DNA of 64,000 bases, taken from the NCBI GenBank assembly GCA_937974645.1, contig CALJVH010000013.1:10897-74896 (forward strand), given 5' to 3'. Numbering within the stretch: position 1 is the first letter of the stretch; every line of letters starts with the position of its first letter. A program made the position numbers and the translations under genes. Shown here piece after piece: positions 1 to 64,000 of this stretch. The DNA comes from an uncultured archaeon. Lineage in GTDB: Archaea > Thermoproteota > Nitrososphaeria_A > Caldarchaeales > Wolframiiraptoraceae. The notes under the pieces were generated by a model, which saw only the letters and a program-made list of their open reading frames with translations, ran no database searches and was not told the origin of the DNA.

Positions 1-128
1 CGCTCTTTAGGAAAAAGATCGGGATTCTGGACTATGAGGTTGGATGGAGCGGGTATAGCGGCTTCCTGATGGTTAAGAGGGCGAGGCTCATCGAGAAGTA
101 GGCTGGCTAAATTTCGAGCGATTAGCGG

Positions 129-524
129 TCAGCCGGCCTTCACATTAACTATCATGTATCTTCCTATGATCTTCCAGTACTCGACCGTGGCACCGGGCTC
201 GAGCTTCTCGCGAAGCTTCTCGTCTTGGGGAATGGGGATCTCGACGATCTCATAGGTCTCGTTATCCATCACGCTGACCATATCTCCCATGGAGACTACT
301 TGGCCGGTTCTCTTCTCGATTATCGGGACCTCGACCTTGTTATCCGCCGGCCCCACAAGCGTCCGCTTAACATTATCGAATATCCCTATCGCCACGACCC
401 TAACCTTCGCCGACCCATGTTTCCCCGGCTTACTCTTCTCAAGCTCCACGATCCTGCAGGGCTCGCCATCGATCACAATATTATGGCCGACCTTGAGGGA
501 GCCGAGCTCGGCAGGCTTACTCAT
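129..524 (-). CDS. eif5a: Translation initiation factor 5A (aIF-5A). ORF runs 129..605 but the likely start is the internal Met at 524 (MSKPAELG...).
   Basis: Hypusine-site loop [11 protein letters not shown]. Product of about 131 aa with the N-terminal SH3-like plus OB fold arrangement typical of aIF5A. Confidence 0.85.
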
Positions 525-640
525 GCTCTCGGAAAACCCGGATAACCCGCATATATAAGGGTGTTCTCCGCGAAAGGCCAATCGCGCGATCTCATCCAAC
601 GCCATTAAAAACCTTTAAGATCCCGCTATTCACCCGTGAC

Positions 641-1876
641 GTGGGCTTGAGCTCTATGATCAGCTTGAGGTTCTCGGATATCAACGGCGTGCTCAAGGAG
701 GTATTGATCTCTGAGCGGGAGTTCGAGAGAGCCGCGTCGAGGGGCGTCTGGTTCGACGGCTCATCGATAGAGGGCTTCGCGAGGAGATTTGAAAGCGATA
801 TGATGCTCGTGGCCGATACGAGCACACATTATACCGTGAATGGGGTGAAGACTTACTTCTGCGACGTCTATAGGAATGGAGTACCATTTGAGGGCGATCC
901 GAGGACGGTGTTAAAGACCCTATTGAAGAAAATCGAGTCTAAGGATGGTTTCACGTTCATCACTGCTGGTGAGCTGGAGTTCTATATTCTCAGAGGACAT
1001 GAGCCTATTGATAGCGGGAGCTACTTCGATGTCTCCCCGAGGGATAAGGCCAATTCCATCAAGATCGAGATAGCTGAAAAGCTCTCTAAGGCCGGCATCG
1101 AGTGGAGCATAAGCCATCATGAAGTGGGGCCTGGCCAGAATGAGGTCGACATACTCCACGATAATGGATTGAGAATAGCAGACAAGACCCTTCTAACAAA
1201 GAATATAATCAAGTTGGTCTGCGAGTCAGTGGATTTGAAGGCATCATTTATGCCTAAGCCATTTTATGGTAAGCCTGGAAACGGCTTCCACATACATATG
1301 AGCCTCTGGTCTGGGGAAGAAAACCTCTTCCATGATGAGCAGAACTCCTATGGCCTCTCGAATATGGCAAGAAACTTCATAGCCGGAATATTCGAGCATG
1401 TTAATGGAATCACTGCTGTTGCGAATCCGACCGTAAACTCCTATAAGAGGCTGGGCGAGTTCGAGGCTCCAAAATATGTTTATTGGGGGATGAAGAATAG
1501 GGATGCTCTGATAAGAATCCCAGAATTTCATGACAAGTTTGGAGCGAGAATAGAGTATAGGGCTCCAGATCCATCATCAAACCCGTATCTGCTATTCACG
1601 GTATTGCTGGTAGCCGGGATTGATGGAATTAAGAGGAACTTGGAGCCGCCTAAGCCGATTGAAAAAGACATCTACGAGTATGGCTTGTATAAGGATCTAC
1701 CAACCCTGCCACAGACTCTGGAGAAGGCTTTAGATTCTTTAGAGGAAGATAGGTTGCTCAGGGAGGCGCTGGGACTGGCTGGTGAGAACTTCGTCAAGCT
1801 GAAGAGGCAGGAATGGGATGAATATGCTACTAGGAGGATAACAGATTGGGAGCATGAGAAATATTTTGATGTATAA
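641..1876 (+). CDS. glnA: Glutamine synthetase. GTG start at 641; an ATG alternative lies at 656.
   Basis: GS catalytic region motifs including GFHIHMSLW and NPYLLF. Length and domain order fit type I GS. Confidence 0.85.
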   Translation: MGLSSMISLRFSDINGVLKEVLISEREFERAASRGVWFDGSSIEGFARRFESDMMLVADTSTHYTVNGVKTYFCDVYRNGVPFEGDPRTVLKTLLKKIESKDGFTFITAGELEFYILRGHEPIDSGSYFDVSPRDKANSIKIEIAEKLSKAGIEWSISHHEVGPGQNEVDILHDNGLRIADKTLLTKNIIKLVCESVDLKASFMPKPFYGKPGNGFHIHMSLWSGEENLFHDEQNSYGLSNMARNFIAGIFEHVNGITAVANPTVNSYKRLGEFEAPKYVYWGMKNRDALIRIPEFHDKFGARIEYRAPDPSSNPYLLFTVLLVAGIDGIKRNLEPPKPIEKDIYEYGLYKDLPTLPQTLEKALDSLEEDRLLREALGLAGENFVKLKRQEWDEYATRRITDWEHEKYFDV

Positions 1877-2045
1877 TTGGTTAAGTAATGATCACTAGCT
1901 AATATCGATGCAGAAGAGCTTGGTCAGAGATATGTTCTCGCGAACCTCCTAGAAACACTAGATTTCTCATAAATCCTCACGATGAACTAGATGAGGCGCT
2001 TTCAGCCGTAGTGACTTTTCATACCGTCTAGCTCTCTAGAGTAGC

Positions 2046-3137
2046 TTAGAGTTCTAGGTTGCTGGCATCTATGTAGGCTAAGGGTGGTCCGCCCTTAGTA
2101 CCGGGCGTGACATAGACTTTGTCGGGAAACTGTATTGCTAAGCTGTTGAATGCGTCATGAATCGTATTTAGATCTGCAATTGAACCGGCCTCAATTAGCG
2201 ATATAATTGTCATGCACTCGAGCTTCAGAAGATCAACATTCTCCCCGAAGTATCTGCTCATGAGACTGTATGTCTCAAGAAGCGCCCTTGATGCCTCATA
2301 TCTGTCGGCAGGCCTATACACCTTCTCAAAGGGCTTCAGGAAGTCTCCGAAGAAGTAGTGCTCGATCTTATCCGATGGCATGGATGCGAGTTTAAGAATT
2401 CTCCCAGGATCGTAGATCGTCTGCTTATTTACTTCATATTTCCCTCTACCACTTCGCTTGAGAATGCCGCAGTCTACGAGCCATTCAAATCTCGGTGGTG
2501 CTATATGCCTGTACTTCGCATACTGGCTACTCTTAATCCACTCAATCTTATCCTTGATCATGAGCCTGCGCTCCCTAAACCTCTCAGCTTCTTGAACCTC
2601 CTTCATCCTGCTTCTCGGCATAACGCGCTTTAGCGCTTGCGGATAGGCTTCCTCCATCGCGTATATCATCGCTTCCTGTCGCCTAAACTTCTCCCTCTTT
2701 ATCGCCCAGCTAGCTATCAGCTGGATGAATGGGTGATCTCTCACGAAGATGTTCCAGAGGAAGAAGAGCTTCTCGGCGTCGTTCAGCATTAGGAGGTCTA
2801 TCAGCCTCAGCGACCTATCTCCCTCGACGAGCCTCCTGAACCTTGAGGCGCTTCTCGAGCACAGGTAGAGCTTCCCGAAGACCCCAAGCCTCTGGCTCCG
2901 CCTCTCTATCAGATCGAGCTCCGCCGCCAAGGTCACGTAGTTTCGAGCATTCACGGGGCTTGTGATGAGGCCGATTGGGCGCCCCGATAGAAAGTCCCTA
3001 TCGCCGACGCCCCTAACGATCTCGTGGAGAACAGATGCGAGGAAGTCGAACGTCTTCGGGGCCTCATCCTCCAGCAGGCACGGTATTATCCTGAGGTACC
3101 CGAGCCTGCAAATGTCTCCATGAGCCTCCAATATCAT
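2046..3137 (-). CDS. Hypothetical protein. Candidate restriction endonuclease partner of the upstream methyltransferase, on position only.
   Basis: Start overlaps the methyltransferase stop by 4 nt (ATGA) on the same strand. No recognisable family motifs; possible D...DAEK (PD-ExK-like) stretch is weak. Confidence 0.3.
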   Translation of the reverse strand: MILEAHGDICRLGYLRIIPCLLEDEAPKTFDFLASVLHEIVRGVGDRDFLSGRPIGLITSPVNARNYVTLAAELDLIERRSQRLGVFGKLYLCSRSASRFRRLVEGDRSLRLIDLLMLNDAEKLFFLWNIFVRDHPFIQLIASWAIKREKFRRQEAMIYAMEEAYPQALKRVMPRSRMKEVQEAERFRERRLMIKDKIEWIKSSQYAKYRHIAPPRFEWLVDCGILKRSGRGKYEVNKQTIYDPGRILKLASMPSDKIEHYFFGDFLKPFEKVYRPADRYEASRALLETYSLMSRYFGENVDLLKLECMTIISLIEAGSIADLNTIHDAFNSLAIQFPDKVYVTPGTKGGPPLAYIDASNLEL

Positions 3138-4339
3138 TCCTCCACCACCTCCCTCACTACGGTCAGCGGTCTCGCATTCTCCCAGTCGATGCGTATTGGG
3201 CTCGGCTTGAAGCCCCCCTTATGAAGCTCCAGTATCACCTCTTTGCTGACACCATCATCCTCTCCCAGATACCAGAGATACTTGTTTGATTTTGGGATAA
3301 AGTCGGAGATTATTCCAGCGACCTTGAATCCTATCTCCTCAGCTATCGGCGCTGTTACCCTAGCCATGTCAATAATCCTTCCCTTTAGCCTAACCCTTCC
3401 AAGTACTATTATCGCGGCTCTATCCCATCTAAGCACCCTGAATATCTCTTTAAGAACCTCCCTCATGAACTGCTTGAACCTATCAACCGATTCCGTGTGA
3501 AATAGCTTCCTCGCGACGTCCTCGTACTCATATCCTAGGAACCAGAGCCTCAGCCAATTATCCCAAGCATAGGTCTGCATATTGAAGTACGGCGGCGATG
3601 TTACGACCAAATCAATGGATTCATCTTCTATTGGAAGTTTTCTAGCATCGTGCATGTATGCCTGGCCTCTTACCGTCGGTATTCCATCCCTGAAAATCCT
3701 CAGCGCCTTCACCCTCAAGCACCTCAAAACATTCCTCCGCGGCTTCGAGAAACCATTCATCCTAGCATACCTCTTGACATACCCCGGAGCCATCGAAAAC
3801 GAGTGCGAGCATTTCAGGCTTAGATGAATCCTCGTAGGGCCATGAAGTATCCCGAGCATAAGAGCCCTCAGAAAGATCGCCAAATCCTCGTCCTCAGTCT
3901 CCTCAATGAGATCCCTAACAGCAAGTATCTGCTTGAGAGTATAATTGCTGAAGAAGGCTTTAACGTCATCACTCACTCCCGATATATCGTAGCCCCCCGG
4001 GTCAAGCCTCCTCTCAGCCCACCCAATCCACTCCAGAACATTCCTGAGAGAGGTGGGCCTAACCTTAGCCCTCGTCAAGACATAAGCCTCGGGCGATAAA
4101 TCATTCCCCACACCCACCCTACCGTTAAGGCACGCCTCGAGCGGGGCCGTACCCTTACCACTAAACGGGTCAAGAACCACATCACCAATCCTAGAATACT
4201 TCACCACGAAGTAGTAGGCGAGGGCTGGGGGGAAGCTACCCGTCCTAGAGCAGATCCTATGAAGAGCAATACCCCAACCATCCCTCGCACACTTCCACGA
4301 ATCCTCAAGTTCATAGCTTAGAAGATATTCCGACTGCAA
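3134..4339 (-). CDS. DNA methyltransferase, N6-adenine or N4-cytosine type
   Basis: AdoMet motif I DVVLDPFSGKGTAPLEA near the N-terminus and catalytic motif IV TSPPY about 190 aa downstream. This alpha-like order is characteristic of exocyclic amino-group DNA MTases. Confidence 0.8.
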   Translation of the reverse strand: MQSEYLLSYELEDSWKCARDGWGIALHRICSRTGSFPPALAYYFVVKYSRIGDVVLDPFSGKGTAPLEACLNGRVGVGNDLSPEAYVLTRAKVRPTSLRNVLEWIGWAERRLDPGGYDISGVSDDVKAFFSNYTLKQILAVRDLIEETEDEDLAIFLRALMLGILHGPTRIHLSLKCSHSFSMAPGYVKRYARMNGFSKPRRNVLRCLRVKALRIFRDGIPTVRGQAYMHDARKLPIEDESIDLVVTSPPYFNMQTYAWDNWLRLWFLGYEYEDVARKLFHTESVDRFKQFMREVLKEIFRVLRWDRAAIIVLGRVRLKGRIIDMARVTAPIAEEIGFKVAGIISDFIPKSNKYLWYLGEDDGVSKEVILELHKGGFKPSPIRIDWENARPLTVVREVVEE

Positions 4340-4643
4340 GGCGGCGGCGCTCTCGAATCAATAGCTTTATTCATTCGTCTCAGAATGGCCAGAAAATAAT
4401 TCATGAAAAACGCCTATGTATGTTACCGGATATTCCATTTGCGGAAAATACTCAGAAAAACATTCCTAACTGCGGATAAGATCCATGTATATTCTCCAGG
4501 ATTACCTGGCGAATGACGGCGGGATAATTCTCTTCACAGAAACATTTTCGTGCATCACCTCAGCTGAATCAGTAATGGTGCCTCCAGATACCCTTCCCAA
4601 TCTATGTTTTAATAGGAGCGTATATGATTATGAGCTCTGGGAA

Positions 4644-4779
4644 AGCCCGGTCGTCTAGCGGCCAAACCCGGCTGGTCAGATCGACAGGGGCCTTGGATTC
4701 CAGGCTCTGGATCCATTTTCATGAGGGGACACCTCGCGCCCAATACCTGGAGACGCCGGTTCGAATCCGGCCCGGGCTA
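4644..4779 (+). tRNA. tRNA-Gln(CUG), about 136 nt, with a canonical 37/38 intron (about 34 nt) and an additional about 30 nt insertion in the D-arm region
   Basis: Acceptor AGCCCGG/CCGGGCU with discriminator A. D-loop AGCGGCCAA is typical of archaeal tRNA-Gln. Anticodon stem CCAGG/CCUGG with loop CUCUGG^A split by an intron. T-arm GCCGG-UUCGAAU-CCGGC. Confidence 0.6.
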
Positions 4780-4859
4780 TAACCTCCCCTCTTTCAATAT
4801 TCCCCCTATCGTATGTGCGAAGTAGATTGGGGAAAGAAAGGTGGGGTTGGGCTGGTTGG

Positions 4860-5600
4860 GCGTCGTTTCTAGTAGTCCGTGTCCTCTGAGATATTCTTCG
4901 AGCTGCCGTTGTTTTCTCTAGATTGTGAATCCCACGAGCTGATAGAACCTCAGCAGATGTGACACCCTGATATAGAGATAGTAGACGTTCCTCTTCCTCA
5001 TGTATGTCTTCCCCCTCTCCTTGTTAAAGATGGAGGTTCCTTTCTTTCCTTGTAGATGTGGGCCCGTCGCCTCCGATCCCCCAGACCATGTAAGAGTTTC
5101 TGGATGTATTTGAGGAGGCGTCTATCCGAGTTGTAGCATATAATGTCTCCATCGCCTCTATCTGCATATTCCTCGCTGTCGAAGAATCCTCTCAGGAAGC
5201 TCCTCGCACAATCCTCGGAATGCTCCACGAACCGTCTTATCCCATCTATATCGATGGGCTTTCTTAATAGGTCGTAGAGGGCTTTCGACCGAACCCGCAC
5301 CACAAACAATTCCCCCCTCACTGCTGGCCTCGGCGGACTCCTGCCGAGAACTTTCCCAAGCATCTCGCGAATTCCTCTATGAGCTCCCTGTCCTTGGCCC
5401 TTGCGTCGATCACATACTGGCCGCTTCTTATGCTGATTTTACAGGCTGACCCATCCCCTGCTACAACGCCTATGATGTAAGCGAGCTCGGGAGACGGCTT
5501 TAAGAGGAATCCCTGGATGAGTTTGAGGAGTCGATTAGGCAGTCCGCGTGACACCCAAGTAAGAGAGCCGCAGATAACCGAGCCGCTGTAGCCTCATAGA
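4860..5600 (-). pseudogene. Decayed paralog of the LAGLIDADG-family gene at 49996..51078. Frameshifted, with an internal stop and a truncated N-terminus.
   Basis: ORFs 5318..5554 and 4998..5363 plus a downstream frame encoding ...LLRFYQLVGFTI* align colinearly with the intact copy (LAYIIGVVAGDGSACK, FLRGFFDSEEY). Conserved 3' flank next to a tRNA. Confidence 0.6.
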
Positions 5601-5791
5601 TAGATACGCCAGCTTCATGAAATAAGCGGCCATAAATCGATTTATGGCCGCCGAGGACTCAGGTTCAAACAAGCAATCTCATCGATGCGATAGGATGTCA
5701 GGCCGTATATGTGCGCCAGCTACTGGCAATATGAGGCAACTGCTTTATGCAAAAACGGTTATATCGGTGGGTCTGCATAAAAATTAGAGAC

Positions 5792-6334
5792 TTGAAGGCA
5801 TATTCCGTCAGCGTCGTCGGCCGAGTATAGTGCGTGGGCTACAGAAGATACGTCCTCGAGGTTGCCCAAGAGTTGGGTGTAGCCGGCTTCGTGAAGAACG
5901 AGGAGGATGGCTCAGTATCCATATTCGCCCAGGGTGAGGATGAGGCTCTAGAAATGTTCCTTGATAGGGTAAAAAATCCGCCGCCACCAGCTGTGATCAG
6001 AGAGGTGAAGATAGCTCCCTCGGCGCCTAAACGTGGATTAAAAGTATTCAAGATAAGATACGGCCGGCTCGCAGATGAGCTACAGGAGAGCCTCGGCACG
6101 ATGCAAATGATATTCGTATCCTACTGGGATGAATTCAGGGACTTCAGGGGTGAATTCAAAGATTTCAGGAATGAGTTCAGAGATTTTAGGGATTTGTCGA
6201 TTAAGCTGTCTCAAGAGACGCTGGAGGAGGTGAGGGAGTTGCGGCGGGACCTTCGAGCACTCCTCGACGAGAGGCTGGCTAGGCTGGAGAGGGATGTGGC
6301 TGAGATAAAGGCAAGGCTAGGGCTATCTCCCTAG
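5792..6334 (+). CDS. Acylphosphatase-like domain fused to a C-terminal charged repeat/coiled-coil region. Interrupted by an in-frame TAG at 5828-5830, so a possible pseudogene, or translation restarts at GTG 5834.
   Basis: Upstream frame TTG-KAYSVSVVGRV-TAG-CVGYRRYVLEVAQELGVAGFVKNEEDGSV matches the acylphosphatase core V.GrVQGVgFR...GWVrN..DGsV with Q replaced by a stop. C-terminal tandem DEFRDFRGEFKDFRNEFRDFRD repeats. Confidence 0.45.
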
Positions 6335-6686
6335 CGGCAATGTCGAGCCGCGCCTTGATAAGAGCCCCAATCTGAATCCTAGTTGGGAAAGATGTCTGGA
6401 TGGAGCTATAGCTAATGCCCATCCGAGACATATGCCTTATTGAATGACCTCACGTATCGACTAGGTCGGCGAGCCTAGAGCTGACGGGGCACGCATTCTT
6501 CACAAAATCCACAATATTGGCTGTACCGGTCCATCCAGAGGGTTCTTCGAATGCCTGTGGGGATTTAGGGTTCCTGGGAGATTTGTGAAGGAAATTGGGG
6601 CGAGGATCCTATCATCCAAATTCTCGCACAAGTGGTTTTGACGTTTCTTATATGGATCACTGATTATGGTCGCTTTTCTTGAGCTC

Positions 6687-7883
6687 TTAAAAGCGTTGAG
6701 ATACCGCAATCCTCGGAATAGTTATGAAGATGATTATTGCCGCAAGCTCGAAGGCCGTGCACATCGCTATTATCGGGGTTATGAGGCCGAGGTCGTAGAG
6801 CACTGCCGGGATTATCGCGCCGGCGAGGCCCCCGAGGCCGATGCCAAATGAGTATATCCCGTAGGCGAGGCTTCTGCTCTCTGGGGGCGCTATATCCGCG
6901 ACCACCGCCCTCATTATCGTCTCTGTGGCGCCCGCTGTTAGGCCCCAGAAGACCGCCGCGATATAGAGGCCTATTCTCCCAAGTATTAAGAATGCGGCCG
7001 GTGGTATAATTATCGCCGCGAGCGGCGCGATGACCTGCGCTCTGAGGCCGATCTTGTCGTAAAGCAACCCTATCGGGACGGCTACCGCGGCGTCCACCGC
7101 CATCGCGACCAGGTATAAGACCGGTATCTCGACATCCGCTATGAGCCCCCTATTCGCGAGGTCCTTAGCGTAGTATCCTATCACCTGCCAATAGATGAGG
7201 CCCATCATCAGCATGATTGAGCCGGCCAGAAATGCCCAGAATCTTCTCCCGAGCGGCCTTCTCGCGCCCTGCTCTCTTGCCACCACGGCCCTCGGCACGG
7301 GGTACATGATGACCGCGGCCGCCAGCATCGCGAGCGACAGGATCAATGGGATCCACATTATCCAGAATGCCATTCTGTATCCCTCCGGGCTTCCGCGCGC
7401 GGCTATCATCGCTGAGGCTAGAGCCGGCCCGGTCACAGCGCCAATCTGATCCACTAGCTCGTGGAGGCCGAAGCCCTTCCCGCGGCCCATCTTCTCCGTC
7501 ACTTCCGCCAATATCACGTCTCTAGGTGGCCCCCTCAGCCCCTTGCCAAGCCTCTCGAGGAAGAATATTGCCAGCGCGAGCTCCCATCTTCCAGCGAGGG
7601 CTAGAAACGGAATGAGCGCATTCATCCCGTACCCAAGAATTATTGGGGACCAGAACATTTTCCCGGATGTGGATCTATGTGCGGCGATTCCTCCGACGAG
7701 CCTCATCACATTACTTAGGAGCTCGCCAACGTAGAGTATCCCCGCGGCTATAGCCGGCGCCGCCAGCACGTTTAGATATGCTCCCCCGATGGATCTAGCT
7801 CCTTCGTAAACGATGTCGGCGAATAGGGAGAGCAATGAGATCGCTATGAATGCGTTGAACAATTGCCTAGAAGAGAGCCCCAA
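6687..7883 (-). CDS. MFS-type membrane transporter
   Basis: About 12 predicted hydrophobic helices with a central charged loop (GRRFWAFL / PLGRRF), typical of major facilitator superfamily. Confidence 0.65.
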   Translation of the reverse strand: MGLSSRQLFNAFIAISLLSLFADIVYEGARSIGGAYLNVLAAPAIAAGILYVGELLSNVMRLVGGIAAHRSTSGKMFWSPIILGYGMNALIPFLALAGRWELALAIFFLERLGKGLRGPPRDVILAEVTEKMGRGKGFGLHELVDQIGAVTGPALASAMIAARGSPEGYRMAFWIMWIPLILSLAMLAAAVIMYPVPRAVVAREQGARRPLGRRFWAFLAGSIMLMMGLIYWQVIGYYAKDLANRGLIADVEIPVLYLVAMAVDAAVAVPIGLLYDKIGLRAQVIAPLAAIIIPPAAFLILGRIGLYIAAVFWGLTAGATETIMRAVVADIAPPESRSLAYGIYSFGIGLGGLAGAIIPAVLYDLGLITPIIAMCTAFELAAIIIFITIPRIAVSQRF

Positions 7884-7890
7884 TCATCAA

Positions 7891-8544
7891 TCACTCTCGG
7901 CAGAATCTCAGGATGTATTGCATTGCGAGATCTTCCGCCTTCTTGAGATCTTCTAGGCTTATTCCGGGCACGCCGCAGGTCATTAGATATATGCTTCTCG
8001 TTTCTAAGGTTACTTTGCTGTAGTCCGCGTCGCGGTACGGGTATATCGCTATCAGCCTTTTCGAGTCGGCGACCACTATCTCCCTCCCCTCGAGCCTTTT
8101 GGGCTTATCCATCCCGATCCCCAAGAACTCCTCGCCGCTCTTTGCAAATCTCATGACAAGCTCGTCTCCCTCAAGCTTGTCGGCGTCGAATGCTGCTAGG
8201 GCGATGCGGGATTCGGCCGAGGCCAAGTTATACGCGTCCACGAGGGTATTTATCGCCGGTAAGCTTTTTCCGCTAAGAATTCTCCTTATCAGCGCCTCGG
8301 AGGCAGGTCTAATCTTGGTCGGATCTATCCCGATTCTCCAGAAGAAGTCTCGGTAAGCTCTCATGATCGGATCCTCCTTGAGGGAGTCTAGGCTGAAGCA
8401 CGACCTAACCCTCTGATACACCTCCACCGTAAACCGTTCAAGCTCCTCCGATCTCTCCCGAACTATTAGGCCATTAACCCTCTTCAGGAGGACATGCAGA
8501 TCGGGGTACTTTGACCTAACTTCATCGCTTATGATTATCCTCAT
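7891..8544 (-). CDS. B3/4 domain protein (PheRS beta-subunit-like tRNA-binding/editing domain)
   Basis: Stretches AINTLVDAYNLAS, IAIYPYRD and LMTCGVPGI resemble the B3/B4 domain. Confidence 0.55.
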   Translation of the reverse strand: MRIIISDEVRSKYPDLHVLLKRVNGLIVRERSEELERFTVEVYQRVRSCFSLDSLKEDPIMRAYRDFFWRIGIDPTKIRPASEALIRRILSGKSLPAINTLVDAYNLASAESRIALAAFDADKLEGDELVMRFAKSGEEFLGIGMDKPKRLEGREIVVADSKRLIAIYPYRDADYSKVTLETRSIYLMTCGVPGISLEDLKKAEDLAMQYILRFCRE

Positions 8545-8672
8545 CTCGAGATGATTCTTTCTGAGCGCCTCATCAACTTTATTCCCCCATAAAGTTGATG
8601 ATAAGACCGGTATTTTCTGATGCTATAGAGGAAAGATTTGATGGGGCCCGACAAGTCTGAAAATCCTCTTCC

Positions 8673-9203
8673 TTAGCTCTTCTGCTTGAAGTACCTTCGG
8701 AGGCTCGGTATCTTAGCCAGCGCCAACACCAGCGCCGAGCCGATAGCTGATTGCGCTATTAGCTCCCCCGGTAATACCCCGACGTATCCGGCCCACACCA
8801 CATCCCACCAAGAGAAGCCCGGGAGAATCAGTATTGGGAGATAGGATCCGACGATCAGGGATATGATCAGCGAGGAGACTACGCTTGAGAAAACCACCCT
8901 AATCTTGCTCAATCTGTTATAGCAGATTCGGTAAACGGTGTATGACGCGATGAGGTTCGCGAGGCTCCCGAACGCGATATCGAGCGGGTTGGGCGGGTAT
9001 CCGACCGGGAAGAAATTCGCGAAGAAACATCCCAAGAAGACGCCATATACGGCTGGAAGACCGAGGACCGCCGAGAGCATTATCAGCGCATCGGATACTC
9101 TCACCTGGAATGGGAGGAAGCTTATTGGAGCGAGCATGAATGTTAGGGTGAAATATAGAGCGGCCAATACCATCATTTCGGCGATCTGCTGAATCTTCCT
9201 CAT
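8673..9203 (-). CDS. Small integral membrane protein, QueT/ECF S-component-like
   Basis: About 176 aa with 5-6 hydrophobic helices; resembles queuosine-precursor/ECF substrate-capture subunits. Assignment tentative. Confidence 0.35.
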   Translation of the reverse strand: MRKIQQIAEMMVLAALYFTLTFMLAPISFLPFQVRVSDALIMLSAVLGLPAVYGVFLGCFFANFFPVGYPPNPLDIAFGSLANLIASYTVYRICYNRLSKIRVVFSSVVSSLIISLIVGSYLPILILPGFSWWDVVWAGYVGVLPGELIAQSAIGSALVLALAKIPSLRRYFKQKS

Positions 9204-9229
9204 GCTCTTTACGCCCGCTTAATGCTCCT

Positions 9230-10102
9230 TCAGCCCCAGGCTTCGGCCAAGAGCTTGTAGTCCCTCTCATCCAGTCTCCATCCAGCGGCTCCCGCATTCT
9301 CCTCTAAATGCTCCCTTCTGGTCGACTTGGGTATCGCGATTACGTGCTCATGCCAGATCACCCAGTTCAGGGCGACCTGTATTGGCGTCTTCGAATATCT
9401 CTCGGCGACCTCGCGCAGAGCTCTCATCCTTTTATCTAATCTCGATGAGAGCTCCCTGTGAATCCTTCCATGGCCGAGGGGGCTGTAGGCTATCACTGTT
9501 ACGCCTGTCTCAGAGCAGTATGGCATCAGATCCCTCTCGATGCTTCTCTCGTAGAGGCTATACTCGACTTGGTTCGCGACGATGTCCGCGTGGGATAGAT
9601 ATGATCTCGCCTCCTCGACGAGGTCCGCGGTGAAATTACTAACGCCGATATACCTTATCTTACCCTCATCATGAAGTCTCTCCAAGGCCCTCATCGTCTC
9701 GCTTAATGGGATTGAGGGGTTTGGCCAATGGATTAGGTACAGGTCGATGTAGCTCGTCCGAAGCCTCCTCAAGCTCCTCTCGCAAGCCTTCAGAACGTCA
9801 TCATATTTCAGGTTTGTATGCCATACCTTGCTCGTTATGAAGACCTCGTCTCTCCTAAACTCTTTAACCGCTTCTCCGACGAGCTCCTCGGCGTGGCCGC
9901 CGCCGTAAATCTCGGCGGTGTCGATGTGGTTCATCCCGAGCCTCACGGCGTATCTAATCGCCTCTATCGCCTGCTTGTCAGCCGAGTAGTCCGGCGTCAT
10001 GTCGCCGCCGATCCTCCACGTCCCCAAGCCTATCGCGGCTATCTTCTCATCGGTCTTCCCGAGCCTGCGGTGCTCCAGCATCCCATGAATTTTGTAACTC
10101 AT
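9230..10102 (-). CDS. Aldo/keto reductase
   Basis: AKR signatures HIDTAEIYGGGHAEELVGEA, IHWP and LGTWRIGG. Confidence 0.85.
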   Translation of the reverse strand: MSYKIHGMLEHRRLGKTDEKIAAIGLGTWRIGGDMTPDYSADKQAIEAIRYAVRLGMNHIDTAEIYGGGHAEELVGEAVKEFRRDEVFITSKVWHTNLKYDDVLKACERSLRRLRTSYIDLYLIHWPNPSIPLSETMRALERLHDEGKIRYIGVSNFTADLVEEARSYLSHADIVANQVEYSLYERSIERDLMPYCSETGVTVIAYSPLGHGRIHRELSSRLDKRMRALREVAERYSKTPIQVALNWVIWHEHVIAIPKSTRREHLEENAGAAGWRLDERDYKLLAEAWG

Positions 10103-10104
10103 GC

Positions 10105-10707
10105 CTAATGAAGTTTTTCCAAGTATTCTCTCACACCCTCGAGGATGAATTGTACTGCTATCGCGGCTAAGAGCATCGCCATTATCTTCGAGACGACGAT
10201 TGCACCAACCTCGCCCAGCGCCTCATGGATTGGGGCCGCGAACCTGAGAACGATCCAAGTTATGAGCGCTGCGAGTATTACCGCCGAGATCGCAACTATG
10301 ATCCCGAAGGTTTTCAATATTATTATCGTCGTAGTTATCGCACCGGGCCCCACGAGAAGCGGGACGCCCAATGGAACCGCACCAGCGTGCTCAGGAACAT
10401 AAGACCTAATCTGAGCCTCCGTCTTGAGGAGGAGCTCAAGCGCTAAGAAGAGCAGGAGGGCTCCTCCAGCGATCCTAAAGCTGTGAAGCTCTATGCCAAA
10501 TATCCCCAGAACCCACTCGCCCAAGGTCGCGAATGCTATGAGCAGGCTGAAACCCGTGAGGACGGCCATGTTGAAAGTTTTCATTCTTGTATTCCTATCG
10601 AGGCCTCTGGTTAATCCAATAAACATCGGTATATTTCCCAGAGGATCCATGACTATCAGAAGCGAGATAAGTGACTTTAGAAGACCCATTATCAGGGTCT
10701 CGATCAT
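10105..10707 (-). CDS. MarC family (UPF0056) integral membrane protein
   Basis: N-terminal LLIVMDPLGNIPMF motif and six hydrophobic segments. Confidence 0.7.
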   Translation of the reverse strand: MIETLIMGLLKSLISLLIVMDPLGNIPMFIGLTRGLDRNTRMKTFNMAVLTGFSLLIAFATLGEWVLGIFGIELHSFRIAGGALLLFLALELLLKTEAQIRSYVPEHAGAVPLGVPLLVGPGAITTTIIILKTFGIIVAISAVILAALITWIVLRFAAPIHEALGEVGAIVVSKIMAMLLAAIAVQFILEGVREYLEKLH

Positions 10708-10775
10708 AAAGAAAACTTGATGAAGCCTCTTTATAGGTTTGGGATGAACTGGCTGTTTTGCTTTAACCTCGGAGC

Positions 10776-11030
10776 TTACTCTACTAGTGATGCTGCTTTA
10801 AGCCTGTTTATGAGGTCTAGCAGTGGCTCCCTAACTTCCTCGATGCTCGTCTCGCTCAGGTTCGAGAACTCGGTTACGACCTCATCAAAGGTTTTCCCTT
10901 CACAAATGCTCCAGACATATGCCACGATTTCATCAACCCTGTAAGCTTCATTCGCTTCATTAACTAGTACAAGATTTCCTTCCTCGTCTTTGAATAGCTC
11001 GCCCCTACGCTTGAGCTTAACCTCCTCCAT
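10776..11030 (-). CDS. PqqD-like small protein (RiPP recognition element fold)
   Basis: 84 aa. Pattern LVNEANEAYRVDEIVAYVWSICEGKTFDEVVTEFS....EEV...LLDLINRLKAASLV matches the PqqD/RRE wHTH consensus (.vW.l.dG.rt..ei...l...y.vd.e....dv..fl..L...glv). Confidence 0.55.
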   Translation of the reverse strand: MEEVKLKRRGELFKDEEGNLVLVNEANEAYRVDEIVAYVWSICEGKTFDEVVTEFSNLSETSIEEVREPLLDLINRLKAASLVE

Positions 11031-11125
11031 GACAGGTTGTATTCAAGCGGGTCCGATATAAGTATTTCAGAAAAGACCGCGTGGATTAAAATCCGGCGCT
11101 ATCATCCTCTAGAATCAAAGAAAAC

Positions 11126-11999
11126 TTATCGCTTGCTCTTCTTTTCCAGAAATTCTTTTGATAATCCGGCCGCCTTGACTCCAGAAATCTTTAGGAGCTG
11201 GTCTAACTTCAATCCTTCCTCACTTAGCTCCTTGATGAGCCCATATTCGAGATATCTTCCAGCGAAGCTTAGACCCGTTACCGGTTGGTATGGCGAGTAG
11301 AATTGGTCAACGAGCCCTTCTTTAGCGCTTTTCAGGTAGCTGGCAGCCAGCTCACTCATCTGCTCATCACATTCTTCAGCCCATCATTTATCTCGGACGC
11401 CGTGCCATGAATCCTCGCCCAAGATCAGCTTTTCCAAGAATTGGGCTAAGCCTTGGCTATAGAGCCCGAAATAGGGGTCCTCTTCAAACTCGGCATACTT
11501 CTCCGCCCCACCCCTCTTAATGGCCTGGCGGAACTGCCCTAGGCCAAAGGCCACGATGCCTCGGACATCTCGCTGGTTTATCCATTTTAGAGATGCGAGA
11601 GCCCCGATATCGAAAAAGAGGGCTGACTCATCAAGTATCGAGGCCGTCCACCTCAACTTCCACCCGGACCAAATATAGATCGCAAAGATGAGCTCTTGTG
11701 AGAAGCTTAGCTTTCTCAACGCCATGGAGTACACGTTCTCCAAGTTCTGTGACATGGTCATCCAAGCCTCGATAACATCATGAATTATATCATCGATCCC
11801 CCTTGAGAACATCCACAATTTTGGATCGAAGCCGATCCAATCCACGCCAGTAAATGACCTCCGAGATTAAGAGTTCCGGATATCTTGAGATGTAGCGTGT
11901 AAGCCATCCATGAAACATCTCCTCCGGAGATTTTCCTGAGTAATCTTTCCAGTAGATTATGAGGCCCCTCACGCTATCTATGAGCTTCACCGAGCTCAT
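11126..11999 (-). pseudogene. Interrupted hypothetical gene of about 310 aa when joined. Has an in-frame TGA at 11384-11386 and a frameshift near 11790-11845.
   Basis: ORFs 11126..11359 and 11384..11845 are in the same frame, separated only by TGA plus 8 codons. ORF 11790..11999 overlaps in another frame. No family recognised. Confidence 0.35.
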
Positions 12000-12047
12000 C
12001 TCCGCCTAAGAGTCTGATTACACGAACTTAATTATGTTCTAGCTCAA

Positions 12048-13157
12048 TTAAAATGGTCTCCAGAGAACTTCTCCCCGCTCAAAAAGTCTCGGGAGTAGAT
12101 TCACTTCTTCTATTATCGCGTCGGCGCCTCTTTTGATGAAGATCTCTAGGGCGTGGGGGTTCGTGAGAACCCCGGTAAAGACCGCGTCTAAACCGTTTCC
12201 CCTAGCATTCTCGACGAGTAACAGATCTTCAAGCGAATTTCCTACGTACATGACCTTCTCAGCGCCCAGCCGTTTAGAGCACTCGATTAATATTCTTGGA
12301 TCCGGCTTCTCATATCTGCTTGGAAGATCCGCTGAGAAGACGCTCGCTTCCAAGGTGAAATATTCCAAGAGAGCGCCAAGAGACTTTTCCGTCTCCCATC
12401 TCCCTCTACCAGTAGCTATTGCAAGTCCCTTTGGGGCACTCTCCCTAACGGCTTCTAGCACATCCCCCTCGATCAGCAACTTCTCTCCATCAAGTAGCCC
12501 CCTCCATGAAATGTATCGCGGCTCCACGCCATACTTCTCTCTAACTCCCTCCTCTCCCAAGAAAACCTCCTCGTAGAGCATTGTCAATAGCCCAGACCTA
12601 TAGCTGGATAGGGGGCCTAGAAGGGATCGCAGATCACGGATCTGAGTTATCCTGCCCAGCCTCTCGGCCTCAGCGTCAACAATTCCTTCAAACTCTTTTA
12701 ATGACATGAAGCCACCATAAGCTTGGGAGACTTTCTCGGAAAGCCATTTCACGCCCACCTTGATGTAATCAGGTGAGCTCTCCTCCACCGAGCACCTTCT
12801 CAGGTAATCTTCAATATTGTTTATCCTAGGAATGCTGTTAGCGATCTTCTCGGGAGGCTTATCCGCTTTCAGGACTATTGCTTGGATGAGGAGGCTCGTC
12901 TTATCCCAGTCATTATTAAATCCGCCAAGGATCTCAAGCCCTGCCAGAAGATCATTTACATCTTCTCCGAGGGAGCCTCTAAGCCCATATAGCATCTCGA
13001 GAATTATGCAGGCCACCATCCTGTCGGCCACATAATAGGATCCCGTAGAGTCCACTAGCGTTCCATCGCAGTCGAAGATTACGGCCTCAACCTCTTGCAG
13101 CTTGTCAAAGCTCTTCCGATAAACAATTACGCCCTCTCCTAGAAGCTTGTAATTCAT
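12048..13157 (-). CDS. HAD-superfamily hydrolase with large cap domain
   Basis: HAD motif I VIFDCDGTLVDS close to the N-terminus; C-terminal GN..DL motif. Confidence 0.6.
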   Translation of the reverse strand: MNYKLLGEGVIVYRKSFDKLQEVEAVIFDCDGTLVDSTGSYYVADRMVACIILEMLYGLRGSLGEDVNDLLAGLEILGGFNNDWDKTSLLIQAIVLKADKPPEKIANSIPRINNIEDYLRRCSVEESSPDYIKVGVKWLSEKVSQAYGGFMSLKEFEGIVDAEAERLGRITQIRDLRSLLGPLSSYRSGLLTMLYEEVFLGEEGVREKYGVEPRYISWRGLLDGEKLLIEGDVLEAVRESAPKGLAIATGRGRWETEKSLGALLEYFTLEASVFSADLPSRYEKPDPRILIECSKRLGAEKVMYVGNSLEDLLLVENARGNGLDAVFTGVLTNPHALEIFIKRGADAIIEEVNLLPRLFERGEVLWRPF

Positions 13158-13174
13158 TTTTCACCCTCCCTTTC

Positions 13175-16100
13175 CTACTTGCTGGCCGCCGGAGCCGTTT
13201 TGATTGTCACGACTTCTTGATAAAGCTCTCCTAGGATCCTCTGGTAATCCGCCTCACCGTTCTCGACCTGATCCATAGCCGCCTCGAGCTTTCTTGTGAG
13301 CTCCTCGGAAACATAATTTCCAAATCTCTCCGTTAGATACTGATATATCATCATGCCCTTCCTAGTCGCTATGAGCCTTCCAGCCCTCTCGATCACATAG
13401 CCGCGCTCAAGAAGTGTCTCGATTATCTTGCTATAGGTACTGGGCCTTCCAATTCCCCGCTCCTTCATCAACGCAACTATATCCCCCTCTGTTAAGAGCC
13501 ATGCCGATGGAACCTTTCTTACCTCCAGGCCGCTCACCTTGTACTCGCCCTCCTCAACCCTATCCACGATCTTAATCGTCGGGTAGAACTCGAGAAACCC
13601 CTTATCCGTGATGCTCACATCTCTGGGCAGCTCGACAACATTACCCAAAATCTCCACGGAGATTCTCTGAGCGATTATCTTTGCTGGCCTACACTGGCTC
13701 GCGACAAATCTTCTGAAGATCAGGTCATACATCCTATAATGGGTCTCGGTGAGCCTCGCCGCCGGCATCGCGATAAGCCCTATCCGGATATAGTATCGAA
13801 GCTTCTCGGCGTCAAGCGGCTTAACGGGTCTAATGCATTCATGAGCTCCTTCAACCCTATAAGCTCTGGCCACGAATAGGCTCGGATCAATCTTGTTTAG
13901 ATACTCCTTGGCTATGTTTATCCCGACCTGCGAGACCGTCGTCGCATCAGTCCTGTGATATGTTATGAGACCTGCTTCAAACAAGTCCTGAGCCACCCTC
14001 ATCGCATTTGCCACAGATAACCTCAGGTACGATGATGCATCCCTTAAGAGCGAGTCCGTGGTGTAGGGCGGCGGTGGGTTGACGTCAACCTCTTCTTCGC
14101 CAATAACCCTAACCATGGCCTTTAATCTCCCGGCCTCCCACTCTCTCAGGATCTCCTCGGCATTTTTCGGCTCGAGTAAATCGATATAGAAGTTCTCGCC
14201 GAGCCTAATTCTGATCAGAGCCTTCTTCCTCCTATATCCATTAGTTCTCTCAACGACCCATCCGAGCACCGGGGTCTGAACTCTTCCTGCTGAGAGCCAC
14301 CTACTTCCGAAGCGTTCCCAGAGCTTTCTGCTAAGCTCAAATCCTATCCACCTGTCCTCAATCCGCCGGAGGAGCTGCGCCTCGACGAGGCTCACATTCA
14401 CGCTCCTCTTGCTCTGAAGGGCTGAGAGAAGGGCTCTCCTCGTAACCTCATGGAACTCAAGCCTATAGACATTAGGGTTAAACGGTTTGATTAGGCACAT
14501 GAGGTCATAAGCTATCTTCTCCCCCTCAGCATCCGGATCCGTCGCCACGTAGACCTCATTATACTGTTGGGAAAGCCTCCTAATGGCCTCAATTATCTCG
14601 ATCTTATCAAACACGTTGTCTGATCCGCATGATGGACATGGTCTCCCATCTGCCCATTGCTCTCCACAGTTATAGCACCGCTTTATGATGCCATATACTG
14701 GAACGAATCTCTCATTTATTCTCTCGACGCCGTGGAGCCCTCTCTCGGAGCCCGTGATTAGATCCGTTATGTGACCCTGGGTGGCCGCTATGCCCACGAT
14801 TACTCCGCCTATTACCGCCTCGTAGACCGTGAGTGGACCAATTCTTCTCCTGAAAGGTCTTCCGAAAAGGTAGGCGATCGTTCTGGCCTTCGTCGGGGAT
14901 TCAACGAGCATCAGAGCGGCTCTAATGAGATCCTTTACTCGGAGCTCGATTTCCCCACGCTGGATCTCGTTGAGAAGCCCGCGCTCCTTATCAACTTGGT
15001 TGAAGATGAGTTCCACCTTCTTCAGATCGTAGGGCTCGAAGTCCAGCTCCTCTATCTGGGCTTTAAGCCTGGATACCAAACCCTTGAAAGCCTTAGCATC
15101 ATCAACGACCACCATGCTCACACCCTTCGTAATCCCATAGGGATAGAGTCTCGAAGTTCGTCCAGAAGCCTGGATATAGCTTGTCGTATCTGGTATGATT
15201 AGCGTGAAACCTTCCTCAGTCTGATTCAATGTTATGTCAAGATCCTTCTCGATCCTCTCAAGGAGCTGTGGAGTTAGAACGCGTTTGACAAAGTCTTTTG
15301 CTGAGGTGATTGCCTCCTGCGCGTAGCCCTCGAATCCGCTGAGCTTCACGCCTTCCTTCGCCGCCTTCTTAATTCTCTCGAGCGCATCTCTGGCTAGAGG
15401 GATAGACTTCCTCAGCTTAGCTATAATGGGCTCAGACTCTCTTCTCGATTTCTCATCCAGTATCGGGATCAGGTTTAGGATGAGTATCAGGAGCTTTGCA
15501 GGATTATACTCCTCCCTCTCAATTTTTATCTCCCTTCTCGGGACTCCAGCGAACACCGCATACCTTATCCTTGATGGAAGGTCTATACCCCGCGTGAAGG
15601 GACTTCTTGACGAGGCTATACCGACCATCGCATCTATTTCGCCGCTCGCGAAGCGCTGGAGAATATCTTGGCTCATCTTCTTGTATAGGTGGACTTTAAG
15701 CCCAGCCCCCTCCATGGCCTCGGCAATCTTCTCGGCATACGATCTTCCCAAGGCATGCGGCGCGAATACCAAGCAACCTCCACCATGCCTTTTCACAAGC
15801 TTAACAACCTCCTCAATAGGGTCTCCGATCACCTCGATGTAAAAATCATCGACGTTTCTCACGAGCTCTTGGAATCTGCCGACCTCGAAGTCTAGGAGCT
15901 CCTCGAAGATCATCATTCGCCTCGTCCGCCTTCCTCTGAGCGTCGCCCCCGCAACCACCAGTATACCTTTCCTCTTCTTCCTCTCCTCTTCAACGACTTT
16001 TAAGAGCCGCTCATATTCTTCGGAAAGCTCCTTCGATGGCGACCTCGCCAACCTGATCCTAGCATCTATCAACTTGAGGACAAGATCCACTGCTTCAGGT

Positions 16101-16804
16101 CTCAGTCCGAGAAGGCCGACGGCCTTATCGATATTCTTCGGAGACTTTAGAAACGAGTCCACATCATCGACGAAGACGTAGTCAAACGGCTCTATGCTCA
16201 TAAGGAGGTCTCCGTGATCGACGAGGAACCTGTCAGTCGTTATCAGGATAGACGCGCCTTCCCCTTCCCTCAGCGTCTCCAGAACCTTCTCCCTCTCGGC
16301 TTTGCTCAGGCCAGCGTGATAGAGCAGAAGCCTCTCGCCAAGCCTAAGCCCAAGCCTCTCGGCGAAGAGGAGGGCCTTATCATACAATTGCTGGGCTAAG
16401 ATGCTGCTGGGAACTATTACGTAACACCGCTTACGCCTCACGACGTGAAGGTACAGCGCCATAATTAGGCCCAGAACGGTCTTGCCGACGCCAGTTGGAG
16501 CGACTATAGCGAAGTTATCTCCCGAGATTATCCTCTTGGCCCAGACCTCTTGAAGAGCCCAAGGCTCGAAGCCTAGAGCTCTCTTAAAGAACTTCCTAAA
16601 CTCTTCATACTCGAGCTGAATCCTTAGGTATTCCTTAAGCATCTGAAGCTTTCCAAACTTCTTTAATGTCTCGGCGGCCTCGATGAGGCCTGCAACCCTC
16701 CCTGGCAGGCACACATCACATACTCCGACTTCGATTAGCCTAGCATCGGTTATCTCTCTGCCGCAATTGCTACACGCGAAGTTGTAGATGCTTCTAATCT
16801 CCAT
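13175..16804 (-). CDS. rgy: Reverse gyrase
   Basis: 1209 aa. N-terminal zinc finger CSNCG...CDVC. SF2 helicase motifs APTGVGKT and DDVD. C-terminal type IA topoisomerase domain with Toprim, active-site Tyr region and a second zinc ribbon CYNCG...CPSCG. Confidence 0.95.
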   Translation of the reverse strand: MEIRSIYNFACSNCGREITDARLIEVGVCDVCLPGRVAGLIEAAETLKKFGKLQMLKEYLRIQLEYEEFRKFFKRALGFEPWALQEVWAKRIISGDNFAIVAPTGVGKTVLGLIMALYLHVVRRKRCYVIVPSSILAQQLYDKALLFAERLGLRLGERLLLYHAGLSKAEREKVLETLREGEGASILITTDRFLVDHGDLLMSIEPFDYVFVDDVDSFLKSPKNIDKAVGLLGLRPEAVDLVLKLIDARIRLARSPSKELSEEYERLLKVVEEERKKRKGILVVAGATLRGRRTRRMMIFEELLDFEVGRFQELVRNVDDFYIEVIGDPIEEVVKLVKRHGGGCLVFAPHALGRSYAEKIAEAMEGAGLKVHLYKKMSQDILQRFASGEIDAMVGIASSRSPFTRGIDLPSRIRYAVFAGVPRREIKIEREEYNPAKLLILILNLIPILDEKSRRESEPIIAKLRKSIPLARDALERIKKAAKEGVKLSGFEGYAQEAITSAKDFVKRVLTPQLLERIEKDLDITLNQTEEGFTLIIPDTTSYIQASGRTSRLYPYGITKGVSMVVVDDAKAFKGLVSRLKAQIEELDFEPYDLKKVELIFNQVDKERGLLNEIQRGEIELRVKDLIRAALMLVESPTKARTIAYLFGRPFRRRIGPLTVYEAVIGGVIVGIAATQGHITDLITGSERGLHGVERINERFVPVYGIIKRCYNCGEQWADGRPCPSCGSDNVFDKIEIIEAIRRLSQQYNEVYVATDPDAEGEKIAYDLMCLIKPFNPNVYRLEFHEVTRRALLSALQSKRSVNVSLVEAQLLRRIEDRWIGFELSRKLWERFGSRWLSAGRVQTPVLGWVVERTNGYRRKKALIRIRLGENFYIDLLEPKNAEEILREWEAGRLKAMVRVIGEEEVDVNPPPPYTTDSLLRDASSYLRLSVANAMRVAQDLFEAGLITYHRTDATTVSQVGINIAKEYLNKIDPSLFVARAYRVEGAHECIRPVKPLDAEKLRYYIRIGLIAMPAARLTETHYRMYDLIFRRFVASQCRPAKIIAQRISVEILGNVVELPRDVSITDKGFLEFYPTIKIVDRVEEGEYKVSGLEVRKVPSAWLLTEGDIVALMKERGIGRPSTYSKIIETLLERGYVIERAGRLIATRKGMMIYQYLTERFGNYVSEELTRKLEAAMDQVENGEADYQRILGELYQEVVTIKTAPAASK

Positions 16805-16952
16805 CCGAGCGAGAGACTCAATGCAACACTAAAAACTATTCTCCCCAGATCCTCCACCGCTAGATTTTTAAACACGTCAATTCTTATTCTATTGAGCCTG
16901 GGTCAGGAGTAAAGCTAAATCCCGATGATGAGAATGACCTGCACGGACTTCG

Positions 16953-17273
16953 ATGAGGAGCATGCGCCTCTCTGAGGGGGTCTCTGGAGACCATTTCAGG
17001 GTGAGAGTCAAGGTTCTTGGGCCGCTTAAAGAGGTCTTAGGAGAGGATATCTTCGTGATCGAGGCATATGAGGGTGAGAGCCTGCTGGATGCCTTGAAGA
17101 AGCTTCCTAAGCCTCTCCAAGAAAGGATATTTGAGTTTGAGGATGAGGGGGTCGCCCCTGACCTACTCGTGCTGGTTGATGGCGTTGAGATCTCCTGCCT
17201 CGGCAGCCCCGATAAGATACGGCTTAATGGGGTTAAGGAGATACACTTGGTACCGGTAATCCATGGGGGATGA
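16953..17273 (+). CDS. MoaD/ThiS-family beta-grasp protein ending in Gly-Gly (SAMP-like small archaeal modifier or sulfur carrier). Probable start is GTG around 17001 (VRVKVLG).
   Basis: Ends ...VPVIHGG*. MoaD-like VKV..FG.L.E and LVLVDG...S patterns. Confidence 0.6.
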   Translation: MRSMRLSEGVSGDHFRVRVKVLGPLKEVLGEDIFVIEAYEGESLLDALKKLPKPLQERIFEFEDEGVAPDLLVLVDGVEISCLGSPDKIRLNGVKEIHLVPVIHGG

Positions 17274-17848
17274 GTCCCGGCTTGAAGCTTGTGAGCTTCG
17301 GGGATAAGTGGGCCGCAGCATCTGTCCTGAAAAGTCCTAGGAGGAGCTTTCTAGCAAGTCCTGTTGAGGTTCTAGAATCTTTAAGGAGCTCGAGCAAAGG
17401 CGCCATAATTCAGGCATTCAACGCAAGATGCGTGGTATCTGTTAGGCAGATTCACGCGGCCGCTGTTGCGGCCTATCTAGCCTTCAAGGCCGGGACAAAT
17501 ATCTCCAAGAAGATGGAGATCGAGATCCTGCTCAGGCTTGCAGCCGATACTCAGATAGAGAGGGCTCTGGATAAGCTTGGCGTGAGGGGGAATACTGAGG
17601 AGGTGGGCTTCTGCATCCTAGCTGATAATAGGGCTTCGGCGACAAAGATGGCCGAGGAGCTCGCCCGCACTATAGGCGGAGTCGAGGTTGATGATGATTA
17701 TCTCAGGAATGATGAAAGATTATCCAGAGCCGTGGAATTTTACGGAATAGAAGAAGCGGAGGTCAAATCCGTTCAAGCAAGAGATAGAGCCGAGGCGGTT
17801 CTCATCCTTATCTTGGAGAGGATCGCCACCTTAGATCTGAAGAGATGA
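17270..17848 (+). CDS. Hypothetical protein, possibly Cgi121-like. Start overlaps the MoaD-like stop by 4 nt.
   Basis: No strong motif. Size and alpha/beta pattern are loosely compatible with the KEOPS subunit Cgi121. Confidence 0.2.
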   Translation: MSPGLKLVSFGDKWAAASVLKSPRRSFLASPVEVLESLRSSSKGAIIQAFNARCVVSVRQIHAAAVAAYLAFKAGTNISKKMEIEILLRLAADTQIERALDKLGVRGNTEEVGFCILADNRASATKMAEELARTIGGVEVDDDYLRNDERLSRAVEFYGIEEAEVKSVQARDRAEAVLILILERIATLDLKR

Positions 17849-18241
17849 CCCGGCAACGAGCTTGGCGAGCCTATCAGCTCCGCGATTCTCTCCCCTCCCG
17901 ACATGCTTTATCGTGAAATTCTTAAAGCATTTGATAAGATCTATGAGCTGTTCATGTAAAGGGGCCAGCCTGTCGCTTTTAACAGCATAGCTCCCCCTAA
18001 CCTGCTTTACGAGAAGCTCGCTATCGGAGAGAAGTTCGACCTCAGAGGCTCCGAGGGCAAGTGCTTCTCTCAACGCCTCAATAGCCGCTAGATACTCAGC
18101 CTCGTTATTGGTTTTCATGCCCACGTATTTCCCCTTCTTAGAGAGAAGGCGACCATTCTCATCAAATATTAAGTATCCTACCCCAGCTGGTCCATGATTT
18201 CCTCTAGAACAACCATCCGAGAATATTTTCAGCTTTTTCAA
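17831..18241 (-). CDS. rnhA: Ribonuclease HI
   Basis: FSDGCSRGNHGPAGVGY, TNNEAEYLAAIEAL, DSELLV and GADRLA match RNase H type 1 catalytic residues (D, E, D, D). Confidence 0.8.
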   Translation of the reverse strand: MKKLKIFSDGCSRGNHGPAGVGYLIFDENGRLLSKKGKYVGMKTNNEAEYLAAIEALREALALGASEVELLSDSELLVKQVRGSYAVKSDRLAPLHEQLIDLIKCFKNFTIKHVGRGENRGADRLAKLVAGSSLQI

Positions 18242-18792
18242 GAGGCTGCCTTCTTCTCCAACTTTTTAATGATGACTTGATAGCTCTTGGGAAGCTTCTT
18301 GGATGCTAGGTCAAGGGCTTCCTTCGCCGCTTCAATTCCATTCTCCTTCACGAGGACCCTGAATATCGAAGAGCCTTTTAATGCCCTTGCAGCCCTCCCG
18401 ACAGGCTTTCCGAAAGCCCTCCTCATACCCTCCTGAAGCCTATCAGCATGAGCGCCGAAGATCAGCTTATTCTCCCTCAACACGTGATGCGGATGCACCT
18501 TAAGCTCCGCGAAAAAGTTCTCACTACCTAATGCTGATGTTAAGTGTTTTGTTAGGGCGATTCTCGCAGACTCAAGCGCGACATCCCTTATCTGCATATC
18601 CTCCTTAGCGACCAGGAGAAGCTCATAATCATAATCATCTGAGCACTTTCCCGCGGTATACTTCGCTATCCTAGACTGGGGCGCGCCGGCAATATAGTCC
18701 GCCCTCGTATACGGCCTCTCAAGAGCCCTCCAGTTCTTTGCCTTCATCTCCCGAGCTAGCCGGTAGAGCCGCCTATTTAGGCTTCCTTCCAA
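18238..18792 (-). CDS. rpl10e: Ribosomal protein L10e (uL16)
   Basis: RLYRLAREM and PYTRADYIAGAP N-terminus; KxxGxAARxxxG region typical of L10e/L16. Confidence 0.85.
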   Translation of the reverse strand: MEGSLNRRLYRLAREMKAKNWRALERPYTRADYIAGAPQSRIAKYTAGKCSDDYDYELLLVAKEDMQIRDVALESARIALTKHLTSALGSENFFAELKVHPHHVLRENKLIFGAHADRLQEGMRRAFGKPVGRAARALKGSSIFRVLVKENGIEAAKEALDLASKKLPKSYQVIIKKLEKKAAS

Positions 18793-19544
18793 GAGCTGAG
18801 AAAGCTACAGAGATCGAGAAGCTCGCCCGGAGAGAGCTGGAAAATTCTCTTTGAAATTAGCTTCTCCGGAAGGCTCTTCACCAGGCTGGTGGGAAGCTCG
18901 CCATCCCTTGACAGGTCCCTCAGCACGTGCCTAAGCACCTGCCTTCTTCTCGTGAAGAACTTTTTCCAGAGGAGCTTCCAAGAATCCTCCAGCCTTGGCA
19001 CTTCACTTCTTCGTCTCATCATGATTATCGCCGAATTGACTTTTGGAGGGGGACTGAATGCTGCTCTCGGCACGATCTCCAGTATCTGAGCCTCATAAAA
19101 GATTCTTGAGATAGCTGATATGTAGATGTATCTCGGCGACCCGGGAGCCGCGATAAGCTTTGACGCAAACTCCCTTTGCAGGGTTAGGATCATTAGTTCT
19201 GGTAACTGGTCAATGAGCCATTCGATGAGCCTCGAGGAGATGCTGTAAGGCGGGTTCGAGACGACCTTATTGAATCCAGTCGGCCTTATTTGCAGAACAT
19301 CACCAAACAGCACTTCCACGTTCGAGTATGTTTTAGAGAGCCTTCGGAGATCCTCGGCAAATGCTTTATCCACTTCGACCGCTATCACCTTCCCAGCCAT
19401 CTCCGCCAGCCTTCGAGTAAGAATACCGTTTCCAGCTCCAACCTCCAAGACCACATCTAACCGGGATAATTTCGCATACTCCACCATCCTGTCGAGAATT
19501 TTGGGATCATTGAGGAAGTGCTGACCGAGAACTCTCCTCCTCAT
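18777..19544 (-). CDS. rsmA: 16S rRNA (adenine1518/1519-N6)-dimethyltransferase KsgA/Dim1
   Basis: LGQHFL N-terminus, AdoMet motif VLEVGAGNGILT, catalytic NPPY-like SNPPYSIS. Confidence 0.9.
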   Translation of the reverse strand: MRRRVLGQHFLNDPKILDRMVEYAKLSRLDVVLEVGAGNGILTRRLAEMAGKVIAVEVDKAFAEDLRRLSKTYSNVEVLFGDVLQIRPTGFNKVVSNPPYSISSRLIEWLIDQLPELMILTLQREFASKLIAAPGSPRYIYISAISRIFYEAQILEIVPRAAFSPPPKVNSAIIMMRRRSEVPRLEDSWKLLWKKFFTRRRQVLRHVLRDLSRDGELPTSLVKSLPEKLISKRIFQLSPGELLDLCSFLSSWKEA

Positions 19545-20137
19545 GCCATGGATTCTCGGAAGATCGGCGGCCTAGCAAATAGCCTATATTTCTCTTCCGG
19601 ATCTCTCAACTCCTCGAGAATCCTTTGCTGGAGAGCCTTTACTGGATCTTGCACGCCTCCACGCTTTTTGAGGTCCTCATAGCTCTCGAAGGGCTTGATT
19701 CCCCTCTCCTCAATGATCTTCATCGCGATCTTCTTTCCAATTCCCGGTATGAGCTCGAGCGAGTGCATTCTCGAGGTTAGCGGCCGGGCAGTATTGAAGA
19801 ATTCGACGAAGCGCTTTTCATTCTCCTCCAATATCTTCAATATCGCCCTCTCAAGATTCATCTTCGCGTTAACGGTTAGGTCATCATAGAGTATTCTCCT
19901 GAGGATTCTCAAGATGCTTCTCGGCACGTCCCTCCCGATATACAGCCTGTTTCCAATTACCGGCTTATTCCCCCTTGGAGTGGCGGCTTCGAGGAGCGTG
20001 AAAAAGTCCTCGCCGAGAAGCTGGATCACATTTTCATCTCTATGGACGACTATATTTTGAGCTTGAGTCTTAAGCTCGGAGGCGGGGAAGACGTCCAGCA
20101 CGTATGCAAAATCCTCGTATTTTTTCTGCTTCACCAA
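19541..20137 (-). CDS. DUF655-family HhH protein, conserved in the archaeal rpo4-ksgA neighbourhood
   Basis: HhH LELIPGIGKKIAMKII. Conserved position between Rpo4 and KsgA. Confidence 0.55.
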   Translation of the reverse strand: MVKQKKYEDFAYVLDVFPASELKTQAQNIVVHRDENVIQLLGEDFFTLLEAATPRGNKPVIGNRLYIGRDVPRSILRILRRILYDDLTVNAKMNLERAILKILEENEKRFVEFFNTARPLTSRMHSLELIPGIGKKIAMKIIEERGIKPFESYEDLKKRGGVQDPVKALQQRILEELRDPEEKYRLFARPPIFRESMA

Positions 20138-20170
20138 TATGTCTCACATCCCGCCTTAAGTAATCTGTCC

Positions 20171-20533
20171 TTACTCCCTCTCTTTTCCTTTCTGAAGATA
20201 GCTTTTAACCAGCTCGACTATCGCTTGGAGCTTCTCCTCGGAGAAGAGAAGGAATGGGACCAGCCTCTTATAGCCGCCTAAGATTGCCCTTAGCTCTTCC
20301 ACATGAGTTGGACAGATATCTGCTATCTGGGCCGCCTCTTCCCTAGTAAGCTCGAATCTCTCCATAAGCTCCTTAATTAACTGCTCAGCACCATCAGCTG
20401 GAAGTTTTGAGAACTTTCTCACGTAATTTAAGACTCTCTGCTGAAGCGTGGTTAGCTCAGCCTCATTACTACTGAGTATTCTCTCAACTTCTGGAAGTGA
20501 GAGTGGGGTGCGGGAGATTATCTTCCTAACCAT
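20171..20533 (-). CDS. rpo4: RNA polymerase subunit Rpo4 (RpoF)
   Basis: About 120 aa; HRDC-like fold pattern; conserved gene order with L21e and DUF655. Confidence 0.55.
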   Translation of the reverse strand: MVRKIISRTPLSLPEVERILSSNEAELTTLQQRVLNYVRKFSKLPADGAEQLIKELMERFELTREEAAQIADICPTHVEELRAILGGYKRLVPFLLFSEEKLQAIVELVKSYLQKGKERE

Positions 20534-20539
20534 ATCCGA

Positions 20540-20833
20540 TCACGCACTCCACCTGATCAAGTGATCTGGAAGAACTATTAGCGTCCTAAAGCTTTCACCA
20601 AGCCTAATCCTGACAAGATATGCTCTTCCTCGCTTTCCCAAGATCTCCCCCACCTTCCCGTGATAACGCTTATGCGGCGCACCCTTATGCACTGTGGGAT
20701 TCAGTTTGATAACGACCTTTTCGCCGGGCTGGAAATCCTGGAGATAAATCTCTGGATTAGGCCCCTGCCTGCCTTTCATGGGCCTTGTAAGCAAGTCCCT
20801 AGACTTGTAGCGGAATCCCTTCGACTTCGGCAT
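20540..20833 (-). CDS. rpl21e: Ribosomal protein L21e
   Basis: MPKSKGFRYKSR...KGAPHKRYHGKVG signature. Confidence 0.85.
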   Translation of the reverse strand: MPKSKGFRYKSRDLLTRPMKGRQGPNPEIYLQDFQPGEKVVIKLNPTVHKGAPHKRYHGKVGEILGKRGRAYLVRIRLGESFRTLIVLPDHLIRWSA

Positions 20834-20875
20834 TTTTCCGGCTCCTCAATCAAATCTCCCAGCTTAAAACTTTTA

Positions 20876-21568
20876 TCAGGGCTGAGTATGAGAGCCCGTC
20901 CTATCCTTGATCTTCCTGAGAAACTTGCTCAACGAGCTCGCGAGCTTATCACTCCAATAACCGAACTCGGCTTCGATGGAAACAGAGAGATCTGGTCCCA
21001 CTCCTCCAACAATATATTTCAGCTCCATAGTCTCAATGCCCCTTAATGTGCTCTCCAAAAGCTTCCTTCTCTGAATCCCAATGGAGACGGGGACAACCAT
21101 TACCTCTCCCTTCAAGTTTATCCTGAAGATCTTGAAATTGAGATCCTGAAGTCTTCTCGTCTTCGCATACTTGACAGGATCTATGACCAAGGCCACCGCC
21201 TTAGGGAACAGCCTTTGATACAGCTTCTGGGTCTCGATGTCTATCGCTGAGAGAAATACCTCGAAGCCCGGATGAGAGTGATACCAGCCAACGATATATA
21301 GCCCGGGCCTATTCCTAAGAACCCACTCCGCCGCCGTGGCGATTGTTTCCTCCTCGAGATAAACGAAGCCCGGCGTGGATTTCTGCTCACCCGTTATAGC
21401 ATCCCAAACCTCAAGTATATCACCTCTTTTCAAGTATTTCCCAACAAGGAGGCCCGCGACCTCCTTGTTCAAATCATCTAAAGCATGTTTTATCATCTTC
21501 CCCAGCGCCAGCGGATAGATTCTAGCTCTCATGCAGGAGAAAATGCTATTCAAGATGGATTTTAACAT
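20876..21568 (-). CDS. JAMM/MPN+ metalloprotease, Rpn11/BRCC36-like deubiquitinase
   Basis: Conserved Glu (LEEE) followed by GWYHSHPGFEVFLSAID, which is the H-x-H-x7-S-x2-D JAMM zinc motif. Divergent from the Ub-E2-E1-RING genes. Confidence 0.85.
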   Translation of the reverse strand: MLKSILNSIFSCMRARIYPLALGKMIKHALDDLNKEVAGLLVGKYLKRGDILEVWDAITGEQKSTPGFVYLEEETIATAAEWVLRNRPGLYIVGWYHSHPGFEVFLSAIDIETQKLYQRLFPKAVALVIDPVKYAKTRRLQDLNFKIFRINLKGEVMVVPVSIGIQRRKLLESTLRGIETMELKYIVGGVGPDLSVSIEAEFGYWSDKLASSLSKFLRKIKDRTGSHTQP

Positions 21569-21682
21569 TTAACATTCTGCAAAGGGGGGTAGCATTCACC
21601 TTTCACACAAAACATCAAACTCTAAACCCTACTGGAAAACTCTTGAAGGATGTTCTCCCGACAGGCTCTTCACACAACATAT

Positions 21683-21690
21683 TTATATAT
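21683..21690 (+). promoter_or_regulatory. Putative TATA box (ttatatat) about 43 bp upstream of the Ubl start. A GGGGGT Shine-Dalgarno-like element lies at 21716-21721.
   Basis: AT-rich octamer within the 164-bp divergent intergenic region between the JAMM and Ubl genes. Confidence 0.3.
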
Positions 21691-21732
21691 CGTGTAGTCG
21701 TTATAATTTCAGACAGGGGGTTTGAATGAGCT

Positions 21733-21969
21733 ATGAAAATTAGAATCGTCCCTGCTGTGGGAGGAGGTAATCCTATAGAGCTTGAAGTTTCACCCTCCAC
21801 GACTATCGGAGCTATCAGGGCCAAGGTGTGTGCCATGAAAAAGCTTCCACCCGATACGACGAGACTCACTTATAGAGGCAGAGCTCTCAAAGATACGGAA
21901 ACACTCGAATCGATTGGGGCGCAGGATGGAGATAAGCTTATACTGATAACTAGGACTGTCGGAGGGTAA
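21733..21969 (+). CDS. Ubiquitin-like protein (eukaryote-type ubiquitin homolog) terminating directly in Gly-Gly
   Basis: 78 aa, MKIRIV..IELEVSPSTTIGAIRAKV...PPDTTRLTYRGRALKDTETLESIGAQDGDKLILITRTVGG*. Colinear with ubiquitin ([58 protein letters not shown]). Confidence 0.9.
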   Translation: MKIRIVPAVGGGNPIELEVSPSTTIGAIRAKVCAMKKLPPDTTRLTYRGRALKDTETLESIGAQDGDKLILITRTVGG

Positions 21970-22038
21970 TTCTCGCCGGAGAATCTGTTAAGGGCGCTCA
22001 AAGTTAATTACCTGCCTCCCAAATATGGGAGTAATAGC

Positions 22039-22518
22039 TTGAAAACACAGCTTCCAGAGACCCTGTGGAGTAGGAGACTGGCGCTAGAGTATAAGTTGAT
22101 GCGGGAGAATGAGCCCACCTTCGACATAGTGGACAATCAGTTAACCCATTATCGGGGCGTAATAATCGGAGAGGGGCTTTATGAGGGCGGATTCTTTAAG
22201 ATCGAGATAATAGTTCCGCGAGCATTCCCGTATATGCCGCCTGACATAATTTGGTGGACGAGGATATGGCATCCGAACTTCACGGATGAAGTTCCTGCGA
22301 GGATCTGTGAGTCCATTTTCAAAAATGATTGGAGCCCCTCGCTTCACCTCTTCTCTGTGGTGGAGGCCTTAAGAAATCTCCTCAATAATCCGAACCCGGA
22401 GGATCCGCTGAATACCTTCGCCGCGGCGGAGATGAAGTACAGGCCGGATATCTTCGAGGCCAGGGTCAAGAGCTATATCGAGTTATATGCTAGGCCGGAG
22501 TATGCTTTCCAAGAGTAG
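22039..22518 (+). CDS. E2 ubiquitin-conjugating enzyme (UBC fold)
   Basis: N-terminal RRLALEYKLM. HPN motif with catalytic Cys: IWHPNFTDEVPARICESIFKNDWSPSL. Confidence 0.85.
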   Translation: MKTQLPETLWSRRLALEYKLMRENEPTFDIVDNQLTHYRGVIIGEGLYEGGFFKIEIIVPRAFPYMPPDIIWWTRIWHPNFTDEVPARICESIFKNDWSPSLHLFSVVEALRNLLNNPNPEDPLNTFAAAEMKYRPDIFEARVKSYIELYARPEYAFQE

Positions 22519-22587
22519 GAAGGTGCCAATTGTCCGAGTCTTAAGGTAATGCTCATATAAGCCATTAAGGCGCTTTCCCTTAGCAGG

Positions 22588-23766
22588 ATGATCGAAGAGG
22601 GGCGTAACCTCGAGCGATATGATCGGCAGCTCAGGATTGAGGGGTGGAATCAGGAGAATCTTACCAAAGCTAGGGTTGTGATCGCGGGCGTCGGAGCAAC
22701 AGGTTGTGAAGTCTCTAAAAACCTCGCATTAATGGGTGTTGGAAAACTAGTCCTAGTTGATAATGATGTTGTCGAGTTGTCAAATCTGAGCAGACAGATG
22801 CTCTTTCTAGAAGATGATATAGGTAGGCCGAAGGCCATAGTTGCAGCGGATAGGCTGAAAAAAATGAATCCACTTATAAACATTGAAGCATATTTCGAGG
22901 ATGTTAGAAATCTTGATGTGACGGTCTTTGAGGAGGCGGATGTGCTGATATCGTGTCTTGACAACTGGCCCGTGAGAAGATGGATGAACTCCCTAGCAAT
23001 TGAGCTTAATAAGCCGCTCGTGGATCTAGCGATGGAGGGCTTCTATGCCAATCTTCAAGTCGTAATCCCGAAAAGGACAGCATGCTTGGAATGCCATGGA
23101 GAAGATCTGATACCGCAAGAGGCTCAGCTTGCCGAATGCACTCTGAGAAGAAGAAGGCCGGAAGACCTCGTTCAAGATCTGAAGAATGCGGGCATCGAAA
23201 TAAGCACGAAAGTTGCTGAGAAGCTCTTCGAGCACGATATTAAGACTATCTATGATCTGAAGTATGCTCAAGAGGGAGTGTTGATAAAGCTTGATAAGAA
23301 GACCCTTAAAGTGGTTAAGGAGATAAGGGAGAGGCTGAGGCCGAAGCTCCCCGCACTTCAAAGCGTTGCCGCAATGATCTCAGGACTAGCCTCTACAGAG
23401 ATCGTTAAGATACTTCATAGAGATGATCTCGGAGAACTCGTTAAAGGGCTTTTTGTATATGATGGCCTTGCAGGCCAGTTCACGGTCGTCGAGCTCGAGA
23501 GAAATCCTGAATGCTTCGTTTGTGGAGATTTTGTCGAGGAGGAGTTGACAATTACCATCAAGCCAAGTGAATCGATACTCGAGTTGAAAAAGAGGGTCGC
23601 GGAGATATTCAGAATCCCAGATCCCGAGATACTTTACCGGGAATGGAGACTCCCAGATGATAAGAAGATTTCAGAAACAGGGATCAGGGAGAATGACACA
23701 ATATATATTACTACCAGCAGGAGGTTTATGCCCCTGCAATTAAGAATTCAGATGATTCAGGGGTGA
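22588..23766 (+). CDS. E1-like ubiquitin-activating enzyme (ThiF/MoeB/UBA fold) with C-terminal beta-grasp-like domain
   Basis: RYDRQ start. Nucleotide-binding GVGATGCEVSKNLALMGVGKLVLVDNDVVELSNLSRQ. Zn motif CLECHG. Candidate catalytic Cys in AECTL. C-terminal LTITIKPSESILELKKRVAEIF... resembles a Ub-fold domain. Confidence 0.85.
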   Translation: MIEEGRNLERYDRQLRIEGWNQENLTKARVVIAGVGATGCEVSKNLALMGVGKLVLVDNDVVELSNLSRQMLFLEDDIGRPKAIVAADRLKKMNPLINIEAYFEDVRNLDVTVFEEADVLISCLDNWPVRRWMNSLAIELNKPLVDLAMEGFYANLQVVIPKRTACLECHGEDLIPQEAQLAECTLRRRRPEDLVQDLKNAGIEISTKVAEKLFEHDIKTIYDLKYAQEGVLIKLDKKTLKVVKEIRERLRPKLPALQSVAAMISGLASTEIVKILHRDDLGELVKGLFVYDGLAGQFTVVELERNPECFVCGDFVEEELTITIKPSESILELKKRVAEIFRIPDPEILYREWRLPDDKKISETGIRENDTIYITTSRRFMPLQLRIQMIQG

Positions 23767-23773
23767 TAGCGAT

Positions 23774-24007
23774 TTGAAAAGAATAACAATAGATGAAGAG
23801 GAAAAAGCGGGCGACTGGAATCTTGAGTTCGAGGAGGAGAAAAAGATAGATATATGCCCCGTTTGCTCCGCGGAGATACATGAGGGAATGCCTATTTTCG
23901 AGTGCCCCTTCTGTGGAAACATTATGCATGCGAAATGCGTCCAGCCATGGATAGATGAGCGGGGAACCTGTCCAATATGCAAAAGATCTTTATCACAGAG
24001 GACCTAA
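23774..24007 (+). CDS. Small RING-like zinc finger protein (C4HC3 spacing), candidate E3. TTG start 8 nt after the E1 stop.
   Basis: C-x2-C-x12-C-x2-C-x4-H-x2-C-x10-C-x2-C (ICPVC...ECPFCGNIMHAKCVQPWIDERGTCPICK) with the conserved Trp after ligand 6. Confidence 0.75.
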   Translation: MKRITIDEEEKAGDWNLEFEEEKKIDICPVCSAEIHEGMPIFECPFCGNIMHAKCVQPWIDERGTCPICKRSLSQRT

Positions 24008-24031
24008 AAGTTTTAGGAGGGGAAGACGAGC

Positions 24032-24385
24032 TTGAACAAAACGAGTGGTGGCGGTATAATCTTAAAGCCTAAATACCTCGAAACTCCCAAGGGCAGGATA
24101 CCGACCTATGATTTTGTAATGGGGCTGGCGAAGGCCATCGATATTCTGGATGAGGTGGTTGCGGAGCTTGAGGATAAGGTGAAGAATTTGGAGCCGGCTG
24201 GCGTACCAGAGCTAAGTGACCTGAAAAATAGGCTGGAAAGCGTCGAAGAAAGCTTGAAAAATTTGGAGAAAAGGTTGGAGCTCGAACTCGAGGATTTCAA
24301 TGATAAGTTGACGACGTTAACGGATGTGATTAATGAGCTCGCAGAAAAAGTTCAGAGGATCGAGGGGAGTATGTCTAGGGGCTGA
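24032..24385 (+). CDS. Hypothetical coiled-coil protein
   Basis: Heptad-rich acidic sequence; no enzymatic motif. Confidence 0.3.
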   Translation: MNKTSGGGIILKPKYLETPKGRIPTYDFVMGLAKAIDILDEVVAELEDKVKNLEPAGVPELSDLKNRLESVEESLKNLEKRLELELEDFNDKLTTLTDVINELAEKVQRIEGSMSRG

Positions 24386-25214
24386 CGACAGCACGCCTCA
24401 TCTCGGCGATCAGTTTCTCAAGATTCACTCGTTTATTCTCGAGTTCTCTTAGCTCGGTTTCAAGTCTTCTCTTCCGCTCTTCTAGCATATTCAGCTCGCT
24501 CCTTAGCTGGAGGACCCGCTTTTCAAGCTCTTCCGCTTCCTCCTCCTTCTCCTTCAGCTTAGATAGCTCCTGCCTTAGCTCGGCTTCCTTCCTGATAAGC
24601 CGCTCCATCCGTATCTCCCTTATCTTGAAATCTCTGAGAAGCCCCTTGAACATATTCTCAAGCCTATTTCCTAGTTCCTCAAGCTCTTTGAAGTAGGTAT
24701 TTTCTAGCTCCGAGATCTTACGCTCCAGCCCGAGCTTTCTTTCCTCAAATTCCCTCAGCTCAGCTTCTCTTAATGCGAGCTCCCTCTCTTTCGCATCGAG
24801 CTCGCTCCCCCATTTCTTTAGTTCCTGCCTGATTACGGAGAGCTCGCTCTTCTCCTTTAACAGTGCCTCAATCTCCTTCTTGATTACCTCGCGCTCCCTG
24901 CTCAGTGTATCAACAATATCTTTTAAGCCTTCTTGAACGGAGAGAAGGGTACTTTCGTAAAACTTGACTTGATTGAGGTCTTCTGAAATCTTTTCAGCCT
25001 TCTCGAGAAATGTCGCCAGCTTGACCCTTGTGCTCTCTGGTTGTGATAATATCGCTCTGAGAAGGGATAGGATCTCCGCAAGCCTAGACTCCATGCTCTT
25101 CAACGCATCATCGAAGGATGCTACCTGCGCGGAGATCTTTTGCTCTAGATTGCTTAACTTTTCATTTATCCTATCCTCCAGCTCCTCGACCTTCTTCCCG
25201 CCAAATGGTGGCAT
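24375..25214 (-). CDS. Long coiled-coil protein (SMC/intermediate-filament-like heptad repeats)
   Basis: 279 aa of nearly continuous E/K/R/L heptads. Confidence 0.4.
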   Translation of the reverse strand: MPPFGGKKVEELEDRINEKLSNLEQKISAQVASFDDALKSMESRLAEILSLLRAILSQPESTRVKLATFLEKAEKISEDLNQVKFYESTLLSVQEGLKDIVDTLSREREVIKKEIEALLKEKSELSVIRQELKKWGSELDAKERELALREAELREFEERKLGLERKISELENTYFKELEELGNRLENMFKGLLRDFKIREIRMERLIRKEAELRQELSKLKEKEEEAEELEKRVLQLRSELNMLEERKRRLETELRELENKRVNLEKLIAEMRRAVVSP

Positions 25215-25315
25215 TTCTAGTCAAGAGGCACGTAAAGTATTATAAAAAGTTGACTTCCAACTTGGCCATAGTTTGAGGGCGCTCAGCTGTTACGAGCTTT
25301 GTTTATAAGGCAGGA

Positions 25316-26062
25316 ATGCTGAGCCCTAATGGGAGCTGTGCGAGGTTGCTCACAACAAGAGAGGAAGTAATGTCCAGGTTGTATAAGATCGGGTCAAGCG
25401 CCGCCGCCATGGGAGCAATTCATATTCTCACGCTTCTCTTAAGCTGGTATGTTCAAGTGATCGATGAGACTGAAAGATCTATTCAGGGCCTTGTAAGCCC
25501 TTACGCGACCATGATATCTCTTGTCGGGGGAATTATGGCGGGCATAGGGGTAATCATAATACACTTCGTCAAGAGGCTTAGGCTTATGAAGAACATTTTA
25601 GGAGCCTCGATTATCATGGGCGGCTTTCTTGCAACGGTCTCGCCAATATACTCTTATTGGTTCTGGCTACTAGATTTATCAAGCTACTCGAGATTTGATC
25701 TCGGATTCTTCGTAGCAACCTTCACAGGAGTAATCCTGCTAGCAATAGGAGCGCTGGCATTACTCACACCGGTGAAAGAAGAGGTAATCCCGATGCCTTT
25801 CGCCACTCCACAACCGACCACCCCAGAATTATTTGAGGCTGGTGTGGCCGCTCCAAGCCCAACTAGGCCCGCGACCACCAAGCTCGTCCCAGCGCCGGAT
25901 GTCGAGGAGGCAATATGTAGTATATGCTTTGACTTTATACCAGAGGGAGAGGCAGTGAGGTGTAGTAACTGTGACGCAATATTCCATAAAGGATGCATTG
26001 ATTCTTGGGTAGGCATTAATGGAACATGCCCAAGTTGTAAAGCTGTTGTTATAGAGGGCTAG
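25316..26062 (+). CDS. Membrane protein with four predicted TM helices, a Pro/Thr-rich linker and a C-terminal C4HC3 RING-like zinc finger. Candidate membrane-anchored E3.
   Basis: C-terminus CSICFDFIPEGEAVRCSNCDAIFHKGCIDSWVGINGTCPSCK shows C-x2-C-x11-C-x2-C-x4-H-x2-C-x10-C-x2-C, same spacing as ORF 23774..24007. Hydrophobic segments at about aa 25-50, 62-85, 95-120 and 130-152. Confidence 0.7.
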   Translation: MLSPNGSCARLLTTREEVMSRLYKIGSSAAAMGAIHILTLLLSWYVQVIDETERSIQGLVSPYATMISLVGGIMAGIGVIIIHFVKRLRLMKNILGASIIMGGFLATVSPIYSYWFWLLDLSSYSRFDLGFFVATFTGVILLAIGALALLTPVKEEVIPMPFATPQPTTPELFEAGVAAPSPTRPATTKLVPAPDVEEAICSICFDFIPEGEAVRCSNCDAIFHKGCIDSWVGINGTCPSCKAVVIEG

Positions 26063-26112
26063 AGCCTAAAAAACTAATATAACGGAAACTTGATCGAATC
26101 TAAGGTCTTATT

Positions 26113-27600
26113 ATGCAACTTAAAGCCGATAAAGGCGTGGGCAGAAGGTTTGAAGAGCTGATAAAGCTCGCTCTCGAGAAGGGATTCTTCGCTTCTTCTT
26201 CAGAGATTTATGGAGATGCTCCTGCGGGTTTCTGGGATTATGGTCCGCTTGGAGCTGCGATGAAGAGGAAGTTCATTGAGCTCTGGAGGAGGGAGCTTGT
26301 GAGAAGGGATGAAATGCTGGAGATTGACGGCGCGCAAATCCTCTCCAAGAGCGTCTTCAAAGCTTCTGGGCACCTGGATAGCTTCGTTGATCCAATAGCG
26401 CGATGCAGTAAATGTGGGGCGATATATCGTGTTGATAAGCTGATAGAGGAGAGGACCGAATTGCATATTCCCGAGAGAATGAGCTTAGATGAGATGAAAA
26501 GGATCGTGGAGAATAATGGGGTTAGGTGTACTCGATGCGGAGGCGAGCTCACCGGCTATTCCTACTTCAACATGATGTTCAGGGTTGGCGTCGGGGTCGC
26601 GGAGGCCGATGCTTATCTTAGGCCGGAAACATGCCAAAACATCTTCGTGGACTTTCTCAGAGTATACAAGACAATGAGGAGAAAACTGCCCTTTGCGATA
26701 GCGCAATATGGGAAGAGCTTTAGGAATGAGATCTCGCCTAGGCAAGGTCTCCTCAGAATGAGAGAATTTTACCAGGCCGAGATAGAAGTCTTCTTTAACC
26801 CAGACAAGGCCGATGACTTCCCGAAGGCTAATGCGATAATGGATTATGAGCTACGGCTTCAGCAAGTCGGCGAGAGCGAGCCTGCCGAAATCACGTGTCA
26901 GGACGCCCTAGGCCAAGGACTTATCTCCAGCAAGCTCGTCGCCTACTATCTCGCCCTGATCCAGCAATTCTATGAAAAGGTGGGGATTCCTAGAGAGAGG
27001 ATTAGATTGAGGCAGCTCGGAGAGGATGAGAAGGCGTTCTATGCCGTCGAGGCATGGGATCTGGAGGTTGAGACCAGCCTCGGGTGGATAGAGCTCGTCG
27101 CCTGCAACAATAGGGGAGACCACGATCTTGGAGGTCATCAGAGGATGAGCGGTCATGAAATAGAGGTAATGGACGATGGGCAAAAAGTCCTACCGCACGT
27201 ATTCGAGCTTTCGATGGGGGTGGATAGAAGCCTATACTGCATACTCGAGAACTTCCTCAGCCTCAAGAATGGAAAGATCATGCTTAGATTGCCTCCCTAC
27301 CTCGCGCCAGTAGATGCAGCTATTTTACCACTGGTCTCAAGAGAGCCGTTGATCAGTAAAGCGTTGGAGGTCTATGATGAGCTGAGAAGAGATTTTGACG
27401 TGGAATATGATGATTCAGGAAGTATTGGAAGAAGATACATGAGATATGATGAGATAGGCGTCCCCATATGCATCACCATTGATCACCAGACGATCGAGGA
27501 TGAAAGCATTACAATCAGATTCAGAGATGCTGCGCATCAGATCAGGATTGATATAAGTGAATTGCCATATCTTCTAAGGGAGTGGTTGGCATATCCCTGA
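26113..27600 (+). CDS. glyS: Glycyl-tRNA synthetase, archaeal/eukaryal alpha2 type
   Basis: Class II motifs FRNEISPRQGLLRMREFYQAEIEVF; Zn ribbon CSKCG...CTRCGG; anticodon-binding C-terminal domain. Confidence 0.9.
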   Translation: MQLKADKGVGRRFEELIKLALEKGFFASSSEIYGDAPAGFWDYGPLGAAMKRKFIELWRRELVRRDEMLEIDGAQILSKSVFKASGHLDSFVDPIARCSKCGAIYRVDKLIEERTELHIPERMSLDEMKRIVENNGVRCTRCGGELTGYSYFNMMFRVGVGVAEADAYLRPETCQNIFVDFLRVYKTMRRKLPFAIAQYGKSFRNEISPRQGLLRMREFYQAEIEVFFNPDKADDFPKANAIMDYELRLQQVGESEPAEITCQDALGQGLISSKLVAYYLALIQQFYEKVGIPRERIRLRQLGEDEKAFYAVEAWDLEVETSLGWIELVACNNRGDHDLGGHQRMSGHEIEVMDDGQKVLPHVFELSMGVDRSLYCILENFLSLKNGKIMLRLPPYLAPVDAAILPLVSREPLISKALEVYDELRRDFDVEYDDSGSIGRRYMRYDEIGVPICITIDHQTIEDESITIRFRDAAHQIRIDISELPYLLREWLAYP

Positions 27601-27652
27601 GAATCGCGAAAGGCTTTATATTAGCAGCACATAATAAACATTATAGGGAAAA

Positions 27653-28318
27653 ATGAGCCTTCCACGCGATAGGGAGGAAGATTTCCGGATAGCTATTCTC
27701 AACCTTATTCAGGATCAAGTTAGAGTTGTTATGGACGGCTATCGGCTTCTCCTAGATATACTGGAGCAGTTTTTGAAGGGCGAGCAGACGAGCGTTATTG
27801 AGGAGATCTATCAGAAAATTCTGAAGAATGATGAAAAGGCTAAGGATACGACCCGCCTAGTCGAGAAGGAGATTTCTAAGGTTGGAGCAATATTAACCTC
27901 TAGGGAAAACTTTGTGAGACTCACACTTGAGGTTGACCGGATAGCAGATGTTACTGAGGGGGCTGCATTCAGAATTGTGAACTTAAGTAGAATGAAGACA
28001 AAGTTGGGAAAAGAGACTTGCAAACTTTTCTTGATGTTAGGGGAGGCTGTTTTAACAACTCTTAACTCCATGCGACAGGCTCTACTAGCAACCACTCTAA
28101 ACTCATCTAGCCTTGGCGAGAAGATCGTGGAGACGGAAGCTAATGAGAAGAAGGCTGACGATATTTACAGACAGCTTGACCTCGAACTCCTTAAGAGTAA
28201 TCTCCAGATAGCTCAGCTACTCCTATGTAGGGAGGTCGCTGAGATGATCGAGGATGTCTCAGATCACGCCGAGAAGATTGCCGACATCCTGCGAACCTTG
28301 ACGGTAGTGCCTATATAG
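27653..28318 (+). CDS. DUF47/PhoU-like protein
   Basis: Two-repeat helical pattern with LE..AD..E.....I...... typical of the TIGR00153/PhoU-like family. Confidence 0.6.
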   Translation: MSLPRDREEDFRIAILNLIQDQVRVVMDGYRLLLDILEQFLKGEQTSVIEEIYQKILKNDEKAKDTTRLVEKEISKVGAILTSRENFVRLTLEVDRIADVTEGAAFRIVNLSRMKTKLGKETCKLFLMLGEAVLTTLNSMRQALLATTLNSSSLGEKIVETEANEKKADDIYRQLDLELLKSNLQIAQLLLCREVAEMIEDVSDHAEKIADILRTLTVVPI

Positions 28319-28329
28319 AGGGCTTAGCC

Positions 28330-28884
28330 ATGACTGGGGAAGTTATTAGGGCTGAGCTTGTTCAGGGAAACATAATAGTGTGGGACGTGGAAAAGGGAAG
28401 AAAGCTGTATAGGCTAGGATTTTATGGAAAGCCTCTTGGAGTCTCCAAACCGAAGTCCGCCGAGTTTGACGCGCCCCTAGTGCTAGATATAATCGAGGCG
28501 GTGTATCTTACCGAGGAAGGGTGGCTGGAAGTATACGAGGATGGAAGGAGACTGAGCCTAGAAGAGTTAATCGAGCATGCTGAGAAAATTCACGAGAACT
28601 TCAGGGAGAAGTATCGAGTGTATAGAGATCTTAGGGAGAGAGGCTTTATCGTAACGCCGGGGATAAAATTTGGAAGCGACTTCGCGGTATACCGGATAGG
28701 CCCTGGCCTTGAACATGCACCCTTCATAGTCCAAGTTAAGCTTCTTAGGGATAGCATCTCAGCTTTAGAAGTCGTTAGATCTGGTAGGCTCGCAACAACC
28801 GTTAGGAAATATTTCACTATCGCCGTGGCGGGCCTACCGAGCGGAAAGCCGGCTTACATACTCTTTGAATGGTGGAGGGCTTAA
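28330..28884 (+). CDS. endA: tRNA-splicing endonuclease catalytic subunit
   Basis: YRDLRERGFIVTPGIKFGSDFAVY....HAPFIVQV matches the EndA catalytic core (Y, H, K). Confidence 0.85.
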   Translation: MTGEVIRAELVQGNIIVWDVEKGRKLYRLGFYGKPLGVSKPKSAEFDAPLVLDIIEAVYLTEEGWLEVYEDGRRLSLEELIEHAEKIHENFREKYRVYRDLRERGFIVTPGIKFGSDFAVYRIGPGLEHAPFIVQVKLLRDSISALEVVRSGRLATTVRKYFTIAVAGLPSGKPAYILFEWWRA

Positions 28885-29693
28885 GCTTTATAGATGGAGC
28901 TATCGAGTTTTTCAGCTATCTCCCTCGCCCGCCTAGTAGCCGCCTCGACGGCCTTCATGACCGCGGTTCTAACTCCGCCCTCCTCCAAGTAGAATATTCC
29001 TTCGATCGTCGTTCCGCCTGGTGTTAGAACCATCTCCTTTATCGTTGATGGGTGCATGCCTGTCTCGAGCATCAGCTTCGCCGTGCCATAGACCGTGTAG
29101 GCTGAGGAGCGGTAGGCTAGGTCCCTTGGAAGACCGACCTTCAGCCCCGCATAAGCCATCGCCTCTATCAGGAGAGCGACGTAGGCCGGCCCGCTCCCGC
29201 TCAACGCCGTAATTGCATCCATCAAATCTTCATCAACCTCAACGTAAGCTCCAAGTTCCCCTAAAATCTCTTGAGCCACTTTGATATCGGAATCGGTTAT
29301 GTTAGGTCCTCTGCAGTAGGCAGTGAATCCAGCCTTTACCATTAGGCCGACATTCGGCATAGCCCTGATGATCTTAGCTTTCGGAGCCAAGGAGCTGAGC
29401 CTTGAAATCGGAATCGCCGCAGCTACAGAGATCAACAGCTTCTCTTCGAGCAGACCTGAGACCTCTCCTAAAATTGACGGCACCTTATTCGGTTTAACAG
29501 CTAAAAATATGACGCTTGATGCGCTTACGACCTTCCTATTGTCCGTCGTAATCTTAACGCCTATCTCCTCAAGACCCTTTATCTTCTCAATGCTCCTTCT
29601 GGAGGCAATCACTTTATACTTACCGGATTCTGCAAGAGCCCTCGCTATAGCCGACCCAATTTGTCCTGCTCCAATAACGCCCACTTTTAACAT
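28881..29693 (-). CDS. proC: Pyrroline-5-carboxylate reductase. ORF extends to 29765 but the start is probably MLKVGVIG at 29693.
   Basis: Rossmann VGVIGAGQIGSAIARAL plus P5CR C-terminal dimerisation region. Confidence 0.85.
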   Translation of the reverse strand: MLKVGVIGAGQIGSAIARALAESGKYKVIASRRSIEKIKGLEEIGVKITTDNRKVVSASSVIFLAVKPNKVPSILGEVSGLLEEKLLISVAAAIPISRLSSLAPKAKIIRAMPNVGLMVKAGFTAYCRGPNITDSDIKVAQEILGELGAYVEVDEDLMDAITALSGSGPAYVALLIEAMAYAGLKVGLPRDLAYRSSAYTVYGTAKLMLETGMHPSTIKEMVLTPGGTTIEGIFYLEEGGVRTAVMKAVEAATRRAREIAEKLDSSIYKA

Positions 29694-29727
29694 CTTGGAA
29701 TGGGGGTGGCCAGCACATATTAAGCGT

Positions 29728-30864
29728 TTATCCCAGGCCGGATGCCTCAAGGATGAGCTTAGCATCTTCCATGCTCGGCCTGAACTTATGAAGTATCGTG
29801 TAACGGTTCGGCCTTATGCTCCATGCTTCCACAATGGCGTACATTATTAGGTCTGCCGATAATCCAGTCTCCTCAAGCCTTGTTGGAAGGCCCACTCTCC
29901 GAAAATACTCTCGAATCATTTTCAGCTGGTATCTCTCATTCATCCACCAATCAGGGTTTTTCAATTCATGATAGGCCGCCATTAAGAGTGTGCCTATAGC
30001 ACATTGTATTCCATGGGGGTTGCGGCGCCCCAGCTTCATGTCTAAGTAATGGCTGAGGAGGTGCTCGCTCCCCGATGCGGGTCTCGAAGATCCCGTGATC
30101 ATCATCGCGGCACCGCAGCTTATTAGAGACCTTACTAAAGTCTCAAGAGAGCCCTCAGACTCCTTCAACTCCATTATTGAGTTAGTGAGGGCTTCTAGGG
30201 AGTCGAGGATCAGCTTTTCGGCTGTTGGGCAGTAGGGCTCGCCCACTTCCCTTCTTCCAAGCTGCCAATCCTTGAGCGAGACGATTTTCGCGAGAACATC
30301 ACCATAACCAGATATTATCAGTTTTCTTGGGGCGGATTTGAGTATTCCGAGATCTATTATTGCTATCTTCGGAGATTTCGTAAGTATGGATTTTCTTCGC
30401 CCTTCTTCGAAGAGCGAGACTATTGGTGAGACTATGCCATCGTGGGATGGTGCTGTTGGGATTGAGACGAAGCTCGCGCCCAGCTTATATGCCGTGTATT
30501 TGGCCGCATCTATTACGGTTCCACCGCCGACACCTATTATTGTTCTCGCGCCCCTCGCTTCGGCCGCCAGCTCCTCTGCATTCGAGAAGGTTGGGGCTTT
30601 GACAAGAAAGCCCCTCGCTCCCAGCTGCTCCTTAATTTTCCTTCCGGCTACTCTATATGTTAGCTCATCGTAGAAGACTGCGTAGGGAGGTTCAAGCCCA
30701 AGATTCCTAAGCTCCGGAAAAACCTCATCTAAAGGGCCTAGAAAGATCAACTCGAGTAATTTTTCATGAGGGTAACCGCAGCCGCACTCCTCTCCGGACT
30801 TTAGGCTATGTTTGAATTCAAGTACTCTCAAGTCATCCCGACCTTCAAAGGCTTGCTTAAGCAC
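29728..30864 (-). CDS. egsA: Glycerol-1-phosphate dehydrogenase [NAD(P)+] (Fe-ADH/DHQS-like fold)
   Basis: GVGGGTVIDAAKY glycine-rich NAD motif; about 350 aa core size typical of archaeal G1PDH. Could alternatively be another DHQS-family enzyme. Confidence 0.55.
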   Translation of the reverse strand: MLKQAFEGRDDLRVLEFKHSLKSGEECGCGYPHEKLLELIFLGPLDEVFPELRNLGLEPPYAVFYDELTYRVAGRKIKEQLGARGFLVKAPTFSNAEELAAEARGARTIIGVGGGTVIDAAKYTAYKLGASFVSIPTAPSHDGIVSPIVSLFEEGRRKSILTKSPKIAIIDLGILKSAPRKLIISGYGDVLAKIVSLKDWQLGRREVGEPYCPTAEKLILDSLEALTNSIMELKESEGSLETLVRSLISCGAAMMITGSSRPASGSEHLLSHYLDMKLGRRNPHGIQCAIGTLLMAAYHELKNPDWWMNERYQLKMIREYFRRVGLPTRLEETGLSADLIMYAIVEAWSIRPNRYTILHKFRPSMEDAKLILEASGLG

Positions 30865-30921
30865 TCTTAAAAGTTAATCGTGTACGGCGGATAAACTTAA
30901 AAGCAATCGATTGTAGAATGT

Positions 30922-31710
30922 GTGGAGATGCCTAAGCGCATTGTAATTAAGGACTCGGATCTTGAGGAAGCTGAGCCGGTTATAGAGCCTGTTGAGGAGG
31001 CAGAGGTTTCAGTCGAGGAGGCCGAGGTAAGCGAGAGAAAAGAAGACGTGATACTCGAGAAGGCTAGCGCGGACGCCGACGCGGCCTATGAGCTCGTCAT
31101 AGGAAAAATCGAGGAAGTAAAGGTTAGGGAGGAAGTTACCCAGAAGAAGTTTTTAGAGGATCCTGGGATGAGCCTCAATATTCTGAAGAAGCTGATCCAG
31201 CGCTGGGACTCGATGAGGGATGAACTAATACGCTATATTGATGACGCCGTGGAGAAATATCGTAAGCTAATAGAACTCTTAGAGGGGAGGTTCTCGGATA
31301 TCGAGGAAGAGCTCTATGTTAACCAAGTTGAGCTAGATTCACTTATGCAGCTGGAATCTCAGGGAAAGCCAATCTCAGTCTCGAAAAAGGAGGAACTGGA
31401 GAGCATTATTCCAAAGCTGAGGGAGGAGCTGGCCCAGCTCGATAAGAAGATTAAGGAGGTTGATGGAAGGATCGAGGAGCTTAGAAGAATGCGTGAGAAT
31501 GTTTATGAAACGACCTCACATAAGGGGCTCGTGGAATCTATTTTCACGCAACTTGTTAATAGTCTCCAAGCAAGATATGAAAGCCCTGAAGAGGCGACAA
31601 TAAAGATCAGATCCCAGATCGAGGTCATAGCTCAGCGTGAAGGAATTCCGAGAGAATACGCGACGCTATATCTCTGGAAGAGGTTGAAGGGCCAGCTTAA
31701 GACCGCCTGA
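30922..31710 (+). CDS. Hypothetical acidic coiled-coil protein
   Basis: Glu-rich N-terminus (EEAE repeats) and heptad repeats. Confidence 0.3.
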   Translation: MEMPKRIVIKDSDLEEAEPVIEPVEEAEVSVEEAEVSERKEDVILEKASADADAAYELVIGKIEEVKVREEVTQKKFLEDPGMSLNILKKLIQRWDSMRDELIRYIDDAVEKYRKLIELLEGRFSDIEEELYVNQVELDSLMQLESQGKPISVSKKEELESIIPKLREELAQLDKKIKEVDGRIEELRRMRENVYETTSHKGLVESIFTQLVNSLQARYESPEEATIKIRSQIEVIAQREGIPREYATLYLWKRLKGQLKTA

Positions 31711-32161
31711 GCGCGGGCCTAAACTTATAGCCATACTCAATTATGCCCTGATCCCCGTTAATCCTCACTCTTCGGAAGACTGCTTCAACCTTAATCTCAT
31801 CCTTTAGCTCGTTCTCCTTGAAGTCGGTGAGCTGGGAGAGGATCCTTGTTCCATCCTCAAGCTCTATGAGACCTATGGCATATGGCGCGAAGAGCTCGAA
31901 TCCCCTTGGAGGCGACCTGACTATCGTGTATGTTATCAGTTTTCCCGAGCTTGGTAGCTCCGCCTGAGCGAATTCTCTAGATCCGCATCTCTTGCAAACC
32001 ACTGGCTTATAATGGTGGAAAGCTCCGCAGTGAACGCATTTCCAGCCCGCAAGCCTATAGAAGAACTGCGTGTTTCTCCAGTATCCTGGAATCCTCATTT
32101 TCCTCCACGCCTCCCTACTACTCTTTATTGAGTAAGATTGCGAATGCTGTTGCGCCCACAC
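31697..32161 (-). CDS. DUF35 Zn-ribbon/OB-fold protein, scaffold of the archaeal thiolase/HMG-CoA synthase complex. Start possibly at internal Met around 32098.
   Basis: CxxCG...CxxCG zinc ribbon (CVHCGAFHHYKPVVCKRCG) followed by an OB fold. Operon context with thiolase and HMGCS. Confidence 0.7.
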   Translation of the reverse strand: MWAQQHSQSYSIKSSREAWRKMRIPGYWRNTQFFYRLAGWKCVHCGAFHHYKPVVCKRCGSREFAQAELPSSGKLITYTIVRSPPRGFELFAPYAIGLIELEDGTRILSQLTDFKENELKDEIKVEAVFRRVRINGDQGIIEYGYKFRPALRRS

Positions 32162-33272
32162 CGCTCAGGGATATCGCAAGCCCAGATCTCGGCGAGTCAA
32201 GCTGATTCTTTCCAGCCAACCCAGCTAACTGGAGGTATATCTCCGCGACTTGATAGATCGCCGTCGCGCCGAATGGATGCCCCCGTGCCTTGAGACCTCC
32301 AAACGTGTTGCATGGAAGGTAACCATTGAGACCGAACTCGCCCTTCATGGCCAATTTACCCGCAGATCCGGGGGGAGAGAACCCGGCAGACTCCAAACAG
32401 AGGGCGGCGAGTATGGATGTAGCGTCGTGAAGCTCAATCATATCCATCTCACTCCTATCACTCTTCCCCTGCTCCAGAACCTTACTCACAGCCAATAGAA
32501 CTGACTGGAGCTTAAGCGGATCCTCTCTCTCGAACGGGTTCACGTAATCTGTCGCGGAGGAGATAAAGATTCTAGCTTTGAAGGAGTCTAGCCTGCGGGC
32601 CAGATCCTCATTTACGAGGATTATTGCCGCGGCGCCATCACCTATCCCGCTTACCTCCAGCATTCTAAGAGGCTCCGCGATGAAGGGTGATTCTATAACA
32701 CGATCTAGGCTTATCTTGAAGGGGTACTGGGCGTGGGGAATCCCCTCAGCATGCTCATGACTTATCACGGGGAAGAATGGTATGCCTTCCTCCCCGTACC
32801 TCTTGGAATAGAGCTTGTAGAGGAGGGCGTTTAGCGCGTAAAAATCTGCTCCTATAAAGCTTTCATGCCAGGTTCTTCCGCTCATCATCATTCCTGAGGA
32901 AACTTCTTCCGTCAAGCCATCGGAGAGCTTCTCCCCGCCAACTATGAGAACCGCCTCAGATCCACCCGATGCCACATCGCAGAACCCCATGTAGAGCGCC
33001 GCGGCTCCGGAGGCTTCAGCCGCCTCCACCCTAAACGCCGGCACGCCAACAAGCCCCGCGCTCTCAGCCATTAATGCGCCCAAGTTTGCCTGGCCCTGGA
33101 GGAACTCATTCAAGGCGCATCCGACATAGATCGCGTTCACCGTAGAGACCCCTGCGTTTTCTAACGCTTTCACGGCCGCCTCCGCCATAAGGCATTCCAG
33201 ATCCTTATCCCAGTGCTCCGCGATCTTCGTGAAGCCTATTCCAGCAATGTATACTCCAGTCATCACATTCAC
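32118..33272 (-). CDS. Thiolase (acetyl-CoA C-acetyltransferase, SCP-x-like archaeal type)
   Basis: VYIAGIGFTKI N-terminus, catalytic Cys region YVGCAL, C-terminal NTFGGLKARGHPFGATA. Confidence 0.85.
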   Translation of the reverse strand: MNVMTGVYIAGIGFTKIAEHWDKDLECLMAEAAVKALENAGVSTVNAIYVGCALNEFLQGQANLGALMAESAGLVGVPAFRVEAAEASGAAALYMGFCDVASGGSEAVLIVGGEKLSDGLTEEVSSGMMMSGRTWHESFIGADFYALNALLYKLYSKRYGEEGIPFFPVISHEHAEGIPHAQYPFKISLDRVIESPFIAEPLRMLEVSGIGDGAAAIILVNEDLARRLDSFKARIFISSATDYVNPFEREDPLKLQSVLLAVSKVLEQGKSDRSEMDMIELHDATSILAALCLESAGFSPPGSAGKLAMKGEFGLNGYLPCNTFGGLKARGHPFGATAIYQVAEIYLQLAGLAGKNQLDSPRSGLAISLSGVGATAFAILLNKE

Positions 33273-34318
33273 CTCATGATAATTTCTTCCCTGAACTTTA
33301 GATACATCGAGTAGTCGATGTAAATCTTGTCCTCGATGAGCTCGGCGAGCCTCGGCGCTAGATCCCTCCTCTCAAAGATGCCGTCAAGAATCCTGATCAG
33401 GAAAGCATCGCTGCCGGCTCCCGAACCATAGGAGGCTAGGAGTATTCTCTGGCCGGGCTGAGCCTGATCCAAGACATTTACCAAGCCTAGCAGCGAGCAT
33501 GCGCTATAGGTATTTCCCACGAGGTTCGCTATAAGGCCCGGGGAGAGCTTCTCCTGATCCACCTTGAGATACTTCGCGACCACCAGCGGAAACTTCACGT
33601 TAGGCTGATGAAAGACGAAATAGTCGATCTCATTAAGCGCGTAGCCGTCGTCCTCAAGGAGCGATTGCACGGCACCGAGTATATGCCTGAAATAGGCGGG
33701 TTCGCCGGTGAACCTCGCGGCATGCATTGGATACTTGTCGGAGGGCCTTCTCCAGAAATCCGGAGTATCGGTTGCATAGGCGCTCCAAGCTTCTATCTCG
33801 GCGATTGCTCTATCATCCAGTCTCCCGAGGATAAAGGCCGCGGCCCCGCTTGCAGCTGTATATTCCAGCGCGTCGCCTGGCCTCCCCTGAGCTGTATCAG
33901 CTCCGATCGCTAGGCCATATTCTATCTGGCCCGAGCGGATCAAGCCCGCTATTATCGCTATCGCCTCGCTGCCAGCCTTACAGGCGAACTCGAGGTCAGC
34001 GGCGAGCTTGGTGGGCGAGGCGCCGATAGCCTCAGCGACAATAGTTCCAGTGGGCTTGACGGCATAGGGTTTTGACTCGCTCCCCACGTAGATCGCGCTA
34101 ATCTTCTTCGGGTCTATCATAGCTCTCCTGAGAGCCATTCTCGCGGCCTCGACGGCCATCGTCGCGGCATCCTCGTCAATTCCTGCGACCGCCTTCTCCA
34201 CGACAGGGGACCCGGACTTATCCTGCCCCCAAACCCTGCCTATCTCCTCAGCCTTGATCCTATATCTCGGGATATAGCCCCCGTAACCGTGAACTGCTAC
34301 ACCACCCAATTTGACCAT
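33269..34318 (-). CDS. Hydroxymethylglutaryl-CoA synthase, archaeal type
   Basis: GGYIPRYRI start, catalytic Cys region, GNTYSAC/ASYGSG motifs of the thiolase-fold HMGCS. Confidence 0.85.
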   Translation of the reverse strand: MVKLGGVAVHGYGGYIPRYRIKAEEIGRVWGQDKSGSPVVEKAVAGIDEDAATMAVEAARMALRRAMIDPKKISAIYVGSESKPYAVKPTGTIVAEAIGASPTKLAADLEFACKAGSEAIAIIAGLIRSGQIEYGLAIGADTAQGRPGDALEYTAASGAAAFILGRLDDRAIAEIEAWSAYATDTPDFWRRPSDKYPMHAARFTGEPAYFRHILGAVQSLLEDDGYALNEIDYFVFHQPNVKFPLVVAKYLKVDQEKLSPGLIANLVGNTYSACSLLGLVNVLDQAQPGQRILLASYGSGAGSDAFLIRILDGIFERRDLAPRLAELIEDKIYIDYSMYLKFREEIIMR

Positions 34319-34426
34319 GATCCTTTGAGCCTTCGGGGCTTCCCCCTTTTAAATATTGTCGAGAATATATTCGTCGATCAACGTAGGAAGAAGCCTTAAA
34401 CGCCAAACCCCTAGCCTGAGAGTTGG

Positions 34427-34897
34427 ATGAGGAAGGCCGGCAAAAAGATGGAGAAGCTTGATGAAAGGGATCTCCTCATTCTGAGGGAACTTGAGCTTGA
34501 CTCTTCTAGGAGCTTGAGGGAGCTTGCTGAAGCCCTCGGCATGCCGAGGACGACGGTCCAAGACAGGATTAACAGGCTTAGGAGGATGGGCGTGATAAAG
34601 GGCTTTACCGTGAAGCTCGATAAGGCGAAGCTCGGTAAGGGCACTCTCGCTTTTGTCCTCGTCTCCTTCATGCCAGGCTCTGAGGTTTCCCAGAAAGCCC
34701 TTGCCCATGAAATTGCCATGCTCGATAACGTCGAGGAGGTGCACTTGATAACTGGAGAATGGGATATATTGCTTAAGGTAAGGGGTTCCTCCATTAAGGA
34801 GATAGGGGATCTGGTCACAGACAAGATTAGGGGGATGCATGGAGTGGCGAGGACCCTCACGTGCGTAGCTCTTCATAGCGCTAAGGAGGACCCGTAG
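34427..34897 (+). CDS. Lrp/AsnC family transcription regulator
   Basis: LDERDLLILRELELDSSRSLRELAEALGMPRTTVQDRINRLRRMGVIKGF plus a RAM domain. Confidence 0.85.
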   Translation: MRKAGKKMEKLDERDLLILRELELDSSRSLRELAEALGMPRTTVQDRINRLRRMGVIKGFTVKLDKAKLGKGTLAFVLVSFMPGSEVSQKALAHEIAMLDNVEEVHLITGEWDILLKVRGSSIKEIGDLVTDKIRGMHGVARTLTCVALHSAKEDP

Positions 34898-34929
34898 AGC
34901 CTCACGTTATCAGCGTATTCCCATGAACT

Positions 34930-36105
34930 ATGGACGCGTATTCCATGATACATGGCTTCAAGCATAGATTTTATGCTCGTGGCTTCCGGGAAGAAGCCGA
35001 GAACATGAAAGAGCTTGAGAAGCTTGCGGCTGAGAGAGCTCGGGCCGCCGTCAAGTATGATAAGATCGGGATGAGGGAGGAGGCCGCAAAGCAATATCGC
35101 GAGGCGATAGCCCTCTTGGAGAAGCTCATCGAGCTCACCGATGACCCAGTCATGAGGAGGATCTACGAGGAGAAACAGGCGCAGTATAGGCGGAGGATGG
35201 AGGCGCTGAGCGAGAAGGTCTCAGTCGGCGGGAGGGTTGAGGAGCAAGCTGAGATCGATGAGAGCTTCATAATCCAGAATCCGCCGCCAATCAAGTGGGA
35301 TGATGTCATAGGCTTGGAGCAGGCGAAGAGGGCGATTCTCGAGAGCATAATCTACCCCATGAAGAGGCCCGACCTCTTTCCGCTCGGATGGCCTCGCGGG
35401 ATCCTACTGTTCGGCCCGCCGGGCTGTGGCAAGACTATGCTCGCCGCTGCCGTCGCGAATGAGATAGACGCCGTTTTCATGCATGTTGATGCGTCTCTAA
35501 TAATGTCCAAGTGGCTTGGCGAATCGGAGAGAAACATCGCGAAGATCTTTAACGCTGCGAGGAAGTATGAGTCCTCGGGCAAGCCGGTAATAATCTTCAT
35601 AGATGAAGTGGACTCTCTGGCCGCGGTGAGGTTAAATGAGGTCGGGGGAGAGGCTAGAGCAAGAAACCAGCTAATAAAGGAGATGGACGGATTACTCGAT
35701 AAGGGGCGGAAGAGCTTAATCTATATTCTGGCCGCGACGAACAAACCCTGGCTCCTCGATGAGCCCTTCATCAGAAGATTCCAGAAGAGAATTTACATAG
35801 GGTTGCCGAACTACGAGGCGCGGCTCAAGCTATTCCGATACTATGCCGGGAAGCTTAATCTCGATAACGTGGGCTTCTCGGAGCTCGCTAGGATTACCGA
35901 GGGATACTCAGCCGCCGACATATACTCAATATGCGTGGAGGTTCAGATTAAGATTGTCAGCGAGTTCTTTGAGCAGGGGGGAGAAGAGCCAAGAAAGATA
36001 ACGATGGAGGACTTCTTGGAAGTTGTTAGGAGCAGGAGGCCAAGCGTTGATCAAAAAAGTATCGAGAGAATGCTGGAGTGGTATGAGAGATTTGGGGCGA
36101 CTTAG
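34930..36105 (+). CDS. cdvC: Vps4-like AAA ATPase (CdvC) with N-terminal MIT domain
   Basis: MIT-like three-helix N-terminus. AAA Walker A GILLFGPPGCGKTML, Walker B IIFIDEVD, SRH region. Confidence 0.85.
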   Translation: MDAYSMIHGFKHRFYARGFREEAENMKELEKLAAERARAAVKYDKIGMREEAAKQYREAIALLEKLIELTDDPVMRRIYEEKQAQYRRRMEALSEKVSVGGRVEEQAEIDESFIIQNPPPIKWDDVIGLEQAKRAILESIIYPMKRPDLFPLGWPRGILLFGPPGCGKTMLAAAVANEIDAVFMHVDASLIMSKWLGESERNIAKIFNAARKYESSGKPVIIFIDEVDSLAAVRLNEVGGEARARNQLIKEMDGLLDKGRKSLIYILAATNKPWLLDEPFIRRFQKRIYIGLPNYEARLKLFRYYAGKLNLDNVGFSELARITEGYSAADIYSICVEVQIKIVSEFFEQGGEEPRKITMEDFLEVVRSRRPSVDQKSIERMLEWYERFGAT

Positions 36106-36956
36106 CCCACGAGCTCGATCAAACCTTTCTCCTCTAGTCTCATTAAAACCTCCTTAACCTGCTTAACATCTATTCCCAGCTCCTTCGCGCACTTCTTTAG
36201 ATCGATCTCGGAGCCAGCCTTCGAGAGGTAGGAGTAGACCAATTGCTCTACCTCGGAGAGCTGCGGAACATCCGGGAAGAATTCCTCAATGCGCTCAGCC
36301 GCGAGCTTTTTAGCCTCCTCTAAGATCTTCTCTGCGTCCTCACTTACCTCCTGCGAGCCTAATTCCATGGCATTGGCCATGTTCGAGCTGGTGAAGTCCT
36401 CGATGTAGCAGGCGAGTTCATGGAGGTTTTTTGCCGCTTCTGGGGCAACGCCCGCCACCTCATCCTCTACCTCAGCGATGAGCGAGAGCAATGGCACCAC
36501 CAAGCCTATGAGGTCGCTCACCTCGATTATCGTCTCAAGCCTAAGCTTCACCTGCTCCAGCATCAGCCGTGATCTTCTAATCATCTGGGTGAGCTTCCTC
36601 AGCTCCGCTATCTCCTCGGCGTATATCGATGCTCTCTCCTCATCCCCAGACTCCATGGCATCCACGACCTGTTCGAAGTATTCCTTACTCCTCGAAGCCA
36701 GCTCCCGGTATTTGGACTCCAGCCTAAGAATCTGAGCATTAAGCTTGTTGAGGGATTGCTCTAGGTTCCGCCTAATCTCCTCTCTAGTCTCCTCCTCGAC
36801 GAATGGGTCTCCCCTAACACCGCTCCCACCGGGCACTTGCATAAGCAGGGGGCCCTCAAGCTTCCGGCTTCTTAAAGTGTTTTGGAAAGTAGGATGAGAC
36901 ATGATGCTCACAGGATTCCTAGAGAAATACCATTCGCATGCTCCGGGTTTGGCCAA
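36102..36956 (-). CDS. cdvB: ESCRT-III (Snf7-like) protein with C-terminal winged helix (CdvB-like). True start probably internal.
   Basis: Long helical hairpin with charged heptads. C-terminal EVEQLVYSYLSKAGSEIDLKKCAKELGIDVKQVKEVLMRLEEKGLIEL resembles the CdvB wH domain. Convergent and abutting cdvC. Confidence 0.6.
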   Translation of the reverse strand: MAKPGACEWYFSRNPVSIMSHPTFQNTLRSRKLEGPLLMQVPGGSGVRGDPFVEEETREEIRRNLEQSLNKLNAQILRLESKYRELASRSKEYFEQVVDAMESGDEERASIYAEEIAELRKLTQMIRRSRLMLEQVKLRLETIIEVSDLIGLVVPLLSLIAEVEDEVAGVAPEAAKNLHELACYIEDFTSSNMANAMELGSQEVSEDAEKILEEAKKLAAERIEEFFPDVPQLSEVEQLVYSYLSKAGSEIDLKKCAKELGIDVKQVKEVLMRLEEKGLIELVG

Positions 36957-36961
36957 GAGGG

Positions 36962-38506
36962 TTACATGTGCCTGCTCTTGAATAGGAGCCTGGTTTCTCC
37001 CATCGTTCTCAGCTCGACCTCCTTCACCTTCACCACTATTGGAAGATCATTTACGACCCTTCCTATTATGAGGCAGTGCCTCGGAGGAAGCATCTTCGCT
37101 ATTCTCTTAACCGTATCCGAGTCTATTCTCGACGCCTTGGAGATATAGTTCAGGTCGGATTCGTTGGCGAAGTTGAAGAGGAAGATGTTGTCGGCCTGCC
37201 TGTAGATTGCTTCCGGAATGCTATCGGGCTGATTTGTCACAAATATGGGGAATATCCCTATATGCCTCATCCGCGTGACCAGGTCATCCCAATATGTCTC
37301 TCTGAGATATAAGTGGGCCTCTTCCGCCACCAAGAAGATAGGATCTATCGCGCCCTCGCGCAGGAGGCTTGAAAGCTTACTCAGCATGTACTCCACAATT
37401 ATCTTCTTCGTTTGATGGATGCTTCTCGAGAGATCTATCACTATTATCCCGCCATTTCTTGAGCTCAATATTTCCTCAATCCTCGTCGGGTTCTCGTCGT
37501 CGAAAAAGCCCGTCTCGCTAAGACTTAGGAGCCTGCTCATTAATGCCTCTCTCACGGATTCGTGCATAGGCATCCTGCCGACAATGTTTATCAGCCCCCT
37601 CAGCGTGACTCTGCCCTCATTCCTCTCAATAAGGTTCCATATCCTGATGAACTCCCTTATCGTGGTCGCGGGAGTTGTGAGTATATACTGGAGGATGTCT
37701 GTCATAGTCTTAAGACCGGCGTCCTCAACTGAAGCCCTGAAGTTCTCTCCCGGGGAGAGCACGAGGTGTCTGTCAGCTATCTTACTCATTGCCCCATTCA
37801 CTGTTTCTGAGAGACCTAAATACTCCCCATTTATGTCGAAGACCACTATCGTGGCACCATATTCAGCTAGCGCCGTTACTAGGAGTTTTGTTAGATACGA
37901 TTTACCTGTCTCCTTCTTACCCGTGATTATTGTCAGCCGGCCATCCAAATCCTCGGCGCCTAACGAGACCGCGCCATTCATGCATTCTCCAATAATTATC
38001 TGCCTCCGGCCGCATGTTCGCATGAGATCAGAAATAAGCTCAGGGGATGCTTTTTCTATTCTCGAGTTGAATCTTGATGGGAGCCAGATTATGTCGTTTC
38101 TTAGCGCTCCATCAACAATTACTCCGCGAAACTTCGCTATTATCCTCCGGGAATCTTTCACATCAAGAAGTATCGAGCCGACGCCGTATGGGTCGAAGTT
38201 TCTCATTGAGAGCTGCTCGGATGCCAGCTCCCTTAGTACATCCTCCAGGATCCCAGGAACATCAGCATACTCTGCATCTATTACTTGAGCTAAGAGAGAT
38301 CTATTGCCATCAGTTATGAGTATATAGTCTCCGCGGATTAATGGCCCCTCATCGGGTGAGGCAAGGAGCTCAATCGTATCTCCATTCTTTGAGAGAACCT
38401 TCACCCTCTTTTCACCTCCCATCAATAGGGTTAAAGAGCATATCTCGTATCGAGCCCTCCCTAAAGAGCTCTGCCCCGAGACTTCTAAGCATAGACTGTA
38501 TTGCAA
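36962..38506 (-). CDS. herA: HerA-like P-loop ATPase (HAS-barrel plus FtsK/HerA-type NTPase). Start probably MGGEKR around 38422.
   Basis: Walker A TGKKETGKSYL, Walker B IFLVAEEAHLYL, N-terminal beta-barrel-like region. Pairs with NurA. Confidence 0.45.
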   Translation of the reverse strand: MQYSLCLEVSGQSSLGRARYEICSLTLLMGGEKRVKVLSKNGDTIELLASPDEGPLIRGDYILITDGNRSLLAQVIDAEYADVPGILEDVLRELASEQLSMRNFDPYGVGSILLDVKDSRRIIAKFRGVIVDGALRNDIIWLPSRFNSRIEKASPELISDLMRTCGRRQIIIGECMNGAVSLGAEDLDGRLTIITGKKETGKSYLTKLLVTALAEYGATIVVFDINGEYLGLSETVNGAMSKIADRHLVLSPGENFRASVEDAGLKTMTDILQYILTTPATTIREFIRIWNLIERNEGRVTLRGLINIVGRMPMHESVREALMSRLLSLSETGFFDDENPTRIEEILSSRNGGIIVIDLSRSIHQTKKIIVEYMLSKLSSLLREGAIDPIFLVAEEAHLYLRETYWDDLVTRMRHIGIFPIFVTNQPDSIPEAIYRQADNIFLFNFANESDLNYISKASRIDSDTVKRIAKMLPPRHCLIIGRVVNDLPIVVKVKEVELRTMGETRLLFKSRHM

Positions 38507-39509
38507 TTACATCACTCTTCGTGAAAGTGCAGTAGTCATGAGCAAGTATCAGGAGTTCGGGATACCCGTAAATCAAAGGATCACTTCTCAGCAGGCTTCC
38601 GAAGACCTCCTCAATCCTTCTGCATGTTGCTGTATCAACCCTGTAGACATTAAATCCAGAACCGAGCCTCGCGAGAAATGTCCTTCCGAGGACGCGGACT
38701 CTCAGCTCAAGCCTCTCGATGAGCCAAGTCATGTCAATGACGTAGGGAGGCTCGACACCTAGCTTATCCTCTGTGAAAACTGATCCCCAAGACTGCAAGA
38801 TGCTAGTCTTCGAGAACGCTAGGATGTCATTGCCCCTGGGCTTAGCCTCCTCTACTATCCTTGAGACGAGCCGTAGCGGATTATCCTGCGGGCCCGCGGA
38901 GAGCGACCCATCCAAGAGTATTATGCTATCCTTGAACCGCTTAACAACATGCTCTTGGAGCTTTTTCTCCAAGAGGCTGGCCAACATCTTCTGAATTGAC
39001 CCATCCAGCTGGTAGCCCGACATGTCCAGCGGCGGTAGATCTCCGAAGATTGAGCCGAGAGTGCTGGAGATATTCTCGGGGGTCAGATATGTAATGAAGG
39101 GGCCGATTCGCTGGATCTCTAAGCCGAGTGCGTTCCTAATGGCTATACTCCCTCTAACCCCCAAGATGACGCCATCCCTCCCGACCGCCACGACAACTGA
39201 TGATGTGTCTATGGCCGCGACCTGCCTCTCCACAGCACCCTCCAAGGGAATGCTGATCACCGAGACCTCCAGCTGCTCAGCCTGTTCAAGAGGCCCAAAA
39301 CCCCATTCATTTTGAACAAAAACCTCCTCATCAAACTCCGTCGAGTAAACCCCATTGACCAGCCCTAGACTTCTCTGCCCCATCTCTAGGAAAGGCTTAA
39401 AGAGGTTCTCGAAGTCGTTTAAGCTGGGTTGAGCGAGTTGACTCATGCCCCTGGTTTCCCCGATTTTATTGACTTTCCTGTGCTTATAAATGTTGCTCAA
39501 GTTGAGCAA
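38412..39509 (-). CDS. nurA: NurA 5'-3' nuclease
   Basis: VAAIDTSS and IILLDGSL acidic motifs of the NurA RNase-H-like core; adjacent to HerA. Confidence 0.55.
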   Translation of the reverse strand: MLNLSNIYKHRKVNKIGETRGMSQLAQPSLNDFENLFKPFLEMGQRSLGLVNGVYSTEFDEEVFVQNEWGFGPLEQAEQLEVSVISIPLEGAVERQVAAIDTSSVVVAVGRDGVILGVRGSIAIRNALGLEIQRIGPFITYLTPENISSTLGSIFGDLPPLDMSGYQLDGSIQKMLASLLEKKLQEHVVKRFKDSIILLDGSLSAGPQDNPLRLVSRIVEEAKPRGNDILAFSKTSILQSWGSVFTEDKLGVEPPYVIDMTWLIERLELRVRVLGRTFLARLGSGFNVYRVDTATCRRIEEVFGSLLRSDPLIYGYPELLILAHDYCTFTKSDVIAIQSMLRSLGAELFREGSIRDMLFNPIDGR

Positions 39510-39517
39510 AATGGGAA

Positions 39518-39946
39518 ATGAGCGAGAAAGACAAAATCAGGGTGGAGATCGTGATTGGCCCCGCCACAGTGAGAGTTGAGGCTCCACCAGACCAGATAGA
39601 GGAAGCGGTGAGAAATGCTGTCACGGCCCTAAGGTCGGCTCTACCTGAGCTTGGGGCCGAAGTCTCAATGAGCGGATCCGCCATGGCCAAGCCCGTGAAG
39701 CTTAGGAGGAGGCCAACGCCCACGTGCTCCGAGCTTATAAGGGGGCTCATCGAAGAGGGCTGGCTTGATCAGCCTAAAACGTTATCCGAAGTTGTTCAAG
39801 AGCTGGCTAAGAGGGGTTACCATTATGATTCGACGGCCGTGGCGCACAGTCTACTCGATCTCGTGAGGGAGAGGGCGCTCGTGAGGGAAGGTATTCCAAG
39901 GCGTTATACTTACCGAAGGCTGTCATCCATCATTCGAGAAGAATAG
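39518..39946 (+). CDS. Small hypothetical protein, member of a 4-paralog family (N-terminal beta-hairpin plus C-terminal putative winged helix)
   Basis: MSEKDKIRVEIVIGPATVRVEA... and C-terminal LSEVVQELAKRGYHYDSTAVAHSLLDLVRERALV. Confidence 0.3.
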   Translation: MSEKDKIRVEIVIGPATVRVEAPPDQIEEAVRNAVTALRSALPELGAEVSMSGSAMAKPVKLRRRPTPTCSELIRGLIEEGWLDQPKTLSEVVQELAKRGYHYDSTAVAHSLLDLVRERALVREGIPRRYTYRRLSSIIREE

Positions 39947-39976
39947 CGGAGCAACAGTGTTCCCAGCAATCATGAT

Positions 39977-40489
39977 TTATTTCGTTCCACTTGCTGATTC
40001 CTTCCTCGAAAGCTTATCAGCCAGATATTTTATCCCAAGCGGCGTTATTGCGTAATCTCCGCGGTCGAGCCTCTTGAGAAGCTCCGACTGGACTAATTTC
40101 GTGAGGTTATTCATTATCGTCTTCTTCTTCGCCGTTAATGCCGCTTCAAGTTCTCCGGGGCTTATGTTTGGAGCCTCGATCCTCCCAAGCTTATGCTCCA
40201 AGCATTTTCTCAGGGCTAAGAGGAGGATCGCGTCCGAGACCGATTTCAGTTGGCTCAGGCTGAGCTTGAAGAAAAGTCCCTCTTGCGCATCATAGGCGAA
40301 TACGTCGCTAAAGGCTTCCAGTAGATCTTTCAAATCCGTGTTGAACGCGATCTTTCTGGCGAGCGAGTACGCTGGAAGAGCTTTCTCCATGAATGCTATG
40401 ATTTGGCGGTAGACAGCTTCTGGAGGCCCCGAAAAGCTCGTCTCGAGATCGCCGTATTTTATAGTTACCCTAAGCTCCTCTGAGCTCAC
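39977..40489 (-). CDS. Small hypothetical protein, paralog family member
   Basis: MSSEELRVTIKYGDLETSFSG...; overlaps the next gene by 4 nt. Confidence 0.3.
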   Translation of the reverse strand: MSSEELRVTIKYGDLETSFSGPPEAVYRQIIAFMEKALPAYSLARKIAFNTDLKDLLEAFSDVFAYDAQEGLFFKLSLSQLKSVSDAILLLALRKCLEHKLGRIEAPNISPGELEAALTAKKKTIMNNLTKLVQSELLKRLDRGDYAITPLGIKYLADKLSRKESASGTK

Positions 40490-40956
40490 GACCCCTCACC
40501 AAAGAGCTCGCCGATAGAGTTTGACGCGAACGAATATAATCCTTCATCAGTCTTGACTACCAGCCCAGACTTTCTGAGCTCGCTTAATCTTGCTCGAGCT
40601 ACCCGCTCATCAAGGCCTGTGTATGCCGCTATCTCCTTGGGCGCGAGATCCTCCTTGTCGAAGAGGCCCAACCTCCTACCGACATAGGCCGCTGCCAAGC
40701 AGAGGAGGATCCTCCGCTTCGCGTCCATCTCTTTCATGATAATGATCCTACCGTCCCTGAACTCGACGAAGTCCTCAAGCTTCCTAGCCAGCTCGGTCAC
40801 GTCTATCGCGCCGGTGAGCTTTCTAACGATCTCCAAGGCTGGATATGTCTCAGAGAAGAATTTGTTAATACTCCTCCAGACCTCTTCGTGGCCTCCCTCG
40901 AACTCGACCACTGTCTCACCGCATCTAATTACCACCTTAACCTTTTCCGAGCTCAT
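40486..40956 (-). CDS. Small hypothetical protein, paralog family member
   Basis: MSSEKVKVVIRCGETVVEFEG... and C-terminal IAAYTGLDERVARARLSELRKSGLVV. Confidence 0.3.
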   Translation of the reverse strand: MSSEKVKVVIRCGETVVEFEGGHEEVWRSINKFFSETYPALEIVRKLTGAIDVTELARKLEDFVEFRDGRIIIMKEMDAKRRILLCLAAAYVGRRLGLFDKEDLAPKEIAAYTGLDERVARARLSELRKSGLVVKTDEGLYSFASNSIGELFGEGS

Positions 40957-41438
40957 TCGCCGCCACCCCCACTGCCCATGAGACTCTCAACATGTTCTAT
41001 CCCCCTCCTCAGTATCCGGAAGACCTTGCGATCATTCTGCTTCCCGGCGTCCTCCATGTAGCCCTCCCGAATCAGGTGGGACATTACATCCCAGATATTC
41101 TTTGGCATAGGCCATCGAGCCTGAGCATAATATTTCTCGACATCCTCGTATGTCAGATCTCTACCCTCTTGTCTATAGAGGTAGTAGGCTATTGTCAAGA
41201 ATTTCTCCCAGTTCTTCTCGGGATTCACATGGCTCGCGAACTCGACGAAGGAGGAGAAATCACCAACTACGGCCTGCTGCTGGAGCGCCTCAACAGCCGT
41301 ATGCTGCTCAAGGTTTCCAAGCTTCTCAAGGAGCTCGTCGATCCAGCTTAGATCGGCGAATCGGGCTTCAAGAAAATCTCGATCGCCCTCTAGCTCAAGC
41401 TCCAGTCCCCCGATCTTTACCCTTAGCCTGTATGTCAT
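40953..41438 (-). CDS. Small hypothetical protein, paralog family member
   Basis: MTYRLRVKIGGLELELEG...; overlaps the next gene by 4 nt. Confidence 0.3.
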   Translation of the reverse strand: MTYRLRVKIGGLELELEGDRDFLEARFADLSWIDELLEKLGNLEQHTAVEALQQQAVVGDFSSFVEFASHVNPEKNWEKFLTIAYYLYRQEGRDLTYEDVEKYYAQARWPMPKNIWDVMSHLIREGYMEDAGKQNDRKVFRILRRGIEHVESLMGSGGGGE

Positions 41439-41567
41439 CCGTGCTCTGGAAAAACTTGTTTCCCTTAGGATATTAAGGCTTCTAGACCTGGGCGAAAATG
41501 ATCTATTTCGGTATGGATCTTGGGCACGGTCAGAGCACCAGTCACTCGGCGGCCTCTAGGGATATGG

Positions 41568-43472
41568 TCAGCTACTTTGGCCATGAACTGCCTGAGAGAC
41601 TAGCTGGTATAGCTTTCCGCCGTCGAATCTCCCGCGATAAGTTTTCATTAGCTCGCCCATGATCACTGAGATTGCTTTCCCGGGATTAGACTTCACAAGA
41701 TCGCGATTTGTCTTTATAAGCTCCGCTATACGGGCCTTGACTTCCTCTAGGCTGACGGCCTTCAATCCCAAGGCGTTGATGGCATCCTTCAGGTTCTTCT
41801 CAGGATTCTCGGCGAGCCATTTCATGATCTCAGGCGCGGCCTCCTTCGCCAGCTCCCCCCTTGCTACATGCCTGAAAAACTCGAGTAGATCTTCCTCTCT
41901 GATCCTCTCGACGTCATGGCCCTCGCGCTTCAAGCTCTTCATGTGCTCCACAAGTACCGAAGCGACAACGCTGGGCTGGACGCCGGTCTCGCCGACTATA
42001 CTCTCGAAGAGCTCAACCCTCTCGGAGTCTATCAGCTCGTCGGCGATCTGCTTGCTCACCCCATATTTCTTCGAGAGCGCTTCTGCAACCTCGTCGAGGC
42101 TCGGTGGAAGGCGACGCTTAATTTCCTCAACATACTCCTTCGACAGCGGGAGTGGTGGAATATCTGTCTCGGGATACATTCTGGCTGCTCCAGGCCTCGG
42201 CCTCAGGTAGATTGTGGTTCCATCGGGCTTGGCCCCCCGGGTTTCTGAGGGCACTCCGTGAAGCGCCTCGATCGCCCTTTCCCTAACCCTCTCAAGCGCG
42301 TCTTCAGCCCTCTCGCGCTCGGCCGCGACGATTATCACTGCGTCAAGCTCGCCCGCGCCAACTTCCATCCTTAGACTTGCAATCTCCTCCTCGGAGATGC
42401 CGTAGCCCGGCAGCTCATCCGTGTGAAATATCCCCTCGACCTCGGACCATGCTCTAGCTCTTCCCGCCAACTCGGCTCCAAGCCTTATTCCCGGGGTAGC
42501 CTCCAAGCCCAATAGCCCGGCGAAGCCTCTAAGCCTTAGTGCGAGGACGGTGCCGCCCGCCTCGATCTTCCTCCGAAGAATCTTGGATGATGTCTCGAGG
42601 AATAAGTGCGTGACATCTCTTATAGACTCCAGCTTAAGATCTTCCTCAGATACTCCTCTCTTCACGAGCTCATCTCTTATCTTGAGGAGGTGGAGTTGCC
42701 TGATCACCTCGAGCTCGACGACCTTGGGCAGAAGGTCTAGCTCTTGGACACCCTTTATCTCCGTGAGCGCTCCGTCCGATATTGAGATGTTAAGATCTTG
42801 CCTGACTGTCCCTATCCCCCTCTTGACCTTTCGCGTGGCCCTGAGTATCCTGCCTATCGCGTATGCAACTCTATACACCTCCTCGGGAGAATTCATCACG
42901 GGCGCTGTAGAGACCTCGATTAAAGGTATTCCGAGCCTCGAGAGATCATAATGCACCTCATGCGGCTTCTGCTCGAGTATCCGAGCGGCATCCTCCTCGA
43001 GCGTTATCGTCTGGAGCGGTACCTTCTTACCGTCAACCTCTATCTCGCCTCCCAGCGCTATAACGCAGGTCCTCTGAAACCCGGTCGTATTCGAGCCGTC
43101 TATGACTATCTTCCTCATCACATGGATCTCATCGACGGGCTTCGCGCTCATCAGGAGCGCGGCCGTGAGCGCCACCTCCACAGCCTCCCTGTTCAGGTTG
43201 TGCGGGGGCTCTTCATCAAGCTCCACTAGGCACGTGTTCTCGGTGTCCGCGTGGTAGACGATCATCCTCCGCTTCCGGGACTCAAAGACCGCGGCAGGAT
43301 CTAGCTCGCCAAGCTCGCTCTGAGCCTCCCTCAGCCACCTGACGAATGTTATCTCCCTGCCGCCCTCCCTCGGCGTCGTCGGGCAGTCACAGAAGAGCTT
43401 ATGCCGCGTGTCAAGCTGCCTATGGATCTCGAGGCCAACCTTCAGTCCAAGCTTCTCGTAGTCGAGCTTCAT
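41568..43472 (-). CDS. gatE: Glu-tRNA(Gln) amidotransferase subunit E. ORF extends to 43586; the likely start is MKLDYEKLG.
   Basis: GLEIHRQLDT..KLFCDCPT N-terminus, GatB/E catalytic core and C-terminal YqeY-like domain. Confidence 0.9.
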   Translation of the reverse strand: MKLDYEKLGLKVGLEIHRQLDTRHKLFCDCPTTPREGGREITFVRWLREAQSELGELDPAAVFESRKRRMIVYHADTENTCLVELDEEPPHNLNREAVEVALTAALLMSAKPVDEIHVMRKIVIDGSNTTGFQRTCVIALGGEIEVDGKKVPLQTITLEEDAARILEQKPHEVHYDLSRLGIPLIEVSTAPVMNSPEEVYRVAYAIGRILRATRKVKRGIGTVRQDLNISISDGALTEIKGVQELDLLPKVVELEVIRQLHLLKIRDELVKRGVSEEDLKLESIRDVTHLFLETSSKILRRKIEAGGTVLALRLRGFAGLLGLEATPGIRLGAELAGRARAWSEVEGIFHTDELPGYGISEEEIASLRMEVGAGELDAVIIVAAERERAEDALERVRERAIEALHGVPSETRGAKPDGTTIYLRPRPGAARMYPETDIPPLPLSKEYVEEIKRRLPPSLDEVAEALSKKYGVSKQIADELIDSERVELFESIVGETGVQPSVVASVLVEHMKSLKREGHDVERIREEDLLEFFRHVARGELAKEAAPEIMKWLAENPEKNLKDAINALGLKAVSLEEVKARIAELIKTNRDLVKSNPGKAISVIMGELMKTYRGRFDGGKLYQLVSQAVHGQSS

Positions 43473-44812
43473 GAGATAATCGCCTCTCGGATGGAGGGCA
43501 TGCTCCTCCCTCTCAGCTCGCCCGCGATCGGCGTTAGCATGAGCTTCTCCACCTCTTCTAGATCCCGGGCTCTGGCCAAGCACCATGAGAGCTTCACGTA
43601 GGCGGTCTCGGGAAGCATGTCATCAAGCGGGACGACCCCAGCCTTAAGTAGGTATCTGCCCGTGTCATACACCCTCATGTTGATTCTGCCGAAGATGCAC
43701 TGAGAGGTCATCCCGACAAAGATTCCCCTCTCCACCACCTCCTTTATCACCGGGATGAGCTTGTTAGCGACGTGACCTAGCCCAGTTCCCTCAAGTATGA
43801 TTCCCCTGCAACCGAGTTCATAGACTGCTTCCAGGACCTCCGGCGGCATTCCCGGATAAAACTTGACGAGAGTAGCATCTTTTGAGAAGCCCGGCTCAAA
43901 CCTATAGCCGCTCGACCCACGTGGATTGAGGTCTTTCCCGTTAATCCTTATCTCGTCTCCGGAGACATATGCTATTGGCTCGGAGTTCACGGACTTGAAC
44001 GCATCTCTGCTGCTCGTATGAAGCTTTCTTACGCGCGTTCCCCTGTGAATCGCTATCACCGTGTCTGAGTGCCAAGCGTGCATCGAGACGCAAACCTCGG
44101 CAAATGGCGCATGGCCGGCCACTCTAACGGCAGCAATCAGGTTCGTGGCAGCATCGCTCGAGGGCCTATCGGAAGATCTCTGAGCGCCTACGAAGACCAC
44201 GGGGACCGGGGGCTTCTGAAGGGCGAAACTTAGAGCAGCCGCAGAATACCCCATCGTATCCGTTCCATGGGCTATCACGATCCCCTCAGCACCCTTCCTG
44301 ATCAGCCTGTCCGCCTCGACCGCCATGGCGTTCCAGTGCTCCGGGGTCATGTCCTCGCTGTATAGCGAGAATAGAATCTTCGTATCGAGGTCGGCGATGT
44401 CCGCGAGCTCCGGGACTATAGAGAGCAGATCCTCCGCTGTTATGGCGGCTCTAACCCCTCCGGTCCTATAATCTATCCTGCTGGCTATAGTGCCGCCGGT
44501 GCTCATCACGACGACCTTCGGCAGACCGGGCTTCTGCGGCGGCCTTGGAGGCGGAATAAACCTCGGCTTAGCGGCGGAGGCCATCTTCCTAATGGATGTG
44601 ATCCTGAAAGAGTTTATCCCAACATTGTATCCATTTGGGAGCTTTATGACCACGTATCCAGGATCTGCGAGCTCATACCTAGCCATTAATATTCCGTAGT
44701 AGCATTCTTCTCCTGCTCGAATTTCCACCTCATCCCCGATATCAACCCCGGCCTTTTCTAAGAGGATCCTAACCCCGCCGGAGTATCCCTGGAGCGTGTC
44801 CTGATCGCTCAC
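43469..44812 (-). CDS. gatD: Glu-tRNA(Gln) amidotransferase subunit D (asparaginase-like)
   Basis: VVVMSTGGTIAS asparaginase motif. N-terminal AP domain. 4-nt overlap with gatE. Confidence 0.9.
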   Translation of the reverse strand: MSDQDTLQGYSGGVRILLEKAGVDIGDEVEIRAGEECYYGILMARYELADPGYVVIKLPNGYNVGINSFRITSIRKMASAAKPRFIPPPRPPQKPGLPKVVVMSTGGTIASRIDYRTGGVRAAITAEDLLSIVPELADIADLDTKILFSLYSEDMTPEHWNAMAVEADRLIRKGAEGIVIAHGTDTMGYSAAALSFALQKPPVPVVFVGAQRSSDRPSSDAATNLIAAVRVAGHAPFAEVCVSMHAWHSDTVIAIHRGTRVRKLHTSSRDAFKSVNSEPIAYVSGDEIRINGKDLNPRGSSGYRFEPGFSKDATLVKFYPGMPPEVLEAVYELGCRGIILEGTGLGHVANKLIPVIKEVVERGIFVGMTSQCIFGRINMRVYDTGRYLLKAGVVPLDDMLPETAYVKLSWCLARARDLEEVEKLMLTPIAGELRGRSMPSIREAIIS

Positions 44813-44926
44813 GAATTACCCATCACAGAGCCGAGGTAATAAGCTTAGACCAGCCTCTCCAGCATTTTTCCTAAGCTATCCGAGGTTAAACTTTTTATGT
44901 GATCAATTTCCGAATGAGTTTCAAAA

Positions 44927-46126
44927 ATGGTGGGGTATACCGTTCCTAGAAGGCTTCATGGTGTGGAGGCTGAAGCTGCTTTCGCGGTCCTGAGCGCGGC
45001 TAAGAAGATTGAGGCGATGGGAAGGAAGGTCGCCCACCTAGAGATAGGTGACGCGGGCTATGATACGCCGGAGCACATCAAGGAGGCGGCGATAAGGGCT
45101 CTGAGAGAGGGGAAGACCCATTACACCCCGACGACCGGGATTCCCGAGCTGAGGCAGGCGGTGGCCGAGAGCGTGAAAAGGGATTATGGAGTCGAGATAG
45201 ACTGGGAGAAGAACGTGGTGGTATCGAACGGATGCAAACAGGCTATCCTTGCATGCATGCTCTCGGTCCTAGATGAGGGGGATGAGGTCCTCTATCCAAA
45301 TCCCGGCTACCCGGAGTACGAGGCGGCGGCCAGACTTGCTGGAGCCAAACCCATCCCATATAAGCTCGTGATCGAGGAAGAGTTTAGGATAAATATCGAG
45401 AGAATCGCAGAGCTGATAACCCCTAGGACGAAGCTCGTCGTGGTCAACACCCCGCATAATCCGTGCGGCTCCATTATGCGAAGGGAGGATGCCGAGGCCC
45501 TAGTGGATCTCTCGGAGGATCATGGATTCTACATACTCTCCGACGAGATCTATAGACCGTTCCTCTACGATGGCGAAAAGCATTGCTCGCCGCTCTCGAT
45601 AAAGAAATCGCTCGACAGGATGATAATAGCTGACGGCTTCTCGAAGAGATACGCTATGACGGGCTGGAGGATCGGATACGCTCTCATCCCCGAGGAATTG
45701 ATAACGCCTGTATTCAAGCTACTGAACGTGATGACCTCGTGTCCGAGCTCAATATCCCAGTGGGCGGCTCTCGCCGCTTTAACAGGTCCCCAAGATACAG
45801 TCTATGAGATGAGAAGAGGCTATGAGCATAGGAGGGATCTCGCCGTTGAGACGCTCTCCGAGATAGGGGGCATCAAGTTCGTTAAGGCGAAGGGGGCATT
45901 TTACATAATGATAGATGTTAGAAGGCTTCTCAATAAGCTGGGAATGAATTCGGAGAAACTCGTTACGATGTTGATAGAGAAGTATGGCGTCGCCTTCCTC
46001 CACGGAACCGCCCTAGGATCATATGGTGAGGGATATGTTAGGATGAGCTTCTCTACCACCGAGGACCACATAACTGAGGGGCTTAAGAGATTCAAGCAAG
46101 CGGTCAACGATATACTCAGTTCTTGA
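44927..46126 (+). CDS. PLP-dependent aminotransferase class I (aspartate aminotransferase-like)
   Basis: Fold-type I pattern with SNGCKQA, NTPHNPCG and DGFSKRYAMTGWRIGY (Lys in SK). Confidence 0.8.
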   Translation: MVGYTVPRRLHGVEAEAAFAVLSAAKKIEAMGRKVAHLEIGDAGYDTPEHIKEAAIRALREGKTHYTPTTGIPELRQAVAESVKRDYGVEIDWEKNVVVSNGCKQAILACMLSVLDEGDEVLYPNPGYPEYEAAARLAGAKPIPYKLVIEEEFRINIERIAELITPRTKLVVVNTPHNPCGSIMRREDAEALVDLSEDHGFYILSDEIYRPFLYDGEKHCSPLSIKKSLDRMIIADGFSKRYAMTGWRIGYALIPEELITPVFKLLNVMTSCPSSISQWAALAALTGPQDTVYEMRRGYEHRRDLAVETLSEIGGIKFVKAKGAFYIMIDVRRLLNKLGMNSEKLVTMLIEKYGVAFLHGTALGSYGEGYVRMSFSTTEDHITEGLKRFKQAVNDILSS

Positions 46127-46802
46127 TCGCCTCGAAGATTAGAAGCCTCCAACAAGGCCTCCCAAAGGAATCATATATGTAATCAGAATCCGGAAGTCTT
46201 GATAGGTGATCCATTAGCTCGATCAGCTTATTCCCGAAAGGGTGGATGAGATAATCCAGAACCCTAACCTTGAAGCCGGACTCCACCATCAACTTATAAG
46301 TCCTTCCGATGCCCACGATGGAGATTATTGGAATTAGGAGCCGGCCGTCGCTCTTTAGATGAGCCGGCGCCCCACGAATGACCTCATCCAAGATCGCTCG
46401 CCCATCGAACCCTCCCCAAGTATAGCGTGGGAGAGGCTTCCTAGAGGGCGTCATGGGGGGGTTGGAGATTATGAGGTCGAACTGCTCACTCTCGACAGGC
46501 CCGTAGAGTGAGCCGAGCTTGAAGTCTATATTATTCACGGAGTTTAATATCGCGTTTAGCTTGGCGGCTTTAATCGCTCTCGCCGAGATATCTGTGGCAA
46601 CGACCTCGCCGGCGCCTAGCTTCGAGGACAGAATTGCTAGGAAGCCGGAGCCGGTTCCGAGATCCAGAACCCTGGTCCCCTTCGCAACCTTCAAGTTTCT
46701 GGCAAGACATAGCGTTGCGGTCGACGGCATATACACCTTCCGATCAACTCTAATCTTGATGCGTAGAGAGCCGATACTATACTCTACTATCCGGCCATTC
46801 AT
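46116..46802 (-). CDS. Class I SAM-dependent methyltransferase, HemK/Mtq2-like
   Basis: VLDLGTGSGFLAI motif I and IISNPPM (NPPY-like) motif IV. Confidence 0.55.
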   Translation of the reverse strand: MNGRIVEYSIGSLRIKIRVDRKVYMPSTATLCLARNLKVAKGTRVLDLGTGSGFLAILSSKLGAGEVVATDISARAIKAAKLNAILNSVNNIDFKLGSLYGPVESEQFDLIISNPPMTPSRKPLPRYTWGGFDGRAILDEVIRGAPAHLKSDGRLLIPIISIVGIGRTYKLMVESGFKVRVLDYLIHPFGNKLIELMDHLSRLPDSDYIYDSFGRPCWRLLIFEAIKN

Positions 46803-48484
46803 CTCTTTATCAGCGCGCGCACCTTCTCCCTAAACTCTAGCGGGTTCCTAGGCAGTATAAGCGGGGCTAGAACCCTAGCATACCTCGCATCCATCGCTTC
46901 CTCGATAACTTTCACATCACCAATTCTAGCATAACCATCAATGATCCCGGAGATGAACGTTTCCTCTTGCTCGGGCTTCAAGTACCTAGCCGAGTAATAT
47001 ATGAACTCCGCTAAATCCCACGCATATGAAGTATCATAGGAGCATTGCTCGAGATCAACAACATAAAGCTTGCCATCCGATGAGAAGAGGAAGCTAGAGG
47101 GATTGCAGTCCCCAAGGCATATTCTATTCCCATGAATCCTCGCAAGAAGCTCTCCAACTTCCTGAGCATGTCTCCCAAGATCCATATCTGATGAATTTCT
47201 CAAGGCCTTCATCATGTCGAAGCCTTCTACGAATCTTTGGAATAATGTTCTTCCAGACCAGTTTACATGAAGTATTTCCGCGGTATTAAAGCCGGACTCC
47301 ATCAACTTGTTTACGAAGTATATTTCATTGCTCATTCTGACTGAGGCGAGGAAGGAGAAGTTCTTTACACCGATCGCCCAGAGCCAGGCCGCAACCCACT
47401 TGAAATCCGTCCAGTTAAGATACTTCTTCGCGAAGATCTTTACCCGAGAATCATCTAGAGGGAACTCCACGACGTATGCCGAGTTCAGGACGCTCGCCGC
47501 CTTCCTAATCCTAATCTTGCCCGGCTCAACGCCATAAACTCTCTCGATGAACTCTCTGAATCCAAGCTCCACATGCAGCTGCTGAGGGCCTAAAGCAGTT
47601 TCCCTCGCAATGTACTTCAATGGATCTGGAAGCTTTACGGGTTTTAGGATTATGGGGTCAAAAGCCAGCTCCACAAGCGACTCTATTGGTGATGATAAAC
47701 TAGCACTAAGATATAGCTTAAATGAGTGCTCAAGCTCTCTTGAAAGCTTTAGGATTGAGAGAGACCTGGATAAAGTTGAGATCACGTATTCCTCGCTAGG
47801 CATGTAGAATCCAGCCCTCTTGAAGAGAATGCCCCGAGAAACGAGAGCATCTAATGCTCGCTCACACCCGGGAAGGACGGAATTAAGAGACTCAGCAAGA
47901 TGATTATGAAAGCATGATCTAACAAGCCTCCTAATCGGCAGATAAATCGTGGAAAGCTTCCTAAGCTTGTCAAATAGGAAATACTCGGCTCTTATCAGAA
48001 GATGGCTCGATGCAAGCCTATAATCGAGGATCAGGTTCTGAAGAGACTCCAGAATCACGTGCTTCTTGTACTCTACCTCCAACTCGGCCACGGGCAGGCT
48101 CTTCAACGTCAGCTTATACGGGAAAAGTAGGAGCGATGCTATGGCCCCGCCAAAACTCTCCTCCTTACAATCCATCATGAAATTATCTTCACCAACTATA
48201 ATCACGAGATCCATGCTCCTATATTCTTTGAACTTCTGAAACCTTGGTGGAGAATCATCTCCTAAAATGATCAGCATCTGGTAAGGTTCATCCTCATAAC
48301 CGAGGGCTATTGCTCCATGCACACTTATAGACCTTACACTCTTCACATCCAGCTTCAAACAGCCTAGCACTTGTTCAACAACCTCGTTCAAATGCTTCTC
48401 AGACAATTTTCTCTTCAGAATATCAGTTGGCGCTTGAATTAATTTTCTTCGCGCAATCTTTATTTCTTCAACCTCCCGTATCAT
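46799..48484 (-). CDS. Large hypothetical protein with C-terminal atypical kinase-like domain (Bud32/RIO/APH-like)
   Basis: C-terminal IHGNRICLGDCNPSSFLFSSDGKLYVVDLEQ resembles the HGDxxxxNxx...DFE catalytic/metal-binding loops. Confidence 0.35.
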   Translation of the reverse strand: MIREVEEIKIARRKLIQAPTDILKRKLSEKHLNEVVEQVLGCLKLDVKSVRSISVHGAIALGYEDEPYQMLIILGDDSPPRFQKFKEYRSMDLVIIVGEDNFMMDCKEESFGGAIASLLLFPYKLTLKSLPVAELEVEYKKHVILESLQNLILDYRLASSHLLIRAEYFLFDKLRKLSTIYLPIRRLVRSCFHNHLAESLNSVLPGCERALDALVSRGILFKRAGFYMPSEEYVISTLSRSLSILKLSRELEHSFKLYLSASLSSPIESLVELAFDPIILKPVKLPDPLKYIARETALGPQQLHVELGFREFIERVYGVEPGKIRIRKAASVLNSAYVVEFPLDDSRVKIFAKKYLNWTDFKWVAAWLWAIGVKNFSFLASVRMSNEIYFVNKLMESGFNTAEILHVNWSGRTLFQRFVEGFDMMKALRNSSDMDLGRHAQEVGELLARIHGNRICLGDCNPSSFLFSSDGKLYVVDLEQCSYDTSYAWDLAEFIYYSARYLKPEQEETFISGIIDGYARIGDVKVIEEAMDARYARVLAPLILPRNPLEFREKVRALIKR

Positions 48485-49821
48485 TGACCAGCTTGGAGCC
48501 GGAGAAGATTTGTAAGTACATCATCTCGGAGGCCATTAAGCGAGGCGCGACTGATGCCGTTGCTGAGGTTTATGCTGGGCTGGAGCGCATGATCAAGTTC
48601 GCTAACAACGAGGTAGTCATCACCGAAAACCGGGTCATGAGCACTATCGACATATTCGTCATTGTAGGGGGGAGAAGAGCGGCTGCCTCAATTGAGGGAT
48701 TCCATCTTCAAAAGGTGAAGGAAGCCGTGGAACAGGCCATTAAGCTCGCGAAACTCGCAGCTCCAGCCGAGATATATGTACCACTTCCTAAAGGCCCTTT
48801 CAGGTACGATGAGAGACTATTGAGAGAGCCGATGATCAGAGGTGATCCCGACTTGCTCATAGATGCGGTTAACGCGGCGATGAATGCGGCTCTGTCTCAA
48901 GGCGCTGAGAAGACTGCGGGGAGCCTCGTTTACTCACGTGGGAAAACTTGGCTTATGACGAGTGGAGACGCTTATGGAAGCTATGAGGGGTCTGCGATAG
49001 AGCTCTCGATTCGAGCACTTGCATCCGATGGATCATCGGGCCAATTCGTCTCTGTAGCCGCTAGAAGAGAAGACTTCGACCCCGAGGAAGCCGGTAGGAT
49101 TGCTGGCGAGCATGCGGTTCTCGCGAAAAATCCGACCGAAATTGATGCGGGAAGATATGAATGCCTCTTAGGACCGATGACGCTTGCAAATTTAATCGAG
49201 GAGGTTGGTGACTCGGCCTCAGCATTTCATGTAGACTCGGGTCTATCTTTCCTAGCCGGAAAGCTAGGGGAGCGAGTCTCATCAAGTATCCTCACGCTGA
49301 TTGACGATCCGACAATCCCGGGAACCTACGGCGCCTGCCCCTTCGATAATGAAGGAGTCCCAACTAGAAGAAAAACGATAATCCATCAAGGCATTCTCAT
49401 GACGTATCTCCATAACTCAATGACCGCGAAGAAGTTTAACGCCGAGACCACGGCGAATGCGGGCTTAATAGTACCTCATCCATTCAATCTAATCGTAGAG
49501 GGGGGCGGCGAGAGTCTAGAGAAGCTCATATCAGACATCGATGACGGGATTTATATCACCAACGATTGGTATCTCAGATACCAGAATCGGCAAACAGGGG
49601 ATTTCTCAACAATTCCGAGAGACGCAATCCTCAGGATAAGGAAGGGCGGAATAGATGGGGCTGTAAAAAACATCCGAATAAGCGACAACATGCTCAGAAT
49701 CCTGCAGAACATCCGTAAACTTGGAGGGAAAAAATATTGGATAACTTGGTGGGAGGTCGAAACACCTGTCTATGCCTGCCATGCGCTCATAAACGAGGTG
49801 AACTTCACAAGACCGCTTTAA
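48427..49821 (+). CDS. TldD/PmbA-family metallopeptidase (U62). Annotated start probably too far upstream.
   Basis: PmbA/TldD core blocks (GDSASAFHVDSG, DDPTIPGTYGACPFDNEG). Confidence 0.7.
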   Translation: MALELIFFAQSLFLQPPVSLTSLEPEKICKYIISEAIKRGATDAVAEVYAGLERMIKFANNEVVITENRVMSTIDIFVIVGGRRAAASIEGFHLQKVKEAVEQAIKLAKLAAPAEIYVPLPKGPFRYDERLLREPMIRGDPDLLIDAVNAAMNAALSQGAEKTAGSLVYSRGKTWLMTSGDAYGSYEGSAIELSIRALASDGSSGQFVSVAARREDFDPEEAGRIAGEHAVLAKNPTEIDAGRYECLLGPMTLANLIEEVGDSASAFHVDSGLSFLAGKLGERVSSSILTLIDDPTIPGTYGACPFDNEGVPTRRKTIIHQGILMTYLHNSMTAKKFNAETTANAGLIVPHPFNLIVEGGGESLEKLISDIDDGIYITNDWYLRYQNRQTGDFSTIPRDAILRIRKGGIDGAVKNIRISDNMLRILQNIRKLGGKKYWITWWEVETPVYACHALINEVNFTRPL

Positions 49822-49875
49822 CTCCATTTGTGAGCCGGAAAAAATAAAAATCCCTAAGATGAGATTTAGGTGCAA

Positions 49876-49976
49876 GCCCCGGTAGCTCAGGCTGGTTAGA
49901 GCGCCGGCTTGGTAACCTTCACAAGAAAGGGCCTAGAGAGCCGGAATGGTCGTGGGTTCAAATCCCACCCGGGGCT
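49876..49976 (+). tRNA. tRNA-Thr(GGU) with 24-nt canonical 37/38 intron
   Basis: GCCCCGG-UA-GCUC-AGGCUGGUUA-GAGC-G-CCGGC-UUGGUA^A-GCCGG, var AAUGGUC, T-arm GUGGG-UUCAAAU-CCCAC, acceptor CCGGGGC, discriminator U. Confidence 0.7.
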
Positions 49977-49995
49977 AAATTGCCCTTCAGCCGCC

Positions 49996-51078
49996 TCATG
50001 TTGCAGGCGTGAAGCAAAAGGAAGGGGGAGAGGGTTTGTTGGGCGGCGCTTCGCCATCTTCCACTAGTCCGCGTTTTTTGAGGCGTTCTTCGAGCCGTTG
50101 CTGTTTTCTTCGTATTGTGAACCCTATTAGTTGGTAGAACTTTAGCCTGCTTCGCGCTCTAACATAAAGAATGTAGACGTCCCCCTTCCTTACATACGTC
50201 CTCCCCATGTCCCTGTTGTAAAGGGGCGTCCCCTTCTCTTTCCGTACGTATGCTGTTGTTTCGACCCCCAGACCATGTAAGAGCCTCTGAACGTATTCGA
50301 TGAGCCGGATATCTGTATTGGCGCATTGAAGAATTTCCCCACCTCTGCTCACAGATCCCTCGCTGTCGAAGAATCCCCTCAGGAAGCTTCGTATGCACTC
50401 CTCTGAATGCTCAACGAATGGCTTTATCCTTTCTACGTCTATGGGCTTCCTGAGCATGTCGTAGAGTGCCCTCGAATAAACCCTTACCATAAACGACCCA
50501 TCCTTTCTTGGCATCGGCCTCGGCGGATCCCTGCCGAGAACCTTCCCCAAGCATCTCGCAAACTCCTCCACGAACTCCACATCCTTGGCCTTCACGCTGA
50601 TCACGTACTGGCCGCTTTTCCTGCTATTCTTACATGCCGTCCCGTCTCCGGCAACGACGCCTATGACATATGAGAGCTCGGGTGACGGCTTCAAGAATTT
50701 AATGGACGGAATCCTGCATCCATTAAGTGGATTGTGGATTCCCCTACACCAGTGGCAGATCGTGGCGGGGTTCAACCTAATCCCGTAGATCTCCTCGACC
50801 ATCCTCCCTATCCTCCTGTGTCCGAGGCCCTGCCCCCTCAGCTCCAGAACCCTATGATATATCTCGATCCTCAGATCTCGCGGGAGATATTCTCCACGCC
50901 TCTTCACCCTATCAGGGAAGAGCTTATAATACCAGTACTCGACGGCTTTCCTCGAAACATCCACCCCATCTTCCCGCAGCATCCTCCAAGCCATCGTATA
51001 CCCATATCCTCGCTGAACAGCTACCCTCAAGGCCTTCAAAACCCTCCACCTCACATCAGGCGGCATTCCTCGAGGCAT
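49996..51078 (-). CDS. Double-motif LAGLIDADG-family protein (endonuclease fold) with a 140-aa N-terminal basic, possibly DNA-binding, extension
   Basis: Motif 1 LSYVIGVVAGDGTA and motif 2 FLRGFFDSEGSVS, each followed by the expected helix. Intact 360-aa ORF immediately 3' of tRNA-Thr. Confidence 0.75.
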   Translation of the reverse strand: MPRGMPPDVRWRVLKALRVAVQRGYGYTMAWRMLREDGVDVSRKAVEYWYYKLFPDRVKRRGEYLPRDLRIEIYHRVLELRGQGLGHRRIGRMVEEIYGIRLNPATICHWCRGIHNPLNGCRIPSIKFLKPSPELSYVIGVVAGDGTACKNSRKSGQYVISVKAKDVEFVEEFARCLGKVLGRDPPRPMPRKDGSFMVRVYSRALYDMLRKPIDVERIKPFVEHSEECIRSFLRGFFDSEGSVSRGGEILQCANTDIRLIEYVQRLLHGLGVETTAYVRKEKGTPLYNRDMGRTYVRKGDVYILYVRARSRLKFYQLIGFTIRRKQQRLEERLKKRGLVEDGEAPPNKPSPPSFCFTPAT

Positions 51079-51250
51079 CCTCCCACATCACCTCCACGAT
51101 GGAGATATGCGATGGACTCATCCAGAAACATCTGATATATGTAGAGGTCTAGGGATGCTTGGAGGGGTGTGGCGCGGAGCCTGATGGGCAAAGCCGCATC
51201 CACCAACAAAAACAATGCAATTAGGAGGAATATAAGCGGGGAGGGGTCGG

Positions 51251-51287
51251 GTGAAAATGGATGTCGCGGGTTCAAGGCCCGCCCGGG
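51251..51287 (+). repeat. Imperfect direct repeat of the tRNA-Thr 3' half (T-arm plus acceptor) with compensatory T-stem substitutions. Putative att-like duplication bounding a 1.3-kb insertion.
   Basis: aatggatgtcgcgggttcaaggcccgcccggggct versus tRNA aatggtcgtgggttcaaatcccacccggggct (GUGGG/CCCAC changed to GCGGG/CCCGC). Confidence 0.5.
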
Positions 51288-52217
51288 GCTCATTATATGA
51301 ATTCCGTGAATGAAATTAAGGAAAAAAGTAAAGGAAGGTTAAGTAGCATTTCAGCATCCATTATTCATAGTGACGCAGATATTGGATGAGTTGGATAAGT
51401 TCATGAGCACCCAAATGGGCCAGAGCATCTTCGCGCTTCAAGTCGAAGATGCAGATCTGGAGAGGCTGAGGAAGACATGAAAGCTATGTTGCTTATTCTG
51501 CTCGATACCTGTTGAAAGGCTATTACATCTACAAGGGGCACGCGCTCAAGATGCAGAGTCCAGTGATAACGTTGGTCGAGAGGCTGGGAGATGTTGCAAA
51601 CGTCGAAAAAGATCTGCTCATCCGCCTCTCAAACCTCTTCGTAATGCACGAAAAAATTCTAGGCCTAGAAAGCTTAATTATGCTCGCACGCTTCCCAAGG
51701 TGGGGCCTTGACCTGCCGGCGCGCGTTCCAGGGGGTAAAATTCGAATGGAAGTTGAAAGATTTAGAGGGCGACGTGGAGTATTGAGTGGTTGGGAAGAGG
51801 GATGAGAAATCCGGCTATTTTACAGTTTTATTCGATGTAAGGATGGATAAGAGGAGAGGTGTCAGTACGATAGACTTCGAGGTCTTCGGATTTTCTAGGC
51901 ATGTGGTTGAAGGCATGGGATGGAAGACCTTAGAGGACGCGATAATGGCCCTGAAAGAGTAGATAGTGGAGATGAAGATATCGGCTCTAGGATGTCATGT
52001 TAAGTGAAATCCACGGATAAGAAAGAGGTAAAGGAGAAGCTCTTGGAGCTTATGAGAGCTTTCGGCTAGTCCCTCGATTAAGGAGCGGCGGTAATAGCAA
52101 CAGTCCTGCTTTTCAGAAAGGCCTCTTAGGAGGAGAAAGATGGATTACTAGAGAGTGCGATGCCGTTAAAAGCGAGAAGCTTGATTTTTATTATCGCCAT
52201 ATGTTCTTTTTGGTGGC

Positions 52218-52958
52218 TTGAAGGGCGCTGTTATCGTTATTCCGACTTATAATGAGGCTGAGAATGTTCGATGGCTTGTCCCAGCGATTCTGGATTCTCT
52301 TGAGGGTGCTGGCTGGAGGGCTGTGGTCTTGGTTGTAGACGACTCAAGCCCTGATGGTACGGCTGATGTTGTTCGCGGGATTGCTACTCTTCGCCCGGGG
52401 ATAGACTTGCTTCAGAGGCCTGGGAAGCTGGGCATAGGATCAGCGTACATTGATGGTTTTAGGAGGGCTTTGGAAGAGTATGGTTGGGCGGAGTATGTTT
52501 GCGAGATGGATGCTGATGGAAGCCATCCGCCAGAGACCCTGCTCGAGATGCTCGAGCATGCTGAGCACTCCGGAGCTGATGTCGTGATCGGTTCTAGGTA
52601 TGTTCCGGGCGGTGGGTGGGTTGAGGGCCCTATACATCGTGTCTTGGTAAGTCGTGGTGCTAACCTACTGGCGAGAATTTCAACCGGTGTCGAGGTTAGA
52701 GATGCCACATCCGGCTTCAGGGTTATCAGGACCTCTGCCCTCCGGAGGGTGATAGATCGGTTGAATGCCCTCTGGTCTGGATACATTTTCCAAGTTCAGC
52801 TACTCTACCTGCTCCATGAGGCTGGGTGCAGGATTGAGGAGCATCCTCTCAGGTTTCTTCCACGTAGAGCTGGGAAATCTAAGCTCGGGACGTGCGAGAT
52901 CGCGCGCTATGCATCCTGGTGCTTGAGAATAATCCTTGGGAGGATTATGAAGGGATGA
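52218..52958 (+). CDS. GT2 glycosyltransferase, dolichyl-phosphate mannose/glucose synthase-like. TTG start.
   Basis: VIVIPTYNEAENV, VVDDSSPDGT and DADGSH (DxD) motifs. Confidence 0.8.
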   Translation: MKGAVIVIPTYNEAENVRWLVPAILDSLEGAGWRAVVLVVDDSSPDGTADVVRGIATLRPGIDLLQRPGKLGIGSAYIDGFRRALEEYGWAEYVCEMDADGSHPPETLLEMLEHAEHSGADVVIGSRYVPGGGWVEGPIHRVLVSRGANLLARISTGVEVRDATSGFRVIRTSALRRVIDRLNALWSGYIFQVQLLYLLHEAGCRIEEHPLRFLPRRAGKSKLGTCEIARYASWCLRIILGRIMKG

Positions 52959-53935
52959 GGAGGCTTAGGGATCTCGGTGAAAGGGAGCTCGTGGACTGGA
53001 TAAGCAGGAGGCTCGATGAGTGCGAGGGAGCATCACTTCCGCCTGGCGATGATGCGGCTGACATGCTATTCGAGGGAAGGCTCATCGTGTCATGCGATAT
53101 GCTCGCGGAGTCAACGGATGTGCCCGAGGGGATGAGCCTCAAAGATGTCGGGTTTAAGGCCATAACCGCCGCGACGAGCGATGTGGCGGCGAAGGGCGGC
53201 TCTCCGATAGCATATCTCATCTCGCTGATGCTTCCCGAAGACATGTTCGTGGAGGAGTTTCAGGAACTTTGGGCGGGGTTAGAGGAGGCGGCACACTTCT
53301 ATGGCGGGAGAATCATAGGGGGAGACCTGAACTCCGGCGGGGAAATAATCATAGATGTCATGTGTATGGGGAGGGCTACTCAAACGATCTCAAGGGTTGG
53401 GGCTAGGCCGGGAGACATATTGGCTGTAACCGGTGAGTTCGGCTCGCAGGCGGCAGGTCTTCACGCGCTACTCAGCGGTAGGAGAGGCGACCCGCTCTCT
53501 GAGAAGGTGATCAGGAGCTTTTCAAAACCCGTTGCGAGGGTCAGGGAGGGTGTGGAGCTCGCGAGAACAGGGGCCGCATCTTCGGCAATAGATTCGAGTG
53601 ATGGATTAGCGAAATCCCTATATGAGCTATGGAGGTTCAATAATGTGGGCTTTATAGTCGATGAGCCGCCGGTAAGTCGTGAAGCCGAAGAGTATGCCGA
53701 AAGATATGATGTGAACCTCTTCGACCTCGTATTTTACGGTGGTGAGGAATATGAGCTCGTTCTAACAATAAAGCCAGCCCTATTAGACGTGGCGCGTGAG
53801 TCGGTCGAGAAGATCGGGGGAAGGCTGATAATCATAGGTAGGGCGTCAGAAGATAAGGTGATAAGGGTCAAGTGGGGGGATGAGTGGAGGATACTCGAGG
53901 ATAGAGGCTACCAGCATTTCACCACGAAGTTATAG
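52955..53935 (+). CDS. thiL: Thiamine-monophosphate kinase (PurM-like fold). ORF begins at 52892; the probable start is MRRLRDL at 52955.
   Basis: GDDAA motif, AITAATSDVAAKGGSPIAYLISL, GGDLNSGGEIIID. Confidence 0.65.
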   Translation: MRRLRDLGERELVDWISRRLDECEGASLPPGDDAADMLFEGRLIVSCDMLAESTDVPEGMSLKDVGFKAITAATSDVAAKGGSPIAYLISLMLPEDMFVEEFQELWAGLEEAAHFYGGRIIGGDLNSGGEIIIDVMCMGRATQTISRVGARPGDILAVTGEFGSQAAGLHALLSGRRGDPLSEKVIRSFSKPVARVREGVELARTGAASSAIDSSDGLAKSLYELWRFNNVGFIVDEPPVSREAEEYAERYDVNLFDLVFYGGEEYELVLTIKPALLDVARESVEKIGGRLIIIGRASEDKVIRVKWGDEWRILEDRGYQHFTTKL

Positions 53936-54444
53936 TAGTAGAGGATCGCGGCTATCGTCTTCGCATCCTTTATCTCGCCCCTCCTAATGGATTCTAAAGC
54001 CTCCTCCAACCCCAGCTCCACGACCGACAGGTCCTCATCCATCTCGAGGCTCTGCGCGCCCCTTCTTAAGCCCCTCGCCAAGTAAACGTAAAGCCTCTCG
54101 CTACTGTATCCCGGGCATGGATATATCGTGAGCAGATGGAGGAGCTCATCGGCGACATACCCCGTCTCCTCCTCTAGCTCCCTTCTCGCGCAGACCTCTG
54201 GATCCTCGCCGGGCCTAAGAGTTCCAGCCGGAATCTCGAAAATATACTCGCTGATGGGATGTCTATACTGCCTGACGAAAATGACCTTTCCCTTGGAAGT
54301 AATCGGGATTATGGCCGAAGCTCCTGAGTGAACCACTATTTCCCGGGTAAACCTCTTACCCGATGGAAGCTCGATAAGCTCCTTCCTCAGAGACACGGCC
54401 TTACCCTCATAAACTTGCTCACTCGAAACAACTTTCACCTGCAT
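53908..54444 (-). CDS. NUDIX hydrolase (ADP-ribose pyrophosphatase-like)
   Basis: Nudix box GEDPEVCARRELEEETGY. Confidence 0.8.
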   Translation of the reverse strand: MQVKVVSSEQVYEGKAVSLRKELIELPSGKRFTREIVVHSGASAIIPITSKGKVIFVRQYRHPISEYIFEIPAGTLRPGEDPEVCARRELEEETGYVADELLHLLTIYPCPGYSSERLYVYLARGLRRGAQSLEMDEDLSVVELGLEEALESIRRGEIKDAKTIAAILYYYNFVVKCW

Positions 54445-55038
54445 CTCCCCGAAGCACTACTTAAAATAACCCCTGATTTAAACCAACTCTCTTAATGAGA
54501 GTTAGGTAAATATGATGTAAGATTTCAAGGTATGCATTCATTTAAGCTTCACGATTCAAAGATTATTCAAATAATATTTTAGACTTAATATTTGGACTCT
54601 TTAGTCTGAAGATTTTTCAGAAAGGCACTATTATACCTTAAAAAATATCTTAACTAATATGCCACCAATTGTCTTCTAGGGTATCACAACAATTTAGTCG
54701 ATATATGAGAAAAATGAGGCAAAACTTTTTTTCTTTACGCAGGCTCTTAAGCATAGTACTAGTGGTACTAATTTGCGCTTGGTCGAGTGCCTCAATCCTC
54801 CTTATCGCAACGAGCGATTGGCCCAATATGCAGAACCCCCAGAAGCCATCCACAAGCGCTAGGGAGTAATTTACACTTGCGTAGAGTGAGCCCAGCCAAC
54901 GACCCTGCATCAAGTTGATCTTTGTTAAGCTCGTTTATGCCGGCTAAGAGAATCATAAAAGGCAGAAAAGTACTAAGTAATAAGCCTGCGAACCAGAATA
55001 GCCTGATCATAATATACCAACTTAGATATGCCGCTCAA

Positions 55039-55692
55039 TCACTTATCGAGTGAAGACTGAAAGTCCTTCAGCCCACTCCTCCCGTCGTTCAGAAACCTCT
55101 CAGCGAAGTGTATGCTTTGGCTGTAGAAGCTTCTCTCGACGTTCCTAGCCTCTTCAACCCGCCTCATATACCACTCGGTGATAAAGAGAAGCGGAAGGAT
55201 CAGGAAGATAGTAATGAGCCCAGTTAGTAAATTGAGCTGCATCATGGCCGCGAGCGAGGCTAACATCATTAAGAAATTCGGTAGAATTATGGTAAGGCTC
55301 GTCGAGTTGTTCCAGATCGCAAAGTCGACATCGCTCACAACCCTCCCTACAATGTCTCTAGAGTCAAGTACTATAGGGCTTATGCGGTTTATGATGTTCT
55401 TCTTAATCTTTACAATTCCTTCGGCCATATATTGCCAAAAGGGCTTTAGAAGTCATTCGCTAGTTAAGGCGGCAACTGCCACTATTCCGAGTGACAGTAG
55501 CCCGTGGTTAAGTAATTTCTCGTTAATTGGTGAAGAGCTTAAGGCCATCACCACATCTCTTAAGATTAATGGAAGCATCGTACCGAGAGCGATGGACCTG
55601 ATGAGATATGCCGCCGAGATGGGGACGAGCCCTTTAAGGGCATTCCCTCGTCCGATACCTTTAAACATGAATCTTGTAGTAATCACAAACAT
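55039..55692 (-). pseudogene. Fragments of an ABC exporter transmembrane domain (two short ORFs) in a low-GC stretch
   Basis: ORFs 55453..55692 and 55039..55428 resemble the N-terminal TM helices and coupling region of type I ABC exporters. No ATPase domain follows. Confidence 0.35.
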
Positions 55693-56033
55693 ATCAGCAA
55701 TCTTCAGAGTTATCTATGAAGATGTAACCTAAAATCAACTATTTTAGGATAGCTAAGTCAAGGTTGGAAGAAATAAAATTCGCCTAGCAAGCCTCTTGCG
55801 CCGCGAGGCTAGAACTTTTGAGTCGAAGATGGCAAAGACCGCTATTAATGTGAGTAGAGATGATGTATGGCGCTCACTAAGCAGGTCATAAGTTACACGT
55901 TAGCAAAACAGTATCGGAGCCTGCGAAATCGTTCATCGAGACATAGATTCATAAAAATGGGCTTCTGATATAGACGTTGTTATTGAGATTGGCAGAGACT
56001 CTTGAAGGAGGCAAAGAAGTTAGTGATTTTTGG

Positions 56034-57893
56034 CTATTTCGCGCTTATCCCTTCTTCGAGGGCTTCCCTATACGCTTTGTATAGGCGATCTAATAGCCTG
56101 TAGACCAGACAGATTATGATTATCGCTGTGATTGGTGCAAGGGATTTGATGGTATATGAACCCACTATTGGAAGTGTTCTGAGGCTCCAAGAGTAGGTCC
56201 AGAGAACTAGTGCGAAGAGAAGGTACGTTGTATCATTGATTGACTCTCTAATTATTGTTGATGTTAATCGCAACCTGTGTACGAGCTTCGAAGAAATATG
56301 TTCCACTAATATCCCGCTCGAGGCTATTATTTTTGAGCCGAAATAGATTATTATTGCCATCTCTACTAGCAGTAGAAGCGACGCAACTTCAAGTGTTATG
56401 GGTGCTTCCAGCACCACTATGTCGGCAAAGGGCGACAGTAAGAGCCTAGTTACTAGTAATCCGATGATTAGGCGGAAGGTATTAGCTATTAGTGTATTAA
56501 TGGCGCCTTTGGTTGTCAGTTCAACGGCGAGGTGGGGCCAAGCTTCATATCTACCCCTCCTTTGCACGAGCCACGTCCAAGTTAAGGATCCCTTAAAGAG
56601 GAGTATCAATCCCGCAGCGACGAAGATGATAGATGTGGAGGCGATATAGTATATCGAATAAAGCGGATATCCGGCTACTGCGCACACGAAAACGACGAAG
56701 AGCCTCGCGTCCCGCGTCGCCGGAATATTTCTCAAACTCTCTACTCCAATGTTTAGCCTTGAAAGCATATGTGTGGTTTGACTGACTGACACGGTTCCTG
56801 CAGCAGCAATTATGGACAGGATCATATCCAGTATAGATAAAGGCCAACACGCTACAACTATACCAGCTATAATCACGATGTCTGCAATCCTGTCCAATAT
56901 ATTGTCAAAAACCTCTCCTCGAACACTCGTAGCTTTGAAGAGGCGTGCGACTTCTCCATCAATTCCGTCGATGATTGATGCGATCTGGATCAGAAGCCCG
57001 CCGATCAGATAAAACCCCGTTGGAATAACAGCCGCGCCAATAACCGCAACGATGAAGGAGGTGAGGGATATGATATTTGGATGAATGAAAAGTCCACTTT
57101 TGTAGAGGTAGAGGGAGATCCTCGTGGAGAAATTTCTGTTTAGGAACTTGCTAACCAAGCCATCAGAAGGCTTTACAAGGTCCCTCCTCAATACTTCATA
57201 ATAGATTTCTCTAGCAGCCTCTAGGTCGCTGGGGGTGTCGATATCTCTCCATAGAAGACCGGTCACATCAACGAAGTCCACATCACTGTTCACCGCGGCT
57301 ATATTAATTGCCTCTTTGAGGGAAGCTTCCCTGCCATATTTTTTGACCGCTTCCTCCATATACTGTAGGCTGCGCGATCCACAAAAAATCACGCCCGTAT
57401 CGACCCCATGTATGGGTATCAGCTCCTTTCCCGTCATTGCTATACGCTCCTCATGTAATGAGAGTTTAAGCCCCTCTTCGGCAGTCTTCAGTGACGGCTT
57501 TCTATCGAGGCATAGTATGAAAGCCTTCTGGCTATCTTTGGCGCGTTCAATAATTCTCCTAAGCATTCGCCCTTCCATTATGTGATCTGACATCAGGAGA
57601 AGGAGAGGCGGGCTAATCTCTTTGCAACCTATGTATGCGCTGTAAAGATTTCCGAAGGGGCGATCATCCTGAATCTGGATTACGCGGAGGTCTGGATTTA
57701 TCTCCCTGAAGATGCCTGCAAAATCTGGTATGGTAACTATCGCTATATCCGATACCCCGCTGCTTCTCAGTTTATCGATTATGAACGAGAGTATTGAGAC
57801 GCCATGCTCAAGCTCCATTAGAGATTTGGGCATGTGATGTAAGTAAGGTTGGAAACGAGTGGCCCTGCCAGCCGCTAAAATAACTGCTCGCAC
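56034..57893 (-). CDS. Bifunctional CTP:inositol-1-phosphate cytidylyltransferase / CDP-alcohol phosphatidyltransferase (IPCT/DIPPS-like) with extended membrane domain
   Basis: N-terminal NTP-transferase MRAVILAAGRATRF. Membrane CDP-OH transferase signature DGIDGEVAR...G...D...D. 619 aa with about 8 TM helices. Confidence 0.65.
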   Translation of the reverse strand: MRAVILAAGRATRFQPYLHHMPKSLMELEHGVSILSFIIDKLRSSGVSDIAIVTIPDFAGIFREINPDLRVIQIQDDRPFGNLYSAYIGCKEISPPLLLLMSDHIMEGRMLRRIIERAKDSQKAFILCLDRKPSLKTAEEGLKLSLHEERIAMTGKELIPIHGVDTGVIFCGSRSLQYMEEAVKKYGREASLKEAINIAAVNSDVDFVDVTGLLWRDIDTPSDLEAAREIYYEVLRRDLVKPSDGLVSKFLNRNFSTRISLYLYKSGLFIHPNIISLTSFIVAVIGAAVIPTGFYLIGGLLIQIASIIDGIDGEVARLFKATSVRGEVFDNILDRIADIVIIAGIVVACWPLSILDMILSIIAAAGTVSVSQTTHMLSRLNIGVESLRNIPATRDARLFVVFVCAVAGYPLYSIYYIASTSIIFVAAGLILLFKGSLTWTWLVQRRGRYEAWPHLAVELTTKGAINTLIANTFRLIIGLLVTRLLLSPFADIVVLEAPITLEVASLLLLVEMAIIIYFGSKIIASSGILVEHISSKLVHRLRLTSTIIRESINDTTYLLFALVLWTYSWSLRTLPIVGSYTIKSLAPITAIIIICLVYRLLDRLYKAYREALEEGISAK

Positions 57894-58411
57894 GACCTAA
57901 ATGTTGATCTTGCTCCTCTGATATAACTCTTCACAGGCAATAGTTTTAACAATGCTAATATGTCACTTGCTAATCATGCTCGGTGCAGTCTTATAGTAAG
58001 CGTGAAAGCTTGTATTATCACGCTTCATGAACCTGGGGGGTCGTTAAGCGAATAATAATCACAGTTTAGTTTTTGGCTATCTCGTCCCCGCATTCATCGA
58101 AAACGCACCTCTCATTTAGAGAACCGAATCAGCTTTTTCTCCTCCCCGCCAGCTGATACGAAAAGAATATTAAATTTCTACATTTGAGAAAATAAGAAAA
58201 GTGATTTATGAATGAATTAAGATCGGCTATGCCGGGATAATAGTCTACAGTTTAATGGTGTTCTTTAGATCGCAGGAATACCAACTTACAAATAACAGTT
58301 GTTAATTTTATTTGAGTCTATCAAAGGCAATTAGATATTCACCGTTAGTGGTGTCTATAGATATGATTTTCAAGGCTTCAAGAGAATTTAATTGTGTTAA
58401 AGCGAGAGTTG

Positions 58412-58446
58412 AAGCCCGGCGCTCAACTTAGCTGAGCTACGGATCT
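58412..58446 (-). repeat. Partial copy of the tRNA-Lys 5' half (D-arm plus anticodon-stem 5' strand), pseudo-tRNA fragment
   Basis: rc ccgtagctcagctaagttgagcgccgggct versus tRNA ccgtagctcagccaggttgagcgccgggct. No complete cloverleaf can be drawn. Confidence 0.4.
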
Positions 58447-58500
58447 TATTCATGGACCCGAACCTCATCTCAAAACTAATGTTGCATATTTATGAAAATC

Positions 58501-58574
58501 CGGGCCCGGGGGGATTTGAACCCCCGACCCCCGGGTTAAGAGCCCGGCGCTCAACCTGGCTGAGCTACGGGCCC
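58501..58574 (-). tRNA. tRNA-Lys(CUU), intron-less
   Basis: GGGCCCG-UA-GCUC-AGCCAGGUU-GAGC-G-CCGGG-CUCUUAA-CCCGG-GGGUC-GGGGG-UUCAAAU-CCCCC-CGGGCCC-G. Confidence 0.8.
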
Positions 58575-58633
58575 CATTTTATGGGTTTTCCACAGATTTA
58601 TTTATGCTTTAGTTTTCGCGATTCTCTCTGAGC

Positions 58634-59203
58634 TTGAGCGTTATTGGCATTGATTTAGCCGGCTCTCCAAAGAGGGTTACGGGGCTCTGTTATCTTAGTC
58701 ATGATCTAGTGGTCGAGGTTTCGCGAGCTCGTTTCGATGATGAGATAATTTCATTCATTAATGAACGTAACGTTGAGGTGGTGGCTGTGGATGCTCCGCT
58801 GAGCTTTCCGAGATCTGGTAGCTTGAGGAAATGTGATGAGGAGCTTAGGAGAATTAGAATCCGTGTTCTTCCACCGGTTCTGGGAGGTATGAGGAGTCTT
58901 ACCGAGAGGGCGATCAAGCTCAGCGAGATTCTGAGATCTCGGGGGTATGAGGTTATAGAAGTATTCCCGACGGGCGCTCGTATGGTATTAGGTCTTCCAT
59001 CGAAGAGTGAGGGGGTTGATGCTCTCCGCGAAGCTCTGGCTGTTCATGGCGTAAGAGGGTTACCGGATGACGTGGATCAACATGTCCTCGATGCCGTGAT
59101 ATGCGCGCTTGTCGGCCTGTATTACCTCGAGGGAGATTACGTCGAGTTCGGGGATAGCTGTGAGGGCGTGATAATAATGCCGCGGCCGAGATCACCTGAA
59201 TGA
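58634..59203 (+). CDS. DUF429-like predicted RNase-H-fold protein
   Basis: N-terminal VIGIDLAGSPKRVTG pattern and conserved acidic residues. Assignment tentative. Confidence 0.3.
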   Translation: MSVIGIDLAGSPKRVTGLCYLSHDLVVEVSRARFDDEIISFINERNVEVVAVDAPLSFPRSGSLRKCDEELRRIRIRVLPPVLGGMRSLTERAIKLSEILRSRGYEVIEVFPTGARMVLGLPSKSEGVDALREALAVHGVRGLPDDVDQHVLDAVICALVGLYYLEGDYVEFGDSCEGVIIMPRPRSPE

Positions 59204-61051
59204 TGGCCTCTTTGAGAGGAGCTTTGGGAGCGGGAGTCTCTTGAACGGCTTGCCGCCGACCTTCTCCCTTATCTCCCTGATTAGATCCTCGAGCGTGAGC
59301 TTCTCGACGCCACCCGCGGCCCTCTTCCTCACACTTAGTAGTCCGCTCTCCTTCTCCCTCTCGCCATAGACCACAATGTAGTGTATCCACTCGATCTCGG
59401 CATCCCTTATCTTCTTATCCACGGACTCGTCCCGATCATCTATGTCTGCTCTTATCTGGACCTTCTCGAGACTATCGAGTATCTTTAGGCAGTCTTCGAG
59501 GTACTCGGGCTTTACAGGAATTAGTCTAACCTGCGTTGGTGTTAGCCATAAGGGGAGCGATGGCTTCTCGCCGCGCATCATTGCGAGATAAGCCTTCTCG
59601 AGGAGGGCGTAGATGACGCGCTCTATTGCGCCGCTGGGAGAGCAATGGAGGATTATCGGGTACTTCTTCTCGCCGCGTTCATTCACGTAGGTTATTCCGT
59701 AGGATATTGCGTTCTCCACATCTATCTGGTCGGTTGAGAGAGCCGCCGCTTTACGTTGACAATCCACGAAGTTGAACTCCCATTTCAGCACGAAGTAGAA
59801 GTAGCGCTCGCTCCACATCTCAGCCAGCACGGGCTTCCCGAACATTCTCACGAGCTCGAGGATGAAGTTCTTGTTCTCCTCATAGAAATCCTTGGTGAAC
59901 CTTATCGCCATCTCCAGGTCATCCCTCGCGAGCCCTACGCCCTCCATGACCTCGAGACTGAGGCTCAGCCTTCTCTTCATCTCCTCTTTCGCCTGCTTGA
60001 GGTCCCTACATATCGCGTGGACATCGGGCATCGTGAACGCCCTCAGCCTCTTCAAGCCAACAAGTTCTCCGCTTTTCTCTCTCCTGAAGCTGTATCTCGT
60101 GAGCTCATAGACCCTTAGAGGAAGATTCTTGTAAGAGAGATTCATGTCCTTCGCGATGAGGAATTGGCCGAAGCATGCGGCGAACCTGAGGAAGTACCTC
60201 TTGTCTTCGGTCTCAACAACATATTGCCTCGCCGGGAACTTGTGCAAATACTTTCTGAGGCTCGGGTGATTCATGTCATACATTATGGGCGTCTCGACCT
60301 CTACCCCGCCGTACTCTATCACTTTTTCCGTGACGTATTGCTCGAGGAGGCTCTTGATCAGCCTCCCCTTAGCATACCACCTTAGGTTGCCCGGGTCGCT
60401 CGCCGGCTCATGATCCGCGATCTCGAGCCTTTTCATGAGGGAGACGTGCGGCGGCTCCTCGAGAATGGCTCTAGACTTCTGGATCTCATAGCGCGCGAAT
60501 GCCTCGAGATTTTCATGGCCCCTGAAGTCGTATTCCTTCACCGGGATCATCTCGCCCTCCGGGGTGATGATGTACCAATAGGACTCAAGTTTCTCCTCGA
60601 GCAGTAGTGCTTGCGGGATCTCCTCGGTCCCTTCTCTCTCAACCTTCTCGTAGCTTCTGAGTTGCTCGGCCAGCGGATGCCCCTTGACGGCGATCACGAG
60701 CCTCTTATTCCACCCGAATGGAGCGGAGTGTACCTCGAGGTTTAGGGCGCGGGCTTCGTTCCGCATGGCCCTGAGCATTGAGAGGGCTTCGCCGGGAGGA
60801 GCAAGATCGGGGCTCAAGTGGGCGTAGGGGTATATCACGACCCTCGAGGTTCCGAGTTTTTCCGCCTGTTCCGCGAGCTCCCTAATCGCCTTCTTCGCGA
60901 GCACGGCGTCATCACCCTTCTCTATGCAGGTTAGGAGGAGGAGCGCGTCTTCAACCCTGTAGGCTTTTCTCTCGGCCTCCTCGTAGATCGAGCTTTCAGG
61001 CTTTATTGGCTCATACTCCACGTAATCCACATGAAGCTGTAGAACCTTCAT
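59192..61051 (-). CDS. thrS: Threonyl-tRNA synthetase, archaeal type with N-terminal editing domain. ORF extends to 61069.
   Basis: Class II motifs (FRREKSGELVGLKRLRAFTMPDVH), Zn-binding catalytic core, C-terminal anticodon-binding domain. Confidence 0.85.
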   Translation of the reverse strand: MKVLQLHVDYVEYEPIKPESSIYEEAERKAYRVEDALLLLTCIEKGDDAVLAKKAIRELAEQAEKLGTSRVVIYPYAHLSPDLAPPGEALSMLRAMRNEARALNLEVHSAPFGWNKRLVIAVKGHPLAEQLRSYEKVEREGTEEIPQALLLEEKLESYWYIITPEGEMIPVKEYDFRGHENLEAFARYEIQKSRAILEEPPHVSLMKRLEIADHEPASDPGNLRWYAKGRLIKSLLEQYVTEKVIEYGGVEVETPIMYDMNHPSLRKYLHKFPARQYVVETEDKRYFLRFAACFGQFLIAKDMNLSYKNLPLRVYELTRYSFRREKSGELVGLKRLRAFTMPDVHAICRDLKQAKEEMKRRLSLSLEVMEGVGLARDDLEMAIRFTKDFYEENKNFILELVRMFGKPVLAEMWSERYFYFVLKWEFNFVDCQRKAAALSTDQIDVENAISYGITYVNERGEKKYPIILHCSPSGAIERVIYALLEKAYLAMMRGEKPSLPLWLTPTQVRLIPVKPEYLEDCLKILDSLEKVQIRADIDDRDESVDKKIRDAEIEWIHYIVVYGEREKESGLLSVRKRAAGGVEKLTLEDLIREIREKVGGKPFKRLPLPKLLSKRPSFR

Positions 61052-61278
61052 AATATCACCTTCGACCACGGGCCCGCCATATGTCGCATCTTCTCAAGCT
61101 TCTGTTGCTCTCTAGTTAGCTTCTTAAATTGTTTCCAGTGAGCCTCGCAGAGATAGGCTCTTCTACTAGATCCCTTGATATTCATGCTTGAGGGGATCCG
61201 CTGCGTGGAGATTGATTTGACGGCCTTTTCCTCGCACCCCGCAACGGAGCACTTAATACCCTTCGAAATTTTTCCCAT
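61048..61278 (-). CDS. Small zinc-ribbon protein (hypothetical)
   Basis: CSVAGC...CEAHW Cys/His pattern; 76 aa. Confidence 0.25.
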   Translation of the reverse strand: MGKISKGIKCSVAGCEEKAVKSISTQRIPSSMNIKGSSRRAYLCEAHWKQFKKLTREQQKLEKMRHMAGPWSKVIL

Positions 61279-61311
61279 ATCCTGACCACCTCTTAGAAGT
61301 TTATAGGAGGA

Positions 61312-62073
61312 TTAAAGATTACTCAGCATACTGCTATCCATATGTTCTGTGAGAGGCTCTAATATGACTACGCCCTCACCTGGCCTAATGTCAAATGTAT
61401 AGATGGCTGAGTCCACCTTACTCCACCTCATCTTCCTTACGTAAATAGTCTTCAGCAACTTTCCATAGAACCTTGTCACGCCTAGGACGATTACGCCGGA
61501 TGAGAGGAACTCCTCGAACCCGAATCTGCTGAGTCTGTTAGATCCCGTCGGGATGTCGCAGGTGAGCACGGTGGTGGCCCCGAACTTCTCCTCCACCATG
61601 TTCACTATCTCCCTAAGGTATTCCCTGATCACCAGCTCCTCCCTCGCGCCGGCCGCAAGCGCCGAGATCGGGTCCAAGACTATCCTGCTAACAGGTTTGC
61701 CGGCCGCGATCCTCGCCAGCACGTCAACGAATGCCTTACTCTCCTTCCCAAATCTCTTAAGATCCTCGGCGTAGAGCCTCAGCTCGAATGGGTGGAAGAT
61801 GCCCTGCTCTATGTAGTCCCAGAGGTTCCACCCGAGGGAGAGGGCGCCCCTCAGCACGCCCTCAATCCTCTCGTCGAGCGAAATGTAGATGCAGTTCTCG
61901 TCATTCCTCAGCCCCTCCAGGAGAAACTGGAGGCTCAAGATCGTCTTGCCGACTCCCGTCTCGCCCGTGACGAGATAAGTCCTACCCCTGAGCAGGCCTC
62001 CGCCAAGCATCTCATCCAATTTGCGTATGCCCGTCGAGACCCTCTCGAAGGGCTCCATGAGTCCAGCCTTCAC
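61312..62073 (-). CDS. KaiC/RadB-like RecA-superfamily ATPase
   Basis: STGIRKLDEMLGGGLLRGRTYLVTGETGVGKT Walker A within a KaiC-like domain. Confidence 0.7.
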   Translation of the reverse strand: MKAGLMEPFERVSTGIRKLDEMLGGGLLRGRTYLVTGETGVGKTILSLQFLLEGLRNDENCIYISLDERIEGVLRGALSLGWNLWDYIEQGIFHPFELRLYAEDLKRFGKESKAFVDVLARIAAGKPVSRIVLDPISALAAGAREELVIREYLREIVNMVEEKFGATTVLTCDIPTGSNRLSRFGFEEFLSSGVIVLGVTRFYGKLLKTIYVRKMRWSKVDSAIYTFDIRPGEGVVILEPLTEHMDSSMLSNL

Positions 62074-62106
62074 GGCTAATTAGCAGGTAAAGCACCTAAT
62101 GAATGA

Positions 62107-63207
62107 TTAGGCTAGGAATTTGCCGTTCTCGTAGATCAGGTCGTTATCCCCGTAGACTTTACCTCGCCGCAGGTCGAGGATTAGGTCCCAGTGTATCGAT
62201 GACTTGTTCATTCCGCCGGTCTCGGGGTAAGCTGCTCCCAAGGCCATGTGCATTGTCCCGCCTATCTTCTCATCCAGCAGTATCTGCTTCGTGGGCCTCG
62301 TGATGCCGTAGTTTAGGCCGAAAGCCACTTCGCCGAGCCTCCTCGAGCCCCCGTCTGTCTCGATTATCTTCTTCAGCTTATCTGCTCCCTTCTCGGCCGA
62401 TGCGTCCACAACCATGCCACTCCTGAACTCAAGCCTTACCCCCTCGACCTCGAATCCACCCCATATTGCCGGGAAGCTGAAAGCTATATGGCCCTCGACG
62501 CCATCCTCTACGGGCGCCGTGAACACCTCGCCAGCCGGCATGTTATGATGACCGTCATCATTTATCCACCTTCTCCCACCAACTTTGATTAGGATGTCTG
62601 TTCCCTCCGAGACTACCCTCAGCTCATCGATCCTGCTTAGCAGGCCAGCTATATGCTCCTGCTCCTTCGCCTTCCTCCTCCACTCCTCGATCGGGTTCTC
62701 CCTATCAACCATACATGCGCCGAATATGAATTCCTCATACTCGAGGAGCCCCATACCCGCCTCCTGCGCGAGCGCGTTCGTCGGGTAGATCGTGACGTTC
62801 CAGCGGAGCTCGCCCGCTGCCTGCCTCCGCATGAAGATCTCAGTCAGCTCGGCCCTCGCAGCCCTCCTAACCCTGATCCTCTCCGGATCAATGCCTATCA
62901 AAGGCTTCGTATGGCTACTAGATATTAACGAAATGGAGACATCAATCTTTTCCTGGAAGAATTTCTCTATCGGCGATAGATGCCTCAGCACGAAGTCGCT
63001 AGCATACCTGTAGAAAATCTCATCAATCTGGCTATCGCCCAGCATGATGTGAGGATATCCTCCACTAGAAACTACTATTCTCACGAGTTCCCTGACGAGC
63101 GGCAGAGCCTCAACGTCAGCCCTGATTAAAATCTCATCACCTGATTTAACGGAGACGCTATACCCCGTTATCAGCTCAGCGAGCCTGGATACGCGGGGGT
63201 CGATCAT
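62107..63207 (-). CDS. Aminopeptidase, M29 (AmpS/PepS) family
   Basis: Domain order and conserved acidic/His clusters typical of thermophilic aminopeptidase T. Confidence 0.7.
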   Translation of the reverse strand: MIDPRVSRLAELITGYSVSVKSGDEILIRADVEALPLVRELVRIVVSSGGYPHIMLGDSQIDEIFYRYASDFVLRHLSPIEKFFQEKIDVSISLISSSHTKPLIGIDPERIRVRRAARAELTEIFMRRQAAGELRWNVTIYPTNALAQEAGMGLLEYEEFIFGACMVDRENPIEEWRRKAKEQEHIAGLLSRIDELRVVSEGTDILIKVGGRRWINDDGHHNMPAGEVFTAPVEDGVEGHIAFSFPAIWGGFEVEGVRLEFRSGMVVDASAEKGADKLKKIIETDGGSRRLGEVAFGLNYGITRPTKQILLDEKIGGTMHMALGAAYPETGGMNKSSIHWDLILDLRRGKVYGDNDLIYENGKFLA

Positions 63208-63264
63208 ACAGGAATCCTCCGCGGGCTGCGCCTTTAAGGTTTGCGAGGGGATTATGATTGTGTT

Positions 63265-63948
63265 TCAAGCCCTAAAGCTCTTTACCGCCCGGATGATCTC
63301 CCTACAGCGCTGAAAGCTTTCTTCAGCGATCGTCCCGGTCACAATTATATCCGCCCCAGCTTTAAGGGATGTGATCGCGTCCTCGGGCCTCCTAATCCCG
63401 CCGCCGACGATAATTGGTATATCAATGGCCTTCCTGACAGCTCTAATTGTCTGCGGTGGTACCGGCTTCTCCGCGCCCGAGCCAGCCTCCAAGTAAACGA
63501 ATCTCATGCCAAGATACTGTGCTGCGAGGGCATAGCATGCCGCCACCTCCCCCCGGTTCATTGGCAGTGGAAGGGCTCTCCCCATCGCTGCCACAGCAGT
63601 ATCACCCCCGAAGATCAGGTAACCCATCGGTATAGCCTCAATGCCATACTGGCTGACAAGCACTGCTCCCTGCGACTGCGCCCCTATGATGAAGTAGTGA
63701 TCTACACTATTGAGGAGGCTCATGAACCATATCGCATCCGCATACCTGCTTATGCTCGTGATATTATTCGGGAATATTATCACAGGAATTGAGATTGCCG
63801 ACTTAATGGACTTAACAAGATCATCCATCTGCGATTGGGAGAAGAATGTGGATCCGCCAACCATTATCCCATCTGATCCAACCTCCTCAGCCCTAGACGC
63901 TATCAATGAAGCTTCTTGAGATGTCGACTCCTCCGGGTCTATTAGCAA
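63265..63948 (-). CDS. Geranylgeranylglyceryl phosphate synthase (PcrB-like TIM barrel)
   Basis: GGSTFFSQ, phosphate-binding IIVGGGIRRPEDA near the C-terminus; 227 aa. Confidence 0.75.
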   Translation of the reverse strand: MLIDPEESTSQEASLIASRAEEVGSDGIMVGGSTFFSQSQMDDLVKSIKSAISIPVIIFPNNITSISRYADAIWFMSLLNSVDHYFIIGAQSQGAVLVSQYGIEAIPMGYLIFGGDTAVAAMGRALPLPMNRGEVAACYALAAQYLGMRFVYLEAGSGAEKPVPPQTIRAVRKAIDIPIIVGGGIRRPEDAITSLKAGADIIVTGTIAEESFQRCREIIRAVKSFRA

Positions 63949-64000
63949 AAGATGGATCTTCTCACCAGATTCCAGCTTATTGAGCAGGTATTCCTCAACC

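Follow-up and report, generated by a model that had tools for sequence, protein, structure and literature searches.

The window, as we call the whole 64,000-nucleotide stretch of DNA analyzed here, which comes from an uncultured archaeon of hot springs, holds a tRNA-Thr(GGU) gene that is followed by a convergent homing endonuclease gene (HEG) and, at the far end of a 1.3-kb insert, by a second copy of part of the tRNA's own 3' end. The default tRNA scan missed the tRNA-Thr(GGU) because of its intron, and the gene was detected when ARAGORN was rerun with introns enabled. Another tRNA of the window also has a HEG behind it, in this case a remnant. The features are:

49876..49976, plus strand: tRNA-Thr(GGU), with 5' exon 49876-49914, canonical 24-nt intron 49915-49938 and 3' exon 49939-49976 (ARAGORN with introns enabled; Rfam tRNA model, 53 bits)
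49945..49976, plus strand: predicted non-ancestral 3' portion of the working tRNA-Thr(GGU), as its 3' exon differs from that of relatives; 7-nt variable region AATGGTC, T arm GTGGG-TTCAAAT-CCCAC, acceptor strand CCGGGGC and discriminator T
49977..49995, no strand: 19-nt spacer from the tRNA-Thr 3' end to the stop codon of the convergent HEG (read from the sequence)
49996..51078, minus strand: intact, free-standing LAGLIDADG HEG of 360 amino acids (Pfam, PDB sequence matches, AlphaFold2/Foldseek)
51079..51255, minus strand: non-coding region upstream of the HEG (sequence)
51256..51290, plus strand: predicted displaced original 3' end of tRNA-Thr(GGU), the distal fragment (alignment; 27/28 match to relatives; contig L102)
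4644..4779, plus strand: second tRNA with a HEG remnant behind it, carrying two introns (ARAGORN; Rfam tRNA model, 38 bits, two insertions)
4843..5506, minus strand: truncated, frameshifted paralog of the HEG (tblastn, blastn)

Between the two tRNA-Thr repeats, the ORF at 49996-51078 is the only sizeable one with a match to a protein family. When ORFs were listed and scanned with Pfam, both for 49977-51290 and for the small ORFs on its flanks, LAGLIDADG_3 alone came up, with no recombinase or recombinase fragment in or beside the repeats; a preliminary description of this DNA, which reported a LAGLIDADG-family gene alone and no tyrosine or serine recombinase, was accurate on both points. The insert has a GC content of 52.6%, which is not distinctive, and there is a T-run at ~50072 that would halt tRNA read-through. 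A TATA-like AATATAA lies in the region upstream of the HEG (~51229-51235, plus-strand reading), and a blastn search against 79 loci of the same family found no DNA similarity between this region and other members. When the locus was compared with these 79 loci, similarity was confined to 50053-51060; the relatives are ~66-72% identical to the window HEG in DNA within the ORF only, and the non-coding ends show no similarity.

The distal fragment is 28-35 nt long. Its core is found at 51263-51290 (GTC GCGGG TTCAAGG CCCGC CCGGGGC T), the similarity from there to 51256 being weaker, and it consists of a variable-loop remnant, a T arm (GCGGG-TTCAAGG-CCCGC), an acceptor strand (CCGGGGC) and the discriminator T. 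Aligned with the tRNA-Thr 3' end it scores 36, compared with a mean of 16 and a maximum of 26 for 200 shuffles of the 960-nt search region. T-arm similarity alone is unspecific, as an unrelated tRNA-Lys in the window scores 40, and the specific part of the repeat is the identical acceptor strand and discriminator (CCGGGGCT). Together with the match to orthologous 3' exons at 27 of 28 positions, these scores uphold the earlier claim that the repeat is genuinely tRNA-derived, although it had been placed at 51251-51287, about 3 nt off at the 3' end. The two repeats are identical at 24 of 28 positions, with scattered differences and longest exact runs of 8-9 nt (GGGTTCAA and CCCGGGGCT); they have no long identical stretch, and sequence comparison revealed no identical att core at both ends. 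Logan contig L102, an independent assembly of the same strain (99.98% identical) that starts at window position 51227, reproduces the distal fragment and its downstream junction.

The preliminary description had raised the option of a degenerate second tRNA gene with a recognizable 5' half. Local alignment showed no such half before the distal fragment (it scored 12, while shuffled sequence averaged 14.6), an Rfam search of the upstream sequence gave no tRNA match even at E <= 10, and a second GCCCCGG... 5' end was not found within the 64-kb window. A related reading makes the distal fragment one half, the 3' one, of a tRNA that is split and trans-spliced, or else a tRNA-Thr 3' exon that lies behind a giant 1.3-kb intron. 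Split tRNA genes and non-canonically placed tRNA introns are documented in archaea, the window's genome has intron-rich tRNAs, and the T arm of the fragment is still well formed. Yet a complete, well-scoring tRNA-Thr(GGU) adjoins, neither a 5' half nor a complementary leader was found in the 64-kb window, and inspection of the junctions showed no complementarity for a bulge-helix-bulge motif. The HEG, moreover, is antisense, the T-run would end read-through from the tRNA, and the fragment carries one T-loop substitution compared with the tail of its relatives, as expected of a relic. With a complete tRNA present and neither a 5' half nor a splice motif, we rejected this reading, which is extremely unlikely.

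The predicted nuclease and its family

The 360-amino acid protein matches Pfam LAGLIDADG_3 (E = 2e-20) and contains two LAGLIDADG motifs, VIGVVAGDG and FLRGFFDSEG, whose acidic residues D145 and E240 do not vary among 37 homologs and align to D21 and E117 of I-DmoI. Its PDB sequence matches are PI-PfuI and I-DmoI. An AlphaFold2 model (pLDDT 87.5) was searched with Foldseek and the top 34 PDB matches were all I-DmoI (best E = 6.5e-10, target-normalised TM score ~0.72), and in this model the protein has the tandem alpha-beta-beta-alpha-beta-beta-alpha saddle fold. Two N-terminal helix-turn-helix (HTH) bundles, at approximately residues 7-53 and 67-112, precede the I-DmoI-like double-motif core. 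They match the Pfam families HTH_21 and HTH_32, which occur in transposases; a transposase catalytic domain was not found in the 360-amino acid protein, which has only N-terminal domains of the HTH type. The LAGLIDADG_3 match, the invariance of both catalytic acidic residues and the I-DmoI fold make it plausible that the protein is an active nuclease. Homing endonucleases of the LAGLIDADG type cut a long target (about 14-40 bp) that is present in the HEG-free allele.

The closest known enzymes are I-DmoI, I-Tsp061I and the nuclease domain of PI-PfuI, which share with the window HEG the double-LAGLIDADG monomer fold and the catalytic Asp and Glu. Enzymes of the I-DmoI type are archaeal and thermophilic and give the best sequence and structure matches, but they reside inside rRNA introns or inteins, have no N-terminal domains and are only ~20% identical to the window HEG, which is free-standing, carries two N-terminal HTH bundles, is found beside tRNA genes and is multi-copy.

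One further copy is present in the window itself. In a tblastn search with the 360-amino acid protein three HSPs with 49-75% identity were obtained at 4843..5506, and by blastn this truncated paralog is 72% identical to the intact HEG over 651 nt. It corresponds to residues ~128-351 and is convergent with the tRNA at 4644-4779, called Ala by ARAGORN but probably a tRNA-Gln(CUG), judging from an A1-U72 pair and a CUG in the anticodon loop.

A search for the same protein beside other tRNAs had been suggested, and it was fruitful. We surveyed 79 homologous loci from public GTDB genomes, 77 of them evaluable. An opposite-strand tRNA lies within 300 nt of the HEG 3' end at 46 of the 77, compared with a background rate of ~0.007 tRNAs per 300-nt strand window; ten more loci show only a T-loop motif near the HEG 3' end, and about 20 have no adjacent tRNA. 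Some 24 tRNA species adjoin family HEGs. One exception in orientation is locus L010, where the HEG adjoins the 5' end of a tRNA that is on its own strand. The family ranges over the Caldarchaeales ('Aigarchaeota'), other Nitrososphaerota, a few Bathyarchaeia and Thermococcus, with several to 10 or more copies per genome, and the HEGs cluster by genome and not by tRNA identity. Within single genomes the family has spread to different tRNA genes. In four JAVVGN copies (74-86% identical over ~1 kb) and in a CAKZUF pair, the similarity between copies begins at the base after the tRNA discriminator. Three truncated family copies have each kept the tRNA-proximal end. The copies start right after the last base of the tRNA, and therefore the family colonizes the 3' flank and not an att site inside the tRNA; such a 'discriminator + 1' boundary points to insertion exactly where the tRNA ends. 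Comparison of paralog boundaries revealed neither terminal inverted repeats nor target-site duplications. This is a large and apparently undescribed archaeal family of selfish HEGs, located immediately 3' of tRNA genes and convergent with them: in the literature that is readable without subscription, we came across no account of free-standing LAGLIDADG genes that flank archaeal tRNA genes.

The distal tRNA fragment is not part of this pattern. When the last 42 nt of each adjacent tRNA were aligned with the 900 nt upstream of the HEG, none of 36 other tRNA-adjoining family loci gave a fragment above chance, and when the sequence upstream of the HEG was scanned for T-loop motifs in all 79 loci, none came to light in the other members. 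The flanking tRNA repeat is therefore specific to the window locus, and the att-like repeat proposed in the preliminary description does not hold as a general feature of these elements.

Another hypothesis is that these proteins are domesticated DNA-binding factors that combine LAGLIDADG and HTH domains, as the bacterial WhiA does, and act in tRNA expression or processing, the repeat being an unrelated rearrangement scar. WhiA, a transcription factor of this composition, is among the Foldseek structural matches, the convergent placement beside tRNA genes is very regular, and in at least eight MAGs one site holds a HEG with an identical protein sequence. However, neither of the catalytic acidic residues varies, the genes are multi-copy and often truncated or frameshifted, their presence at orthologous sites is patchy and the copies cluster by genome. 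These are hallmarks of a selfish element and not of a regulator, and we regard domestication as highly unlikely.

HEG-free relatives and the mosaic tRNA-Thr(GGU)

Orthologous tRNA-Thr(GGU) genes without a HEG were found on 11 related contigs, seven of which extend past the tRNA, so that the HEG shows presence/absence polymorphism at orthologous sites. The empty sites that the preliminary description proposed to look for in related genomes thus exist, and four contigs (L084, L086, L087 and L089) go straight from the tRNA into the downstream GT2 gene within ~150 nt; in L084, for example, the gene order is PmbA-tRNA-GT2-ThiL. On the contigs of seven further relatives the tRNA-Thr(GGU) is present and no HEG is seen, four of these contigs stopping at the last base of the tRNA or a few bases past it. 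The closest relative (PmbA 78% identical) is represented by contigs L082 and L083, which stop exactly at the last base of tRNA-Thr, and contigs L105 and L106, which cover the GT2 side and come from the same runs, do not overlap with them. Contig L092 also stops at the last base of the tRNA. The sequence downstream of tRNA-Thr is variable among the relatives.

Ten of the 11 relatives have one 3' exon type in common (AGGYC-GCGGG-TTCAAAG-CCCGC). It is the distal fragment, and not the working tRNA, that carries this type in the window: the fragment agrees with it at 27 of 28 positions, the sole mismatch being a substitution in the T loop, and therefore the distal copy represents the original tail, now displaced. 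The 3' exon of the working tRNA-Thr differs from the common type by three substitutions and a 2-nt insertion, and its 5' exon shows no differences from those of L082, L090 and L091. Taken alone, the contrast between the 5' and 3' exons is only marginally significant (Fisher p = 0.05). The flanking PmbA and GT2 proteins of the ten relatives are only ~70-85% identical to those of the window. An unchanged 5' exon joined to a different 3' exon indicates that the working tail came with the insert, and we infer that the working tRNA-Thr(GGU) is a mosaic whose imported 3' portion arrived together with the nuclease gene. The difference between the stems, GUGGG/CCCAC in the tRNA and GCGGG/CCCGC in the copy, had been noticed before, as compensatory changes in the copy. 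The difference stands, but it does not mark decay of the copy: by comparison with the orthologous sequences the ancestral stem is that of the distal copy and the unusual one that of the working tRNA-Thr. A possible donor type is found in a close relative, whose tRNA-Thr(CGU) has TGGTC and TTCAAAT as in the imported part, and family HEGs adjoin tRNA-Thr(CGU) in Geocrenenecus MAGs; a donor tRNA with the proximal-type 3' exon was not found among the 101 loci fetched.

One could also suppose that the insertion of the HEG duplicated the 3' part of the resident tRNA locally and that the working copy then diverged in situ, gaining its 2-nt insertion, compensatory stem change and loop change, which may have been selected because they stop the HEG's own enzyme from cutting. 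Both copies can be read as mutated forms of GGAGGTC (GGA-AT-GGTC in the proximal and GGA-T-GTC in the distal copy), and homing sites are known to come under selection for resistance to the endonuclease. Against this, ten relatives have the 3' exon type in common at the PmbA and GT2 divergence given above, while the 5' exon of the window is unchanged. Five changes would have accumulated, all of them in the 3' exon of an essential tRNA, and an import is simpler. In addition, we know of no nuclease or transposase that generates a 35-nt target duplication. We therefore consider divergence in situ unlikely.

A proposed homing mechanism

The explanation that we favor, and which we hold to be probable, is that a solo, free-standing HEG that colonizes tRNA flanks entered the locus by homing, bringing a tRNA tail and displacing the original one. 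The enzyme would cut both DNA strands within or beside a tRNA gene that has no HEG, and this double-strand break would be repaired by copying a HEG-bearing tRNA locus, with the conserved tRNA sequence as the homology anchor on one side. Here the donor may have been a second tRNA-Thr gene, be it an ortholog that had diverged or an isoacceptor (CGU/UGU), from which the variable loop, T arm and acceptor strand would have been copied along with the HEG and would now complete the resident tRNA-Thr(GGU). At the far end, homology-facilitated illegitimate recombination would have made the join in the variable loop of the resident gene, whose 3' end would have stayed behind beyond the HEG as a 35-nt fragment in decay. 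With its changed variable loop and T stem, the working tRNA-Thr may also be immune to re-cleavage. The finding of a LAGLIDADG gene alone, tied to a tRNA gene, agrees with the minimal selfish element that was first suggested.

The co-conversion-like mosaic is seen at the window locus only, and the intergenic position beside a tRNA is common in the family (46/77). The lack of a distal fragment at 36 other loci means that the replacement of the tRNA tail is unlike what happened at most copies. The 'discriminator + 1' boundary of the within-genome copies contrasts with the window locus, which implies a break or crossover in the variable loop, ~30 nt upstream. The left junction has 2 extra nt and therefore is not a clean homologous crossover.

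A layout that is classically left by tRNA-targeted integration is one in which the element supplies the tRNA 3' part, followed by the cargo and by the displaced host 3' part (see also PMC9897764). The window locus has this layout: the 3' part of its tRNA is replaced and an ancestral-type host copy is displaced distally. Accordingly, the insert may be read as the stump of a virus or plasmid that an integrase inserted into tRNA-Thr, where the repeats are attL and attR segments, the working tail was supplied by attP, later deletion removed everything but the HEG, and the HEG is an incidental passenger. Such an origin predicts the mosaic tRNA equally well, and the region downstream of tRNA-Thr does vary among relatives. 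But there is no recombinase or fragment of one between or beside the repeats, and the HEG is the sole gene; the repeats, identical at 24 of 28 positions with scattered differences, lack a long identical core; and, in our reading of the sequence, one reciprocal crossover cannot derive both junctions from the ancestral variable loop. The HEG lies 19 nt from the tRNA and is convergent with it, like the HEGs of 46 or more family loci that carry no other cargo, so its position is explained without an integrase. Viral contigs carry only distant LAGLIDADG relatives (26-32% identity), and a viral vector is therefore unsupported. The preliminary description had kept the stump of a larger integrated element as its alternative; given the solo-gene architecture of the whole family, this alternative has become less likely, and we judge it improbable.

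Other known systems resemble the proposed homing event in part. The free-standing HEGs of phages, such as T4 SegB, which is located in a tRNA gene cluster, SegF and SegG, carry out 'intronless homing', in which a break in the HEG-free allele leads to co-conversion of its neighbors. Like the window HEG they are intergenic and lie by a conserved gene, SegB is also linked to tRNAs, and the mosaic tRNA resembles a co-conversion tract. Yet the Seg enzymes belong to the GIY-YIG type, are single-copy per site and act in the competition between co-infecting phages, whereas the window family is of the LAGLIDADG type, chromosomal and archaeal, and has spread to about two dozen tRNA genes. Certain free-standing organellar HEGs (for example in fungal mitochondrial rps3 or atp6) enter a gene and bring a replacement for its 3' portion, and the old portion is left downstream as a relic. 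Here too a co-transferred 3' end restores the host gene, but these are protein-coding organelle genes and the window holds a tRNA in an archaeal chromosome. Elements with tyrosine recombinases of the SSV, pNOB8 and phage types resemble the window locus in that incoming DNA supplies the tRNA 3' part and the host part is displaced; the locus differs in having no recombinase, no identical att core and a cargo of one gene, and other family members have no flanking repeats. Finally, insertion sequences and the retrotransposons that target Pol III genes (Ty3, the Dictyostelium TRE elements) share with the window family the multi-copy spread within a genome and the strict preference for tRNA flanks, and the N-terminal HTH domains match families that occur in transposases, but the family has no transposase or reverse transcriptase and no terminal inverted repeats or target-site duplications.

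Meaning for tRNA genes and for the family

A broader reading, which we offer as a tentative possibility, is that the HTH-LAGLIDADG genes form a distinct class of archaeal mobile elements, similar to insertion sequences, intron-less and intein-less, which insert precisely at the last base of a tRNA gene and hop between non-orthologous tRNAs of one genome, and that the window locus was caught in a half-tRNA swap. A sequence or shape that is shared by tRNAs would then serve as both target and homology anchor, and other stable-RNA genes may perhaps be used occasionally. If this reading is true, homing endonucleases would be mechanistically tied to tRNA gene fragments and possibly to the split or mosaic tRNA genes of archaea.

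The HEG family suggests a third strategy, in which the element is parked one base beyond the tRNA gene and the gene itself stays uninterrupted. tRNA genes are the most conserved and most repeated class of small genes, and as such they offer a conserved target and a homology anchor and allow spread to paralogous tRNAs. On the practical side, HEG copies break assemblies and may explain why contigs end at tRNAs in hot-spring MAGs, and the family, if confirmed, would give engineers a range of thermostable nucleases whose specificities are related but diversified. If confirmed, it would also represent a novel type of archaeal mobile element directed at tRNA genes, and a source of tRNA gene fragments and chimeric tRNAs other than integrases, which bears on tRNA annotation and on the origins of split tRNAs.

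The tRNA-Thr(GGU) locus and its nuclease

The tRNA-Thr(GGU) gene is followed by a LAGLIDADG homing-endonuclease gene (HEG), whose stop codon lies on the opposite strand 19 bases past the last base of the tRNA, and by a distal fragment that copies the tRNA 3' end:

49876-49976, plus strand: tRNA-Thr(GGU) with a 24-nt intron at the canonical position (ARAGORN with introns enabled)
49996-51078, minus strand: HEG, 360-aa ORF (ORF listing; Pfam LAGLIDADG_3, E = 2e-20)
51263-51290, plus strand: core of the distal fragment, GTC-GCGGG-TTCAAGG-CCCGC-CCGGGGC-T, with intact T arm, acceptor 3' strand and discriminator

The introns in its tRNA genes mark the window as archaeal, and tRNA-Thr(GGU), which scores 53 bits under the Rfam tRNA model, was missed by a default tRNA scan and needed ARAGORN with introns enabled. 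Weaker similarity of the distal fragment (AATGG) reaches back to 51256. Its alignment to the tRNA-Thr 3' end scores 36, against shuffles that average 16 and reach 26 at most. Because an unrelated tRNA-Lys of the window scores 40, T-arm similarity is not diagnostic by itself; the diagnostic features are the identical acceptor strand and the comparison with relatives. The distal fragment and its downstream junction recur in L102, an independently assembled contig of the same strain that is 99.98% identical and starts at 51227. The repeat and the lone LAGLIDADG gene of the preliminary description are thus real, as ARAGORN and Rfam, Pfam, the alignment score and the second assembly agree; the coordinates of the repeat are corrected by 3 nt at its 3' end. 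The repeat could also have belonged to a degenerate second tRNA gene, and nothing similar to a tRNA 5' half was found before it, either upstream or across the window. A split tRNA or a giant intron is extremely unlikely: the window has no 5' half, a bulge-helix-bulge motif is absent, and with a complete tRNA present such an arrangement is superfluous.

The HEG product has the motifs and the fold of the LAGLIDADG family. Both catalytic acidic residues, D145 and E240, are invariant in an alignment of 37 homologs, and a PDB sequence search matched the PI-PfuI nuclease domain and I-DmoI. The AlphaFold2 model (pLDDT 87.5) has a double alpha-beta-beta-alpha-beta-beta-alpha core and two N-terminal three-helix bundles (residues ~7-53 and ~67-112), and Foldseek placed I-DmoI first (E = 6.5e-10), with WhiA lower in the list. 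In the N-terminal part of homologs, precomputed Pfam matches include HTH_21, HTH_32 and HTH_23/28/29, families that occur in transposases. The invariant residues, the I-DmoI matches and the modelled fold with its HTH bundles make it plausible that the protein is an active LAGLIDADG monomer to which further domains for DNA binding have been added. A domesticated WhiA-like factor is very improbable, since it conflicts with the conservation of the catalytic residues, with the pseudogenes and with a distribution that is patchy.

HEG-free sites and the origin of the two tRNA tails

Orthologous sites were traced in related metagenomic contigs through the flanking genes, which are a Kdo-like kinase and PmbA/TldD upstream, and GT2 (dolichol-phosphate mannosyltransferase-like) and ThiL downstream. 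One contig (L084) keeps the order kinase-PmbA-tRNA-Thr(GGU)-GT2-ThiL without the HEG, with 144 nt between the tRNA and GT2. A pattern search with the tRNA 5' exon found eight further orthologous tRNA-Thr(GGU) genes (L086-L093); the HEG is absent from every one of these contigs, and in L086, L087 and L089 GT2 follows ~70-150 nt after the tRNA. The empty site proposed in the preliminary description therefore exists in related contigs. The closest relative (contigs L082 and L083; PmbA 78% identical) carries tRNA-Thr(GGU), and both contigs stop at its last base.

Three independent contigs end at this base (L082, end 5226; L083, end 1763; L092, at the record start), the very point at which elements of the family start. 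Filled and empty alleles that coexist in those populations may be the cause, or else a repeat that interrupts assembly. The gap from the distal fragment to GT2 (51291-52217) is ~930 nt, compared with only 70-150 nt in four HEG-free relatives; it has a lower GC content (45%) and contains two short ORFs that overlap, 51512-51805 (97 aa) and 51786-51962 (58 aa), neither with a family match. Other small ORFs occupy this region in the relatives L103, L105 and L106, and the downstream flank of tRNA-Thr is therefore a variable spot. The first T-run after the working tRNA-Thr is at ~50072 (GCGTTTTTTGAGG), ~96 nt into the antisense of the HEG 3' end (window 49977-50080); in HEG-free relatives it lies no more than ~20 nt past the tRNA. 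In family copies elsewhere the element's own AT-rich end (e.g. ATATTAGTTATTATTTTG) may act as a terminator for the tRNA.

A common 3' exon type, GCCGG-AGG(T/C)C-GCGGG-TTCAAAG-CCCGC-CCGGGGCT, is found in ten relatives (L082-L084, L086-L089, L091-L093, plus L090), and L085 differs from it in the T stem. The tRNA-Thr 5' exon of the window is identical in L082, L090 and L091. Its working 3' exon, GCCGG-AATGGTC-GTGGG-TTCAAAT-CCCAC-CCGGGGCT, departs from the relatives' type in that its variable loop is two nucleotides longer, a T-stem pair has switched from C-G to U-A by compensatory change, and the T loop is altered at one position. The distal fragment is identical to that type at 27/28 positions, the sole mismatch being in the T loop. 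For this reason the distal fragment is the original tail of the resident tRNA and the working tail the newcomer. Fisher's test rates the contrast between exons (0/39 positions changed in the 5' exon, 4 events/37 in the 3' exon) as no more than marginal (p = 0.05); considering that the relatives share one 3' exon type despite flanking proteins only 70-85% identical, we find this sequence comparison convincing. A duplication in situ followed by divergence of the working tail is unlikely, as a tRNA tail that is stable in other respects would have had to change five times.

By lineage, the conserved GT2-ThiL pair is preceded by differing tRNA-Thr isoacceptors (GGU or CGU) in either orientation (L103 4120-4212; L107-L113), which suggests that tRNA-Thr genes have mediated rearrangements in this neighbourhood.

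A gene family at tRNA 3' ends

The HEG protein has 132 database relatives, the majority in Aigarchaeota/Caldarchaeales and other Nitrososphaerota MAGs and a minority in a few Nezhaarchaeales, Jordarchaeales and Thermococcus/Pyrococcus. Scanning GTDB at one genome per species confirmed 165 genomic matches, of which the best 79 loci were analyzed. In 46 of the 77 evaluable loci the HEG 3' end faces an opposite-strand tRNA at most 300 nt away, as in the window, against a background elsewhere in the same loci of ~0.007 tRNA per 300-nt strand window; ten more have a T-loop motif at the expected position and are probably tRNAs with unusual introns. The preliminary description proposed a search for the same protein beside other tRNAs, and ~24 tRNA species do adjoin family HEGs. 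Single MAGs carry at least ten (CAKZUF01), seven (JAVYLC01) or five copies (JBEPYO01 and JAVVGN01), and in at least eight assemblies of Geocrenenecus-like MAGs an identical family protein lies behind tRNA-Thr(CGU), upstream of GT2-ThiL. A reduced integrase-mediated element of which only a stump is left predicts the same mosaic tRNA. It is nevertheless improbable: ORF listing and Pfam scans found no recombinase at the locus, the repeats lack an identical att core, and a stump leaves unexplained why the surviving gene occupies the same place as at least 46 solo members of the family.

Several loci depart from the common arrangement. At L010 (196-1371), against the convergent rule, the HEG has its 3' end next to the start of a tRNA-Ser(UGA) gene that lies on the same strand; as the acceptor 5' strand, reverse-complemented, resembles the acceptor 3' strand, this hints that acceptor-stem sequence belongs to what is recognised. 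The nearest annotated convergent RNA downstream is a 5S rRNA in L035 (1484-1602) and an SRP RNA in L062 (3236-3550) and L072 (4064-4376), the last two with a T-loop motif between HEG and SRP RNA. In nine loci the stop-free frame of the HEG enters the antisense of the adjoining tRNA, so that the coding tail overlaps it, by 18 nt in L025 and 53-105 nt in L003, L017, L018, L020, L027, L037, L044 and L066.

The boundaries of the element were seen by comparing copies within a genome. The five JAVVGN01 copies are 74-86% identical over ~1 kb. Four lie behind tRNA-Thr, Ser(GCU), Asn and Ser(GGA), and no tRNA was found adjoining the fifth (L063). In the four tRNA-linked copies similarity begins one base past the tRNA discriminator (…|ATATTAGTTATTATTTTGAG…), and in the four with their upstream side on the contig it ends ~70 nt before the start of the protein match; the comparison revealed no terminal repeats. 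A CAKZUF01 pair has an equally sharp boundary after the tRNA. In a neighbour-joining tree the HEGs cluster by genome and not by tRNA identity, and have therefore moved among non-orthologous tRNAs inside genomes.

A second, decayed copy is found in the window:

4644-4779, plus strand: second tRNA, with two introns, an A1-U72 pair and CUG in the anticodon loop
4843-5506, minus strand: truncated and frameshifted HEG paralog, 72% DNA identity to the intact copy, convergent behind the tRNA

This tRNA is probably tRNA-Gln(CUG), against the ARAGORN label Ala(CGC). The tRNA-proximal end is retained in all three truncated copies (L027, L054 and window 4843-5506). L027 (1930-2277, tRNA-Gly(UCC)) and L054 (788-1217, tRNA-Ser(UGA)) come from one Caldarchaeales MAG and, like the window remnant, keep only the tRNA-proximal, C-terminal coding part. 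A distal tRNA fragment is present neither at the 4644-5506 site nor in 36 other tRNA-linked family loci, nor did a T-loop motif scan of all 79 family loci find one. Flanking direct repeats are therefore peculiar to the tRNA-Thr locus, and the general family property is precise abutment to the tRNA 3' end. Of the preliminary interpretation, the tRNA-associated selfish nuclease gene stands, and the att sites give way to a one-off footprint.

A proposed homing mechanism at tRNA genes

In its proposed mode of action the element comes closest to the free-standing phage genes of "intronless homing", for example SegB of the T4 tRNA cluster. It also resembles those organellar HEGs that enter a gene and bring along a new 3' end for it. 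It belongs neither to the integrase-type tRNA-integrating elements nor to the insertion sequences, whose defining genes and repeats were looked for and not found. A 2026 LAGLIDADG survey restricts free-standing HEGs to intergenic sites, with tRNA unmentioned (PMC13619312). In the literature outside subscription-only work we found no description of archaeal free-standing LAGLIDADG genes at tRNA 3' ends.

In the mechanism that we propose, the enzyme would cut a HEG-free tRNA gene or its directly adjoining flank, and a filled locus would then be the template from which repair copies the HEG, anchored by homology to the tRNA itself. At the window locus the donor would be a different tRNA-Thr gene whose acceptor stem is identical. 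Copying would be primed by the 5' part of the resident tRNA and would run through the donor variable loop, T arm, acceptor strand, HEG and ~180 nt further, and the far end would then be joined without homology to the resident variable loop (possibly at a GGA microhomology), as in homology-facilitated illegitimate recombination. The outcome would be A-B'-HEG-B, matching the observed layout. An isoacceptor donor is plausible, because tRNA-Thr(CGU) of a close relative (L103) has TGGTC and TTCAAAT as in the imported part, and family members adjoin tRNA-Thr(CGU). The window locus implies a break ~30 nt inside the tRNA; the paralogs' boundary at the discriminator + 1 suggests insertion exactly at the tRNA end.

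The analysis establishes a selfish, multi-copy nuclease gene of tRNA flanks. It also establishes that orthologous sites without the HEG exist, that the tRNA is a mosaic and that its ancestral tail has been displaced. As a whole these findings are best explained, with a somewhat better than even chance, by a tRNA-flank homing endonuclease with an imported tRNA-Thr tail, whose altered variable loop and T stem could give immunity to cleavage.
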